Assembly: GCF_001194135.2 (NCBI RefSeq)
Contig: NC_069000.1
Location: 28,789,818-28,853,817, forward strand
DNA length: 64,000 bases
From: Octopus bimaculoides
Taxonomy: Eukaryota
Reading direction: 5' to 3'
Part shown: positions 1 through 64,000 of the stretch, in pieces
How the letters are laid out: every line of letters begins with the position of its first letter
Numbering within the stretch: position 1 is the first letter of the stretch
Made by a program: the position numbers and the translations under genes
The notes under the pieces: model-generated
Database searches by the model: none
Seen by the model: only the letters and a program-made list of their open reading frames with translations
Told to the model about the DNA's origin: nothing

Positions 1-1554
1 AGAATAATTATTTACACCAAACTGAAGAAATCTTGTTGAATGTTTCCCAAGCATGACAACACATTCCTTGGTTTAATAATAAATCAACAAAGAACTTTTT
101 TAGAACTTTCAATGAACATTCATATCATAACACACACATCCACATACATACATGTACGCGTACGTGCGCTTCTAGAGACCTTCAGTTATGTTATGCCGGG
201 TGTCTAATTAGGGGCATCAACCCTTTATTTTAGGGACTGTGACCCAATTGAGATATGTTAAAAAGTGAAATAAGGTGACCGGACCGGCGGGACCAAATGT
301 TTACAATCACTCCACTCTAGTTTCTCGCTACACGTGATAATACTTGGCAAAGGAAAGGGATTTTTTTAAGATGTGATGCCAAACTATGAAGACCTAGTAG
401 AGGACTAACTGATAATAGATCGATCGCTCGTTCATGCAAACATATATATATATAACTAAAATACAGAACATTTAGCAATAACAAAACTGATCCATTACCA
501 TCTATATATATAAAAAGCGGGTAGCATATGTACACATACATATATACATTTACATACATGCAATAACAATTAGTTAAAAGAACGGATTAATATAACAAAA
601 TTTTACTTACCATGCTTTGTTAATGTATGTCCATTAAGTGTTTATGTAGAAATCCCATGAATATATTGAAATGAGAAAGTATGATAAGGCATAGTTGTTT
701 TTGTTTATAGTTTCGTTTTTATTGTTTTTTTTTCAACGATTTGATGAATGATTTAAGTGTGTGTTTGTGGTTATATTTGTATGTACATTCAGGCAGCTTC
801 TCTGACTGTTGTACAATTTGTATTAACAAATAGAAATTGTTTGAAAGTTGTATATTGTTAACGCATGGCGCTTTGGCTTCTTTATAAATATTGTCGATTC
901 CTTTCGGATCATTGTCAAAAGCCCCAAACTTCCTACCAAATATCTAAAGTGTATATAGATATATAGACATATATAATATATATTAGTGTATGGAATTGAG
1001 GAGTGTGACTACTGGATGGAAAACAGGCAACGTTCAAACAACTTTATACCGAAGTGGAAATAGAAGAAAATCTTAAGAGGTAGGTATTGAATTCTGTATA
1101 TGTGAGTGGGTGCGTGTGTTTGTAAAGAATTGAAAAGCAAGAGAAGAAAGTCTGAGAGCAAGCTGAAAAATATTAAAGGTTGAATTTCAAAAATGAAAAA
1201 AATATTCGCACTTGTTACACGTGTTTTGCTTTGTATTTTCTTTCTTCTCTCCTGTTGTTTTCCTTCTTTTTTTTTTTTAATCTTCCTCCAAAATATCAGC
1301 ATGGAAATGATGGTAGTAATAACAATATTAAATATGATGATGATAACAATAACACACTTGTAGCAACAGTAAGTGGTAAGGGTGCCTGATTGAGATAGGC
1401 AAGAAGAAATGAAGTAAGTTCAATAGTTAGGAGAGGCTTCGTAAAAAGGTAATAAGAACTAAGTGAAAGGGTAAAAAGTAAAGCGAAAAGAAAGGCAAAG
1501 AAAACTTCAGCTCAAACTCGGAGGAATACATGAGGGAGATGTGAGAGGAAAAAA

Positions 1555-1640
1555 AACAGCAGCAGCAGTAAACAGCAACAGTAACAACAACAATGTAACA
1601 GCTATAACAAGAACAGCAAGTAGAAGCAACGGTAACAACA
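1555..1640 (+). repeat. Degenerate (CAG/CAA)n microsatellite
   Basis: AACAGCAGCAGCAGTAAACAGCAACAGTAACAACAACAAT... seen directly. Confidence 0.8.
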
Positions 1641-1729
1641 ACCCCAAGAACTTTGGCTTTCTCGCCTTCTTTCTGACAACTTTTACTCCTCCGTCTTTCT
1701 TCGTCACATCTCTGCCTCCTCCGCCCTTT

Positions 1730-3413
1730 ATATATGTAAGTAAATAAGTGAGGTGCTGCTAGTTAGCTGGGGGGAGGGCAGTACTGCTAGCTTCTTACCC
1801 TCAAGGCATCGCACCTTCCTCTCTCACTACGATGCTATTACTACGTCTCCCACCCGTACCCTTCTCTTCTTTACCTCACCCTACCATCGCCCACACTGTT
1901 TCTCACTGTCTACTTTTTCCTTTTCTTTCACCCTCTCATACGCTCTTTAACTCCCTCCTATTTTTTTTATTTAACTTTGTTCCCTTTCCTTCAGCTTCTC
2001 CTTGTTTCTCGTTCTTTCTACTCTATTTTCTTACACCCTTGCACTTTCTTTCTGTCTTCCTAAACTTCTCATCTAAGTTTCTCAATTTTCACATACTTTT
2101 TTCTCAACCTCTCTCTCTCTTTTTCTTTTCCATATTCCTTCTATCTTTCTTTCATTTGTTCTCTTAGCATTCTCGCTCTCTCTTACATTTTCCCTTTTTC
2201 TTCCATATAACTTTCTTCATCTTAATATCCCCATCGTCCTTTCTTTATGATTCCTTTTCTCCCCCTCTCTTCCTCTTTATCATTCATTCTCTTTTCCCTC
2301 ACTTTTTTCCTTCTCTTCTACTTCCCCACTTCTCTTCTGTCAGGAAAACAGCAGTTCAGTATCAGGTATCATACTCCTGGATTTTTTCTCTCCCTTGTCA
2401 AAATAAAAATACCTCACTGATACCCTGGCGTGAGATAGAATGAGGAGGGAGGGGCCGACCCCGGGCCGAGAGGCGAGGAAGACAGCCAGCCAGTCCGGCA
2501 GACAGACAGACTGACGCGCAGACAAACAGGGAGAAAACTAATAGAGAGGAAAGGGGGAGCGAGAGGAAGGAAGTCAAGAAATTTACAAATAAGACTCAAA
2601 TAAAGCGAAAACAAGAAATCAGATGAAATATAAGGAGAGGATGGGATTAGAAATTATTAAAAACAAAACAAAATATATAAAACAACAAAAATAACCCCCG
2701 AAAATTATGGAAGAAAATAAGAAAGAGAAATGAAGGAATTTTCAAAAGGAAAGTAAAAAATTAAGAAATATATACATATATATAACTGATAGTTTTTTGT
2801 GATTATTATAGTGAGAGAGAGAGAGAAAGAAAGCAAGTGAATTAGTGCGTGAGTGAATGAATGTAAATGATATATATGTGCCTGTATGTGTGCGTGTGGA
2901 GAGAGAGGGAGGCTTAATCATTAAAAGGAAAAAATAAAGAGTGAGATAGAGAAAGAGTAAGAAGAAAAGGGGAAGTAAAAATTGATAAGTTTGGTTGGTC
3001 GTAGTTTTAGGTTTTCCCAGCCTGTCTCTGACAGATTCACTACTACGAGAAAGAGGTTAGGGGTGCTGACAATAATTTAAATAAAAGAAAGCAAAAAGGG
3101 ACAGCAAAATCGGGAAGGAGCAGAGAGAAGAGAAGATTTGAAGTTGAATCCCAAGAAAAAGACTTTCTTAGAATCCAAGAAAGAGAGTAGAATAAGAAAG
3201 TGAGATGCCACTTTCTCTGTTTTCTGTAAGAACTTTAGTCGAACCATTTTATTGTTATGAAAGATGAAACACCTTGGAAATCCCAAATCCGTGAAGGCAG
3301 AAACCCAAATCCTTGTTTCACTCTCAACCCTGCCTTCTATTTTCGTTCATAAATCTATCAAACAGTAAGAAAAAAAAAAGATCTGAAAGGGAGAGCGAGG
3401 AGGTGAGGTAAGA
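1730..3413. promoter_or_regulatory. Candidate promoter/5'UTR region of an unidentified host gene
   Basis: No recognisable TE. GC/CpG-rich patch at ~2440-2520 (GGGGCCGACCCCGGGCCGAGAGGCG), long CT- and GA-rich tracts, acceptor-like GTTTTAG/TTCCCAG at 3004-3020, donor-like GAG|GTAAGA at 3405-3413. No coding frame. Confidence 0.3.
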
Positions 3414-3621
3414 AGAAAAAGAACGCAAAGCAACAATTGTTAGAAAGCAAAGAAAACTGTTTGAGAATATCAGAGAAAATGTTTATCATATTCATATCAA
3501 ACTGAAAATCCAACTACACACACTTTCATTCATATTTGTACATGTAAATAAGTAAAAAAAAAAAAAATGAAGAATCTGGTGTAATAATATTTAATACAGT
3601 TCTATATTTAAGAGATGAGGA

Positions 3622-3860
3622 ATTATTTACATTATTTACATTTGACGAGTTCGATTCACGGCAGCGACCTGATTAATAATAGTAATAATAATAATATGAT
3701 AATAATGGTAACATCGTTAGGAATGAGAACCCAGGTTCGAAATTTCCCCAAGACACCTGACGAAGGCTGGAGGGTATATCAGCCGAAACGTTGTGTTAAC
3801 AACAAACAAGATGAGGACAAATATCCGTCAAATGTAAATAATGTAAATAATGTAAATAAT
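3622..3860 (+). mobile_element. Short Penelope-type/SINE-like element with inverted ends and a hammerhead
   Basis: 3622-3647 ATTATTTACATTATTTACATTTGACG is the exact reverse complement of 3826-3851. B-box-like GAGTTCGATTC at 3647-3657, (AAT)n spacer, hammerhead at 3752-3797, (AAATAATGT)n tail. Confidence 0.7.
3752..3797 (+). ncRNA. Minimal type I hammerhead ribozyme motif
   Basis: GACAC-CTGACGA-A-GGCTG(GAGGGTATAT)CAGCC-GAAAC-GTT-GTGTT: stem I 5 bp (one G.U), intact core, stem II 5 bp, palindromic ACGT stem III, putative cleavage triplet GUU. Confidence 0.8.
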
Positions 3861-3945
3861 ATTTAAATATAACATTCATTCCTGGAATCCCTATCAGTTA
3901 TCATTCCAAGCCTTGAGTTAATATAATAAATATGTCAATAATATT

Positions 3946-4035
3946 AGTTTCCAATTTTGGAACAAGGCCAGCAATTTGTGGGGAGGGGTAAATTGATTAC
4001 ATCAACTCCAGTACTCAACTGGTATTTATTTTATC
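3946..4035 (-). mobile_element. tRNA-derived SINE family S2, 3' half (split by the LTR element)
   Basis: Matches the 3' half of the copies at 42672-42910 and 60619-60814. Continues at 6503. Confidence 0.8.
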
Positions 4036-4327
4036 TGTGGTGTATGCGTGCGAGTAGAAGTAATCGGCTTCCCTCGGATTCCTTCTTTTGCACGAGTCTG
4101 TCCTGCGGTATCTGATCCTCGCGGCTGGCTCGACCCGAAGAACACTAGAAATAGCAGCTGCTTCTCCCAACACCCATACGATCGCTTGGCATGTCCTCTC
4201 CTCACAACAACCCCGTTCGAAAAAGGCACGAAATCCCAATCGAGGCTCCCTCGGCCCTTCTTCCTCTTCCGGTCAGCTTGCCGTTCCGGTCAGTGGTCAG
4301 CTCCCCAGTTGCTGACGTCATACCACA
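4036..4327 (-). repeat. 3' LTR
   Basis: TGTGGTGTATG...CATACCACA. About 19 mismatches in 292 bp versus 6211-6502 (hand count). Confidence 0.95.
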
Positions 4328-4399
4328 CGCCACCCTGATCTTAAAGATCACGTCCGCCCCTACTCCACTTCGAAGTCCGCCATCCAACCGGGCGGGCGC

Positions 4400-5690
4400 C
4401 TTACGCGTCGAGATCTTCCAGGTGCCTCGCTTCCCTCTCCATGCTCTTCATCCGACGAAGTGGCTATCCTGCGCAGGTCCAGCACGTGACGCGGCATTCC
4501 ATCCACGGATACATTGACCGCCGTTCCCCTGCCCCNNNNNNNNNNTGCGGCACAGATTCTTCCGCTTGTCCGGATCGGGGAGACATGTTATACCAGAAAA
4601 CCGCTTCCAGGGGCGAAATGTGCCCCCTTTCAGCCATGGCCTTGATTGTCTGATGGTGCCTCTCAACGATTCCGTTGCTGCTCGGCCTATACGCCGCTCT
4701 GAACAATCGTTGCACCTTCCACTGGTCAAGCATCTCCCCCAACGCTTCTGAACAAAATGCCACCCCGTTGTCCATTAGCAGTTCTTCCACGGGACCCCTC
4801 TCCAAGAATATCCCGTTCAAAATCCGGGCGATCTCATCAGCAATGCCTGTCCTCAACTCCCTCCAAATGGCCAGCCAGCCTGGCCTGCAGTCAACCATGG
4901 TGAGATACATTCCCTGACGGTAGTGCGTCACATCCACAGCTAGTCTCCTCCAATTGCGCTCTACTGAGAGGTTCCCTTACTCATGCCCACCCAGGGCGGG
5001 ATCAATGGACTGGCATCTGTCACAGTTCCCGACCACTTTCTTGACGTTTCTCCTAGTGACGTCAGCATCAATCATCTTTGCTAGATACAGGGTCCTATCC
5101 ACCCTCAAGTGGTGCATAGCATGCAGCTTCTTCAGTTTGGAGTCACCCAGCCGACACGCTGCCACTATCCCTTTCCTTGCTTCCCCCAGTTCCTCCAACC
5201 ACGCCCTTTTCATCCTGGTGAGTGCGTCCGCCCTGTTTCTCTCCGAAGGCACGAAAACCACGTTCAGCTTCAGTCCAAACTCGGCGATCAGCTCTCCTAG
5301 AACTCCTAGGCGGCGTTTCACCAACATCTCCGCAGCACCTTTCGTCTGGACTCTCTTCTCGCTGGTGATCACTGTTCCTACCCAGCCGACCACGGTGGCC
5401 GAATCCATCTGGATCTTGATCGAGCGCAGTCCCCATCTCAGGGCCAAGTTCACCCCTTTCTACACCGCATCTAGTTCGGCGACATTGATGTGGTTGAAGT
5501 CATCCGCTTTCCGTAGCCAGGCCACATCCTCCACCTCAGCACCTTCAATCTCCAACACAACCCCTATCGCTATACTGCTAGCATCACACCAAACCGTCCC
5601 GCATTCCGTCTTGGGTACATACCAGTTTCCCCTAACTGGGTCTTCCGCTCTCGTCTTCTCTAGGATTTCCTGCATCGATGTGTTGCATCA
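4400..5690 (-). pseudogene. pol remnant: RNase H + integrase
   Basis: VWCDASS...HINVAEL...QMDS...NRADAL (RNase H acidic residues), HAMHH...CDRC zinc finger, DVTH...VDC...MDNG...NGIVERHHQTIK (DDE core). Internal stops. Confidence 0.9.
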
Positions 5691-6175
5691 ACACACAAGC
5701 TTGTGCTACTAGCTCGCTGAGCGCCATCTTTCTCCCACCAGGCAACTGCTGCAATCGAATCCCTACGTCGTCAGGGAACCCACTCACAAACGCCAGCCGT
5801 GCCGCTCTGTCCAGGCCTTCTCCTGTAAACCCAGCCAGTATGGCCAGCCTACGCACTTCCGCTGTGTATTCGTCCACCTGTTCTCCCCCCCCCCCATCTA
5901 ACAGTCTCCAGTTTAACAAAAGCGGCGTACTCGCTCTCCGTATCTGCCTCTCTCAATCTCTGCTCGATCTTATCTGCACTTATCCTCTCTTCCTCGTCCA
6001 TCTCTAAATACAGGGTCAGGGTGCTTCCTTCCAAGTATAGCGCCATAAGACTCGCCACATCGCTTATCCCTTGCAGTCTCGCCACAAGCCTGATCTTTCG
6101 CATCCAGGCCATTACATCTCCCTCACCATTAAAAGGCCTGATCACGTCGCTGGTGATTCTGATCTTAGCTGCCAT
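5690..6175 (-). pseudogene. gag remnant (frameshifted, C-terminus deleted)
   Basis: MAAKIRITSDVIRPFNGEGDVMAW...EQVDEYTAEVRRLA...AFVSGFPDDV, a retrotransposon Gag capsid pattern. Confidence 0.8.
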
Positions 6176-6198
6176 CACGGCGAAGCTTTACATGTGGT

Positions 6199-6210
6199 GC
6201 CGAAATAGCT
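6199..6210 (-). other. Putative non-canonical primer-binding site complementary to tRNA-Phe nt 1-12
   Basis: Plus strand GCCGAAATAGCT abuts the LTR and equals the 5' end of metazoan tRNA-Phe(GAA) as recalled. No TGG follows the LTR in element sense. Confidence 0.6.
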
Positions 6211-6502
6211 GGTGGTGTATGCGTGCGAGTAGAAGTAATCAGCTTACCTCGGTTTCCATCCTTTGCACGAGTCTGTCCTGCGGTATCCGATCTTCGCAGC
6301 TGGCCCGACCCGAAGAACACTAGAAATAGCAGCTGCTTCTCCCAACACCCAGACGATCGCTTGGCATGTCCTCTCCTCACAACAACCCCATTCGAAAAAG
6401 GCAGGAAATCCTAATCGAGGCTCCCTCAGCCCTTCTTCCTCTTCCAGTCAGCTCGCCGTTCCGGTCAGCGGTCAGCTCCCCAGTTGCTGACATCATACCA
6501 CA
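6211..6502 (-). repeat. 5' LTR
   Basis: Direct repeat of 4036-4327. The terminal base differs (G versus T). Confidence 0.9.
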
Positions 6503-6619
6503 TTATCAATCCCACAAGGATGAAATGCAGAGTTGATCTCTGCAGAATTTGAACTCAGAACATAGAGACAGACAAAATGCCACTAAGGGTGTGTTAATGA
6601 TTCTGCCAGCTCACTGCCT
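6503..6619 (-). mobile_element. SINE S2, 5' half
   Basis: Reverse complement begins AGGCAGTGAGCTGGCAGAATC (A-box-like) and contains GAGTTCAAATTC (B-box-like). Confidence 0.8.
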
Positions 6620-6689
6620 TAAATAAGTTAATGATATTAGTAATTTGAACTTGCATCATAGAACAACTAGTAAAGAAACTTGATCATTA

Positions 6690-7040
6690 TAGGTGCAAGG
6701 ATAGCTGTGGGATTAGGAAGTTTACTCATCATTCCAGGTTTGATCCCACTGCGTAGCACCTTAGGTGAGTGTCTTATAATTACCTTTGGCTTGATAAATA
6801 TTTTATAAGTGGAATTTGGTTGATGATATCTGTGTTGAAGCCTGTCATGTATGCTTATGTTTGTCTGTGTCTATTTTACAATTGATTGGTGTAAAAAATG
6901 TTGTTGTGTCAAAAATGTAGTAACTTAGCCACTTGATAAATAAGTGTTAGATTGAAATAAGTAATGGGGTGGTATGATTAACTAAAACCCTTGAAGGTCA
7001 CATGGTCACAATCCAGTGAGTGAAATCAGATAAAGAATTG
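6690..7040 (+). mobile_element. Degenerate SINE family S1
   Basis: Similar to the head at 38370-38495 and the tail at 15677-15880. Confidence 0.55.
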
Positions 7041-7114
7041 TTCCATTTTGTCCTTTAATAGGAGAATTAAAGATTTTTGAAAAAGTTTATTTTAGATGAA
7101 ATTATATGATATTG

Positions 7115-7500
7115 GATGCAAGAGAGAAGACTGCACTGGTATGGTCATGTGATGCATATGGATGAGGACAGCTGCATAAAGAAGTGCCTATCTCTAATTG
7201 GGGAAGGAACCTGTGGAAAAGTGGTTCCAGGAAGACATGAGACAAGGTGGTGAGAGAGGATTGCCAAATATTGGCCTTCGCTGAGTAGATGACAAGAGAC
7301 TGAGATTTATGGCTTGAGAAGACATGTTAAGCTAAGGAAAGCTATGGTCATCCATGCATGCAGGAAAGTCCTTTACAGCCCATGCTGGTATAATGTAAAA
7401 AGCACTCAAGCTGGTTCCCCATATAAAACACTCATTCCAGTGCCATATAAACTTCACATAGGAAGCCACATAGAAAACACTCATGCTGGTGCTACATTAA
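7115..7500 (+). mobile_element. RTE LINE 3' end remnant
   Basis: Translates ERRLHWYGHVMHMDEDSCIKKC (RTE RT C-terminus), followed by degraded 3'UTR. Confidence 0.75.
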
Positions 7501-7524
7501 CAGAGAGTGTAAAAAATTCAAATT

Positions 7525-10500
7525 AAATGAATTAACCCCAGATTTGTTCAAATGTTTAATTTTTGTTCAAGGGTTAACTGCAGGAAAAGATGCTGATATA
7601 TTTTCCCGTATATTAACAAAATTAGAACAGGACCAAAAATTAACTCTACAGGCAGTGACTGAAGAATGCCAGAGGGTTATAAATTTGAGACATGACGCGG
7701 ATAAAATTGAAGAAAAAGATTGCTCTCAGATACATGCATTTCGACCTGAAGCCGATTAGAAAAGGAAAAACAAATGTCAAGACCAAATCCATGCTATGGG
7801 TGTGGAGGCTTACATTTTAGAAGTAGTTGTCCTTTCAAAATTCATAAATGTTTTGAGTGTGGAAAAATCAGACATAAAAGCTCACACTGTATAGTTAAAC
7901 ACAAAAATGGGTCAAGCAAAAAAAGAAAAAAATTTAGAAATAATGTATTGTTAAAAAAATTCTAAGTGAGGCTCAGAAAAGAAAATTTGTGTCCATAAAA
8001 ATAGATAATGTGAATATCAAGTTACAATTAGATATGGGCAGTGATATCACAAAAACTAATATAGACACATGGAGAAAAATAGGGAAACCTAGATTAAAGG
8101 AAACTTCGAAAATTGCATGAGATGAGTCAGGAAAAAAATTGCATTTTATGGGCGAAACGATAAGTGATATTTCATTTCGTGGATAAATTTTGAGAGCCAA
8201 ATTTTTTATGTTGAAAAATACGACAAATTTATTTGGAACAGACTGGACGGAAATATTTAACTTATGGGACCTCCCCATAAATTTTTTTTGTCAAAATGTG
8301 AATGGCTCTTCCGCCAGTACAAATAAGGCATCAGAGGATCTAAAAAAAGAATTAAAAAAAATTTTACCCAAAGTTTTTTCTGAGGAATTGGGTCTTTGCA
8401 CCAAAACAGAGGCAAAGTTTCAAATGAAAGAAAACACTATACTAGTATTTAAACCAAAACGAATGGTACCTTTCGCAGCATTGAAACAAGTCAACAAAGA
8501 ATTGGATAGACTTGGAAAGCTTGGCTTTATTGAAAAAATTGGTTACACAAAATGGGTGTCCCCAACTGTTTATGTCAAGAAAAAAATGATAAAATCCGAG
8601 TATGCGCTGATTTTTCAACGAGATTAAATGAATGTTTGATACCATATAATTACCCACTACCAAACCCTGAGGAAATTTTCGCAAAGTTGAATGGAGGAAA
8701 ATTTTTTTCAAAGTTGGACCTATCTGAAACATATTTGCAGGTAAAAGTTAGTGAGGAATGTTCAAAATTATTGACAATAAATGCTCATAAAAGGTTGCAA
8801 AAATTTAATTGACACCCCTTTGGTATAAAGGTAGCACCTGGCATTTTCTAACAAGTTATAGACATTATGCTTGCAGGTTCAGATTTCGCTACAGCTTACA
8901 ACACACTCATAAAAAGTGAATCTTGGGGCCAGCATGCTGAGCATGTTAAAAAGGTCTTTGAAAGAATAAAAGATTATGGGTTTAAGCTCAACGAGGAAAA
9001 GTGTGAATTTTTTATGCCATGAATAAAATATCTAGGGCAGATTATTGATGAAAATGGACGCAGACCAGACCTGTATAGGGCGAGTGCAATAAAAAATATG
9101 CCTCTTCCGACAAACATTACAAAGTTACAAGCATTTTTGAGGCTCGCAAATTACTACCAGATATACATACCAAATATGTATGATTTAAGAGCACTCCTGA
9201 ATAACTTGTTAAAAAAGATGTTAAGTGGAACAGGTCAGAAAAATGCCAAAAAGCTTTTGAAGAAATTGAAAATGTCTTAATGTCAGAATTGTTATCACAT
9301 TTTGACTCAAATTTAGAAATAGTAGTGGCAGCAGATGCAAGTGAAAGTGGTATCAGAGCTGTGATTTAGTAGCTCATGCTTTGCATTCATTATTGCTGGC
9401 TGAGAAAAGTTACAGTCAAAAAGAAGCATTAGCCATCATATTTACAGTAAAAAATTTCATAAATTTATACATGGAAGAAGGTTCCGTCTGCAGAGAGACC
9501 ACTGCCCATTATTGTTGATCTCTGGATCAAAAAAGGGTATCCCCACACATACAGCCAACAGTTTGCTGCACTGGGGAATGATCCTACTGAATTACTTCAA
9601 AATGGAGTATTTGCCATAAAAAAATTGGGACATGCAGATGGTTTGTCAAGGTTAATACCAAAATTCATTGAACCACTAGAAGATAGTGATAGTGTGTTAA
9701 AAGCCGAAAATGAAATAAAAAATATATTGTGCAATGTTGTGCATGACATTGGACCTGTGACATTGGAGGAAATAAAAATTAAGGCAGAGACGGATGAGTT
9801 TACCATAAAAGTGGAAAAAATAGTGAGATCAGAAGAAACAAATAAAAGTATATGCATGACTGGATGTAACACAATTTCAAACTTGTATTTGATATGTGAT
9901 AATGTGCTTATGTATGCACAGAGAGTCATAATGTCTACCTCACTACAAGGTCGAATGTTAAAGGAATTCCACACTGGACATCCAGGAATTTCTAGGATGA
10001 AGTTGCTTTTGAGGAGTTATGTTTACTGCCTAAAAATGGATCTTGATATTGAGAAGTTGGTAAAATCCTGCAGAGGTTGTGCTCTGGCAGCGAAATCACC
10101 ACTTATAAAATTTCAGTCTTGGCTCAAGACTGATATTCCATGGTTCAGACTACAAATAAACTTCACAGGACCATTAAACCGACCATATTATCTAATAGCG
10201 GAAGATAGATTTTCAAAATGGCCAGAAATGTGTAAATGTAGAAAACTGACACCCACGGTGACAGTGGAATTTCTACAAGAACTTTTTGCTAGGTATGGTG
10301 TTCTGGATACCATAGTCTCTGATAATGGTACACAATTCACGGTGAACAAATTTAAGAATTTTTGAAAGATGTACTCAGTTGAACACATCACCCAAGATCA
10401 AACAGGCGAGTGGAAAGCTTCATGGCTACATTTAAAAGAGCATTAAAGAAATTAAGAAACAAGCTAGTCAATGACACAGCATCAGCACAGTTCTTGAGGG

Positions 10501-11034
10501 TTTATAGGATAACACCAAACCCAAGCACTTTTTCAGGCAAGTCACCAGCAGAACTAATGTTTGCTCGAGAAATAAAGTCAATTTTTAACAAGCTGCTACC
10601 AGTAAGAAAAACAAATAAGGAAAACACTAAAAATATGACAAACCATTTTAATATCAGTGACAAGGTGTTTTTCAAAATATATATAAAATGGAAGACAAGG
10701 TTTGGAAGATGGAGTAGTAACAAAAAGAGTAGGCAAAATGACATAAATGATAAGAGGTAACAAATGTGAACACAAAAGACATTTAAACCAGCTAAAAAAT
10801 AGATATACGGAAAAAGAAAAGAGATACCTGCAGAAGTGTTCTATGACACCTTTGATGTTCCAAAGCCACAAAAAAATCAAACTTAGGCATAGCAACACAA
10901 GAAAGAGAAAACAAACAGAACGGTTGGAAGTAGTGCCTAAACGGAAGAAATATTAAACTTCCCTAGGAGGAAAATCTCAAAAAGGGAGATGTGATGAAAG
11001 AAAAATAAAGAAAAATAATAATATTAACTTCCAA
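7525..11034 (+). mobile_element. 5'-truncated Ty3/Gypsy element (K02A2.6-like gag-pol), degraded
   Basis: CCHC knuckles (CYGCGGLHFRSSC, CFECGKIRHKSSHC), protease LDMGSD, RT (KIRVCADFS, FSKLDLSETYLQ), RNase H (VAADAS, ADGLSRL), integrase (HTGHPG, CRGC, SDNGTQF). PPT AAAAAGGGAGA, then TGTGATG LTR start at 10990 running into the gap. Confidence 0.9.
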
Positions 11035-11590
11035 NNNNNNNNNNNNNNNNNNNNNNNNNNNNNNNNNNNNNNNNNNNNNNNNNNNNNNNNNNNNNNNNNN
11101 NNNNNNNNNNNNNNNNNNNNNNNNNNNNNNNNNNNNNNNNNNNNNNNNNNNNNNNNNNNNNNNNNNNNNNNNNNNNNNNNNNNNNNNNNNNNNNNNNNNN
11201 NNNNNNNNNNNNNNNNNNNNNNNNNNNNNNNNNNNNNNNNNNNNNNNNNNNNNNNNNNNNNNNNNNNNNNNNNNNNNNNNNNNNNNNNNNNNNNNNNNNN
11301 NNNNNNNNNNNNNNNNNNNNNNNNNNNNNNNNNNNNNNNNNNNNNNNNNNNNNNNNNNNNNNNNNNNNNNNNNNNNNNNNNNNNNNNNNNNNNNNNNNNN
11401 NNNNNNNNNNNNNNNNNNNNNNNNNNNNNNNNNNNNNNNNNNNNNNNNNNNNNNNNNNNNNNNNNNNNNNNNNNNNNNNNNNNNNNNNNNNNNNNNNNNN
11501 NNNNNNNNNNNNNNNNNNNNNNNNNNNNNNNNNNNNNNNNNNNNNNNNNNNNNNNNNNNNNNNNNNNNNNNNNNNNNNNNNNNNNNNNNN
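11035..11590. other. Assembly gap (N run)
   Basis: Ns. Other gaps lie at ~4536-4545, ~14928-15641 and 39565-40346. Confidence 1.
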
Positions 11591-11839
11591 TGTCAATCCA
11601 AGAGACTTGCTAATCAAAGATATTCCAGTGAAAGACCTATTAATCAAAAGCGTTCCATCTGTATCTTTCAGACAGGCATATCATGGACTGCATCATTCAA
11701 TGGGTCCTTATTTTATGTTATTATGGTGAGGTTTTGTTGCTATTTCTGGCCAGTCAAGTGTGACTATAAAAAGGTTCCCTTGCTCTCTCAATCAATATGA
11801 GTATAATTGTAGTAACATAAAATGTAGGTACCTATTAAC

Positions 11840-12015
11840 TGGTACTCCATCAGTTACAATGATAAGGGTTCGAGTTGGTCTGATCAATGGAACAGCCTGC
11901 TCGTGAAATTAATGTGCAAGTGGCTGAGCACTCCACAGTTACACATACCCTTGATATTGTTCTCATTGAGATTTAGAGCATGACACAGACTGGCCCTTTG
12001 AATTACAGGTACTAG
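11840..12015 (+). mobile_element. SINE-like core fragment
   Basis: GATCAATGGAACAGCCTGCTCGTGAAATTAATGTGCAAGTGGCTGAGCACTCCACAG resembles a recurrent mollusc SINE core (pattern recall only). Confidence 0.4.
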
Positions 12016-12696
12016 ATACCTATTAAGTTCAATGCAGGCTATTTTGCTACGTTCTGGTTTCAGTATCTGAAGTGAGTGAATGATAAATCTCATCCTAGCT
12101 AAATCAGAAGTCAGTTATAGATAACCCTTACTAGATAATCTCATAGTCATTATTGACAAATAACCGAAATGAAGCAATGTAGAAAAGTAAGGGGAAAATA
12201 TTGAATCTGAGGAAGTTGGTGATGATCAAGATTGGCAAAAAAGTCAATCAGTAGGAAAGTACAAGATTTATAAAATCTTGATGAAGACTGTAGAAGATAG
12301 TATTTTGAGACTTGCCCTTCATCTGAAGATGAAGAACAGTGTTATTGTTGTGTAGACCCATGTCAAAACTATTCCTATCATGACCATTTGTTTGTTTTTT
12401 ATAGCTAAGGCTACATTATCCAAGGTGTACTTTTTTATTTATTCTTTTAAACGTTATAAAAATTGTGAAATTATGAAGTTATTTCTAGCAGATTTTAACC
12501 AGAGCTTCCCTCATTTAATTGGAGAAAAATATGTCATCATTTGAACTGGAAGCAAGTGAACGCTCCCAGCCAAAGCCACAACCACATTTAATTTCTATTC
12601 TTCACTCCAAATGAACTTTATCTATCTTGAACTTAACTAGTATAGAACAGTTTTTTTTTTTTATCTAAAGAGATGAAATACTGAAAACAAATTTAA

Positions 12697-12908
12697 CCCT
12701 TTAGAATTCAGATTACTTGTAATGCTTATTTATTCACATTGTTTTGAATTAATCAAATATTATCTCATGGTTTTGAGGTTTCAATGATGTTATTGTTTAC
12801 TTTTAGAATGACATGGTAGGGTAAGTGCAAGAGGCTGGATCTGGCCAGTTTGAACATAAAACAGGTAGAATATTTGGGTCAGATATGGCTGCTTTAAATG
12901 CTAAAGGG
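12697..12908. mobile_element. piggyBac-type MITE
   Basis: TTAA|CCCTTTAG...CTAAAGGG|TTAA: 8-bp TIR with TTAA TSD, 212 bp, non-coding. Confidence 0.85.
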
Positions 12909-14669
12909 TTAAACTCATGATCTAAGAGTTGATAATCCAATATTTTACCCATTTAGACATTTTTTTACTATGACGAAAATAGCTGATGCTTAACTCAGAA
13001 TTGAGTGTCTTACTGTATCTATTTACAGTGTCCAAATGAATACATTAAAACACCTGATCCTGAGTTTCGAATAGCATGAGAACTCAGGAGAGTTAACAGC
13101 AATCCAGTATTGTGTATATATGCATGTTTAAGATGAATACGAAGACTGAATTTTTGGCACATTATGCAGAGGAAACCTAGCAATCCATTGGGAAGTTTCA
13201 AAGCACAGAAAGGTAATATCTAACAATGTTGCTATGGGATGCATATCTCAGATCATGGTGAGACATAGATCATCCAGGTGAACCCACTGCACTCCTCTTA
13301 ATCATCTCGACTATCTTATCACTGGTCCACAAAATGGGGACAAAACAATGAGGCTGGTGATCCAGTGCAGCCCTCTCTCACTCTAATCCAAGTTTAGTAC
13401 AGCCACTTCCATAGTTTCATTGCAGGGAAAATTGTAGTATAGGCAAGGGTAGTCATGAATCTTTAGCTGCCTGTATTATTGCATCCTCTTTTGTTATGGT
13501 GGAGTCCAGATCATCTTTGAAACCAAAGGACAAACAACAATGTGCAAAATAATGAAATTCATATCTTGTTGTAAAGTACAACCAAAAGACTATGATATAG
13601 TTCAACCTGTTTGACAACAAACTGCCTGAAGCTGTCTCATGTTTTATAACAGAAAAACCTCTAAGTTTAAAGTTTTCATATTTCAGTTGAATTTTTGCAT
13701 TATACTTTCAAGAAACTTCTATAATATTCTAAAGAGCAGCTTAATTGACCAGAAAAGACCAATTATTTTATTAAATATTTCTAAGTTCTTGTTTTTTTTC
13801 AAAAATTAACTAAAGAACAGAAAGTATATTTTATTAGAAATATAATCATAAAAGGGTTAACTGATGGCATGAAGTCACAAATTCAGTGCCTTAAAGCAAA
13901 ACCACTGTGCTTCTAGCATATTCACATTAGTTCTTTTACAATCCAACTTCTCCAGTGACCCTATTATAGCTACTGAGTCTCATGAGACACAACAGCTGTA
14001 ACTGAGTTAGTTACTATTATTCAGAAATGGTTGACTTCCAGATTAAATGCTCTGCTGTATTTAGTTATGTCCTCTCATGGTCTGAAATCAAATTCTGTCA
14101 AAGTTGACTATGCCTTTCATCTCTTGAGATTCCACAATAACCAATTAATTTTGTTATTCCCCTCTCCTATGAATTCATGATAATGTGACAATGCAAGAAA
14201 TTATTATTTCAAAACTTTATGTCCAATGTGTTCTTTTCTTTTATAAAAAGATCAAGACCAGTAAAATATGAAATGAAATTAAATTACTTTAAAATATTTA
14301 TAAGAAATATCAGACATCTTAAAATAATGAAAAGTACTTGCATTTTTGCCTCCCTATGGTACATGAACAATATATCCTTAATTTTTTAAAAATAACAATT
14401 ACTATGACAATGTTGTCATGACAATGGAAGTCAATGTAATTAGCTGTTGGAAGTGACAATGATCTGAATCTAAATTTAAAGATAGGAACAGGATGTAGTA
14501 TTTTCATGAATGAGAACTGTAAGAGAGTGAGATGTGGGCTTTGAGTAAATATGGCATTCAAAATTAACAATAAAATCAAAATTTTTATTAAAATATGCAT
14601 GAAATTGGAATTTTAAAGATATTATCATTTTGATTGACTCAAAAAGTCATTTAGAGTTTTGATTATATA

Positions 14670-14900
14670 TATCTTTTACTTGTTTCAGTCACTGCACTGT
14701 GGCCATGTTGGAGCATTGCCTGCAGGGATTTTAGTTAAAGAACTCAACCCCAGTATTTATATTTTTTTAGCCTGGTATTTTTTCTCTTGGTCTCTTTTGC
14801 TGAACTGCTAAGTTATGGAGATGTATACAAACCAACACTAATTGACAAGTAATGAAGAGGGACAAACACAATGACACCCATAGGTATCTCTCTCTCTCTC
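14670..14900 (-). mobile_element. SINE S1 3' half
   Basis: Reverse-complement similarity to 15677-15880. Confidence 0.7.
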
Positions 14901-15642
14901 TCTCTCTCTCATATACATATATATATANNNNNNNNNNNNNNNNNNNNNNNNNNNNNNNNNNNNNNNNNNNNNNNNNNNNNNNNNNNNNNNNNNNNNNNNN
15001 NNNNNNNNNNNNNNNNNNNNNNNNNNNNNNNNNNNNNNNNNNNNNNNNNNNNNNNNNNNNNNNNNNNNNNNNNNNNNNNNNNNNNNNNNNNNNNNNNNNN
15101 NNNNNNNNNNNNNNNNNNNNNNNNNNNNNNNNNNNNNNNNNNNNNNNNNNNNNNNNNNNNNNNNNNNNNNNNNNNNNNNNNNNNNNNNNNNNNNNNNNNN
15201 NNNNNNNNNNNNNNNNNNNNNNNNNNNNNNNNNNNNNNNNNNNNNNNNNNNNNNNNNNNNNNNNNNNNNNNNNNNNNNNNNNNNNNNNNNNNNNNNNNNN
15301 NNNNNNNNNNNNNNNNNNNNNNNNNNNNNNNNNNNNNNNNNNNNNNNNNNNNNNNNNNNNNNNNNNNNNNNNNNNNNNNNNNNNNNNNNNNNNNNNNNNN
15401 NNNNNNNNNNNNNNNNNNNNNNNNNNNNNNNNNNNNNNNNNNNNNNNNNNNNNNNNNNNNNNNNNNNNNNNNNNNNNNNNNNNNNNNNNNNNNNNNNNNN
15501 NNNNNNNNNNNNNNNNNNNNNNNNNNNNNNNNNNNNNNNNNNNNNNNNNNNNNNNNNNNNNNNNNNNNNNNNNNNNNNNNNNNNNNNNNNNNNNNNNNNN
15601 NNNNNNNNNNNNNNNNNNNNNNNNNNNNNNNNNNNNNNNNNN

Positions 15643-15676
<34 letters not shown>

Positions 15677-15687
<11 letters not shown>

Positions 15688-15880
15688 CTGTGTTTGTCCC
15701 TCCAACATTGCTTGACAACCGATGCTGGTGTGTTTACGTCCGTGTAACTTAGCAGTTTGGCCAAAGAGACCGATAGAAGAATTACTAGGCTTACAAAGAA
15801 TAAGTCCTGGGGTCGATTTTCTTGACTAAAAGTGGTGCTCCAGCATAGCTGCAGTCAAATGACTGAAACAAAATAAAAGA
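15677..15880 (+). mobile_element. SINE S1 3' half
   Basis: GTGTCTGTGTTTGTCCCTCCAACATTGCTTGACAACCGATGCTGG...GACTGAAACAAAATAAAAGA. Similar to 40350-40550. Confidence 0.75.
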
Positions 15881-15897
15881 ATATATATATATATATA

Positions 15898-16345
15898 CAT
15901 CATCATCATCATCCTTTAACATGCATTTTCCATGCTGGCATGGGCTGGACTGTTTGACCAGAACTGGCAAGCTAGAAAGCTGCACCAGGTTCCAGTCTGA
16001 TTTGGCTTGCTTTCTATGGCTGGGTGCTCTTCCTAACACCATCCACTTTATAGTGTGTGCTGAGTGTTTTTAACATGGCACTGCACAAGCACTTTTACAT
16101 GTCACTGGCATGAGTGCTTTTTGCATGGCACAGGCAGATGAATCTTGCAGGCCAATACTCTTCACCAGGGGAAGTGGCCTTAACACTTCTGCTGTGAAGG
16201 ACGGGTTTCCTTGAGTACAGCAAAGTGCCAGGTATCTCTGTCCTTTGTCATCTTGTCTGAAAGGTTCAGTGTCCTAAGGTTGTCCTTCAGGATCTCATCC
16301 CATGTCTTCTTGGGTCTCCCTCTTCCACTTTGAGAGTTTGGCACT
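15898..16345 (-). mobile_element. RTE LINE 3' end with (GAT)n tail
   Basis: Minus strand GRGRPKKTWDEILKDNL...DRDTWH, 3'UTR with CCATGCCAGCATGG hairpin and (GAT)n tail. Confidence 0.85.
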
Positions 16346-16399
16346 TTTTTATGGAGCTGTTGGCATTCATATATAAACAATGAGTTTCTTTCAGTTTCC

Positions 16400-17735
16400 A
16401 TCTACTAAAAAGTGTGTGAGAATGAGAATGGTTGAAAGGAGAAAGGTGTGGAAACTGAAAGAAGAAGAAACAAGAGCAAAGTTTGAGGAGAGTATTGGGG
16501 AGTTGGTAAGCATTGATGCACCAGATTTGTGGAAGTCTATTAAAGAAGGGGTACTAAAGGCAAGTGACGAAGTGTGTGGAAGGATGAAAGGTAGGAGAGA
16601 TTGAAGAGATACATGGTGGTGGAACGAGGAGGGTTATGATAGTGAGGAAGAAGGAGGCGCACAAAGCTTTATGTAATAATAGGACTGAGCAAATGAAAGC
16701 AAGGTATAATAACATGAAGAATCGTGCAAAGAGGGTGGCTGCGAGATCTATGAGGAAGGAGCTGAGAAGAGGTTGAGTGAGCTGGATGAGAACCCAGATA
16801 GAGTGTTTAGGTTTATTAAATCAATGAAAAAAGATGGAAGAGATGTTGAGGGAGGAAGAGGCATTGAGGGGGGGGGGTGATGGAAGGTTGAAGGACAGGG
16901 GAAGAGTTTGGAAGGAGCATATGGAGGGAATCATGAATGAGGAGAATGAATGGGATCAGAGGGTGGAAGCTGCTGTGGTGAAGGGGCCAGTGGAGAGGGT
17001 TAGTCAGGAAGAAGTAGTGGAGGCAATGAAGGAAATGAAAACAGGAAAGGTAGCTGATCTATCAGAAGTAAGTGTGGAAATGATAACTGCAAGTGGAGAG
17101 ATAGGGATTGTTGTGATGTTGGAGCTCTGCCAAGGTGTGCTGGATGGAAGAGGAATGTCAGATGATTGGGCACCAAGTGTGGTGGTACCGATCTTCAAGG
17201 TGATGAGTTGTGGGGCATATAGGGGAGTGAAGTTACTGGATCATGCAATGAAGATTGTAGAAAGGGTATTGGAAAGAAGAATTCAGAAAACAATGGATGT
17301 GGATAAGATGCAATTTGCTTTTATGCCAGGAAAGGGGATAATGGATGCAATGTTCATTGTAAGGAGATTGCAGGAGGAATACCGAGATAAGGAGAAGGAG
17401 TTATACTTGTGCATTGTTGATCTGGAGAAGGCATTTGATAGGATTTCAAGGAAGGTGATTGAATGAGCATTGAGGAAAAGAGGTGAACTAGAGGTAATAG
17501 TGAGGGCAGTGATGAGTTTGTACGATGAGGTAAAGACAAGAGTTAGAATTGGATCAGATCTGTTGGAGGAGTTTGTGGTGAAAGTTGGTGTGCACAAGCA
17601 AAGTTGACCAAAGAAAATGTGGAGGGGACAGGTGGAGGAGGAGATTAGGTGAGTTGGCTTGAGGAAGGAGGATGCCCAGAACTGGGCAAGATGGTGAGAG
17701 TGGTTGCTGCAAGAATGAGGTAAATCTAGCCAACT
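16400..17735 (+). mobile_element. RTE LINE fragment with RT core internally deleted
   Basis: WWWNEE, YRGVKLLDHAMKIVERVLE, QFAFMPGKG, IVDLEKAFDRI, then a jump from KVGVH directly to the RT C-terminal tail. Confidence 0.85.
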
Positions 17736-18799
17736 CCAATTGAACCCAGAACCATGTGATTGAGAAGCAAACAGCTTACTACACTGCCATGCCTGTACCT
17801 GAACTTAAATTATAATTATCATTATTTCTAGTAGTGGTCCACATAAAACCTTAAAATACCAGGTTACTAACACAATGAGTTCAGTCTTTGTGGACAATTC
17901 CAAACTGCACCATTCTCACTTTCATACAACACAATCTTCAGCACTTGTATACATACTATATCAACCGTTTTCTTTCTTCTTTGTCTTCAGTCATTTCTCA
18001 AGTTAAACAAATATTCACAACATTTTTTTAATGGTTTGGTTTGGAGGTTGGGACTGTGATCACAGCCTCTGCAAGGCATTCAGTGACCTGTGAGATTGAC
18101 ACAATTAATGTGCCTTTGAACTGCTGCAGGACAAACATGGACTGGGAAGTAATTCTAGTGGGCTGACATTCTTGTAGAACAGACTAGTACAGTGCCCAGG
18201 AGAATGATAAGAGGAGGAGAGATGAATTAGGATCTGATTGGAGGTGCCACAAGACCAACTTCAAGTTGTAAAGATCACTGTAATAACAAGATATACAGCT
18301 CAATCAAGATCTATCTGGGTTTGAAGAACAAAAATAGCAACCACCATTAATACAATCTTCAACATTTCAAAATGCAGTAATTACTTCACCACCCAAATTC
18401 TTTTGCTATTTTCTTGGATATATTTCTCACTAGGAACAGGCAGGCATATCAATAATGTATATGTTTTCAGTGATTATTTTCTGTAATTAAATCTTGCCTT
18501 CTGGCAGTGTGTGAGGGGACTGAAGGTGGAGATCATACTTGTGGTATTGAAAATCCCAATGCAGTTTATATGTTTATATTCTTTATTCTCCAGTGTGGTC
18601 CCGCAATAACATCTGGTTTTATACCACACTCAGTGTATTCCAGCCAATCCTTCATGCTTTGCTCAAGCTACAGCTGGGATCATCATTCATTGTTTTGCTT
18701 TTAACATAATAATTTCCAGCAAGTGTTTTATATACAGACAGCAGATGACAATGAACTGTTTTCTTCCTTTTTTATTAATCTTTTATAATCAACTTTGCT

Positions 18800-20100
18800 T
18801 TTCATCAATAAAGGATTGCACATTTCTCTTGGTTGACAACGAGTCTCAATTCTAATATCCTTCAGCCTCTTAAGCAGCAATCTGGATGTTGTATCACAGG
18901 CACCAATTACCACAGGAATAATAGTTATATTATTCTTCCACAGTCTCTTCATCTCTGAGGTTAGATCCTGATATTTCTCAATTTTTTCGATTTCTTTAGT
19001 AGACATTATATTATGATATGGTATTGCATGGTCTAGCATCTTATACTTTTTTCCTATGTCAGACTTTATCTGGAAATCCCATAAAAACCTATAATCATTG
19101 TTCTCTGTCACAGCCTCTGGTTTATGTTCATACCACTTTTCTGCTGCTTTGAATCCACATTCTCAGCTAACATCCCAATACATTCTTTTAACTACACAGT
19201 TATGCCTGCACTTATACTCTTTTTGTGCTAGCTTACTTCATTCACTCAAGAGATGACAAATACTTTCTTTTCTTTCCCCGTAGATTATGTGTTTGTTTTC
19301 TGAGTTTTATCAATCTTTACCGTTGTCAAATTTGTCCTATTGGCTTGTTCCTCAACAGCTATAACTAGCCCTTAAGATTCTCATTTCAGGTTTCTGTCTG
19401 TCAGCCAGAACCAATATTTTTTAATTGTAACACCCCCAGTTTGTTGCATGAACTGGTCATGTAATTCCTTCTCTTTCCAGCTATTTGCTTTATTTTCTTC
19501 TTAATTCTCTTTTTGAATACTTCTACTGTTTCAGTAACTTCTTGGACATTTATAGCTGCTAGTAATATTCTTTCTTCACTCTACACAACATAGTTTTTGA
19601 AACCCAATATTGCACCCAATATAGGTGTCTTCTACATTTAGCAATCCCCTGCTTCCTTCAATTCTTTGTAGATAAAATTTGTTGATATTACTTTTATGAT
19701 GATGCACATTGTGCAATGGGAGCAGCTTTCTAGTTCTTCTAAGTTCTGTAATTCTGTCAGGAAAGGAACAGAATATCTTAATACTGGCATGGCCCATGTA
19801 TTCATTGCTTTGATGATACTTCCTCCATTTAATTTTATTTTGATCATATTCCTTATTTTGTTCTTATACTACTTGGAGATTTTTCTCTCTTGTTTCTCCA
19901 TCCTATTGTCCTGAAGCACCTTTAAATACTTGTATCCTGTATTTAATCTCGTTAGTGATCGAATGACATCATCTTGCAGTAATTTTATATCATCAGGGTT
20001 TATATTTCAACTGCTCTTCATACGCAGCTTCTTTTTTTTAAACCTTTTTTTATATTTTTAATCCTTTCTTTCAAACACACATACATCAAAATCAATAGGA
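18800..20100 (-). mobile_element. R4/Dong-like (restriction-like endonuclease) LINE, 5'-truncated
   Basis: IKAMNTWAMPVLRYS, RTRKLL...H.KS.I..FY....GSRGL, LWDFQIKSD, KEIEKIEKYQDL..E..RLW...IPVVIGA. Confidence 0.8.
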
Positions 20101-20130
20101 GTGACCATCATCATTATTATTATTGGAGTG

Positions 20131-20280
20131 AGGCAAAAGGCCTTGTGGTATTTGTTTCAGTTGTTTACATTTTAAGTTCAAATCCTGCCAAGGTCAACTT
20201 TGCCTTTCATCCTTTCCGTGTCAATAAATTATGTACTCAAGTTGATGGTGTTTGTTGATTAATCCCTCTCTCAAATTTCA
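20131..20280 (+). mobile_element. Degenerate SINE S2
   Basis: AAGTTCAAATCCTGCCAAGGTCAACTTTGCCTTTCATCC shared with the other S2 copies. Confidence 0.7.
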
Positions 20281-20299
20281 TAGACGATTATATATTAGA

Positions 20300-22560
20300 A
20301 ACAATTCTTCTTCTTCTTGGCACTTGTCATCGGTAAGCTGGTTGGTAATGCACAGATATGTGTTATTCCAAACAGATCTATCTATGACAACCTCCACCTC
20401 ATATGCTCCATCATAGAGAAGGTAGGGAAGGAACCTGGCATGGGTGGGGCTCTGATCAATTTGAATCAATTAAAAGCTTTTGACAGGGTCGACCATCAAT
20501 ACTTGGAGGTTGTCCTCATGACAGCCAGCTTTTGTCCCATTTTCAGAGGCTGGATCGCAGCAATGTATAGCAGAATCATTAAGCATCACTTGCTCGGTCT
20601 GTCAAGGATGCCCATTCTCTCCTTTCTATACATGCTGGTTCTCGAGCTATTATTGAAGAAGTTGGATATTTCGAGGGGCATCCTGTGTGATCTAGGATGC
20701 AGATTGCTATTGTGGCCTATGCAGATACTTTTCTCTTTGGCCCTCATCAACTGTTTCAGGTTTCACTTGTAAAGGAAAGTGAGGGTAGAAGAGAAGTTCT
20801 GCCCCTGCCCCTAGTAAACTTGTTAAAAGGTGGGTGTATGTGGTGAAGACAGCCTGTGTGAATGGGCCTACTCTGAACTTGCATTTGTAAACTGGAGGAG
20901 TTGAGAAGGAGAGAAGTGTTTGCTGAAGTGCACCTGGTGGTCAGGATGACCAGGTTGTGTGGAGTTATATGGTTTCCCCAGTGAAGAATTCCCTGCTTTT
21001 GGGGAATTTTTAGTAGTAGTGTTTGGACAGTAATAGTGTTGGACAACTTGGAAATTGAGGTGATTGGCTCTACCTTAAGGGAGTACAAAGCAGCGACAGA
21101 AGCAAAAATTAATCTGGAAAGTTGGTGGGCCTGCAGCTTGGCACCTGGAGAGGCAGGTCCATACCAACCGACAGCATTGTAAAGCACTGGATGGAAAGAC
21201 CAGTTAAATTGCTTGGGGTCTGGTTTGGTCTGTGCCTCCAGGTGAATGAGGACCGGGGGGGAGATGATGAGCAGGGTAGCCAATCTCATCCAGAAATGAG
21301 CAGAGAGGAAGCTGTTCTTGAAAGATTGGCCGGAGTGGTGAATGCATACATCGCTTCAGTCATCTATTACTGTCTGACCATCGTCCCTTGCTCTGCTTCA
21401 TAGCTGACCAAGCTGGAGCACTTACTTTTCTGCTTTCTATGGAAGGGAAATGTTCCACTCATCAGATGATCCATCTGTTGTCAACAGCATGCCATGGCTA
21501 ATGATGTGCAGACCCGCTCTGAAGCTACATCTCCAGCATTTTCTTAATGCTGAACAGGTGTGGTTGCCATTTGTCAAGCAGTATTTTCTACAGCTCATCT
21601 CATTGACAGAACTACAGCTCTGGATGAAACATAGAGCACGAAAAGGTGCTTGGCACCTGAAATGTTGGCAAGTGCTCACAACTTTCTGCCAGTCAAGCAA
21701 TGCGGTCGGTGCAAGTTCCACTATGGAGTTTTGTAGGGGATTAGTAGCAGACAAGAGTGATGATGTCCTTGGGGAAACCCTGGGCGTCAGGAGGGATCAA
21801 TTAACTGGTCTTTTCTGGGGCCTATGGATAACTTCCAGAAATCCCTGGCCTGGCAGTGCTACCAGGGAGCTCTGCTGGTTTGAGACAAGCTCTATAGACA
21901 CGGAAGTACTGTCAGACGGACCTGTCCAAGGTGTGTGCAGAGCAACAAAACTGTCCTGCACACACTCGTCCAGTGTCCATGCATTACTAACTTGTGGAGC
22001 TTTGTCGAACAGCTGTTATTGCATATAAGATGGATCCAGTTATCAGTTGAGTCTATTGTGAAGATCGCCCTGCTGCCTTCCTTTGGCTGAGAAGGAAAGG
22101 CAGTTTTCCTCTGTCTGGTGGCCATAGCGAAGGAAGTAGTGTGGTGGACAAGACTGAAAGGACTGAAAACAGATACTTTCCTCTTTGGCCCTCATCAACT
22201 TTTTCAAGTTTCACTTGCAAAAGAAAGTGAGGGTAGAAGGGAAGTTCTGCCCCTGCCCCTAGTAAATTTGTTGAAAGGTGGAAGTATGTGGTGAAGATGG
22301 CCTGTGTGAATGGGCCTACTCTGAACTTTCATTTGTAAACTGGAGGAGTTGAGGTGTCTGCAGAAGTGCACCTAGTGGTCAGGATGTGTGGAGTTCTGTG
22401 GTTGTCCCAGCGAGGAATTCCCTGCTTTTGGGGAATTTTTATTGTTTAATTGTTTTTTTGTTTTTTTTTGTTACTTATTGTACTCATGGCATTGTTCAAC
22501 ATCCCCACTTATCCCTTGTATTGTACTGTTCCTATTTGTTTTGTGTTCAGCCCTTGTGGC
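20300..22560 (+). mobile_element. Tx1/L1-like LINE, 5'-truncated, internally rearranged
   Basis: QICVIPNRSIYDNLHL, GALINLNQLKAFDRVDHQYL, AYAD, LGTWRG, YIASVIYY, ending in a T/ATT-rich 3' tail. Confidence 0.85.
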
Positions 22561-23339
22561 CAATAAAAGAAAGTATTATTATTATTGTTGTTGTTATTAT
22601 AATACTGGACTCTCCCATTGATAATGACATATGAGCATTCAGCTTTTGCTGAACGACTTGCACAAGTAATTTGTTTATAGTAATCAAATGTATGTGCTGT
22701 ACATTAGCTCACTTTCTCCATTAAATCAAAGTTGCCTGAATAGATGTACCGTACCGTAACAGTAATAATATAAGCAGCAGTAGCATCAAGAACAACATCA
22801 CCAATATCAGCAACAGAATCACCCAATCTCAATACAACATATGCTTTTCTCTGCCTTCAAATCACTCAGATATGTTCGGCAATGAATGTGATAAAGATGA
22901 AAAATGGAAAACTGTCCCCTTAAGAAGAGAAAGGAGAGGAAGAAAACAAAATCAATCTGCTCTCACAGAAATCTGGGAGATTTGAAGGGAAGCCAACACT
23001 CTATAGTATGATATGAACACCAACTCCGTCACTAACTACCACAGACAATATCAACACAGCAAATACTACCACAAACACAAACATAATCCAAACTAACTAC
23101 AAGAACAACAACCACAAAGAAATATCGTAAGCTGCACAACCATAGACACAAACAACAAAGAATTAAGGAACACACAAACATTACACATGACTACATCACT
23201 CATACTAATAACGTAGTAACATACATACAAATGCTAAACATTCAAAAAACTTAGAACAAACTAAAAATAAACTATTCTGACAGAATGGGAGTTTCCATGG
23301 GGCAATAAACAAAAGAATTTATAAAAACTTATTAGAGGT

Positions 23340-25430
23340 GTTTAGGAAAGGCATCATAACCAGCTTGCGTGTGGTGAGAGTAACATGTAATCACTTCTTC
23401 CACATGAAGCACAACTGCTGTGTTGTCAGGGCTGGATCATGAAGGAATGAAAGCTGTTTTATGGGCCCAAGTGACAGAGATTCAACTTTGTGACAAAGCT
23501 ACAATTCAGTCTTTGGTAGCCTATGATGAGGATTATGACTGCAGCTTTTCATTGGCACTTTGCTTGACTGTTTGGAATAAGTGGCTCACCAAGTTACAGG
23601 ATGAATTTCAGTGCCTACCTTGACAGCCTGCCACAACTCTTGCCACTGGAGGTGGAGTGTGGTAGAAAGTCAATAACAGCCTTGGAAATAGGGGAAACAA
23701 TGGCTAGTTGCAGTGGGGTCAAATTGCCTGGTTTAAATATTCTATTATATGAGCTTTATATTCATATGCCAAACTTATTTGTGGCCCCCTTGACATGTAT
23801 CTGCTGCAACTTGTAGCAGATTCTCCTGCAACAGGAGAATCCTCAGTTCTGTGAGCTGAAGAGCATAGCACTAAGAAAAGACTGCAACAAGGAGAACAAA
23901 ATTGAAAATTTTTGATCCATAGCTTTGTTAAACATAAACTTCAAAATTTTTGTCAAGATATTTACAAACAGATTGGCATTTGTCATTGGTGGTCTGACTG
24001 GTGATGCAGAAACATGCACCATCTCATATAGATCAATCCATGACAACCTCCACTCATAATGATAATAACATCATAGAGAGGGTAGGTAATGAACCTGGCC
24101 TGGGGTGGATCCCTGACCACCCTTTAATAGGATCAACCAACAATACTTGGCAGCAGTCCACACAGCAGTCAGTTTCAGTAATATCTTCGGGGGCTGGATT
24201 TCCACAATGTACAGTGACAGCTCTTTGCTTGGGGTGAATGACCATCTATCACAACCACTATGTATCATACACTCAATTTATAAAGATTGTTGTATCTTGT
24301 CTCCTCTGTGTTTACTGACTCTTCCACTATCATGGAAACTGGAGACATTAAGAGGTATTCTGTGTGAACTAGGAAGCATTTGGAGATGATGTCACCCACA
24401 TTGTGTCAGACAATAAGCTGATCGAGGTAACCAGCACTACTCTAGCGGAGTATAATGTATTAACAAAATCAACCAGAAAAAAGGAAATGGGCTTGCAGTT
24501 CAGCACCTGGAAAGACAGGTCCATGCTGTCCAACATCTTCATGGAGTACTGGATGGACAGACCAGTTAAATTGCTTGAGGTCTGGTTTGCTCCAGATTTC
24601 CAGGTGGAGAAGAACTGGGATAAGAAGACGAGCAAGAAGGAGCAAATGCCCTACCAAGAAAAAATCTAGGCAAGGGACACTACTCTGAAAACTTTTGGCC
24701 CATAACTCAGAAATAGACTTCATAGAAGCTATCCTTGAAATATCTAGTTGAGGTGGTGAATGCCTTCATCACTTCCATTATCTATTACTGTCCGACTACT
24801 GGAATGGAACATCTACCTACCAGTGTTACTAAAGAACATTACTGGTCCAAGGTAGGAAGTACTGTCAGTTAGGCCAGTACAGAGTGGATGCAGGGCAACA
24901 AAACAGTTCTGCATGCACTTGTCCAGTACCTGAACATAACTGACAAATGGAGTTTTGTCAAACAGCTGTTATCACGTTAGTTAGATCTGGCTATCTGTTG
25001 GGTCCATTGTGAAGACCATTCCACTGCCTTCTTTTAACCAAGAAGGCAGGCACTTTTTATTTATGTGGTGGCATTGATAAAAGAGCTTTGTGTTGTGGAT
25101 GATATGGAAAGAGCTAAAGAGAGACACCTTCCTCTTTTGCAAAACTCTCATACATTTTTTCAAGTTTCACTTGAAAGAGAAAATGTGAATGGAAAGCAAA
25201 ATGTTACCTTTCAGCAAATTTGCTGAAAGGTGAATGAGAGAGGCCACATGGTTCAAGTGAACAGACCTGCCCTGAGTATGTGCCTGTAGATTGAAGAAAG
25301 ACAACTGGAGAAGACACTTGCCTTAGAAGTTAGGGAGACTGTTTTCGTGGGGTCTCTGTGAGTATGCTTCAGTGGTGGCTCTCTCTTGGGGAATTTAAAA
25401 AAATATTTTTCATTCTCTTGTTCACACATT
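23340..25430 (+). mobile_element. Second Tx1/L1-like LINE, degraded
   Basis: LPGLNILLYELY (SPG.DG.PYE-like), RSIHDNLH, AFGDDVT. Colinear with 20300-22440. Confidence 0.8.
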
Positions 25431-25632
25431 TTTTTTATGTAACCCCATACTTTATCATCCTGTATCATCCTCAATCCTTTTGTGAGGTTATCCTCATAAA
25501 GGAGATGTTGTTCTCCTGTGATGAAGTACAACACCAATTAACGTATCTCCATTCGAATCTGCTGGAACATATTAAGTATAGGTATGCAAGTCATTGTTTT
25601 GATTCTCATTGTTCACTAGGCATATCACAGTT

Positions 25633-25634
<2 letters not shown>

Positions 25635-25668
<34 letters not shown>
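25635..25668 (+). repeat. (ACT)n microsatellite
   Basis: TACTACTACT... seen directly. Confidence 0.95.
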
Positions 25669-25669
<1 letters not shown>

Positions 25670-28317
25670 GCAGGACTTTATTGTAACCCTCCTTTGAATT
25701 TTGTGACATTATGCCAATAGTAGAAACTCTTGCACTCTTGCAGCAAATGAAGAATTGATTATTGTTGTTGTTGTTATTACTGTCATTGTCATCTATGGTA
25801 GAGGTGTTATTTTTCTTTTGCTTTTGCTGAGCTTCTGGATGTCTTCCAAGGATATGAATGTCCATGTTTTATGTCATGCCGCATGACATAAGATGTAAGT
25901 AGAGTGAGGTTTAATTTTAAATATTATACCTGATTTGTACTTTTTACAACATTTTATTCTCAGGGTTTTCACAAACAAAAATGACAAGAAAACAAGGATG
26001 AAATGTCACCTTATGGGAAAAAACTGATCTTTCTGCAGACATGAAACAAAAAAGTGTAAAGAAACCTGCTTTGCAGCAGGGAAACATGTAATGTGTCAGA
26101 GTTTGGGAACTCACTAGGCAATGAAAACAATGGCAATGACAGTGAGGCTTTCACTCAGACTTAGACAATGCTGAGGAGAATTGCATAAATGAAGGTAGTT
26201 TTGAAAAAAAAAATTACCTTCAGCAAAGAAACTTTCTCCAGACTGAGAAATTCTGATAGAATTGCATCACAGAAGATCGACTCAATTCTTCTTAACTGGA
26301 AAAATTATTCAGAAGTGGACAAGGATAAAGCTGATCTCCTTTTACCTCACAAATGGATGTGGGGGATTTTTATAGGCTCCAGAATGTTCAGTTAAAGGAA
26401 GCTCTGGACAGTGTTTGAACCAGTATATTGTCTATTGACCAAGACAAAGCTTATGGTACCATACTGCCTAACCTTCAAGACCAAGGCTAAAGTGCAATAC
26501 CATGCAGAAATCCTGAAGAAACACCTGTTCATAGGCTTGTTCCACAGTACGTGGGTCAGTGCAACACAATAACGACAGTCAATGACATTGGTAGTGATAA
26601 TGGATCTCTAGTTCAATGTCATTTTTAGCCATATGTTAAATGCAGAAATAGTGTGGAGTGACATGTAGTTGAGAGGAGTTAGTATGGACTTAAATGTCCT
26701 TATGACTTTTCAAGAACACAAGACCATTCCTGAGCTGTATCACATGATACGCTCTGAGATAAAAGCAAGATCTGGCAGTGCAGAGCAGAAAGCCCAGTTG
26801 TTACACAAGTGGCAACAAAAACCACTACCAGTTGCAGCTCAGAAGGAGACTTGAAGGTTTATCTCATCCTCAGTTAATGTTATGGAATTGGAAGATAAAC
26901 CATTCACTTTCAGTGTCAGAAATACATAGCACCAGGCCTAGCAGTAAATACCTTGTTCACTCTGTCATGTTTTCAACAGATTCATGTGAGTTTCTACTGC
27001 ATCTCTGTGTTCCTGATTTGTGTGCAGCATTGTCTTTTAGAGGTGTAAGAATCTGTCTGCTATATGTTTGGTTTTGTTGTTTCTCACGTTACTAAGTATT
27101 TTGTTTATCATGTAGTGTATGTGCAATGTGAGCAGTGTTTTAGACTTGGATAATAACTGTATAGTGTATATGGTTTGTGCTATATCATTGGCTAGTGAAT
27201 GTGTACAAGTTATTCATTAGCTATTTTCAGTTATAGTTATTGAGTTGCTCCCATGCTCAGGTACTGACTTCGAACATGTAAATTGATCATAGCACTGATT
27301 CCAGGATTTATTTCAGTCTGCTCCTTATTTTCATTGATCACAATCTGTCAAATGTCTAAGAATACCAGTGGCATAAAATCATCACAAACTATTTTTGTTG
27401 AATGCATCATTGCTGTTTAATAGAATATAAGTCAAAACAGTGCAGTTTTTGTCTGACTGAGAAATATCACATAGTAAACCACCAATAGTGAACGCACATA
27501 GTATCCAGCTGTAAAACAATATCTCAATAATATATACTCATCTATCTTTACTAACATGGGAGAATGGATGTAAAAATAAATGTATGCATGCATGTGTTGT
27601 ATATTTATGATTCCCCAATTTCTATTCTCCTTTTCACATAGACATTGTTACAGCTCTAGCTAGTCTAATTTATTTAAATTTTACATTGACTACTTTTGTG
27701 ATAAGTGCATTATTTTTATATGAATGGGCTTGGTGAAACATACCTCAATTGTATGTATATGTATGTGAGTATGCTTGAATGTATGCATGTGTGTATGCAT
27801 GCATTGTCTGTACGGCAGGCTTCTACATGGGTTCGATCAATCTAATTACTCTCAGAAGGCATTGATCACACTGAACTGGTACAGAATGCAGATACTTAAA
27901 GTCTGCTGCATTGAGGGTCAAAATTGCTGGCCTTGTGCCAAAATTTGAAACCAATATGTATCAATCATTGGTCCGTTATTCAACTTCAGGTGTTTATATA
28001 TCCTTTTCAGTACCCCCTCGTGTATGTGTGCGTGTGTGCATGTGTGTGTGTGTATGTGTGTGTGCGTGCGTGTGTATGTACATATGCATATATGTGTATT
28101 TTATATGTGTGCGTATGTGTGTGTGTGTGTATTAGCTATCAAATAACAAGAGAATAGGAATTGCATAATCAACTGCATGAGTTTACAGCTCTTTCTGCTA
28201 TAAGAAACAGTGCACTCAGAGCTGAATGTTTGTGCAACATCTTACAGCTTCCTTAGAGCCATTAAAATGAAGTGTATGCTAATTTTGTTTAGAAATAATT
28301 ACCTTTGAAATGATATA

Positions 28318-30681
28318 CAGTGATCCCTTGCAGTACAAATTTAATTCATTTTACAATTTACTCATTTTACAAATCAATTTTCCCCATTGAAATTAATTAA
28401 AATATAATCAATTTATTCCATCCCACAAAACCACCCCAAAATCATTTTTTATGGGTTTTAAAACAGAAAAGGTGCAGTTACAAGGAAAATGACAATTATA
28501 AAAACATAATAAAAGAGAAGGCAAAAGAATGCAAACTGGTTTTATCAGTTTAATTACCTTAAAGATGGGATGATTTGTGTGCAAGGAAAACAATAGAGTA
28601 GGGAAGAGGAGGAGGGTTATTGTTTGGAAGGAGAATCTCCTTCCATTAAGACTTCATGAAGAACAATTTCTGGCGTTTTCTCTCTCACTTCGTTTAGTTT
28701 AGGCTTTTTGGATACACTTTCTTCACTTTTCACACTTGCAGGTCGTTTCATTAGAGACATATCAAGAGAAGCCTCCTTTCTCTTGCCTTTCAAAATGTTA
28801 CGAAAATGCGCCAGAGCAGTATCATTAAATAAAGCAGCTGCACGACCTGTACGTAGATACAGGTTGATATTTTTCTATAAATTCAGAAGTTGCCACTCTG
28901 CCAACACTGCCTTTGTCACTCATAAAAATAGCCTCCTTTGCTACACTGTCCTCCTCCAGGGAACTAATCTCTTCCACTGCATCCAAATGCTGCAGGAGTT
29001 CATCCTGTCATCAGCTCCTCTGAGTGTTCCTTGGCGAGATCGTTAATGTCCCCATGGTGAACCTTGAGGCCCATGGACTTGTCAAGAGACACTATCTCCT
29101 CAACTTCAAATGTCTCAGACTCAAACCCCTCGAAGTCTCTTTTGGATACACAGTTACCTCCATGCAGAATTCAGTGTTTTCCTTGTTATACCCTGCCAGG
29201 TCATATCAATGATTTTCAGGCAGTTAACAATGTTGTAGTGCTCCTTCCAAAACTCATGAAGGGTTAGATTTGTATTTTCGGTAACTTCAAAACACTGACA
29301 AAACAGGTATTTGGTGTCCAATTTCTTAAAATTAGAAATCACCTGTTGGTCCATGGGCTGCAAGATAAGTGTGGTATTGAACTTTTATAAATTTAAATTC
29401 ATCCAGGACATCATCTTAAAAGTTAGAAAGATGAGCAGCAGCATTGTTGAGGATGAGGAGGACTTTGAGAGGAAGATTATTCTCCAAAAGGTACTTTCTC
29501 GCTGATAGTCCGAAGTGAAGGTTGACCCACTCAATGAAGAATTGCCTGGTAACCTTGACTTTAACATTTGCCCTCCACATGATATGCAGCTTCTCCTTCA
29601 GGATTTGGTGCAACTTGAATTATTGTGGGTTTTTGGAATGGTAGACAAAGAGTGGCTTAATCTTCAAGTCTCCACTCGCATTGGCACAAAGAGTGAGAGT
29701 TAGCCTATCTTTCATAGGCTTGTGACCTGGAATTTTCTTCTCCTCTGCAATTATCTATGTTCTTCTGGGCATTTTTTTTGCCAAAAAAGGCTAGTAGAAT
29801 ATCTGTTGTGTGATGTTGAATATTTGTTGTATGATTTACTCCTTAGCTACAATGAGCTGACAGAACAGACACACGAAATCCTCAGCTGCCTTCATGTCAG
29901 AACTCGCTGCTTCTCCATACCTGACAATGCTATGAACATCAGTCCTCTTCATGAAATTATTGAACCAGCCATGGCTGGCCTTAAATGCATCTGCTAATGT
30001 CTGCTCTGTCGATGTTCCAGGGTTCTGTTTCAGGAGATCCCCATATAGTGCTCGTGCTTTCTCGTAAATGATGGTCTCTGTAATTATATCCTCTGCAAGT
30101 TGCTTATCATTGATCTGTAGGAGAAGCAATTTTTCCATCTGGACCGATGTGAATTGCTTGGAGAGCCTGGAGACATCTTTTGCTGTTGTAATGGCCTTGA
30201 TCTCATCCTTTTTCTTCAGGATGGTGCAGATCATCAATGTACTTCATTCGTACTGACTTGCTATGTCCACTACACCCACTCCTCTCTCATGCTTATCAAT
30301 GATTTCCTTCTTCAATTCTATCGTAATCGGCTTTTTCTTCTTCTCAGTACTGTCCTTTGCACTAACCTTCTTAGGACCCATGGCTAACAGCTAATTATTA
30401 TAAAACAATAGCAAAAAACACACAAAACTACAAAAAAGAAAAAACTGGGGAAAACACAACAGGAATGCTGTCACAATGAGATAAACACATGAACTGAGTG
30501 AGCAGAGGCTGTGCTTGTTGGGAGAGCATGTACAAGCTGAGTGCCAACTAGCAGTTGCTTGTATGAAACTCACTCGCGTTGTGGATTTCCACTCGTACTT
30601 CAAGACAAAAATTTGCACCAGCCTCGGCTCATGCAGCAAATTACTCATACAATGATGCATGCATACTGTGAGGTTCTACTG
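28318..30681 (-). mobile_element. Full-length Tigger/pogo DNA transposon (~2.36 kb)
   Basis: TA|CAGTGATCCCTTGCAGTAC versus reverse complement of the right end TA|CAGTAGAACCTCACAGTAT (imperfect TIR, TA TSD). Transposase remnant inside. Confidence 0.9.
28617..30381 (-). pseudogene. Tigger transposase (stops and frameshifts)
   Basis: MGPKKVSAK...KKEIIDKHERG (HTH), FKASHGWFNNF (CENP-B-like), QPMDQQVISNFKKL, terminal EGDSPSKQ*. Confidence 0.9.
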
Positions 30682-30709
30682 TATATGGATAAGTCTTTCT
30701 ACTAAAGGC

Positions 30710-30905
30710 ACAAGACTTGAAATTTTGGAGGAGCATAGAAGTCAGTAACCTTGATCCAAGTTCTTTGCCCTTACTTATTTCATCGACCCAAAAAGGGATG
30801 AATGGCAACGTCAACTTCAGCAGAATTTGATCTCAGAATGTAAATACAGATGAAATGCTGCTAAGCATTTTGTCCACCTTGTTAACAATTCAGCCAGCTC
30901 ATCAC
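30710..30905 (-). mobile_element. SINE S2
   Basis: ACTTATTTCATCGACCC...GAATTTGATCTCAGAATG...TTCAGCCAGCTCATCACCT matches S2 in reverse orientation. Confidence 0.75.
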
Positions 30906-31489
30906 CTTATATATACATAGACAATGCAATATTGCTTGAGGATAAGAAGCCACTCCAAAAAATATGCAAATTTAAATAAACATAGGCACATAATGAACAT
31001 ACATACAACTATGCATACACATACAGAAATGCATAAAAAATATATGTTAATACACTTTTAAACAGGTATATATGAATAAAGAAAATACAAATTAGATAAC
31101 TGGACATATGCACAATATACAAACCCAGACAAAATATATGCCTACAGAGACAGATAGGATAATAGACATGTAAAGTACAATTTGAAGTCAAAGTATCTCA
31201 TTCTCAGGAATGTGTGTGTGTGTGTGTGAATATGTGCGCACGTGTGTGTGTGAATGTGTGCACACGTGAGTGTGTGTGTGTGTATGTGTGCATTTATTCT
31301 TCAGATAAATTCCAACTGCAATATGAAAGGGGTTCAAAAGAACAACCGTACGACATTGTATTGTCTGTTGCACAGGTTAACAAGAGAAGGATTTGTATTT
31401 GGACTTGCTGTTTGGTGCATATACTTGCAACAGCTCCAGCAGTCCTTCCTTCAGTGTAAGTTTCAGGAGGCAAACCTTCCCACTTAGTG

Positions 31490-33900
31490 GAATCTACTCC
31501 ATAACATAATCTAACAGCCAAGGTCTTGTGAGTATCCCCACTTCCTTGATGAAGTCACTGCAGCTTTAGATGCAGTTAAGACCAAATCTTTTTTCCTACT
31601 AGGAGACTTCAATGCACATGTTGGCACTGTTCACCAGATGTGGAAAAGAGTGATTGGGAGGAATGGTGACCTTGAACTTTGGTGCTAGAAATGAGTTCTC
31701 CATTATGAACACATTCTTCCAATATAGGGATATCCTTAACTATACTTGGCATTGGGATACTGAGGGACAGAAATCATTGACAGATTTTGTTATCATCTCT
31801 GACGTCTTTGATTCTATGCTGAATGTTCATGTAAAGGAGAGGATTGGAACTATCAACTGATCACCTCCGAGTTGTCTGCAACCTGAGACTAAAATAGGGA
31901 GAATTCACAAAACTGCTAAATCCAGTGTGACTTTCAGAATAAAGTGGGAAGACCTGGCAGATGATGGGATCAGAAACATATGCAGAAACAAATATTTCTG
32001 AACAAATTTGGGATGTCAAAATGGAATGGAGTTTGTTTTTCTTGACAGTTTCTTCTTTGACTGTACAATGATGAGGATGAAAGTGACTCATAGTGGCATC
32101 AAGTAGAAAAAGAATTCCTGGTTTAACCGGGAAGTTAAAAATGCCAACAAAAAAGGTTTACAAAGCTTGGCTTGGAAATGAGTTTCTCCTTTAGATGATA
32201 CACTGATGCAAGAGAAGCTGTAACAACGGAAACAACAAAGGTGTTTCAAGGTCATGAGAGGATTTTGTGTTTGAGCTGGATTCTGACTTTAGATTGGCCA
32301 ATAAAGTATTCTGGAAGACCATCTGCCAGATTCGTATCAAGAAGTACTCTTCCACACCTGCCATTAAGAATTCAACTAGAGTTCTCTCCACAGAGAAGAG
32401 CACTTGGGAGGAGGTGGAGGGCATATTTTACTGATCTCTTAAAGTCTTGTAGTGGACACATGGTGCATCTAGGGGTGAAGACTAACCTCACAGAGGCTGA
32501 AGTCATAAAGGTAATTAAGGTACTCCTGTGGCAAGGTCACTGGAGAGGATAAAATTCAGCCTAAGATATTAAAAGCCTTTAATAGAAACTTTTATATGCT
32601 TTAGTGTTTGGAAAGACACTAAAGTAATGGCAATCCCAATTTTTAAAAAAGGGAAATAAGAAAGTACTCTAATATATAGGAATTTCTTTGTTGCGCCTGG
32701 TAAAGTCTATGTGAGGTGTCTTAAAAAGCAATGCTGAGAGAATGTTAAGCCTAAGCCAGCTGCTAGCTGAAGAATAGTGTGGCAGAATAGCCTGGATGCA
32801 GCACACTCAACCAGATACTCACTCTAAGGCAGCTCTTTGAGAAATCATGTAAATATTGCCATTAGGTGTACACTTGCATTGTAAATCTTAAAAAAAGCAT
32901 ATGACATGTCATGGGACATGCAGTGGCAGGTTTTGTAAGAGTTTTAGATTAACGCGCAACTTCTGATTAGCATGTCTCTATACAAATGCTCAGATCTTTA
33001 TGTTTGGGTAAATGGTGCTAAGTCAATACCTTTGAACATGGGTATTGGACTTTGGCAGGAGTGTGTAAAGTCACCTCACCTTTTCATAATTTTTATGAAC
33101 TAAATTGACTGTACAGTTGTGGGAGTGGTATCACAATTGATGGGTGTGGGATCAGTTGGCTGATATTTGCAGATAACATGATGCTCCTTGGCTTATCAGG
33201 TGATCTCCAGCATGCATTGAATAGGTTTGCTGCCAGAATGCAAGACAGGGATGCGATTTATACTATGAAGACTGAGACACTGGTCCTCTCAAGAAAGCCT
33301 TTTCAGTACACTCTGCATGTTAGTGGAACATTACTGAGACAAGTGGAGAAGCTTAAGGATCACAGGGCTGTATTCATGAGTGATGGGAAGCAGGAAACTA
33401 AATTGGGTGCTAGAATTTCAGCATTCAATCTTCAGAAGATGTTAGTATAAACGCTTAACATGTTTTCTTCAATTCAATTTTTGTGCCTATCCTCACCTAT
33501 GGTCATGAATGTTGGGTAATGACTGAAAGAGGACAATTGAAAATACAAGCAACTGAAATGGGGTTCATTCAGTATCTCTGGAGTAACATTATTCAACAGA
33601 GTATGTAGCTCAGAGATAAGGGAGTCTATCCAGGTCAAGTCATTACTTCTCAACATTGAGAGGTAACAGCTCTGGTACTACAAACATGTGATTAGAATAT
33701 TGCAGGAAAGAATAGCAAGATGGATTCTTCAAGCTGAGCCAACTGTCTGGAGACCTAGGAATAGACTAAGAATGAAATGGTTGGATAATATACATAGCCT
33801 CAGTTAGTCGTGCTTCAGAATCTAGCCAGAAAGTCTAATGACAGTTGCTTCTGATAGGACCCTAAGGAGATGGTACTTGAGGATTCTACCCCAGTAATTC
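31490..33900 (+). mobile_element. RTE-clade LINE (second family), near full ORF, degraded
   Basis: APE endonuclease LLGDFNAHVG, IMNTFF, YTW, KSLTDFVI; RT GLWQECVKSPHLF and IFADNMML; C-terminal region. Confidence 0.85.
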
Positions 33901-34099
33901 TCTCAAGAATACATACAAATACATATACTCAGGCCTATTCCCATTTTTTTTAGGAAGGAGTAGCTACAAGACACACACCAGGCATTCCATTCATTTCTCA
34001 GCTCAAAGAGGTGAGCCCTGTCCTATGCTTGGGTCAAGGCATAGAACGCAATCCCCAATATCAGATGGGAGCCCAACAGCATATGCTGGTTTACACCCA

Positions 34100-34470
34100 C
34101 TGCATCATGCTGGTTCCGTACCCCTTTGAGCAACATCAAATTCACTCATCTGTCCACAAACACTCTCCAAGCTTTTCCATCATTTATAAACTCTCTTGCC
34201 TCTCTCACTCCAATACCTCTAACCACCAAAGCTTTCTTCCCTCCATCCATCCACACAAACTGAGGTCTGCTTCTGGTTCTGCTGCCTAACATCCTGCCTT
34301 CATCACCCTCCTTACCACCTGCTCCTCATCCATCCTCTCCAAGTGACCAAACCACCTCAACATTTATCTATCCATTTTGGCTGTTAGTTTTTCTCCCATT
34401 CCTGCTTGCCTTTGTACCTCCTCATTGCTCATCCTGCCCATCCGTGTCACAACAACCATAACCCTCTCAA
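34100..34470 (-). mobile_element. RTE LINE C-terminal fragment
   Basis: Minus strand TRMGRMSNEEV...MLRWFGHLERMDEEQVVRRV. Confidence 0.7.
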
Positions 34471-35309
34471 GAATAGTAGGCAAAAAAGACGGTTGGATGG
34501 AAATTGGAACTCAGATTCTTTCTAATGCAAGACAAAAGAAACAGACATAAAGAATTTGATAACCTGCATTAGACATAAAGATTTTGAATTCAAACCCATT
34601 CGAGAAATAAACATACCAAGTGTCCCATAATTAAGTCACCATTTAATATTTAATGTTCAAATGCTGCTTTTTTACTTGGCAGATGATGATGGCAGATTTG
34701 ACTAATTAAAGTACAGTATTAAATATACTAATATAAATTACAAGATGTGCAATAAGTTGTCCTTACTAAAAGACAATAGAATCTTGAGGGTTTGCAAATA
34801 GGCTTCTCAAATAGATATTCACCAGAGGAGAATTCTGAATATCAATCCAGCAAAACTTTACAAAATTGTGTCTTTCAGTTGAAAGTTATGAATGGTTTGT
34901 AAGCTGGAAAGTCGACACCAACATAAATAATCAAAATAATTTACCCTAACCCCACTCTTTCATCTCACTGTGAATTAGTGACTGATATATTACTTCTTTT
35001 AACAGGTGATGGGGGTTTTGTGGCGTTAAGGTAGAAAAGTTCACACCCACCACCTTTAATACCTGCCCACAAATGTCATGAGAACTATAGCCCTATATAA
35101 TTCAAGATGCCATAAGCCATAGCTGAAGCACTAAATAATATAGTTTCTAGAGAAACTCACTGAGGATAAATGTAAGTATGCGTGTGTATAAAAAATGTGA
35201 AGTTATAACAAACAGTAAAGTAAACAAAACCAATGAATAAGGCCTTATATTTGGTCGCTCAGCCCATAGAAATAGCAATCAAATCTTTTTCAAATCACAT
35301 CTTGCTGTT

Positions 35310-35343
35310 GTCCTCCTCCTCCTCCTCCTCCTCCTCCTCCTCC

Positions 35344-35378
<35 letters not shown>

Positions 35379-35385
35379 GTCATCG

Positions 35386-35418
<33 letters not shown>

Positions 35419-35848
35419 CCACCACCACTGTTTAATGTCCACCTTCCATGTTGGCATGAGTGGGATGGTTTGACAAGAGCCAGCCAGGCAGAAGCCTGCA
35501 CCAGACTTCTGTAACTGTTTTGGCAGGATTTCTACAGCTGGATGCCTTTCCTAACACCAACCACTCAACAGAGTGGACTTAGTGCTTTTTACGTGGCACA
35601 AGCACAGGTGAGGTCAGTTTTGGCAAGGTTTTTACAGCTGGATGCCCTTCCAAATACCAAACACTTTGCAGTGTGGACTGGGTGCTTTTAAGTGGCACCT
35701 GCACTGACAGGGTCACCGAGTAAACTGCAAGACAAAAATCTTTTGAGAGGGGAGGGGTCATTGGAGGAGGTGATCTTGTGTCAGATGATGAAAGGTTATA
35801 GCGAAAGGCAGAAACAGGTGCCTTGCTGTAGAGGAGGTACAAGGTTAC

Positions 35849-35916
<68 letters not shown>

Positions 35917-37620
35917 AGGAATGAAGACAGAAACAGGTGCGCTGATGCAAAGGAAATATGTTGTTTACCCAACCTGAGGGAAGTGCTGGAGGAGAGAGAG
36001 TGGGAGACAGTAGGACAGAGATGGTGGCAAAGTGCTGGGCATACTCACAAGAGATGGGGATCAGATGGTTGAGTAAAGGAAGAGAAAGATATAAATGGTG
36101 GAAAGTGCCAGGGCATACCCTTGAAGCTCGAACTCCATAATATAAATGGCAGGATATTGTGATGGAAGTGTGATTAAAGAGTGCGGAGCGGTGGGAGTGA
36201 GTGGTGAAGACCTGGGTATATATAGAGTTGGGAAGGGGTGTCTACCGGGTAGCAATGATACAGAGAAACAGGGCCGTGAGGACAGGATCGGGGAGTGAGA
36301 GCTAGGCATAGTGTATGAAGGAGGAAATGTGAGGAAGAGATGTAGATTGATTTGTTGGGGTAGGTTGTGTGAAAGGTTTTCTTGTTACATGTGGGTGGAA
36401 CACACAGGCTCGGAACTAGCAGATAACAATGATACAGTGAGACGACATGGGTGGAACACACAGGTCGGAAGCTAGCAGAGAGCAATGATACACTGGCACA
36501 GGGCCAAGAGGACAGGATTGAGGAGTGGAAGGTAAGCCTAGTGCATTAAGTGGAAATGTGAGGAAGAGAAGAGATGGAGAGATGTAGTTTGGTTTGTTGT
36601 GGCAGAGTGTGTAAGAAATTTTCTTGTTAAGACACACAGCACTTCTAGAACACAGTTTTGCTGACATGGGCTGATCTTCTGAAGAACTTCATATTGCCAG
36701 ACATCTCAGTCTTTTGTCATTTCCTCCTTGAGGCTTAACATCCTGAGATTGGTCCTTACCACTTTATCACACATCTTCCTGGGTCTCCCTCTTCCATGGG
36801 TACCATCCACTTTCAGTGATCAGCACTTCTTTATGCAGCTGTCCTCATTCATATGCATTACATATCCAAACCAATGTAGTCTTCTCTCTTGCATGCTACA
36901 TTTGATTCCTCTTATGCCCAACTTTTCTCTCAATACATGTGCACTTTATCGTACATGCGCACTGATGTTGTACATCCAACAGAGCATACTACCTTCATTT
37001 CTCTCCAGTCTACACATATCTTCTGTATTCAGAGCCCATGTCCCACTACCATGGAGTATAGCCATTTGCACACAAGCATCACCTTTTACTCTGAGAGAGA
37101 GTCCTTTTGTTGCCAACAGAGGTAAATAGCTCTCTGAACTGCCTCCACCCAATTCTTATTCTAGAAACAATACTTTCAGAACATCCTCCACCATTGCTAA
37201 TTTTGTCACCTAGGCAACAGAAACTATCTACAACCTCAAGAGAGCCTTCTGGGCATTTGAGAGAATCTAAGCCTTCATGTGCTCTTAGTACTTATTGTTC
37301 CTGCACAGCTGCCACATACAAAGATGACTTTATCTGTTAATCCATCTGTGATTCCACTGCATCTCTAATGTGTCCATAGTTTACACTGGGTGCTACAAAT
37401 GGAATTTCTTCCAACTCCTTTCCTATATACTGAGCAGGGCCATTTACCTGACAAAGAGAGTTTTATCTTCTTTCTTACTAACAACAACTTTGGTCTTAGC
37501 TACTTTAACCTTAAGGTCCTTTGATTCCCGGTTTTGTTTCCATGCCTGGAGTTTCTTCTCCAATTCTGCTAAAGATTCTGCAATAAGGGCAAGGGTGTCA
37601 GCATAAAGAAGACTACATTG
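35310..37620 (-). mobile_element. RTE LINE (LLYAD to 3' tail) interrupted by an ~800-bp block
   Basis: LLYAD at ~37600-37620, Cys-rich insert, C-terminus to ~36690. 3'UTR at 35430-35850, then a (GAT)n/(GAG)n tail at ~35310-35420. Confidence 0.8.
36251..36640. repeat. Diverged ~230-bp tandem duplication with a nested ~55-bp duplication
   Basis: AGCAATGATACA...CAGGGCC...GAGGACAGGAT...GGAAATGTGAGGAAGAGA...TTTCTTGTTA occurs at 36251 and 36481. TGGGTGGAACACACAGG...CTAGCAGA occurs at ~36392 and ~36448. Confidence 0.8.
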
Positions 37621-38369
37621 GATAATGTAGTCTTCTGCCAGGCAAAATAAATGAGACAGTCATTGCTAGAATACCTTTTGTTATATATAAGTCTTTACAG
37701 CCAGTGATGAACTGAGAATAAACAACACCAATAATGAAGTTTCTGCATCGTCATTCAAGTAGCTGCCAATTTCCCCTCAAATTAGTCTCTGCCAGCTTGA
37801 AAAAAAGGAAGGCCACATAGTTCAAGATTCAATGTCTAAAAAAAAAAAAGATAAAGGACATGATGGTCACAGCTGGAATGCCTTTGATCATAGATTTATT
37901 TCATCACAGCTGACCTGGGACTAAACATTCATAAAACCAACAAGAAGTGAAGGTACCTTGGATAATGTAGTCCTATTTACTTTTAAAAATAAACAATATC
38001 ATGCCTGAAAACTTTGATCACAAGTTTACTTGAGCAGGGTTCACCGGGATTAAACAACAACTGCAACTGAAACCAGCACCTTTATTATTGCATTCTTCTT
38101 CTGCTGTTGTTCATCAAGCACACATGATAAAAGGTGTTATAGCTATGAGCATAGAATTCATCAGGGACTTTATTATTCATGTGTCCTTTCTGTATTTAAG
38201 ATGGCAGGGGGAGATTTAGCTATTATTTCTTGCAGAGTTGCGTGACCTCATAGTACTTTCTTCATCGTTTGTTGAACATAGACAATAAATGGTTCAGAAC
38301 TGTAATGAAGAGAGACAAGATTCCTAATTTGTTGATAGTAAAATATTTTTATATGTAATTTAAATATGT

Positions 38370-38495
38370 AGGCACGGGCATGGCTGTGTGATAAGAAATT
38401 TGCTTCCCAACCACATGGTTCCAGGATCAGTCTCACTATGTGGATGACCAAAGCCTTGAGAAAGCATTTAGTAGAAGGAAACTGAAAGAAGCCCA
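38370..38495 (+). mobile_element. SINE S1 tRNA-like head
   Basis: GGCTGTGTGATAAGAAATTTGCTTCCCAACCACATGGTTCCAGGATCAGTC, followed by the microsatellites typical of the S1 centre. Confidence 0.7.
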
Positions 38496-38594
38496 TAAAT
38501 ATCTATCTATCTATCTGTCTGTCTGTCTGTCTGTCTGTCTGCCTATCATCTATCTATCTATATACTTGTGTGTATGTATGTATGTGTGTGTGTG

Positions 38595-38641
<47 letters not shown>

Positions 38642-38650
38642 AATAATATA

Positions 38651-38687
<37 letters not shown>

Positions 38688-38899
38688 TATATACATACGT
38701 ATATGTACATACTTACAAGGAAGATGTGTTCTTGTCTGTCTCCTGTCCAAGCTTGATTTACGTGTTCGCCACCACAACCTTGTCTAGGCTTAGCAGCCCT
38801 TCCTGTTTGTTTTAACTGTCCTGTTTACGTTACCAATTTTAACCCTCTGCAAAACCCCAAATTTTATTTAATTTGATATGTAGGAGCAACTGTTTTATC

Positions 38900-39564
38900 A
38901 AAGGCATATCTAATTGTGAAATGCTCGAAATATGAGAGTAGAAAAACAGCCAACAACTGATGAAGGGTCGTTCGTTATGTTGTTTGTCTTGTTTTCCTTT
39001 TGTGTTTTTCGTTGTTCGAAAAAATAGGTCATATTCCTTGTACTCGTATTTCGTATTTTTTGTTGTACATGTTTCATGACATTCTGTGCCCACATATGCA
39101 TATATCTATATATATATGTATAGATGTAAGCATGTATATATATATGTATGTATATATGCATACATATATATATATACCTCTACCCCACACTCCACCCATG
39201 CCTTCCCCACCTCCCAACACCCTCACATCACACCACACCAATACCCTCGCATCACACCACGCACACACTACAACTGACCAACTACTTTCTCCCTTTCTCC
39301 CTTCCCCCATTTTCACACTACATACGTCAAGATCACCAGCATTCTACCTCCCACACACAGCCCCTCGTTCCCGATCACCGTTTGTTATCTCCCCCTTTCT
39401 TAGCTCTCCTGAAATAAGAATTTCTAACTTCCGGTCAGCCATTGTTATGATCGGCCATTATTATGATTGACCGTTGACTGAACACTATTCAATTTTTTTT
39501 CTCCGTGTTTTTCTCCTTGTCTCCGTATTCTTTCTGTTGAAGAGCGTAGCTCGAAACGTCAAAG
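38900..39564 (+). mobile_element. Penelope-like remnant running into a gap
   Basis: Hammerhead at its end. No RT/GIY-YIG ORF seen, so the boundaries are loose. Confidence 0.45.
39530..39564 (+). ncRNA. Minimal hammerhead motif with variant core CUGUUGA
   Basis: CTTT-CTGTTGA-A-GAGC(GTA)GCTC-GAAAC-GTC-AAAG. Confidence 0.75.
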
Positions 39565-40349
39565 NNNNNNNNNNNNNNNNNNNNNNNNNNNNNNNNNNNN
39601 NNNNNNNNNNNNNNNNNNNNNNNNNNNNNNNNNNNNNNNNNNNNNNNNNNNNNNNNNNNNNNNNNNNNNNNNNNNNNNNNNNNNNNNNNNNNNNNNNNNN
39701 NNNNNNNNNNNNNNNNNNNNNNNNNNNNNNNNNNNNNNNNNNNNNNNNNNNNNNNNNNNNNNNNNNNNNNNNNNNNNNNNNNNNNNNNNNNNNNNNNNNN
39801 NNNNNNNNNNNNNNNNNNNNNNNNNNNNNNNNNNNNNNNNNNNNNNNNNNNNNNNNNNNNNNNNNNNNNNNNNNNNNNNNNNNNNNNNNNNNNNNNNNNN
39901 NNNNNNNNNNNNNNNNNNNNNNNNNNNNNNNNNNNNNNNNNNNNNNNNNNNNNNNNNNNNNNNNNNNNNNNNNNNNNNNNNNNNNNNNNNNNNNNNNNNN
40001 NNNNNNNNNNNNNNNNNNNNNNNNNNNNNNNNNNNNNNNNNNNNNNNNNNNNNNNNNNNNNNNNNNNNNNNNNNNNNNNNNNNNNNNNNNNNNNNNNNNN
40101 NNNNNNNNNNNNNNNNNNNNNNNNNNNNNNNNNNNNNNNNNNNNNNNNNNNNNNNNNNNNNNNNNNNNNNNNNNNNNNNNNNNNNNNNNNNNNNNNNNNN
40201 NNNNNNNNNNNNNNNNNNNNNNNNNNNNNNNNNNNNNNNNNNNNNNNNNNNNNNNNNNNNNNNNNNNNNNNNNNNNNNNNNNNNNNNNNNNNNNNNNNNN
40301 NNNNNNNNNNNNNNNNNNNNNNNNNNNNNNNNNNNNNNNNNNNNNATAT

Positions 40350-40550
40350 TTGTGAGTGTGTGTTTGTCCCCCACCACTGCTTGATGGTTAATATTGGTGT
40401 GCTTGCATTCCCATGACTTAGTGGTTCAGTGGAAGAGACTGATAGAATAAATATCAGGTTTATGAAAAAAAAAAAGTTTGATTCATTTAACTAAAATTCT
40501 TCAAGATGGGTGCCCCAGGATGTCCACAGTCTAATTACTGAAACAAAGAA
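40350..40550 (+). mobile_element. SINE S1 3' half
   Basis: Similar to 15677-15880. Confidence 0.65.
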
Positions 40551-40935
40551 AAATGTTTAAAAAAAATATATTATTAGATGGAAGTATAGAGTGACTGTGA
40601 TTTGGAAATCTTGCCAGTGACAGCTTGTCAGATAGTATCAGATGAGCCTCATTGCCAGCAAAATTTCAAAGTCATGGTTACTCAGTAATTCTATCTAATA
40701 ACTTCACAACATTCACAACCATATGGTTTGGGATTTTTACGTATATCATCATCATCGTCGTCAAAGAGACTTTCTCTCTATGGCTGGAAGCCCTTCTTGT
40801 TGCCTACCCTCATCTGTTTTCAGGTAATGTAATATTTCATCATGACTGGACAGGTTTTTACAAAAGACTGGAAATTAGAGATGCTGCTTGTATGAGGGGA
40901 CATGTGTTTATATCCACTGCATAATGTCAAGACAA

Positions 40936-40980
<45 letters not shown>

Positions 40981-41224
40981 TGTATATGTATGATAAGTTC
41001 CCAGACAGTTTCTGTATACCAATTTCATTCACAAGGCACTTGGTCAACATGAGGATATAGAAGATATCCAAGATGCCAGACATCGAGACCAAGTCCCAAA
41101 CCACATGGATGCAAATCAAATTTTATGACCACAGACATGCTTGCATCTATATATGTGTTTGTACATGTTTCATAAAATATAACTCCTAAAGACATATTTA
41201 TCAGGTCCCTGGGCCTGACATGCA

Positions 41225-41490
41225 ACACTGGCATTGGCTATGGCTGTGATCTCACTTTAGTTGCCAGGTCTTCTCAAGCACAGCATATCTCCAAAGATCT
41301 CAGTCTCCTGTCATTGCCTCTGTGAGGCCCAAGGTTCAAAGGTCATGTTTTACCACCTCATCCCATGTCTTCCTAAGTCTATCTCTTCCACTGGTTCCTT
41401 CCAGTTAGGGAGTGGCACTTCCTCATGTAGCTGTCCTCATCCATACATAACACATGACCATACCAGCACAGCCATCTCTCTTGCACACCA
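41225..41490 (-). mobile_element. RTE LINE C-terminal fragment
   Basis: GVQERWLCWYGHVLCMDEDSYMRKC. Confidence 0.8.
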
Positions 41491-41704
41491 CACTGGCCAT
41501 GACTGTATGCATATATATACATATATACAAAATTTCGTCCTTTCTGAACCAAATACCCTGAAGTGACTATATATATATATAATGGAACTCTGATTATGTA
41601 TACCAGAAAAAATATATAAGTCAAAACAATTTGTTGGGCTTTCATGGTTTTTATAATTATTTATATAATATTATATTATGTTATGTTATATATTATATCC
41701 ATAG

Positions 41705-42152
41705 ATGCGTCATGAGATATGATATGCTTGAGAAGACCTCCTGAGTCAAGTAAATCCAATATCGTAGCTGTAGCCAGTGCCCCCTGGCTGGCTCCTGTGC
41801 CAGCGATGTAAAAAAGGACCATCCGAATGTGGTCGATGCCAGGTCGGCCTAACCGGCCCCTATGCTGGTGGCATGTAAAAAACACCATCTGAACATGGTC
41901 AATGCCAGTACCCCCTGACGGGCTCCTGTGCCAATGGCGTGTAAAAAACACTGTCCAAACGTGATCGATGCCAGCACCCATTATACTCTCGGAGTGACTG
42001 GCATTAGGAAGGGCATCCAGCTGTAGAAACATTGTGAGATCAGATTGGAGCTTGGTGCTGCTGCTGGCTCTCCAGACCTCAGTCAGACCATTCAACCCAT
42101 GCCAGCATGGAAAACAGACATTAAATGATGATAATGATGATGATGATGATGA
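41705..42152 (+). mobile_element. RTE 3'UTR with internal ~58-bp tandem units and (GAT)n tail
   Basis: Three copies of ...ATGTAAAAAA(C/G)ACCATC(C/T)GAA..TGGTC.ATGCCAG, then CCATGCCAGCATGG and (GAT)n. Confidence 0.8.
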
Positions 42153-42671
42153 TAATATATATATGTGTGTAACCATCATCATCTTCATCATTTTCAATGC
42201 TGATATAGGTCAGATGGAACTTTTTGAGATATTTGTTTTGCTAGATGCTCTTCTTGCCAGAACCCCACTTCTTTTCAAGTAAGGTACTTTTCATTTCAGT
42301 GATCTTCACATGTCATCTGAATAATGGGACATTTGTTTACTAGGGAATGTAAATAATTTCTCCATTCTTTTGTTCAGATGGTACTAATTAGGACATGCAG
42401 AATTGATGTCCACACACACACATACACACACACACACATGCATGACTGGCTTCCATACAGTTTCCACCTACCAATATTACTAACAAGGCTGTAGGCAGCC
42501 CAAGGCTATAGTAGAAGATATTTGCCCAATATACCAGGCAGTGAGACTAACCCTGAAACATGGTTTCCTTGATGAAGAATAAAACAAATAATAATGAATT
42601 GGTAGGGGAGATAAATCAGAGTAAATTAAAGATTAATATGAATGTTTAAATGTTGATATAAGTGTTTAAAT

Positions 42672-42910
42672 AAAGGCAGTGAGCTAGCACAAAAGGGCAG
42701 CAAGCTGGCAGAATCATTAGCATACTAGGTAAAATGCTTAGCAACATTTTGTCCCTTTTTTACATTCTGAATTCAAATTCCACTAGGGTTGATTTGCCTT
42801 TCATCCTTTTGAGGTTGATAAAATAAGTACCAGTTGACCAATGAGGTCAATGTAACTGACTTACCCTATACCCCAAAATTGCTGGCCTAGTGCCAAAATA
42901 CAAAACCAAT
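42672..42910 (+). mobile_element. Full-length SINE S2 with duplicated head start
   Basis: GGCAGCAAGCTGGCAGAATCATTAGC (A-box-like), GAATTCAAATTCC (B-box-like), ends CCAAAATACAAAACC. Confidence 0.85.
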
Positions 42911-43488
42911 ATAAATGTTTAAGTAAATAAGTAAATAAATACAAAGATTAGTCAGATTTGTTGATCACATGGGTAATAAATATTCTAGTGAATCACAACA
43001 CTGGATGTAGTGATGTGACTGCCAAACATTCCTGCTACAGGGGGCTGAGGAAAGAATATGAAGCTGAGGAGATGGAAGATGTATTTCCATAGTTGGTGGC
43101 CCAATGGGAGCAGGATAAATAGTGATTTGAGATGATAGCAATGAAAAACGGTGATATTTATGTGGTGGAAGTGGTGACCTGCTGTTTATTGTTATGATGT
43201 TAGTAGTGATGATGACAATTATAAGGATGAGAAAGATTCTGATGATCAAAAACTAAAAATAGTCTAACAATAAAAAAATAAAGCATACAAGACAAAATTA
43301 AATTTCTTAAGAACATTTTACAAATTCAGAAAATATGTTTAAGATGTAATAAAAATGTATTAAAAATAATGGTTTCAAATTTTTACACAAGGCCAGCAAT
43401 TTCAGGGTAGAGATAAGTCATTTACATCGACTTATTGACAAAGTGTAAGTATGAATGTATTGAGATACCTTAACTCTGTGTTTGCATT

Positions 43489-45547
43489 CACTGGGCAACA
43501 AAAAAGATCTATTGTCTGCTACCCAGACAAATGCAACTGTACCAAACTAAATCGAGTTCACTGATTCCGAATCTGAACTCAGAATTGCTGGAGCATGTCA
43601 GGATTTTGAGTTATGCGCATTATTATATATTAATACTATATTAGAATCAGGAATAGTTAAGTTCAAGGTAAATAATTATTATGTTAGTATATTAGTACTG
43701 TATATAGTAAATTTTATGTTCAAGGCAAATGGTATTATGATATAATGGTACATAGTATATTCTTGTTAAGGGAATACTCACTTTATTTTTGCACTTATGC
43801 ATCGTGCTGGTCTACCGTTGTAGAAACCAGTGGTAGTCATCCATTATGTGTAGATTGAACCAGCCTTGATACCTCGTTTCCATGTCAGATATGTCCTGGT
43901 GGAACCTCTCACCATGCTCATCACTAAGGGCACCAAAATTCGTTGGAAAAAAATCAAGATGAGAATGCAAGAAGTGCATTTTAAGGGACATTCGGTATCC
44001 CATTCTTTCATATGCTGTTAGCATGTTGTTTATTAAATCAGCATAGTTTTCATCTCTATGATTTCCAAGATAATTCTGTACAACTAACACAAATGAATTC
44101 CATGCCGTCAGCTCAACTGGATTCAGTTTACCTCTGAATATGCTATCAGATCTTGGTTCCAACGAAAATGACTGCTTTCAGTTTTGCATCACTTTTCTCT
44201 GCACCAAATTTTACTTTTAGGTACTAGAAGCCTCAACCATTGTGTTTCATTGCTTTTATGAAAAGGGCCGGAAGGAAGATCTTTTACAGGTCTACCAGTG
44301 GCACATGCTGCACATTGTACTGACCAACTATGCACTCATTTCTTTTAGGCCAGTCTTTTACAGTGTAATGATTGCTGTTGTCATGGCTGTTCCAAACACA
44401 CAAGAAGCACATACTTTTGGTATATCCCAGCTGCAGTCCTAGGAGGAGGGAAATCACCTTTAAATCACCACAAACATTCCACTTGTGAACTGAGTAATTA
44501 ACTCCTTTCAGAAAGAGTTCCATCAATTCATAAGTTTCTTCCATACTGACAGCTTGACCCACAGGAGTGGAAGGTTTTTCATTACCATTATATGACAACA
44601 CAGCTTTGAGGCTAACCTTACTCAAGTCTATAAACAATTTCCATTCATTAGCCACATGCACGTGTCCTAGTTTTTGCATGAGTGCATTGACATCAGTACA
44701 GAAACAGGGGGGTTCATCATGTGACATGTCAAGATTTTCAAGTGAAGCATGTGAGAGGGGAACTAGGACAGGGTTCTCAAAGTCATGTGGGACCAGTTTT
44801 AGAGCTGACTTAAAATCTGCATACACAACTTTTGCTTTGATCTTCTTTGAGAAACCACTGATATTAGTTATGCAAAGGTAACAATCAGAGACATGATTGA
44901 TTGGCTCACACCATACCATTGGTACAGCAAAAGGCATTCCCTTCTGTTTTCCATTCAGCCACTGTATAAGCCCTGAGTAGCATGTGGTGCAGCATATATG
45001 AGGTGCCCTCCTCTTGTCTTGATCACCAACTTTACATCTGAAATAATATTTATTGGCAATTTTTAATTTGGGGGCAATGTTCCTCTGCTAGTCACATGGA
45101 GCAAATTTTCCACAGACATAACAAAAGTTTTCTGGGTGATTCACACTGCCTTTCCTATTCATGATCTAACACAATGAACACAGTTAAAACAGTAATCACA
45201 TCGAGTGAAAGATACACATACCACATGTGACGGCAGAGCAAACAACACTGAGAGTTACCAAGAACAAACTGATGTATTTGGCATTGCACACAATATGTCA
45301 GTGCCATCTATTGCTAAACTAAATAATAAACTTTCTCATCATTTGTTTTATTGCTGCTGTTTCTTTAATTTTGAATTAAGATCACTTTCATTTTAACAAA
45401 TTTTATAATACAGTCAATAGCTAGCCAAAAATATAGTTATAATCTTGTGCATGCGCATAACTCAAAATCCTGACATGCTGGAACTATTCTCAATTTCATC
45501 TAAAACACCTGCTTTTACCCCAGTATTGAAATCTTTGTTGTCCAGTG
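43489..45547 (-). mobile_element. DNA transposon, Chapaev3-like (CMC superfamily)
   Basis: TIRs CACTGGGCAACAAA / CACTGGACAACAAA. Perfect 29-bp subterminal inverted repeat (43592-43620 versus 45451-45479). TSD not clean. Family name rests on motif recall. Confidence 0.75.
43790..45162 (-). pseudogene. Chapaev-like transposase with deletions and stops
   Basis: NHPENFCYVCG, GDQDK..APHICCTTC, PMVWCEPINHVSDCYLC, EWKLFID.SK.SLKAVL, CGDLKV, SHLDFFP.NFGALSDEHGERFHQDI..ME.RYQG. Confidence 0.85.
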
Positions 45548-45879
45548 TTATTGATAAATTTGAAAATACAAAGGTAGGCTGAAAGGTCATAGGCTGAAAG
45601 GTCATGATGCTGAAGCTGTGAAATCTTGCATACATTAATTTCAACTTCAAAACTGGATTGTTTCTTTCCAGGAAGTGCTAGAAAGTTTGAGCTTTTCGAG
45701 GTGATCCCAATAATAAAAAAGCATGTCTCATCATTTTATTTATTTATTTTTGTAATCTCTTGGATGCTTCAGTTCCCATAATATTTTGTTTTGTCTAGGG
45801 AGACAAGACAGTGGGCAGCAATATTCACATCAAAATTACTGGTGCTGGTACCACATAAAAAAAAACATACAGTACACTC

Positions 45880-46019
45880 CATAAAGTAATTGGTATTAGG
45901 AAGCACACCCAGCCATAGAAACCATGTTAGAACAGACAATGGAGCCTGGTGCAGCCCCCAGCCTTACCAGCTCCTGTCAAACCATCTAACCCATGCCAGC
46001 ATGGAAAAACAGATGTTAA

Positions 46020-46085
<66 letters not shown>
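45880..46085 (+). mobile_element. RTE 3'UTR with long (GAT)n tail
   Basis: CCATGCCAGCATGGAAAAACAGATGTTAAA followed by a long perfect (TGA)n run. Confidence 0.85.
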
Positions 46086-46087
<2 letters not shown>

Positions 46088-46896
46088 ACCTGAAAAATGC
46101 AGAGAAGTGAAAGATGATTCTATCAGAGTTTCTGGATTGGAAATTTCTAAGGATCCATGAGTGCATTCAGCAGGCCATATTGACTATATTTTTCAAATAT
46201 GCCAGCTTAGGTTGTCCATAGTTACATGTTAGTCTCTGATATTATTTAACACTACAAGATCTCCCAAAGTAAGAGAATATGACTGTTAAAGTAAACGCAC
46301 TCTTCCTTGTATATGTATGTGTGTGTACATACAGACAAATAAATATATATATGTGTATGTACACATAGGCACACACACACTCACACACATACACACACAC
46401 ACATTCACACACACACATATATATATATATATACAGAGAGAGAGAGAGTGAAAGAATGAATAAATTGGTGAAAATAGTAGAACACAGAAACTGGTGAATA
46501 AATGAAAGAAACAAATAAAGTGCCCAGCAATTCAAAATGTCTTTTGAGAAGTAAATTCTCCAAAAGGAAAAGTCAGAAGAGAGCAAGTTCTTTATACATC
46601 AAATTGCTACTGTCTGTTTCTCTAGACAGAACAATAGATCTCAGCAGATTATTGAAATTCCACCAGTCTTGTGACAGATTGAAAGTTCAAAAGTTCTGTT
46701 TTGTTCTGTTTGAGTGTGGCAGCTGAAAAATACAAAATACAGAATTGGACAAATAATATCAGGAGTCACACAGTCATTCATTCCTTGACACACACACAAA
46801 CACACACATGCATGCATGCACACATGTACACACGCATGCACGTGCACACACACATGCATGCACACATGTACACACACATGCACGTGCACACACACA

Positions 46897-46944
<48 letters not shown>

Positions 46945-47557
46945 AAGCACCTATGTTGAACTATTAAGAAATTTACAGCTAACCTACCCGGATTACATGT
47001 TCAAAGCACTGGGATGCATACATAAAACAAACTATGCAAATCTACACATGCACTGACTCTGAATATTGCATACATACACACAAACATGCACAAATACCCT
47101 GTTGATGTTGCTAAAATTCCAATGAAGGAGTATTGGATCTAGGTTAGAAACTAGCTCTTTCTCTTTTAGCAAGAAATCTTGAAAAAAACCTGTTATTATC
47201 TTTCTTCTATCCCTCTACCTAACATATTTTTCATAACATAGAAATGTAAAAATACACACAACCACACATACATGATCTGTGACAACAACATATACATAAA
47301 CACATCAACATTATAGATATAAGATTTACTTTGTGTGTGTTTCTTATATAAACACGCACAAGCATTGCTATCTTATAACTGTCTTCCGTTTTCCCTTCCT
47401 ATCTTTCTCTCTTTTCATTGCTCCTGTTCTCTATTCCTTTCTCCCCCTCTCTCTCTCTCCCTCTCTCCCTCTTCGCTCTCGCTCTCTCAAACGTATTCAC
47501 TACAATATAACTCATGTTCTTCAATATTTTGTAAATATACAAACTATGGAGCTTATG

Positions 47558-47675
47558 TAGGGTGTTAGGGTTAGGGTTTTAGGGTCAGGGTTAGGGTGTT
47601 AGAGTTAGGATTAGGGTTTAGGGTTATGGTTAGGGTTAGTGTTACGGTTATGGTTTTAGGGTCAGGGTTAGGGTT

Positions 47676-47709
<34 letters not shown>

Positions 47710-47743
47710 CGGTTTAGGGTTAGGGTAAGGATTAGGGTTGGGT
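47558..47743 (+). repeat. Interstitial telomeric (TTAGGG)n array with variants
   Basis: About 30 units: TTAGGG, TTTTAGGG, TCAGGG, TTACGG, TTATGG. Confidence 0.95.
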
Positions 47744-49194
47744 AATCATGCGGGTGTTAATCTGAAAAATTACCGAAATATGAAAACTACCGACCCTGCC
47801 ATCTGTTATAACTTTTGTTGTTCTGTTTAATATGTTCATAGATTATGCCTCCAAAGAAGAGAGCTTGCTGGGGAAAGAAAGCAACCGATTTAAAAAGACA
47901 GCAACAGACTGCAGCAATTTACCACATTCCAGAAGCTACTTTGAACATAATGCAAAATGGTGCATCAACATCTTTCTGCCCAATCTGATAGAATTCTGGC
48001 AAAACTGTGTAGCAACAGATCGCCAGCAATTGCTTCATCAGAAATTGCCATCCTAGCTCCTGCGAAAAGTGATTACCCTGCTATGTATAATCAGGGCAAC
48101 ACAAAAAGTTGTTTTGCACAAGCATTTGTATAACCAATTAGATGGATGAAATTTACATACACTTAATAATGTTATGCAAAACAGCCTTCAGACTTTCCCT
48201 ATTAATTTCATCGTCTTTTGAATTATGAACATATTTACATCATAAGGGTTTTTCGTTGTAAGGCTTTCTTTTTTAGTTGATTTTCACCTAGCAAGACTTA
48301 TCGTAGATGGCATAATAAGCTACACCTGGACAACGTTGGGTTATACTGCTAGTTTGACAATAAATCTGAATGCTAAAGAATTAATGATGAGGATTCAGTT
48401 GTTCAATCAACTGAATTAACTGAGCACAACACAGTAAAATCAGTAAGATAGAGTGTGTAATATGGTTACACTTTTGAATCACAGGTACAGTTCATTCAAC
48501 AGGTTTCTGCTCAGTTTCTGTATATCCAATTTCAAGGTATGGGTTAACTCAAGGCTGTTGAAAATGACATTGGTTCAAGATACCATGCAGTGAGATCAAA
48601 CCTGAAACCTCATGGTTGCAAAGCAAACTCCTTAACCATTTAGCAATACTGATCTTACACACACCACCACACACACTCACTAATACATACATACACTAAT
48701 ACACACACACATTTAAGTTAGTGATTCTGTTAGGGGTCCCCATTTCTTGGGAGGACCATATTTAGAAGGCAAATGAGAGGAAGAGAATGAAATATGCTGA
48801 ATATGCTGAGCTGGTGGAGTTATATCAAAGTAATAGATAATGAGATTTCATTAAAGTGGGACACAGTGGGTTTGCAGGACAGTCCCTCTCAAGGCCTTCA
48901 AAATCCGGCCAGTGGGTTGAAGGTCATCATGTTAGCTATGGAAACAGCAGAGGCTGCTTCAAGGTGGCTGTGGATCAGGAGGTGTGAGCCCTGGAAAAGA
49001 TAAGGCTACCTGATGTAGTACTAAATGGACACAAGCTAGAGTTTGATCAACCTTGAGTGAGGGTGTCTGATTTCTGAAAGACCCAAAACACTTGATGATC
49101 ACAGGGACATAACTGATGACATATCCAGAACTGTTAGAAGATAATGTTGTCATCATTGTCGTTGTTGTCGTCGTCATCAGCGCCGTCGTCGTCA

Positions 49195-49900
49195 TCATCA
49201 TCATCATCTCTTCATCATTTAACGTTTATATTCAATGCTGGCATGGTTTGGATGGTTTGGCAGGATCCAATGAGTCATAAAATTGTGTTGGGCTCCAATG
49301 TCTGCTTTGGTATCGTTACTACAGTTGGATACCTTTCCCAATGGTAACCACTTTACAGTGCATAGTGGGTGTTTTTTGCATGACACCAGTACTAGTGAAG
49401 TGAAGTAACTCACAGGACAAGCTCCTTTGAGAAAGTGGGAGTGCATAGATATTAATGATATGCTTTTAGGACCTCATTTATGCAAGGATGGAAGGCTCTT
49501 TTTGAGCACAATAAATTGCCAGTTATTTTAGTCATTTCCTTAAGACTGAACATCCCGAGGTCAGTTTTCACAACTTTATCCCATGTTTTCTTGCTTCTCC
49601 CTTTTCCATGAATTCCATACCCATTTAGCAATCAACACTTCTTCATGCAGCTGTTCTTATCCATATACATTATGTAATCAAACCACAATACATTTGATGC
49701 CTCTTATGCCCAATTTGTCTCAAGATATTTGCACTTTGTCATACATGCACATTGACATTGCCATTCAGCAGAACCTACTAGCTTTAATTCTTTCTAGTCC
49801 TTGCATGCCCTCAATATTTACAGCCCATATCTCACTGCCCTATAGCATTGCAGTTCATTTACAAGCATCATATAATCTGCCTTTCACTCTGAGAGAGAGG
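49195..49900 (-). mobile_element. RTE LINE 3' part (continues at 55291)
   Basis: (CAT)n tail, 3'UTR and RT C-terminus colinear with 36700-37110. Confidence 0.8.
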
Positions 49901-50374
49901 TGTAGCAAGGCACAAGAAGCCAGTGCCATTTTGAATGAGATCTCACCGGTAGCCATTACCATGTCCAAGACAAGAACGAGATCTTTCCTGCGAGATGACA
50001 ACGAGGCTCTCACGGGCAACCAGTATTTAAGCAGGAGAATAAGACATTCTCTCTCTTATTCCTTCTCACGGTTATGCTGAGAAACGCTGTGAAGCCAGTA
50101 GTCACAAGGAAACCTTGTTCCACTCTAACTCCACATGCTTAGCTCCAGAGGTAATGAACCTCACGTGTACAGAGCTATAACAAACCACGCACTGCCATAA
50201 AGATGGTCTCTGAGAGCAAACCACATGAACGACAACTCTGTAAATAAATGGCTATTGAACTGTACTCTGTTTGTGAACTTCTTCTTCACATTCCAGATCC
50301 TTGAAGGTACAAAAATAATTATAATGGGAAAAGGAGATACTCCACAGGTGTCACAAACCTTCCATTCTATTATA
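49901..50374 (+). repeat. 5' LTR
   Basis: TGTAG...ATTATA, direct repeat of 54803-55290. Confidence 0.9.
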
Positions 50375-51026
50375 AAATAGTGATCCTGACAGAAAAAGGA
50401 TTTTCGACAGCCGAAAGCTTTATCGTTGCAGATGCCTTACTCGATCGACAGAAGGGTAGTCTTCATTTGCATTCTCAACTAAAAATCAATGGCCTGACGT
50501 CAGAATATCTTCTCTCATTCAAGAATTTGTGTTCTTCACCTCGAACTTCTATGTTGCTGAGTATGCATTCTTCCTACAAGGAATTACACGGTATTCTTTC
50601 AAGTAATCTCCTTTTGAAGTAATTTCTCCCATAATGTCGACCGTCAACATTTGATACCAGTAAATACACCAAATGCAGTAACGGGAGGACACATCAAGCA
50701 AGCTGGCCATCAACTTCCAGTCATCATTCCTGTCTACTGCAATGTTTGTATTGCCTCACATGTTGAGACAAAAGAATTACCAGTTTGCCCGCCATTTTCT
50801 GACATCTCAAACAGAAAAAAAAAAAAACACAAACATTTTATTTCCAGCGGACTGCAACACAAGTTTGGCAAATATAAAAAGAAAAATTTTTTTTTTCATT
50901 GTTGCACACAGTACACAAAAAATTCAAAAATTTTGCTAAGAAAAAAATTTTTTTGCACACACATAGCTATTTCAACAACACTTTTGTTGGTTCTTTGATA
51001 CTTTTCTTTTCTCTCTTCTGAACAAA

Positions 51027-51700
51027 ATGAGTCTTCCCAACTTACCTGTGTACTCTGGTGATGTCATGCTTTGGTTTGCTCAATTGGATGCATATTTTTT
51101 TGCCCATCCAGTGCCTCACCAACAGCAGCTAAATCTTTTGTACTGTGGGATGCCTGCACCTCTTGCACACTCAGTGAAAGATCTCCTCACTGACCCACAT
51201 CCGGACGTGACTTATGCATCTGTCAATCTGTGGAAAGTAAATTCCAGACACTGATGCAGGATGAACACCTGGGAGATAGGACACCATCTGAGTTTCTTCA
51301 TCATTTGCCTGAACTCAGTGACACTCCACTTGAGGACAATCCTCTGCTTCGGAAATTGTTTATCTCTCGGTTACCGCTGAATATCCAATCGATACTGGCC
51401 ACAATGGCTGACTCCGATTTGCTCGATCAGATAGCCACCATGGCAGACAAGATCATAGAGTTTATTGTGCAGCCCACACCTCACCATACCTGTTCGGACC
51501 CCGTAATAGCTTCCTCTACTACTACAAAGTCTTCTCCCTCATCACATGATGACATTTTGGAGAGAGTCGATGCATTAGCACGTCACATGGACGCATTGTG
51601 GTGAGAATACGCCAGCTCTTGTCGTCCTCACAGCAGAAGCACTTCCAATTCATGGTCGTCTAGTTCTACTCAATGGTTTCCAAACTCTGCTGGTACCATG
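51027..51700 (+). pseudogene. gag remnant
   Basis: LWFAQLDAYFF, LGDRTPSEFL, LFISRLP..IQSIL, ATMADKI. Frameshifted. Confidence 0.85.
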
Positions 51701-51799
51701 CCACATTCAAGGACAAAGCCTGTTGATGCATCCAGCCCTGTTCGTTCAAGCTGTTGGGAAACTAAATATGGAAGATTTGGGCATGTCAAATTCTTCCTG

Positions 51800-54420
51800 C
51801 AATCTTTCATCTCATTGTGCATTCTTTTTTAAGGATCGTGTGTCTAACAAATCATTCATGGTTGACACTGGATCCAGCTGTTCTATTTGGCCTTTGCATC
51901 TTACTTCAGACAAGCTGAAGCAATCTGCCATTAACCTGCATGCGGTGAATCTATCCCCGATAAAAACTCACGGTCAGGTCTCATTACACTTAGATCTCAA
52001 CCTTCGAAGGGATTTTAGGTGGGTTTTTGTTATAGCAGATCTATCATACCCCATTCTGGGCGTGAACTTCTTAAACCACTTTCACTTATTAGTAGATGTC
52101 AGGCGACAGAGACTTGTGGACGATTCTATGTCTTTGTTTACGCCTTCTCGGGTTACTAATAATGCTGTTCTCAGCCCGTCATTTTTTGTCACCATTGCTG
52201 GTGACCAGTTCCACTCCCTTTTGGCTTCTTTCCCAGAGCTGGTGGATCCTACATTCAAATCAGTCAAAGTCACACACTCGACTTACCATTATATCACTAC
52301 TTCTGGACCACCCATCTTTTCGTGTCCACCGCAACTCACTCCTGATTGGCTCAAAAAGGCTCGATCTGAGTTTGAGCATATGCTTCAACTCAGCCTTATT
52401 TGCCCCTCCATCAGCCCTTGGGCATCTCCTCTACATTTGGCATAGAAAGGAGATTCAGACTTTCGCCCGGTGAGGGATTACAGACATTTGAATGTGGTCA
52501 ATGTTCCCAATTGCTATCCTATAAGGAATCTCAAAGATTTTTCTGCAAACTTGCATGGTTGTACTATTTTTCCCACGGTTGACCTCATCCGAGCTTATCA
52601 TCAAATTCCGATGAACCCTGACGACATTCCAAAAACTGCCATTACCACTCCTTTTGGAAGTTTTGAGTTCCTGTTTATGAGTTTTGGTTTGCAGAATGCA
52701 ATGAGCACATTCCAAAGGTTTATTGAGGAAACTGTCCATGGACTTAACTCTGTGTTCGCTTACGTAGATGATTTGCTCATAACTAACGACAGGCATGAAA
52801 ATCACCCCCAACACTTATCTCAACTTTTTCAGCGTCTTCGCACTTAAAATGTGTTTTCAGACAGACATCTCTGGAATTCCTGGGTCATTATATCGACTCT
52901 AATGGTATCTGACTTCTCTCCTCCAAAGTCGATGCAATTAAACACATCTCACCGCCCACTTCTTTATGCCAACTGCGTCACTTTTTGGGAATTGAACTTT
53001 TACATAAATGTGTAGACAAGTTACTTCCCTTGACTCAATTATTGAAAGCAAATACAAAAAGAGATGCTCCTATCAGTCAATCTGCCGAGGCATTATCTTT
53101 TGAGTCAATCAAGAAGGAAATAGCTTCTGTTCCTGATGCTCATCCCTCTTTAACAGTTGATGAATTGGATTCTGCAGCCAGTGCCATTTTACAACATACC
53201 GTTGATAATCAAACTTGACCCTGGCATGTTTCCTTTCATCTCCTGCTGCAATCAATTTAACTGCCATTGTTAAGGATCAGCCAGCTCTGGACACATTAGA
53301 TCTAACTTCCACAAAGTTGTCCTGTTGCAAGTTTTCCTATCTTCCACTTCCGTCTGCTAAAGGCACAATCCTTTGGGACATAGCTACTGGTTCTCCCAGA
53401 CCGTTTGTACCTGCGAACCACCAGCATTTCGTTTTTGATGCCTTGCATTCACTGTCAGATCCTGGCATCGCTGCCTCAGTGAAGCTTATTATGGCTCGAT
53501 TTTTCTGGCCTAATATGAATCGCATGATCACTGATTGAGCACGCTCTTGTGTGAAATGCCAGTGTTCTAAAATCCACAGGCAGATTCGTGCTCTTCTTGG
53601 ACAGTTTTCTCTGCCAGAGTCTTGCTTTCGCCATGTCCACATTAATCTGGTTGGATCATGGCCTGTCAGTCACGGTTTCTCTTATATATTGACATGCATT
53701 GATCGTTTCTCTCGTTGGCCTGAAGCCATTCCAATAGTGGACGTTTCCGCTGAGTCACTTGCTCGAGGTTTCATCTCTAACTGGATTGCTCGCTTTGGTG
53801 TCCCAGCTAAAATAACCACTGATCGTGGACGCCAGTTCGAAGCTTCCTTATTTCCTGAATTATCATGAATCCTAGGCGTTCATCACATTCGTACAACCAG
53901 CTACCATCCAACTTTCAATGGGATGGTCAAATGTCTCCACAGGCAACTGAAGTCCACTCTACGTGCCACTCCTGATCAGTAGCCTTGGACAGAATTCCTG
54001 CCTATCGTTCTTCTTGGTTGTCACACTGCTGTTAAAACAGACTTGGGTTTCTCCTCTGCTGAACTCCTTTACGGTACCATCCTGGCACTCCCTGGTACAA
54101 TGTTGGTGGCAGACAATTCATCATATCCTGATCCAACGTTGTATGTCACCAAACTTCACTCGTATTTCTCGAGTCTTCCACCCATGCATCCGTGTGACCA
54201 GTCTATTACCTCTCATGTCCCACCGGATATTGACAAAAGGACTCACGTTTTTGTTCGGGATGATTCTTCCTCCTTATAAAGGACCATTTCATGTGCTATC
54301 ACACACACCCAAAACTTTTAGTCTTGACATCAATGGTCAGGCAGAGACTGTGTCAATCAACAGACTTAAAAGGGCACATTTTGAGGTGTCCACACCCTTC
54401 AATGACACCTCAGCCATGCT
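51800..54420 (+). pseudogene. pol remnant (PR, RT, truncated RNase H, IN)
   Basis: [59 protein letters not shown]. Confidence 0.9.
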
Positions 54421-54802
54421 CACCTTTGATCCTTTACAACGCCATCACCTACACCTCCACCTTCGTCACGACAACCTAACACGAACAAACTCTATGTCAC
54501 GAGAACAGGCCGCACTGTGCATTGGCCCAAAAAATTCATCGGAATTATTTACATCTAACAACCCTTTTTCCTATGACAGACAATTGTTTTTTCATGGGCT
54601 GAACAATTCCAATGCTTTGCCATTGAACTTTGTCAAAAAAATTTTGTGCATGCCCCTTTTATATTGCTTGTAATTATTTTCTCTTGACTTATCACATTTT
54701 GTACCACATCTTGCTGTTTGCAATTGGTTACCATCTTTGCTCTTTTCTTGTGCCTGCTCCAGTCATTCTAATTTCGCACTAGCATTCTCAGCTGGAAGCC
54801 TC

Positions 54803-55290
54803 TGTAGTGAGGCACAAGAAACCAGTGCCATTTTGAATGAGATCTGGCCAGTAGCCATTACCATGTCCGAGACAAGAACGAGATCTTGCCTGCAACCATT
54901 TGCCATGTGCGAGACGACAACGAGGCTCTTGCTGACAACCAGTATTTAAGCAGAAGAATAAGACATTCTCTCTCATTCCTTCTCATGCTTACACTGAGAA
55001 ACGCTGCGAAGCCAGTAGTGACAGTGGACACTTGTCCCACTCTAACTCCACATACTTAGCTCCAGAGGTAATGAACCTCATTGTACGGAGTTATAACAAA
55101 CCACGCGCTGCCATAAAGATGGTCTCTGAGAGCGAACCACATGAATGACAACTCTGTAAATAAATGGCTATTGAACTGTACTTTATTTGTGAACTTCTTC
55201 TTCACGTTCCAGATCCTTGACGGTACAAAAATAATTATAATGGGAAAAGGAAATACTCCACAGGTGTCATAAACCTTCCATTCCATTATA
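54803..55290 (+). repeat. 3' LTR
   Basis: TGTAG...ATTATA. Carries a short indel relative to the 5' LTR. Confidence 0.9.
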
Positions 55291-57200
55291 GAGCCTTTTT
55301 TTTACCTACAGAAGCAAACACCTCTTTGAACTTTCTCCAGCCAGTTCATAGACTAGCATTTATACTTCCAGAACCTCCTCCTCCACTGCTAATTAGGTTA
55401 CCAGAGCATTTGAAGAAAACATCTATTTCTCATATGTTATAAGATGTTTACTGGCTCCTGCACATCTGCCACAAAGTCTACATTCTCAGTTAATCTTCCT
55501 ATGATTTCACATCTCTTGTGTGTCCAAAGTTTGCAATACGCATACTGTATAGAATTTCCACCTACACAGCATACTGTTTGTTTTCCTACTTACTAGGACT
55601 TTAATCTTTTCTAAGTTAACTTTAAATCTCTTCAATCCTGGTTTAACTTTCCCAACTCCAATTTCTTCTCTAATTCTCTAGATTTAACAATATGAACAAT
55701 GTCATCAGCACAGAGGAGTTCCCAAAGGCAAATAGTCTTAAATTCTGCTGTTATGGCGTGGAGGACAATAATGACTTGGTGAAAAATGAGAGCTGACCCC
55801 TGGTGATTGTCTACCTAAATTCTTCGCTGTACTCATTGCTAATTCTCACCTTACTGATAGTACTCTTGTACATGGCTCAAACAGATCTAACCTGCTATTC
55901 ATCTACTAGCTTCCACACTGACCATCAAATCAAAGAATGAGGGAGCCTGTTGAATGTTTTCTCCAGGCCAATGAAAGCTAAATACAGTAGTTTATTTTTG
56001 ACTGCAGCTGCTTTACCAGGAAGAAAGCATCAGAAGTACTTTTCTTTGTCACAAAATCAAACTACATTTCATAGAGGCTAATTATTGTCCCAATCATTTG
56101 AGCTATAAATCTTTCTGCAATTTTCATGACCTGGTCCAACAGTTTGATACTTCTTTGGTTACTCCTCTGTAAGACAGTTCCTTTACCCTTGTAACAGTGC
56201 TGCTACACCAGTTGTTGGTAATGGTACCCTCCCATACAACCTGATTAACTATATGGGTAGCTAGGCCACATCTCATTCCACCAGGTATTTTAAGCATCTT
56301 GGTGGTAATTCCTGATGTACCTGGGGCTTACCTGTCTTTATCATACTGCTATCAATCTTTATCATGCTGCTGTCATCTAGAATGGTTAACCTTCCCTGGA
56401 GTTCACACTTGGAAGGCTCTCTTTCTCCAATGCCTTCTTCACATTTAATAACCCTTCACAGTAGCACTTCCCTGTCACTTTCTTTATAGAATCATTCCAG
56501 GCAATTGCCCTTTGATCTATTCATGTACATTTATGTCCCACATCTTGATTTTCTGATACACCGTTGTATAATCTGGAACACCTCATACCTCTGATCTTCA
56601 TACATAGAACATTGGCAGACTGCTTCCTTTCTGCTTTTTCTCCTTGCTATTGCCTAACTTCTCTTCTATGATTTTATGCTGCTCCCATTCTTCCAATCCT
56701 ATCTCTTTGCTTTTATGGCCCTGCCAACTTTACTGTTAGACTACCTTGTCACCCTTGGTTTGGTTGGGACTTTGCACCAGCCACAGGTTTGTTCTGTAAC
56801 CTTCAGTAGGTTGTCCCATAAGAACTTCCAGTTGTCCTCTATGTTATACATCTCTATCTCTTCCTCCTCATCAAATGTTTCAATTTAGACTACTCTATAT
56901 CTTTGATTGTTTGATAAATCTTTTAAACTTCCATATCTTTCTTTACCAGACAGGCTTGCATCTGAGTCATTCTAACTCTAAGTCTGAAATCAGTAAACAC
57001 TAATTTATTTTGGGAAGTACATTCCTCACCAAGGAAGGATCTTGCATTTCTAGTGAGAATATAGTCAATTTGGCTTGTCCACTCATCAGATTGATAAGGG
57101 ATCAGGTGACTGGCTGGTTTTCTGAAGTTAAAATGGCAGATTATTAGATCATTTTCATCACAGGACTCTAAAGTGCATTGTTCCTTTCTCATTTCAAGAA
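55291..57200 (-). mobile_element. RTE LINE 5' part (RT and endonuclease)
   Basis: ELLCADD (~55705-55725), HQGSAL, AFIGLEKTFN, SQIDYILTRN. Confidence 0.85.
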
Positions 57201-57606
57201 CCAAGTCCATAGCACACCATGGAATTCACCAGGATGCTGCCTAATAAAGTCACCAGCTATGTGGAAGAGCTGGACTGGGTGGCTGCACAACTCCACACTA
57301 TGGCAAGACACAAGGAAAGGACAAGAGGTTGCTAATCTAAAGTGAGGGGTGAGTTTTGATTTAGAAGAAGTAAATAAGTAGGGGTCTTGGGATGTAGCAA
57401 CAAAGAGTCTAGATAAGGTTGCAAGTAAATGATGACACACAATGTTTCATGGCCTGAAATTTGGTTGAAAGACTTCCACCAGACAAAACTCCTTATTCAA
57501 GTCTTTTATAACATTCTACCAAGACCACCCAACTTGTTCTGTTGGGGAAAGGTGAAGTCACCAGTTTTGCCCCTGTGCCTAAGATGAGAGACCCAGTAGT
57601 GTGTGT

Positions 57607-57607
<1 letters not shown>

Positions 57608-57695
<88 letters not shown>
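57608..57695 (+). repeat. (CA)n microsatellite followed by (TA)n
   Basis: Seen directly. Confidence 0.95.
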
Positions 57696-57699
<4 letters not shown>

Positions 57700-57734
57700 C
57701 ATATATATATATATATATATATATGCCTCACAGA

Positions 57735-58057
57735 GGCAAAGTGGCTGAGTTCCTTTTGAGTGTTGGGCCTCACAGAGGTAATGACTAAGACCTTTGGCAA
57801 TATGTTGTGCCTGAGAAATAGGCCCATCAAGCCAAGCAAAACTGCAGACATGGTGGATACCAGTGTCATGCAAATGGTACCCGTGCCGGTGGCATGTAAA
57901 AGCACCCATTACACTCTTGGAGTGGTTGGCATTAGGAAGGGCATCCAGCCATTGAAAACCATGCTAAATCAGACTGGAGTCTGGTGCAGCCCTGGTCAAA
58001 CTGTCCACCCCATGCCAGCATGGACAACAGACATTAAATAATGATGATGATGATGAT
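57735..58057 (+). mobile_element. RTE 3' end with (GAT)n tail
   Basis: GTGGCATGTAAAAGCACCC...GGCATTAGGAAGGGCATCCAGC...CCATGCCAGCATGG...(GAT)n. Confidence 0.85.
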
Positions 58058-58096
58058 ATATGTATAAATATATATATATATATATAGATGTTTTTG

Positions 58097-58192
58097 ATCA
58101 AGTTTGGATTCTTTGACATCAAATTTGAATTCTTTGCCATCAAATTTGTATTCTTTGCAATCAAATTTGATGGCAAAGAATCCAAACTAGAT
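58097..58192. repeat. Foldback element: three 21-bp tandem units plus one inverted unit
   Basis: (N)ATTCTTTG(N)(N)ATCAAATTTG at 58107, 58128 and 58149, then ATGGCAAAGAATCCAAACT (inverted). Confidence 0.9.
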
Positions 58193-58214
58193 TGAAATCA
58201 TCTATATATGTATA

Positions 58215-58500
58215 TGGTGAAGGTATATTGCTAAGTGGTTAGGGGCATTGCACTCATGATCACTAGATTGTGGGTTTGGTTTCCAGACCACAAAGTGTGT
58301 TGTTTTCTTAAGCAAAACACTTCATTTCACTTTGTCCTAATCCACTCATCTGTAAATGGGTAACCCTGTTATAGAATAGCCTTCTGATCAGAGGAAATGT
58401 TGGCCTGCTCACCCATCCAGTGGGGTGGCATTATTTGAAAGCTAAAATGATGCAAAGTGCATTGTGACCAGTGATGTATAACAACATCCAACAGTCTGGA
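58215..58500 (+). mobile_element. Third SINE-like family with degenerate tRNA-like head
   Basis: TGCTAAGTGGTTAGGG (A-box-like), GGTTTGGTTTCC (degenerate B-box), CATCTGTAAATGGG-type core. Confidence 0.5.
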
Positions 58501-60166
58501 ACAAAGCTGCACAGAAAATTATGCCCAGTTGCATATGCAACTACCCATACTCTGTGCAGTGGAAACACGTGTGGGTCATCATAACAATTAAAATATGCTG
58601 TATGACATTGTAAAATAAAAGGATATAAATTTTAAGAATGTACCAGTTTCCATATTCTCTATCATTGTATATATATATATTCATACACATGCACATAAAT
58701 CCCAGCCCCTACTAAATGGGCTCAAATCAAGCACATCTATGATCAAAGACATTCTTGCTTTGAGCATCTCATCTGTTTTCATTGTCATGAATCTAATATG
58801 TTCTGATCAAGCAGACTTTTAATCAAAAGTATTCCAGCCATGACCAACCATCATGACTGTATATATAAAATTACATTGTCTGGTATATTCTATTTTAAGA
58901 AAGTAAAGTGTGATTTGGGCATGGTTTGGTTACTTTTGCCATAGAGACTCCATTGTTGGTTCTGTTTATTATTCTTTTTACCTTTTAAGATTGTAGGGTA
59001 GGGTTTGAGTTAAAGGTGGATTTGGCTGCTATTTCTAGCAGATCTATCAATCATATAAGGGCTTTCTTGTTGGCACAAAACTATTGGTTACAAACCACAA
59101 GCTATTGATGGCAATGGAGTTAATAAAGTAAACAATACTAGTAAGTTACTGAGGTCAGTTATATGAATGCTATTCATTCTCACTCCTTCACTTCTTTTTC
59201 CAAAATAGAACTCGTGTAAAAAAGAATCCATTATTATTTTTACATACAAAATAGTAGAAATATTAGAATTTATAATATAACAATATAATATGACAAGGTT
59301 GTTTATATGCACACATATACATACACACACATGTATACAAATACACATATATATAGGTACATATATAAAAGTAACTGTTTCTCTTAACAATTTTATTGTA
59401 CAAAACCATAAGAATACTTGATACATACATATGGTATGGTGTAAGAAAAAATAATTTGATTTGGATCTGTAGATGTGTGTGGTAACCAAGACTTAAAACA
59501 AACAGTGAGGTTAATTGTATTAAACCTTTAGGTGTGGGTATGAAATCTAAGTTGCCACACACGTACATAATAAGAATATAATTTATTACTATTATTGTTA
59601 TTATATTTCCATAAAAAAATTATATATATATATATATTGTATGTACATATTTTATTTAATTTTAATCTTTTGCATGCTGTATATTGTATTTTGTCACTCC
59701 TCTGGCTATTGTATACGTACAGCATGACATGTTTGTTTGCAACCTTTTTATATAAAATGTGTGCCTTGGGTATGTGCAGTGTTTTGTTTAGTTTTTGTAT
59801 TTTCTATTGTATTGAACCTATTCCATGTATTATGCATGCAGTACCTAGTAGTGCTATTTTCTGAATATTGTGTACATATGTAAAATGTATTATATTTTAT
59901 GTGTGGGGTCTCTGTAGCCACTAAATAAACCACTACACTTGGAAGGTAGTAGAACAGTAGCATTATACTTGAAAGGTAACCTTATAAATTAAATAACTCT
60001 CTGTATTTGATTCTCTCTCACAGTGTTCTGATTTCAAAATCCACCAAAATCAGCAAGCTTTATTTTTCATCCTTCTGGAGTTTATAAAATAAAAGAATCC
60101 AGTCAAGTATTGACTGGTATAATTGACTATCCCCTCAAAATTGCTGGCATTGTACCAAAATAATTA

Positions 60167-60924
60167 AGGGCAGTGGATTAGTGGAGTCATTAGAGCATCA
60201 GGCAAAATGTTTTATGATATTTCGTTACAGCTCTTTATATTCTAAGTTCAAATCTTGCCAAGGTCAACATCATCATCATCATTATCATCATCATTTAACA
60301 TCTGTTTTCCATGCTGGCCTGGGTTGGACAGTTTGACTGAAAACTGTTAAGCTGGGGGGCTGCACTAGGTTTCAGTCTGATTTGGCATGGTCTCTACAGC
60401 TGGATGCCCTTCCTAATGCCAACTACTCCAAGAGTCTAGTGGGTGCTTTTTACATGCCACTGGTATGGGTGTCAGTTACGAAACACTGGCATCAACCACA
60501 ACTGTGATCTCATTTGGCTTGACAGGTTTTCTCAAGCATGATATATTGCCAAAGGTTTCAGTCACTTGTCACTACCTCCATGAGACCCAAAGTTTGAAGG
60601 GTGCTTTTTGAAACATTTGGTTTCAAATTTTGGCACAAAGTCAGCAACTTCAGGGAAAGGGATAAATTGATTACATAGACCCCAATAATCAACTGGTACT
60701 TATTTTATCAACCTGAAAAGATGGAAAGCAAAGTTGACCCCAGAATGTAAAGTCGGAAGAAATGCTGCTAAGCATTTTGTCTGGCACAGTAACAATTCTG
60801 CCAGCTTGCTGCCTTTGCCAAGGTCAACATTGCCATTCATCCTTCCAGGTTCTATGAAATAAAGTATAAGTCCTGGAATCAATGGCATCAGCAAGCTCCC
60901 TGACCTTCTGCCTAAATTAGAAAC
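60167..60924 (+). mobile_element. SINE S2 split by a 544-bp insertion
   Basis: Head at 60167-60270, remainder at 60831-60924. 16-bp duplication TTGCCAAGGTCAACAT at 60255-60270 and 60815-60830. Confidence 0.85.
60271..60814 (-). mobile_element. Chimeric retroposon: SINE S2 (5') fused to RTE 3' end
   Basis: Minus strand starts at the SINE 5' end AGGCAGCAAGCTGGCAGAA (60814), runs through the SINE to ~60619, then RTE 3'UTR, hairpin and (GAT)n tail. One TSD flanks the whole unit. Confidence 0.85.
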
Positions 60925-60925
60925 A

Positions 60926-62600
60926 GTTATTATCATCGCTATTATCATTATTATTATTAATATTATTACATGCTATATTAGCAGGAATGCTATTTTGAGG
61001 TTTGATAATAACAAGTCTCCTTAAATCTCAATAATCTTTCATAAGATTCTTGTAAAATACAGGATTTCACTTTCCAACAGGTTGACAATACAAGTCTCAA
61101 TTCCAGCATCTTTCAGCTTCTTAAGTAGCAGTTTGCAGTTTTGCTGTGTCAGGAAATATTTGTCACCTTAGTCTTCCACAATCTCTTCATTTCACTGGCT
61201 AAGTCATGATATTTCTCAATTATTTTCAACTTCTTTGTAATTCTTATTCTCTATCACAGCCCCTTGTTCGTTTTCATACCATTTTTCTATTATTTCACAA
61301 CGTCCCAGTGCACTCTCTTACCTACACTATCATGCCTGCATTTATACTCTTTTTATGCTAACTTACTGCTTCCACTCAAGAGATGGCTGATACTTTCATC
61401 TCCTCTCCTACAGATTCTGTATTTGCTTTCTGATTGAATTTTATTAATCTTTGCCTGTTCCTGATCAACTATAATTAGTGCTTCAGTTTCTCATTTCAGG
61501 CTCCATTCATTAGCTACAACCAGCATTCTTTACTTCCAGCACTATAGTCACATAAAGTTTGTTACATGAATTGGCTATGTAATTACTTCTCTTTCCAGCT
61601 ACTTGTTCTGTTGTTCTTTTTTCTGTTCTTGAATACTCCTACTGTTTCAGTAACTTTTTTGGACATTTATAGCTGCTAGTAATATTCTTTCTTTGTTGCA
61701 CACAACATAGTTTTTCAAACCCAATGTTGCAATACTAATGGTGTCTTCTGCATTTAGCAATCCTCTGCTTCCTTCCATTTTTGGTAGATAAAGCTTGCTG
61801 ATATTACTTTTATGAAGATGCACATTGTGCAATGGGAGCAGCTTCCTAGTTCTTCTATCTAAGTTCTGTAACTCTGTCTCTGTCACAAAAAGGAACAGAG
61901 TATCTTAATACTGGCATGGTTCATGTATTCATTGCTTTGATAATATTCTCTCCATTTAATTTTATTTTGAGCACTTTCCTTATTCTTCTCTTATATTACC
62001 TGGAGATTTTTCTCTCTCATCTCTCCTTCCATTATCCTATTGTCTTAAAGCATCCTTAAATACTTGTATCATGTATTTAATCTCAGCAAACTAATGACAT
62101 CATCTTGTAGTAATTTAATACCATCAGGATTTATTTTTTGACATCTCTTCATAATTAACATTATTTATCCCAAACTGCATTCTAGTATCTTTGCTGAATA
62201 ATCTTACTATTTGGCTCAGAAAATCCAGGTCTTTTTCACATTTTGTATATGGTTTGAGGTCATCCACACAAAGCAGGGATTTATTATCACCTTGTAAACT
62301 TGTAAACAGGCCAGGATTTTCTCAGTATGCGTGCCAGAGATTAATACAATGATGAAAAGCAATGAAGAGAGTAAGTCTCCCTGGAATATCCCCCCTGTAT
62401 ATTTTCATGTTTCCTAATGATTCGTTTGTGCATGTTAGTTTCCTCTCTCATTACTTTTTAAAAGAACTCAGTTATTCTTGTCATTGACTCCAAGTCTTCT
62501 AGGTACACCAAGAGCCAGCAGTGTGGAACAATATAAAGCTGATCAAAATTACTCTTGACTCTTTTTGCAATCCTTTTTCTCCTTTGATAATAGATTCTCC
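60926..62600 (-). mobile_element. R4/Dong-like LINE, 5'-truncated, ending in (TAA)n
   Basis: ETELQNLDRRTRKLLPLHNVH..KSNISKLYL...GSRGLL. Homologous to 18800-20100. (TTA)n run at 60926-60968. Confidence 0.8.
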
Positions 62601-63284
62601 TTCTCCAGAGTATTTTTACACTTCATCTGCTATGAGGCCAGTTAATAATTTCCAGAGTAATGTTAAGTATAACTATAACTATTAACTCCTCCATTCTTTT
62701 CTTTGTCCATCTGTACTTTGGATATTTCAACAGTTTTATGTTATTGAAGACTTGTGTGAATTAATAATAATAATAAGTCATAAACATCATATAATTTATT
62801 AAATGGGTGCTACAGTGACATTAAAATTTCATACTTGAGCCAACTTCAAATTTCTCACTTTTTTACTTGTTGAGTCTTACACAGGAATTAGAATAAAACA
62901 AGAACACTTGAACAAATAAAATAAAATAAAAACGCACAAGACATAGCTAATAACTTTCTCACTAATATTAAGGTAAGAAAATCAGCTTGTGATAATTTTC
63001 TAATATATTAAACAAATAAATATAGTTATTACCCCCAGCTTCAAACTAATATTCACATTTAAAATAGCATAAAAATATTAGAATTAAAAAACTTTTTATT
63101 CTTTTTTTATCATATAATCCATACGTGAGTAATTTATTCACACCTTGCTACTGAGAATACACCAAAATCTCTAATTTATTACCTGCTTTGCAAATTCTGT
63201 TGATTGCATACAAATTTCAATTATTAAGACTATGCAATTAAGTAGAATTGATTTTGTATATGCAGGCATTCATTAATTGATGGA

Positions 63285-63420
63285 TAACAAATGTAGGGTG
63301 TGCAAAACTAAAATTGAAGACATCAAGCACATTATTGCCAGCTTCGACAGAATGTCTTCTAAATATTATCCTTACTTGAGGCATGGTGAGGTGACAAGAA
63401 CAGTCTGGAATATAATAAGA
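63285..63420 (+). mobile_element. RLE-LINE zinc-knuckle fragment
   Basis: NKCRVCKTKIEDIKHIIAS....Y..RH.EV.R.VW. Confidence 0.5.
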
Positions 63421-63481
63421 AAAAGGATATTACTAACAGACAAAGTTAACTGTAATTATATGTATGTGTGTGTATATATGT

Positions 63482-63513
<32 letters not shown>

Positions 63514-63695
63514 AAGGTTATGAAGGGTAATGGAGTCAACCAGACCCTAATGATACAGGTAATACCAAGTAAGTGCAGATGTGGTTGTAACGTGAATGGG
63601 GAATATAACATGGGTCATGTATTAGCGTGTGTATATATAAAAAAGAGTGAGATAAAGAGACCAATGGCATAAGTGAATTTATATTTTATGTAGAG

Positions 63696-63746
63696 TGTCT
63701 TACAGCTGTTTCAGAGAAAATTCAATGTATCCCTTCATCGGAGACA
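63696..63746 (-). ncRNA. Minimal hammerhead motif with variant core CCGAUGA
   Basis: Minus strand: TGTCT-CCGATGA-AGGGA(TACATTGAATTT)TCTCT-GAAAC-AGCT-GTA-AGACA. Stem III is the palindrome ACAGCTGT. Confidence 0.75.
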
Positions 63747-63969
63747 GTAATAGTAGAAGATAGAGATTATTACATTTGTATAAGTAGATTTGCACAAAGA
63801 AATGAGAGCGATGCGGAGAAGTAAAAACAAAGAAGAAAAAGTACTTGGATTATAGTTCCATTCCAACAGTAAATATCCATATATAGAATCTGTGTGGGTA
63901 TTCTCCATTGATAATTATAGTTGCTTTAAAGCAACTATAATTATCACTGGAGAATATATATTTAGTATA

Positions 63970-64000
<31 letters not shown>

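Follow-up and report, generated by a model that had tools for sequence, protein, structure and literature searches.

LTR retroelements are described as priming reverse transcription in three ways: from the 3′ end of a host tRNA, from a cleaved half of the initiator tRNA (copia, Ty5), or from their own transcript by self-priming (Tf1). Mouse IAP is an example of the first, canonical mode that uses the 3′ end of tRNA-Phe. A review of the field treats primer sites at tRNA 3′ ends only (PMC7472051), and nothing on a primer site that complements the 5′ end of a tRNA turned up in our search of open-access text. Analysis of a 64,000-nt stretch of the Octopus bimaculoides genome (NC_069000.1, forward-strand positions 28,789,818–28,853,817; hereafter the window) uncovered an LTR retrotransposon in which the 5′ LTR is followed by a 12-nt block related to the other end of tRNA-Phe. 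We consider it probable that these 12 bases, at 6199–6210, serve a small family of LTR retrotransposons of marine invertebrates as minus-strand primer-binding site, the primer being a 5′ fragment of tRNA-Phe that ends at U12. The wider proposal, to which we give about an even chance from sequence comparisons, is that small LTR retrotransposons of one widespread lineage, present in molluscs, crustaceans and further invertebrates, start reverse transcription on nt 1–12 of a tRNA-Phe cut in the D-stem, and that the site is rewritten in each cycle and tracks the acceptor stem of the host tRNA.

Anatomy and state of the window element

A single copy of an LTR retrotransposon, 2.47 kb in length, occupies positions 4036–6502 on the minus strand of the window, with a G+C content of 55% against 35% in its surroundings. 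Its features, in the order in which the element is read, are the following.

6503–6507, minus strand: target-site duplication on the 5′ side, GATAA in element sense; the same five bases flank both LTRs
6211–6502, minus strand: 5′ LTR, 292 nt, from TGTGGT to ...ACACCACC; 94% identical to 4036–4327
6199–6210, minus strand: putative 12-nt primer-binding site, AGCTATTTCGGC in element sense; exactly complementary to nt 1–12 of tRNA-Phe(GAA), the block being present directly after the 5′ LTR in seven relatives as well
6176–6198, minus strand: spacer between the putative primer-binding site and the gag ATG, beginning ACCACA; read from the sequence, not conserved among relatives
5689–6175, minus strand: broken gag fragment, from tblastn with the gag of relative L137
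4356–5675, minus strand: broken pol fragment comprising the RT C-terminal/connection region, RNase H and integrase, from an rve domain match and tblastn
4328–4342, minus strand: polypurine tract region adjoining the 3′ LTR, AAGATCAGGGTGGCG in element sense; read from the sequence
4036–4327, minus strand: 3′ LTR, 292 nt, ending ...ACACCACA; paired with 6211–6502
4031–4035, minus strand: target-site duplication on the 3′ side, GATAA in element sense; matches 6503–6507

The copy shows the hallmarks of an LTR retrotransposon, namely direct LTRs enclosed by a short (5-bp) duplication, a polypurine tract, and TG...CA termini, of which the last base of the 5′ LTR has been substituted. The 3′ LTR ends in CA, and the terminus of the 5′ LTR differs from it by a single substitution at 6211, with the 12-mer immediately after. 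A AGATCAGGGG-type polypurine tract also adjoins the 3′ LTR in six of the relatives introduced below (L003 and L133–L137).

Relative to an intact 257-aa homolog, the gag of the window copy retains approximately residues 3–159 and carries one frameshift, and its pol retains only approximately residues 440–904 of a 984-aa relative and is interrupted by one frameshift, four in-frame stop codons and a single 10-N gap in the assembly. A single large internal deletion has removed the C-terminus of gag with its zinc knuckle, the protease and the RT core, and the coding remnant consists solely of the N-terminal part of gag and the RNase H–integrase part, whereas intact relatives contain all domains. 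The window copy is old and defective, and its putative primer-binding site is still intact.

The spacer at 6176–6198 contains ACCACA, which repeats the LTR terminus, and a shortened look-alike of the 12-mer. Neither is conserved in the relatives, and a minor local duplication in this old copy may account for them. An earlier first-pass annotation of the locus had pointed out that TGTGGTG at 6193–6199 duplicates the LTR terminus and that ACCA directly follows the 12-mer, as is indeed seen in the window copy.

The 12-nt block in the window and in its relatives

The plus strand at 6199–6210 reads GCCGAAATAGCT, which is identical at 12 of 12 positions to nt 1–12 of human tRNA-Phe(GAA), the reference being human and not the host's own tRNA. 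This reference is the human tRNA-Phe(GAA) template printed in full, and starting with the 12-mer, in a published report (PMC11706605), and a tRNA-Phe forward primer reported elsewhere agrees with the same start (PMC10505166). The parts of tRNA-Phe that lie opposite the site are the acceptor 5′ strand, U8, A9 and the first three bases of the D-stem. Complementarity is bounded by the LTR edge on one side and by tRNA nt 1 on the other, and the complement of nt 13–18 (CAACTG) differs from the LTR end. Two central claims of the first-pass annotation, that the 12 nt abutting the LTR are the exact complement of the tRNA-Phe 5′ end and that the match stops at the LTR edge, are thereby confirmed against the human sequence.

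The chance of an exact 12-mer at a fixed site is p = 6e-8, or approximately 4e-6 if 64 tRNA 5′ ends are allowed. The 12-bp duplexes are predicted to be stable, at −18.7 to −23.5 kcal/mol, the window site lying at −18.7 kcal/mol. The site to be expected of canonical priming from the tRNA-Phe 3′ end, computed as TGGTGCCGAAACCCGGGA, is absent.

ARAGORN found no tRNA genes in the window, and on this basis the site is neither a tRNA gene nor an insertion derived from a tRNA. Likewise, no tRNA-Phe gene was found inside any of the element loci.

Searches with the window gag fragment recovered 14 proteins, whose contigs show LTR-like ends followed by AGCTAT..., and a Pol search with an intact relative recovered 788 proteins (E ≤ 1e-20), most of them approximately 950 aa in length and encoded on contigs of approximately 4.2 kb. 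Named hosts of the Pol relatives are Oratosquilla oratoria, Argonauta hians and Petrolisthes manimaculis (NCBI). Besides the window copy, at least seven relatives carry the block, and they derive from cephalopod, crab, mantis-shrimp and other invertebrate assemblies. Intact members are approximately 4.2–4.4 kb in length and encode a gag with a CCHC zinc knuckle, an aspartic protease, RT, DUF7047, RNase H and integrase.

No relatives were found in the viral contig collection, and those in the genome contig collection are three contaminant contigs in bacterial MAGs. Only one of the three (L140) reaches the region of the site, where ...TTACA, a putative LTR end, is followed by AGCTAGCCGGT and then by ATG; no tRNA partner was identified for AGCTAGCCGGT.

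For five young relatives the LTR boundaries were set by LTR pairs and 5-bp target duplications, independently of any motif.

L133, Argonauta hians (GCA_054771915.1): LTR identity 100%, target duplication TCAGT
L134, Petrolisthes manimaculis (GCA_034508575.1): LTR identity 100%, target duplication TAAAC
L135, Oratosquilla oratoria (GCA_046742065.1): LTR identity 97%, target duplication CAGAA
L136, ERZ25878500: LTR identity 99.6%, target duplication TTTAG
L137, ERZ25072293: LTR identity 99%, target duplication TTTAC

In all five, the 12-mer is found directly behind the 5′ LTR and not behind the 3′ LTR, which borders immediately on the duplicated target. A further relative, L003, has one LTR, located between the polypurine tract and the 12-mer, and four Logan contigs of its family begin 29–30 nt ahead of the LTR end. 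We take Logan contigs to be built with k = 31, in which case this offset would correspond to a branch of the assembly graph at the LTR end.

An alignment anchored on the LTR edge was built from eight elements (the window copy, L133–L137, L003 and L011). All eight agree at nine of the 12 columns, namely AGCTAT at site positions 1–6 and GGC at positions 10–12. The only variable columns are the three opposite tRNA nt 4–6, in the middle of the acceptor stem, so that the bases opposite G1–C3 and A7–U12 are invariant. The 20 flanking columns on each side are at background (approximately 3–4 of 8), except for the LTR-terminal ACA. None of the eight elements (0/8) has TGG after the LTR, which extends to the whole set what the first-pass annotation had reported for the window copy. 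That annotation had also named a canonical TGG site in intact copies as evidence that would speak against its reading; what the intact relatives carry at this position is AGCTAT, three variable bases and GGC.

The distance between block and LTR is 0 nt in 8/8 elements, and the distance between block and gag ATG varies from 4 to >25 nt (4 nt in L137, 7 in L011, 9 in L135, 13 in L003, 15 in L134, 17 in L136, 23 in the window copy and more in L133). It is thus U5, and not the start codon, to which the block is anchored. No canonical site is found elsewhere because gag begins 4–25 nt past the block, which leaves no room for one (only 4 nt in L137). In the seven relatives the bases after the block begin CATT, CTAA, ACTG, CTTG, AATT, TCTT and ATTT, as against ACCA in the window. 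The first-pass annotation had proposed that the element RNA mimics the acceptor 3′ strand together with ACCA; this is true of the window copy but does not carry over to the relatives, all of which have different bases at this point.

The block occurs in three forms.

Form A, AGCTATTTCGGC in element sense: window copy and Argonauta (L133)
Form B, AGCTATCTAGGC in element sense: Petrolisthes (L134), Oratosquilla (L135), L137, L003 and L011
Form C, AGCTATCCCGGC in element sense: L136

Decayed versions of forms A and C are present in the old copies L009, L010, L012 and L001. The form of the site shows no correspondence with Pol relatedness, Pol identity among the eight elements being approximately 50–60% for all pairs, and this is weakly consistent with a site that tracks the host tRNA.

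tRNA partners, a candidate mechanism and alternative readings

The complement of form B, with CAG added, has at least 120 matches in the metagenome collection. Most matches to the form B complement are bacterial tRNA-Phe, tRNA-Met and tRNA-Thr genes. One contig, L014, carries a tRNA-Phe(GAA) gene that is identical to the human sequence at 67 of 73 positions, with the same D, anticodon and T arms and an acceptor that begins GCCTAGA, and form B is the exact complement (12/12) of nt 1–12 of this gene. The contig is ORF-poor and contains exons of an SLC12A9-like transporter, because of which we regard its tRNA-Phe gene as metazoan; its nearest named relatives are from a rotifer, a fluke, a scorpion and fishes, and it is not demonstrably crustacean. 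In the L014 tRNA, 4:69 is a G-U pair, and the element agrees at 12 of 12 positions with the complement of the 5′ strand rather than copying the 3′ strand, which favours pairing with the 5′ strand of the tRNA. For form C, no tRNA partner (GCCGGGATAGCT...) was found in the literature text, genome contigs or viral contigs searched.

The first-pass annotation had proposed to check whether the post-LTR 12-mer is conserved or covaries with tRNA 5′ ends. The part of this idea that holds is that variation is confined to the positions opposite nt 4–6, where the acceptor stems of tRNA-Phe also differ, and that the commonest variant matches the L014 tRNA-Phe; covariation host by host is a prediction. If the priming reading is true, tRNA-Phe should start with GCCGAAATAGCT in Argonauta hians, with GCCTAGATAGCT in Petrolisthes manimaculis and Oratosquilla oratoria, and with GCCGGGATAGCT in the source of ERZ25878500.

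From the anatomy of these elements we infer priming by a cleaved tRNA-Phe. In the mechanism that we propose, tRNA-Phe or its 5′ fragment would anneal to the site, probably aided by the zinc knuckle of Gag as a chaperone, and the tRNA would be cut between U12 and C13, most plausibly after annealing and by the RNase H of the element at the end of the RNA–RNA duplex, by analogy with Tf1. The 3′-OH of U12 would be extended into U5 to yield minus-strand strong-stop DNA, and later, plus-strand strong-stop synthesis would copy the whole 12-nt RNA primer, up to and including its 5′ terminus. The site would be exactly 12 nt long because copying halts at the 5′ end of a 12-nt primer, and, if the copied primer is inherited, young copies would match the tRNA-Phe 5′ end exactly because the site is renewed from the host tRNA. 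To our knowledge, the described classes of tRNA 5′ fragments are all longer than 12 nt. The first-pass annotation had put forward an undescribed priming mode that uses a D-arm-cleaved tRNA; the anatomy supports it and no account of it was found in the open-access text searched, the priming step itself being read from that anatomy.

The elements are homologous, and conservation of the block alone therefore shows function, not pairing with a tRNA. For this reason the block could also be a conserved cis element involved in packaging, dimerisation, Gag binding or translation control, with a chance resemblance to tRNA-Phe and priming achieved by other means. Such an element would fit the absence of further tRNA-Phe complementarity nearby and the existence of a variant, form C, without a tRNA partner found. 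However, a block that always lies 0 nt from U5 at a variable distance from the ATG has the geometry of a primer-binding site and not of a translation signal, two of its variants each complement a different natural tRNA-Phe 5′ end at 12 of 12 positions, its variation is limited to positions opposite acceptor-stem nt 4–6, and no other primer site is present between LTR and gag. We consider the cis-element reading unlikely.

It is quite improbable, in our view, that the site binds the 5′ strand of full-length tRNA-Phe merely to unfold or recruit it, with the primer 3′-OH supplied from elsewhere, such as a freed CCA at a second site or another small RNA. Bipartite contacts between tRNA and template are known from Ty3 and Ty1, and the RNA of the window copy, alone among the elements, repeats the tRNA 3′ strand together with ACCA. 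Yet the ACCA is not conserved, and within 200 nt on either side of the site there is no conserved exact complement of ≥8 nt to any other part of tRNA-Phe, including its 3′ end. Furthermore, copying of U5 needs a 3′-OH that is paired at the LTR edge, where U12 alone is paired.

For self-priming of the Tf1/sushi type, the element's own transcript would have to pair with the site through its 5′ end and then be cut to yield the primer. The 12-nt length of the site comes near to the 11 nt of the Tf1 self-primer. Precedent for this mode exists in Tf1 and Tj1 (PMC4600332). Against it, the LTRs of the window copy, L134 and L135 lack any site at ≤3 mismatches to the would-be primer, those of L003 and L133 have one 3-mismatch site each, and the longest exact complements in these five LTRs are 0–6 nt, no better than in shuffled LTRs, which makes self-priming very improbable.

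Finally, we give practically no credence to the caveat of the first-pass annotation that the 18 bases arose by insertion or duplication within the 5′ LTR end of the window copy and that there is no special primer site, a reading suggested by the ACCACA at 6193–6198 that repeats the LTR terminus and by the last base that differs between the 5′ and 3′ LTRs, and refuted by the five boundary-fixed relatives (LTR pairs 97–100% identical, 5-bp duplications), which carry the 12-mer class after the 5′ LTR and never after the 3′ LTR, and in which ACCACA follows the 12-mer in 0/5 cases.

Priming by a tRNA-Phe 5′ fragment, if true, would assign a concrete biological role to short 5′ tRNA fragments and would let the family escape silencing by 3′ tRNA fragments aimed at canonical sites. 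In addition, annotation software for LTR elements that searches for complements of tRNA 3′ ends alone would overlook or misannotate the entire family. An LTR end followed by AGCTA and by the complement of an acceptor 5′ strand would then serve as a marker with which to find the family and to probe co-evolution between element and host.

Comparison with known retroelements

The gag–PR–RT–RNase H–IN layout of the family resembles that of the retrovirus-like, Odin and BEL/Pao lineages. Among solved structures, the best matches of integrase and RT are retroviral, MMTV, HTLV and HIV-2 proteins, and some family members match models of retroviral protease, RNase H and the integrase zinc domain. The Gypsy-type RT_RNaseH model has no match in the family. 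BEL/Pao-specific Pfam domains (Pao-type peptidase, DUF1759-type Gag) are absent from the L004 proteins and the 120 relatives listed, and an adjacent BEL/Pao element in L137 does show such domains. Odin elements have been reported from sea anemones only, in a description that does not mention a primer site (PMC9040795). Together, the Pfam and PDB matches point to a retrovirus-like integrase and RT without placing the family.

With canonical 3′-end priming, the proposed mode would have in common its reliance on a host tRNA, a site next to U5 and a polypurine tract beside the 3′ LTR, but it is the opposite end of the tRNA that is matched here, and TGGTGCCGAAACCCGGGA is absent. Ty1, Ty3 and HIV make further contacts with their tRNAs, whereas none with tRNA-Phe is found here within 200 nt on either side of the site. 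The likeness to copia and Ty5 lies in a 5′ tRNA fragment produced by an internal cut, the site pairing with the new 3′ end and not with the CCA. Unlike those elements, which use initiator tRNA-Met cut in the anticodon stem, the family would use tRNA-Phe with a putative D-stem cut after nt 12, and pairing with its site would take in the entire fragment, as far as tRNA nt 1. The family is also not of the copia type because its gene order is RT, RNase H and then IN, whereas IN precedes RT in copia.

Tf1 and Tj1 resemble the proposed mode in having a very short 5′-terminal RNA primer that is fully paired to a site abutting U5, and RNase H frees the Tf1 primer by cutting where an RNA–RNA duplex ends (PMC4600332 and the papers by Levin that it cites). 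The difference is that their primer is the 5′ end of their own transcript and here would be a host tRNA, the five LTRs compared having no complement to the site beyond chance. If the tRNA-Phe reading is true, the family would represent a fourth priming mode for LTR retroelements, in which features of the copia/Ty5 half-tRNA and of Tf1 are combined.

Candidate variants of the primer site in distant and decayed relatives

Three contigs (L138, L139 and L140) carry relatives with a Pol identity of 37–42%. On L140, the sequence ...TTACA is followed by AGCTAGCCGGT and then by the gag ATG; this candidate variant retains the AGCTA start of the primer site and differs in the complement of the acceptor strand. 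All three contigs are short and binned in bacterial metagenome-assembled genomes (Granulosicoccaceae, Pseudomonadota), most likely through contamination of the bins with eukaryotic sequence. In a decayed relative whose LTR pair is 89% identical (locus L002), CCTATTTCGGGG lies just upstream of an ATG at about 10130–10160, approximately 100 nt past the LTR end (10040, a boundary taken from the blastn repeat). This is probably a degenerate primer site in a rearranged copy.

Bases flanking the primer site and LTR termini

In the window copy, the stretch immediately after the 12-nt primer site, read in element sense (window 6176–6198), opens with ACCACA, which repeats the end of the LTR, and a few bases farther on AGCT..TCGCC resembles a shortened second primer site. 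Both ACCACA and the shortened look-alike are absent from every relative compared, and they may represent a small local duplication or a chance resemblance. The LTRs of the young relative in Argonauta hians (L133) are 100% identical and terminate in ...ATCAAG instead of ...ACA (8966–8975 and 13022–13031), with the LTR boundary set by a 5-bp duplication, TCAGT.

Other features of the window

Besides the element studied here, the window contains ORFs of unrelated retroelements, a telomere-like repeat and assembly gaps:

9625–10365 and 16834–17466, both plus strand: ORFs of other retroelements, unrelated to the element studied
47562–47730: degenerate TTAGGG-type interstitial telomere-like repeat
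4536–4545, 11035–11590, 14928–15642 and 39565–40345: assembly gaps (runs of N)

One of the two ORFs codes for an integrase that combines an H2C2 zinc domain of the Gypsy type with an rve domain; the other codes for an RT fragment. The first run of N, at 4536–4545, falls within the integrase region of the element. In the telomere-like repeat, a unit of the TTAGGG type instead of TTAGG speaks against the window coming from an arthropod.

Neighbours of the young relatives

At the Oratosquilla oratoria locus (L135), a tRNA-Val(CAC) gene on the minus strand (8095–8167) is a close neighbour of the young element: the gene lies approximately 195 bp beyond the element's 5′ LTR, and the element is situated upstream of the 5′ end of the gene. 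As a single case, this may point to integration close to Pol III genes. At the ERZ25072293 locus (L137), the young relative adjoins another retroelement:

L137 1–4197, minus strand: BEL/Pao element with Pao peptidase, DUF1759 and Integrase_H2C2

The match of the Pfam models to this BEL/Pao neighbour shows that they would also have picked up BEL/Pao features in the element studied here if it carried any.

Follow-up and report, generated by a model that had tools for sequence, protein, structure and literature searches.

A SINE joined to the 3' end of an RTE-type LINE within an older SINE of Octopus bimaculoides: a candidate template-switch retrocopy

Chimeras of U6 snRNA with RTE-like (RTEX-2), L2 and L1 LINEs have been described in Anolis (PMC4476161), and the B2-U6-L1 and WEIRD-MgSINE-MGL chimeras carry flanking repeats of 14-16 bp (PMC2104539). 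For SINE families that combine a tRNA head with an RTE tail, the origins usually considered are template switching and the insertion of a truncated LINE beside a promoter. Template switching is usually invoked for swaps of SINE tails or partners, and is rarely caught with intact duplications. RTE elements of octopus and tobacco end in microsatellites; the majority of RTE duplications measure 7-15 bp, according to the passage of PMC6007223 that cites Ichiyanagi and Okada (2008). In octopus, both SINE and RTE content of the genomes has been described, including hundreds of unclassified SINE families (PMC13282606), and RTE machinery was reported as possibly active in the brain. Here we describe an octopus locus at which a SINE and the 3' end of an RTE-type LINE are fused head to tail inside another SINE. 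Our best reading, to which we assign a probability of roughly one half, is a chimeric retrocopy made by template switching during a single target-primed reverse transcription by an RTE-type LINE.

The window, i.e. the whole stretch of 64 kb that was analysed, is repeat-dense eukaryotic DNA of 37% G+C with four N gaps and many microsatellites. Its other contents are pieces of LTR-retroelement pol, one LINE RT and a Tc5-type transposase fragment. Remains of mobile elements at 4464-10365, 51230-54673, 29836-30237 and 16834-17466 include integrase and RT pieces of LTR retroelements (rve, Integrase_H2C2, RVT_1) and a Tc5/pogo HTH fragment, and the LINE RT ORF is linked to none of the RTE tails. The SINE type found at the locus, called S2 here, gave 12 nhmmer matches in the window; roughly 10 other copies are present, and 5' and 3' ends recur among the copies. 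The features of the locus are listed in Table 1.

Table 1. Layers and parts of the nested locus (positions in the window; ins, position within the insert)
Feature	Position	Strand	Evidence or remark
Still older SINE copy, 3' part, ending ...TACCAAAATAATTAA	60026..60167	+	nhmmer model positions 71-206, E 9.6e-11; flank view
Host SINE, 5' part: tRNA-like head	60168..60270	+	nhmmer E 3e-25; SINE alignment
Target-site duplication, left copy TTGCCAAGGTCAACAT	60255..60270	.	exact repeat
(ATG)8 microsatellite tail, one unit being ATA, 24 nt, ATGATGATGATAATGATGATGATG, ins 521-544	60294-60271	-	same tail on six other RTE 3' ends
RTE-type LINE 3'UTR, ins 306-520, ~215 nt	60295..60509	-	blastn 70-79% to six other copies; alignment; consensus fold
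LINE ORF remnant, last ~33 codons, ins 205-305: ..SKSTLQTLGLMEVVTSD, stop, NLWQYIMLEKTCQAK, stop	60510..60610	-	tblastn; codon view
LINE 3' end as a whole, ins 205-520, 316 nt	60610-60295	-	last ORF codons and 3'UTR
Junction hexamer ATGTTT (AAACAT on +), ins 199-204, origin ambiguous	60616-60611	-	alignment; codon view
Guest SINE body, ins 1-198	60814-60617	-	blastn to 42696-42909; nhmmer; end comparison; alignment
Target-site duplication, right copy TTGCCAAGGTCAACAT	60815..60830	.	exact repeat
Host SINE, 3' part (to ~60926), then (ATT/ATC)n tail 60927-60967	60831..60967	+	nhmmer; SINE alignment

The outer boundaries of the insert are defined by the 16-mer TTGCCAAGGTCAACAT, which occurs with 0 mismatches at 60255-60270 and 60815-60830. 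It is the sole 16-nt direct repeat in 60150-60950, and in shuffled sequences its expected count was 0.11 even when 2 mismatches were allowed. Another SINE copy has its homologous stretch at 20185, which gives a third match with 2 mismatches; the repeat thus represents host-SINE sequence that was duplicated. When 60168-60270 was joined to 60831-60935, the product aligned without gaps across the join with five other SINE copies, each of which carries the stretch homologous to TTGCCAAGGTCAACAT only once. From this, it follows that the 16-mer is a target-site duplication and that 60271-60814 is the insert; taking out these 544 bp together with one copy of the repeat yields a continuous older SINE again. 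The initial annotation had placed a 16-bp duplication around the whole insert, and both the 16/16 identity and the restored empty site agree with it. A reading of the two flanks as separate plus-strand SINEs, with the 16-mer as homologous pieces of both, was ruled out: the pieces are exactly complementary (i.e. one ends where the other begins, plus 16 nt), their 16/16 identity stands against a divergence of 25-45% among SINE copies, and the joined site is colinear with other copies. The assignment of 60760-60814 to the plus-strand host SINE was also rejected, being a low-confidence nhmmer extension from the palindromic AAATGCT..AGCATTT.

The head of the host SINE contains box A-like TGGATTAGTGG and box B-like GTTCAAATC motifs. 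No tRNA call or match was obtained for the SINE heads with ARAGORN or Rfam. The end of a still older SINE copy abuts the first base of the host SINE (60168), forming a third nesting layer; the host SINE was thus inserted, in its turn, into or at the tail end of an older copy.

The sense strand of the 544-nt insert is the minus strand, and its 5' part is an S2-type SINE. It starts at A|GGCAGCAAGCTGG (GGCAG..), the column at which copies 42695 and 6618rc and the host SINE start as well, and it ends at ...AAATTTGAAACCAA, the column common to four other copies. The earlier description of a minus-strand SINE beginning at its exact 5' end thus holds. That the insert sits in another copy of the same SINE is loosely put, for the guest is only 59% identical to the host, compared to 74-76% for its nearest copies. 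A box A-like motif (AGCTGGCAGAAT) is present in the guest, while the internal Pol III promoter is incomplete, for the 16-nt box-B segment AGTTCAAATTCTGCNA, kept in five other copies, has been deleted (60741|60740), either in the source RNA or after insertion. In addition, the sense strand of the insert contains two T4 runs. Together, the missing box B and the T4 runs make it a poor Pol III master or template. Elsewhere in the window, a 21-nt partial SINE head, AGGCAGTGAGCTAGCACAAAA, lies at ~42674-42694 directly upstream of the full-length SINE 42695-42909, and this pair has AATGTTTAA-like repeats on both sides, with a possible ~14-nt duplication starting A(A)ATGTTT.

The 3' part of the insert is, judged from its sequence, truly LINE-derived. 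A 3'UTR of ~190 nt followed by an (ATG)n tail recurs at six other sites of the window, and the insert is colinear with all six from the ORF end to the tail. In copies c16, c49, R41, c36652 and c7116, the 3'UTR and tail are preceded by ORF ends of the form GRGRP(R/K)KTWD..; those of c16, c49, R41 and c36652 are of the GRGRPRKTWDEVVKHDLRTLGL...DLWRY type (in fuller form GRGRP(R/K)KTWDEVVKHDLRTLGL..DRDLWRY), and c49 and c36652 continue upstream into further LINE ORF sequence. In the insert, the same frame reads ..VSKSTLQTLGLMEVVTSD, a stop codon and NLWQYIMLEKT (tblastn to the ORF end of copy 41255-41504(-), E 2.6e-7). The (ATG)n tail is present on all seven copies. A hairpin, CCATG-CCAG-CATGG, lies ~25 nt before the tail and is conserved in the family: its 5-bp stem is kept in 6/7 copies, and a second stem shows some compensatory changes. 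In the insert the hairpin (60309-60322) has one pair broken. Of the RTE 3' end of ~340 bp with hairpin and trinucleotide tail that had been reported for this locus, the LINE 3' end and the tail are therefore confirmed, and the hairpin is imperfect by one mismatch. Three features underlie the putative RTE label: the microsatellite tail, a 3'UTR that is short and conserved, and the C-terminal motif, which we take to be Bov-B/RTE-like. A homologue search with the C-terminal LINE translation from the window returned few database relatives, all of them unnamed proteins and two of them from Octopus bimaculoides.

Several properties of the RTE copies were observed besides. Five of them have an in-frame TGA in common (D-stop-D/NLW), located at 60554-60556 in the insert and in 41255-41401(-), 7229-7324(+), 36652-36795(-) and at ~57790(+), whereas c16 reads AGA at this place; the codon is either a true stop of the subfamily or a product of repeated CGA-to-TGA decay. 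At 41806-41979 and 35311-35418, RTE 3'UTR copies vary by internal tandem repeats (66-nt unit x2.6), and one RTE tail, read on the strand of the element, has grown to (TGA)25 and then (GGA)12, which fits with RTE tails seeding microsatellites. The 3'UTRs of other RTE copies repeat GCATGTAAAAAGCAC-like units. In the insert, AAAAAGCACCC is found at the SINE/RTE junction (60599-60609) and again within the 3'UTR (60441-60451), as part of a 24-nt repeat of 75% identity. Upstream of the C-terminal region of c36652, at 37300-37600 (-), there is a degraded ORF with the Cys-rich pattern PC.VY.KGVG.NSI.C..C..W.H.RCSGI...F.C..C. A weak homologue of this region led to an unrelated contig, L004, with a weak PHD match beside an RVT_1 gene.

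The SINE ends at 60617 and LINE homology is present by 60610, both on the minus strand, so that the two parts are fused directly with 6 nt of ambiguous origin between them. The hexamer ATGTTT can be accounted for in three ways. As for i), it could be the short tail of the SINE itself, or source flank ending in a T run: ATGTTTCAA, i.e. the hexamer plus CAA, matches 8/9 positions of ATGTATCAA, found one base past the body of S2 copy 27919, and copy 42695 has AAATGTTT five bases past its body end. The 8/9 match suggests a short tail contributed by the SINE itself, which is what one would expect of a free RNA. As for ii), the GTT could be the LINE codon for the V of WD.VVK, where other LINE copies have GTG or GTT. 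As for iii), ATGTT could repeat the five letters with which the target duplication opens, since AACAT on the plus strand (60612-60616) is identical to 60266-60270, the 5 nt that close the duplication on that strand. The chance of this coincidence is ~0.002 at a fixed place and ~0.03 if tail pairing favours ATG. A rough comparison of the likelihood of the junction letters under an RTE/SINE origin and under a 5-bp duplication was near neutral, with comparable copy-number priors; by this rough measure, the junction letters do not discriminate a history of one event from a history of two.

The arrangement as a whole has the anatomy of a LINE-mediated chimeric retrocopy. Its 5' side is formed by a full-length small retroposon and its 3' side by a 5'-truncated LINE that retains its tail; the two have the same orientation, and one perfect 16-bp duplication encloses them. 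The host SINE was cut so that its plus strand ended ...GTCAACAT-3', and in cDNA order the insert consists of the (ATG)n tail, the 3'UTR, the last codons of the RTE-type ORF and the whole S2-type SINE to its first base. Under the single-event reading, the 3' end ...AACAT of the left target duplication on the plus strand would have been the primer, its terminal CAT pairing with the (AUG)n that ends an RTE RNA. After ~340 nt had been copied, the reverse transcriptase of the RTE would have quit this template within the ORF and switched to the 3' end of a free S2 RNA, possibly aided by the A run in both templates (..CAA / AAAA..). Once the 5' end of the SINE had been reached, the cDNA would have been attached across the staggered break to its opposite end, and sealing would have produced the 16-bp duplication, counted as 13 + ATG. 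The duplication starts with ATG, the unit of the RTE tail, as expected if such a tail primed at the nick (PMC6007223), and taken as 13-16 bp its length is near the 7-15 bp range of RTE elements.

Template switching, already put forward in the initial annotation, is therefore matched by the anatomy and by the single duplication, but the AACAT repeat leaves room for a path of two steps, which explains it directly. Also against a single event, the canonical TAT/ATT-rich tail of S2 is nearly absent, the chimera is a single instance, and insertion next to SINE tails is seen at the same locus (60026-60167/60168). The two-step path appears possible though doubtful. It would consist of successive insertions at the same nick, first of the S2 SINE with the 16-bp duplication and later of a truncated RTE with a 5-bp duplication, AACAT. 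The short SINE tail (AUGUU..) would have paired with the AACAT primer, hence no separate tail is visible, and the regenerated ...AACAT| site would then have paired with the AUG tail of the RTE and primed a 5'-truncated copy. This path accounts for AACAT at both ends of the RTE segment (60266-60270, 60612-60616), and its geometry suits target-primed reverse transcription, with a CAT-ending site re-created by the first insertion. The tail-adjacent insertion next door fits it too, as does the possible duplication of the full-length S2 copy 42695, which seems to start with the same A(A)ATGTTT. On the other hand, two young events at exactly one phosphodiester bond are needed, and a 5-bp duplication falls below the 7-15 bp that PMC6007223, in the passage mentioned, gives for most RTE elements. 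Moreover, 3/5 of the AACAT bases are indistinguishable from a tail unit, the agreement between the TCAA that follows ATGTT and S2 copy 27919 would have to be coincidental, and GTT also fits the V codon of WD.VVK.

A separate duplication around the inner SINE alone had been named as the sign of sequential insertions. No direct repeats of at least 7 nt were found around either component alone, and what there is takes the weak form of 5 of 16 nt, AACAT beside the 3' end of the SINE, bracketing the RTE part. Insertion of the SINE after the RTE, at the 5' edge of the latter, was rejected, as no repeat of the kind required surrounds the SINE. As for the other RTE copies, no target duplications were recoverable except a possible ATATATG at c58, located inside a TA repeat.

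The single 16-bp duplication round the whole insert would also be expected if an already composite element had been copied, either a SINE lying directly upstream of a truncated RTE 3' end elsewhere or a member of an established S2-head/RTE-tail family, with its read-through transcript retrotransposed by RTE by way of the RTE tail. A tRNA head with an RTE tail is a well-known SINE design (TS-SINE, Au-like, Sauria, Bov-tA), and in octopus there are hundreds of unclassified SINE families (PMC13282606). We nevertheless regard this origin as unlikely. In the 64-kb window, there is no second SINE/RTE junction among roughly 10 other S2 copies and 9 RTE 3' pieces, and no other S2-RTE chimera; at 544 nt, including an ORF remnant of ~100 nt, the insert exceeds what is usual for a SINE, and the missing box B and two sense-strand T4 runs make Pol III read-through unlikely. 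Quite improbable, in turn, is that the locus represents an early copy of a new composite octopus SINE lineage, in which S2 captured ~340 nt of RTE 3' end and changed its LINE partner, and in which the box-B deletion is private to this copy; a new composite family is disfavoured by the missing box B. With neither box B nor, in the window, a sister copy seen, and with two T4 runs, the chimeric copy is probably a dead end.

Searches beyond the window were made as well. The exact junction had 0 matches in metagenome_contigs. The SINE core GATAAAATAAGTACCAGTTG, used as a control, likewise had 0 matches in the metagenome and viral contigs, and bacterial MAGs yielded only two matches to it, each of 21 nt and due to chance. 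By this control, the metagenome, viral and prokaryote-genome collections are devoid of cephalopod DNA, and the negative results are uninformative. The 48-aa stop-to-stop peptide across the junction, which holds a 44-aa ORF (60558-60692(-)), returned no candidate among 5.8 billion proteins. Exact look-ups of ORFs of the window and of P0004 found no entry, and contigs L003 and L004, reached via P0003 and P0006, had no similarity to S2 or to the RTE tail.

An artefact, be it an assembly mis-join, ectopic recombination or gene conversion between repeats, is scarcely credible. The scaffold does contain four N gaps and is very repeat-rich, but the nearest gap is 20 kb away, and the exact 16-bp duplication, the clean empty site and the tail abutting the duplication are signatures of retrotransposition, not of a mis-join.

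As for the partner of S2, the 3' end of this SINE, ...GAAACCAA or ..GCCAAAATTTGAAACCAA followed by a tail rich in TAT/ATT, does not resemble that of the RTE. Accordingly, RTE is not the evident partner of S2, and S2 is not an RTE-tail SINE. The proposal that S2 RNA associates with RTE RNPs went too far from one locus, given this dissimilarity of the ends.

Events of the kind we favour have precedents in other LINEs, among them the chimeras of U6 with RTE-like LINEs; the octopus copy probably arose just once, as a by-product of reverse transcription by a LINE. If the single-event reading is true, the locus is a clean record of how an RTE-type reverse transcriptase switched templates in a mollusc, the second template being a SINE that normally depends on another LINE, and it would argue for recent activity of the RTE lineage in the octopus germ line. 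A single ambiguous locus changes little by itself, and its value is that of a search seed (junction 60585-60645).

Compared with known systems, the locus shares with ordinary nested or tail-targeted insertions the stacking of elements, exemplified at the same octopus locus by a SINE at the tail of an older SINE. In ordinary nesting, however, each element has its own duplication of normal length, whereas for the octopus RTE part there is a 5-nt candidate only. TS-SINE of tobacco, the plant Au-like SINEs, Sauria SINE and Bov-tA show the same order of modules, namely a Pol III-type head, a body, an RTE 3' end and a microsatellite tail; these families comprise many copies and have functional promoters and short tails derived from LINEs, in contrast to the one octopus copy of 544 nt, which retains ~100 nt of the ORF and lacks box B. 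Mouse B2-U6-L1 and the WEIRD-MgSINE-MGL and MINE elements of Magnaporthe likewise consist of SINE and LINE cDNAs fused head to tail, with identical direct repeats of 12-16 bp that were taken as proof of a single integration (PMC2104539). In these chimeras, the SINE either has its 3' end in common with the LINE (Mg-SINE/MGL) or forms an internal segment; in octopus, the 3' end of S2 is unlike that of RTE and the SINE is the complete 5' partner. In the U6/LINE chimeras of mammals (U6-L1) and Anolis, too, a full-length copy of a small RNA is followed by the 3' end and tail of a 5'-truncated LINE, with one target duplication around both, and these chimeras were ascribed to template switching by LINE reverse transcriptases, that of RTEX-2 included (PMC4476161). 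The octopus chimera differs from them in that its 5' partner is a SINE and not U6, in its cephalopod host and in being a single instance. If confirmed, it would add to these systems a SINE as first partner, an RTE-type LINE enzyme and a cephalopod host.
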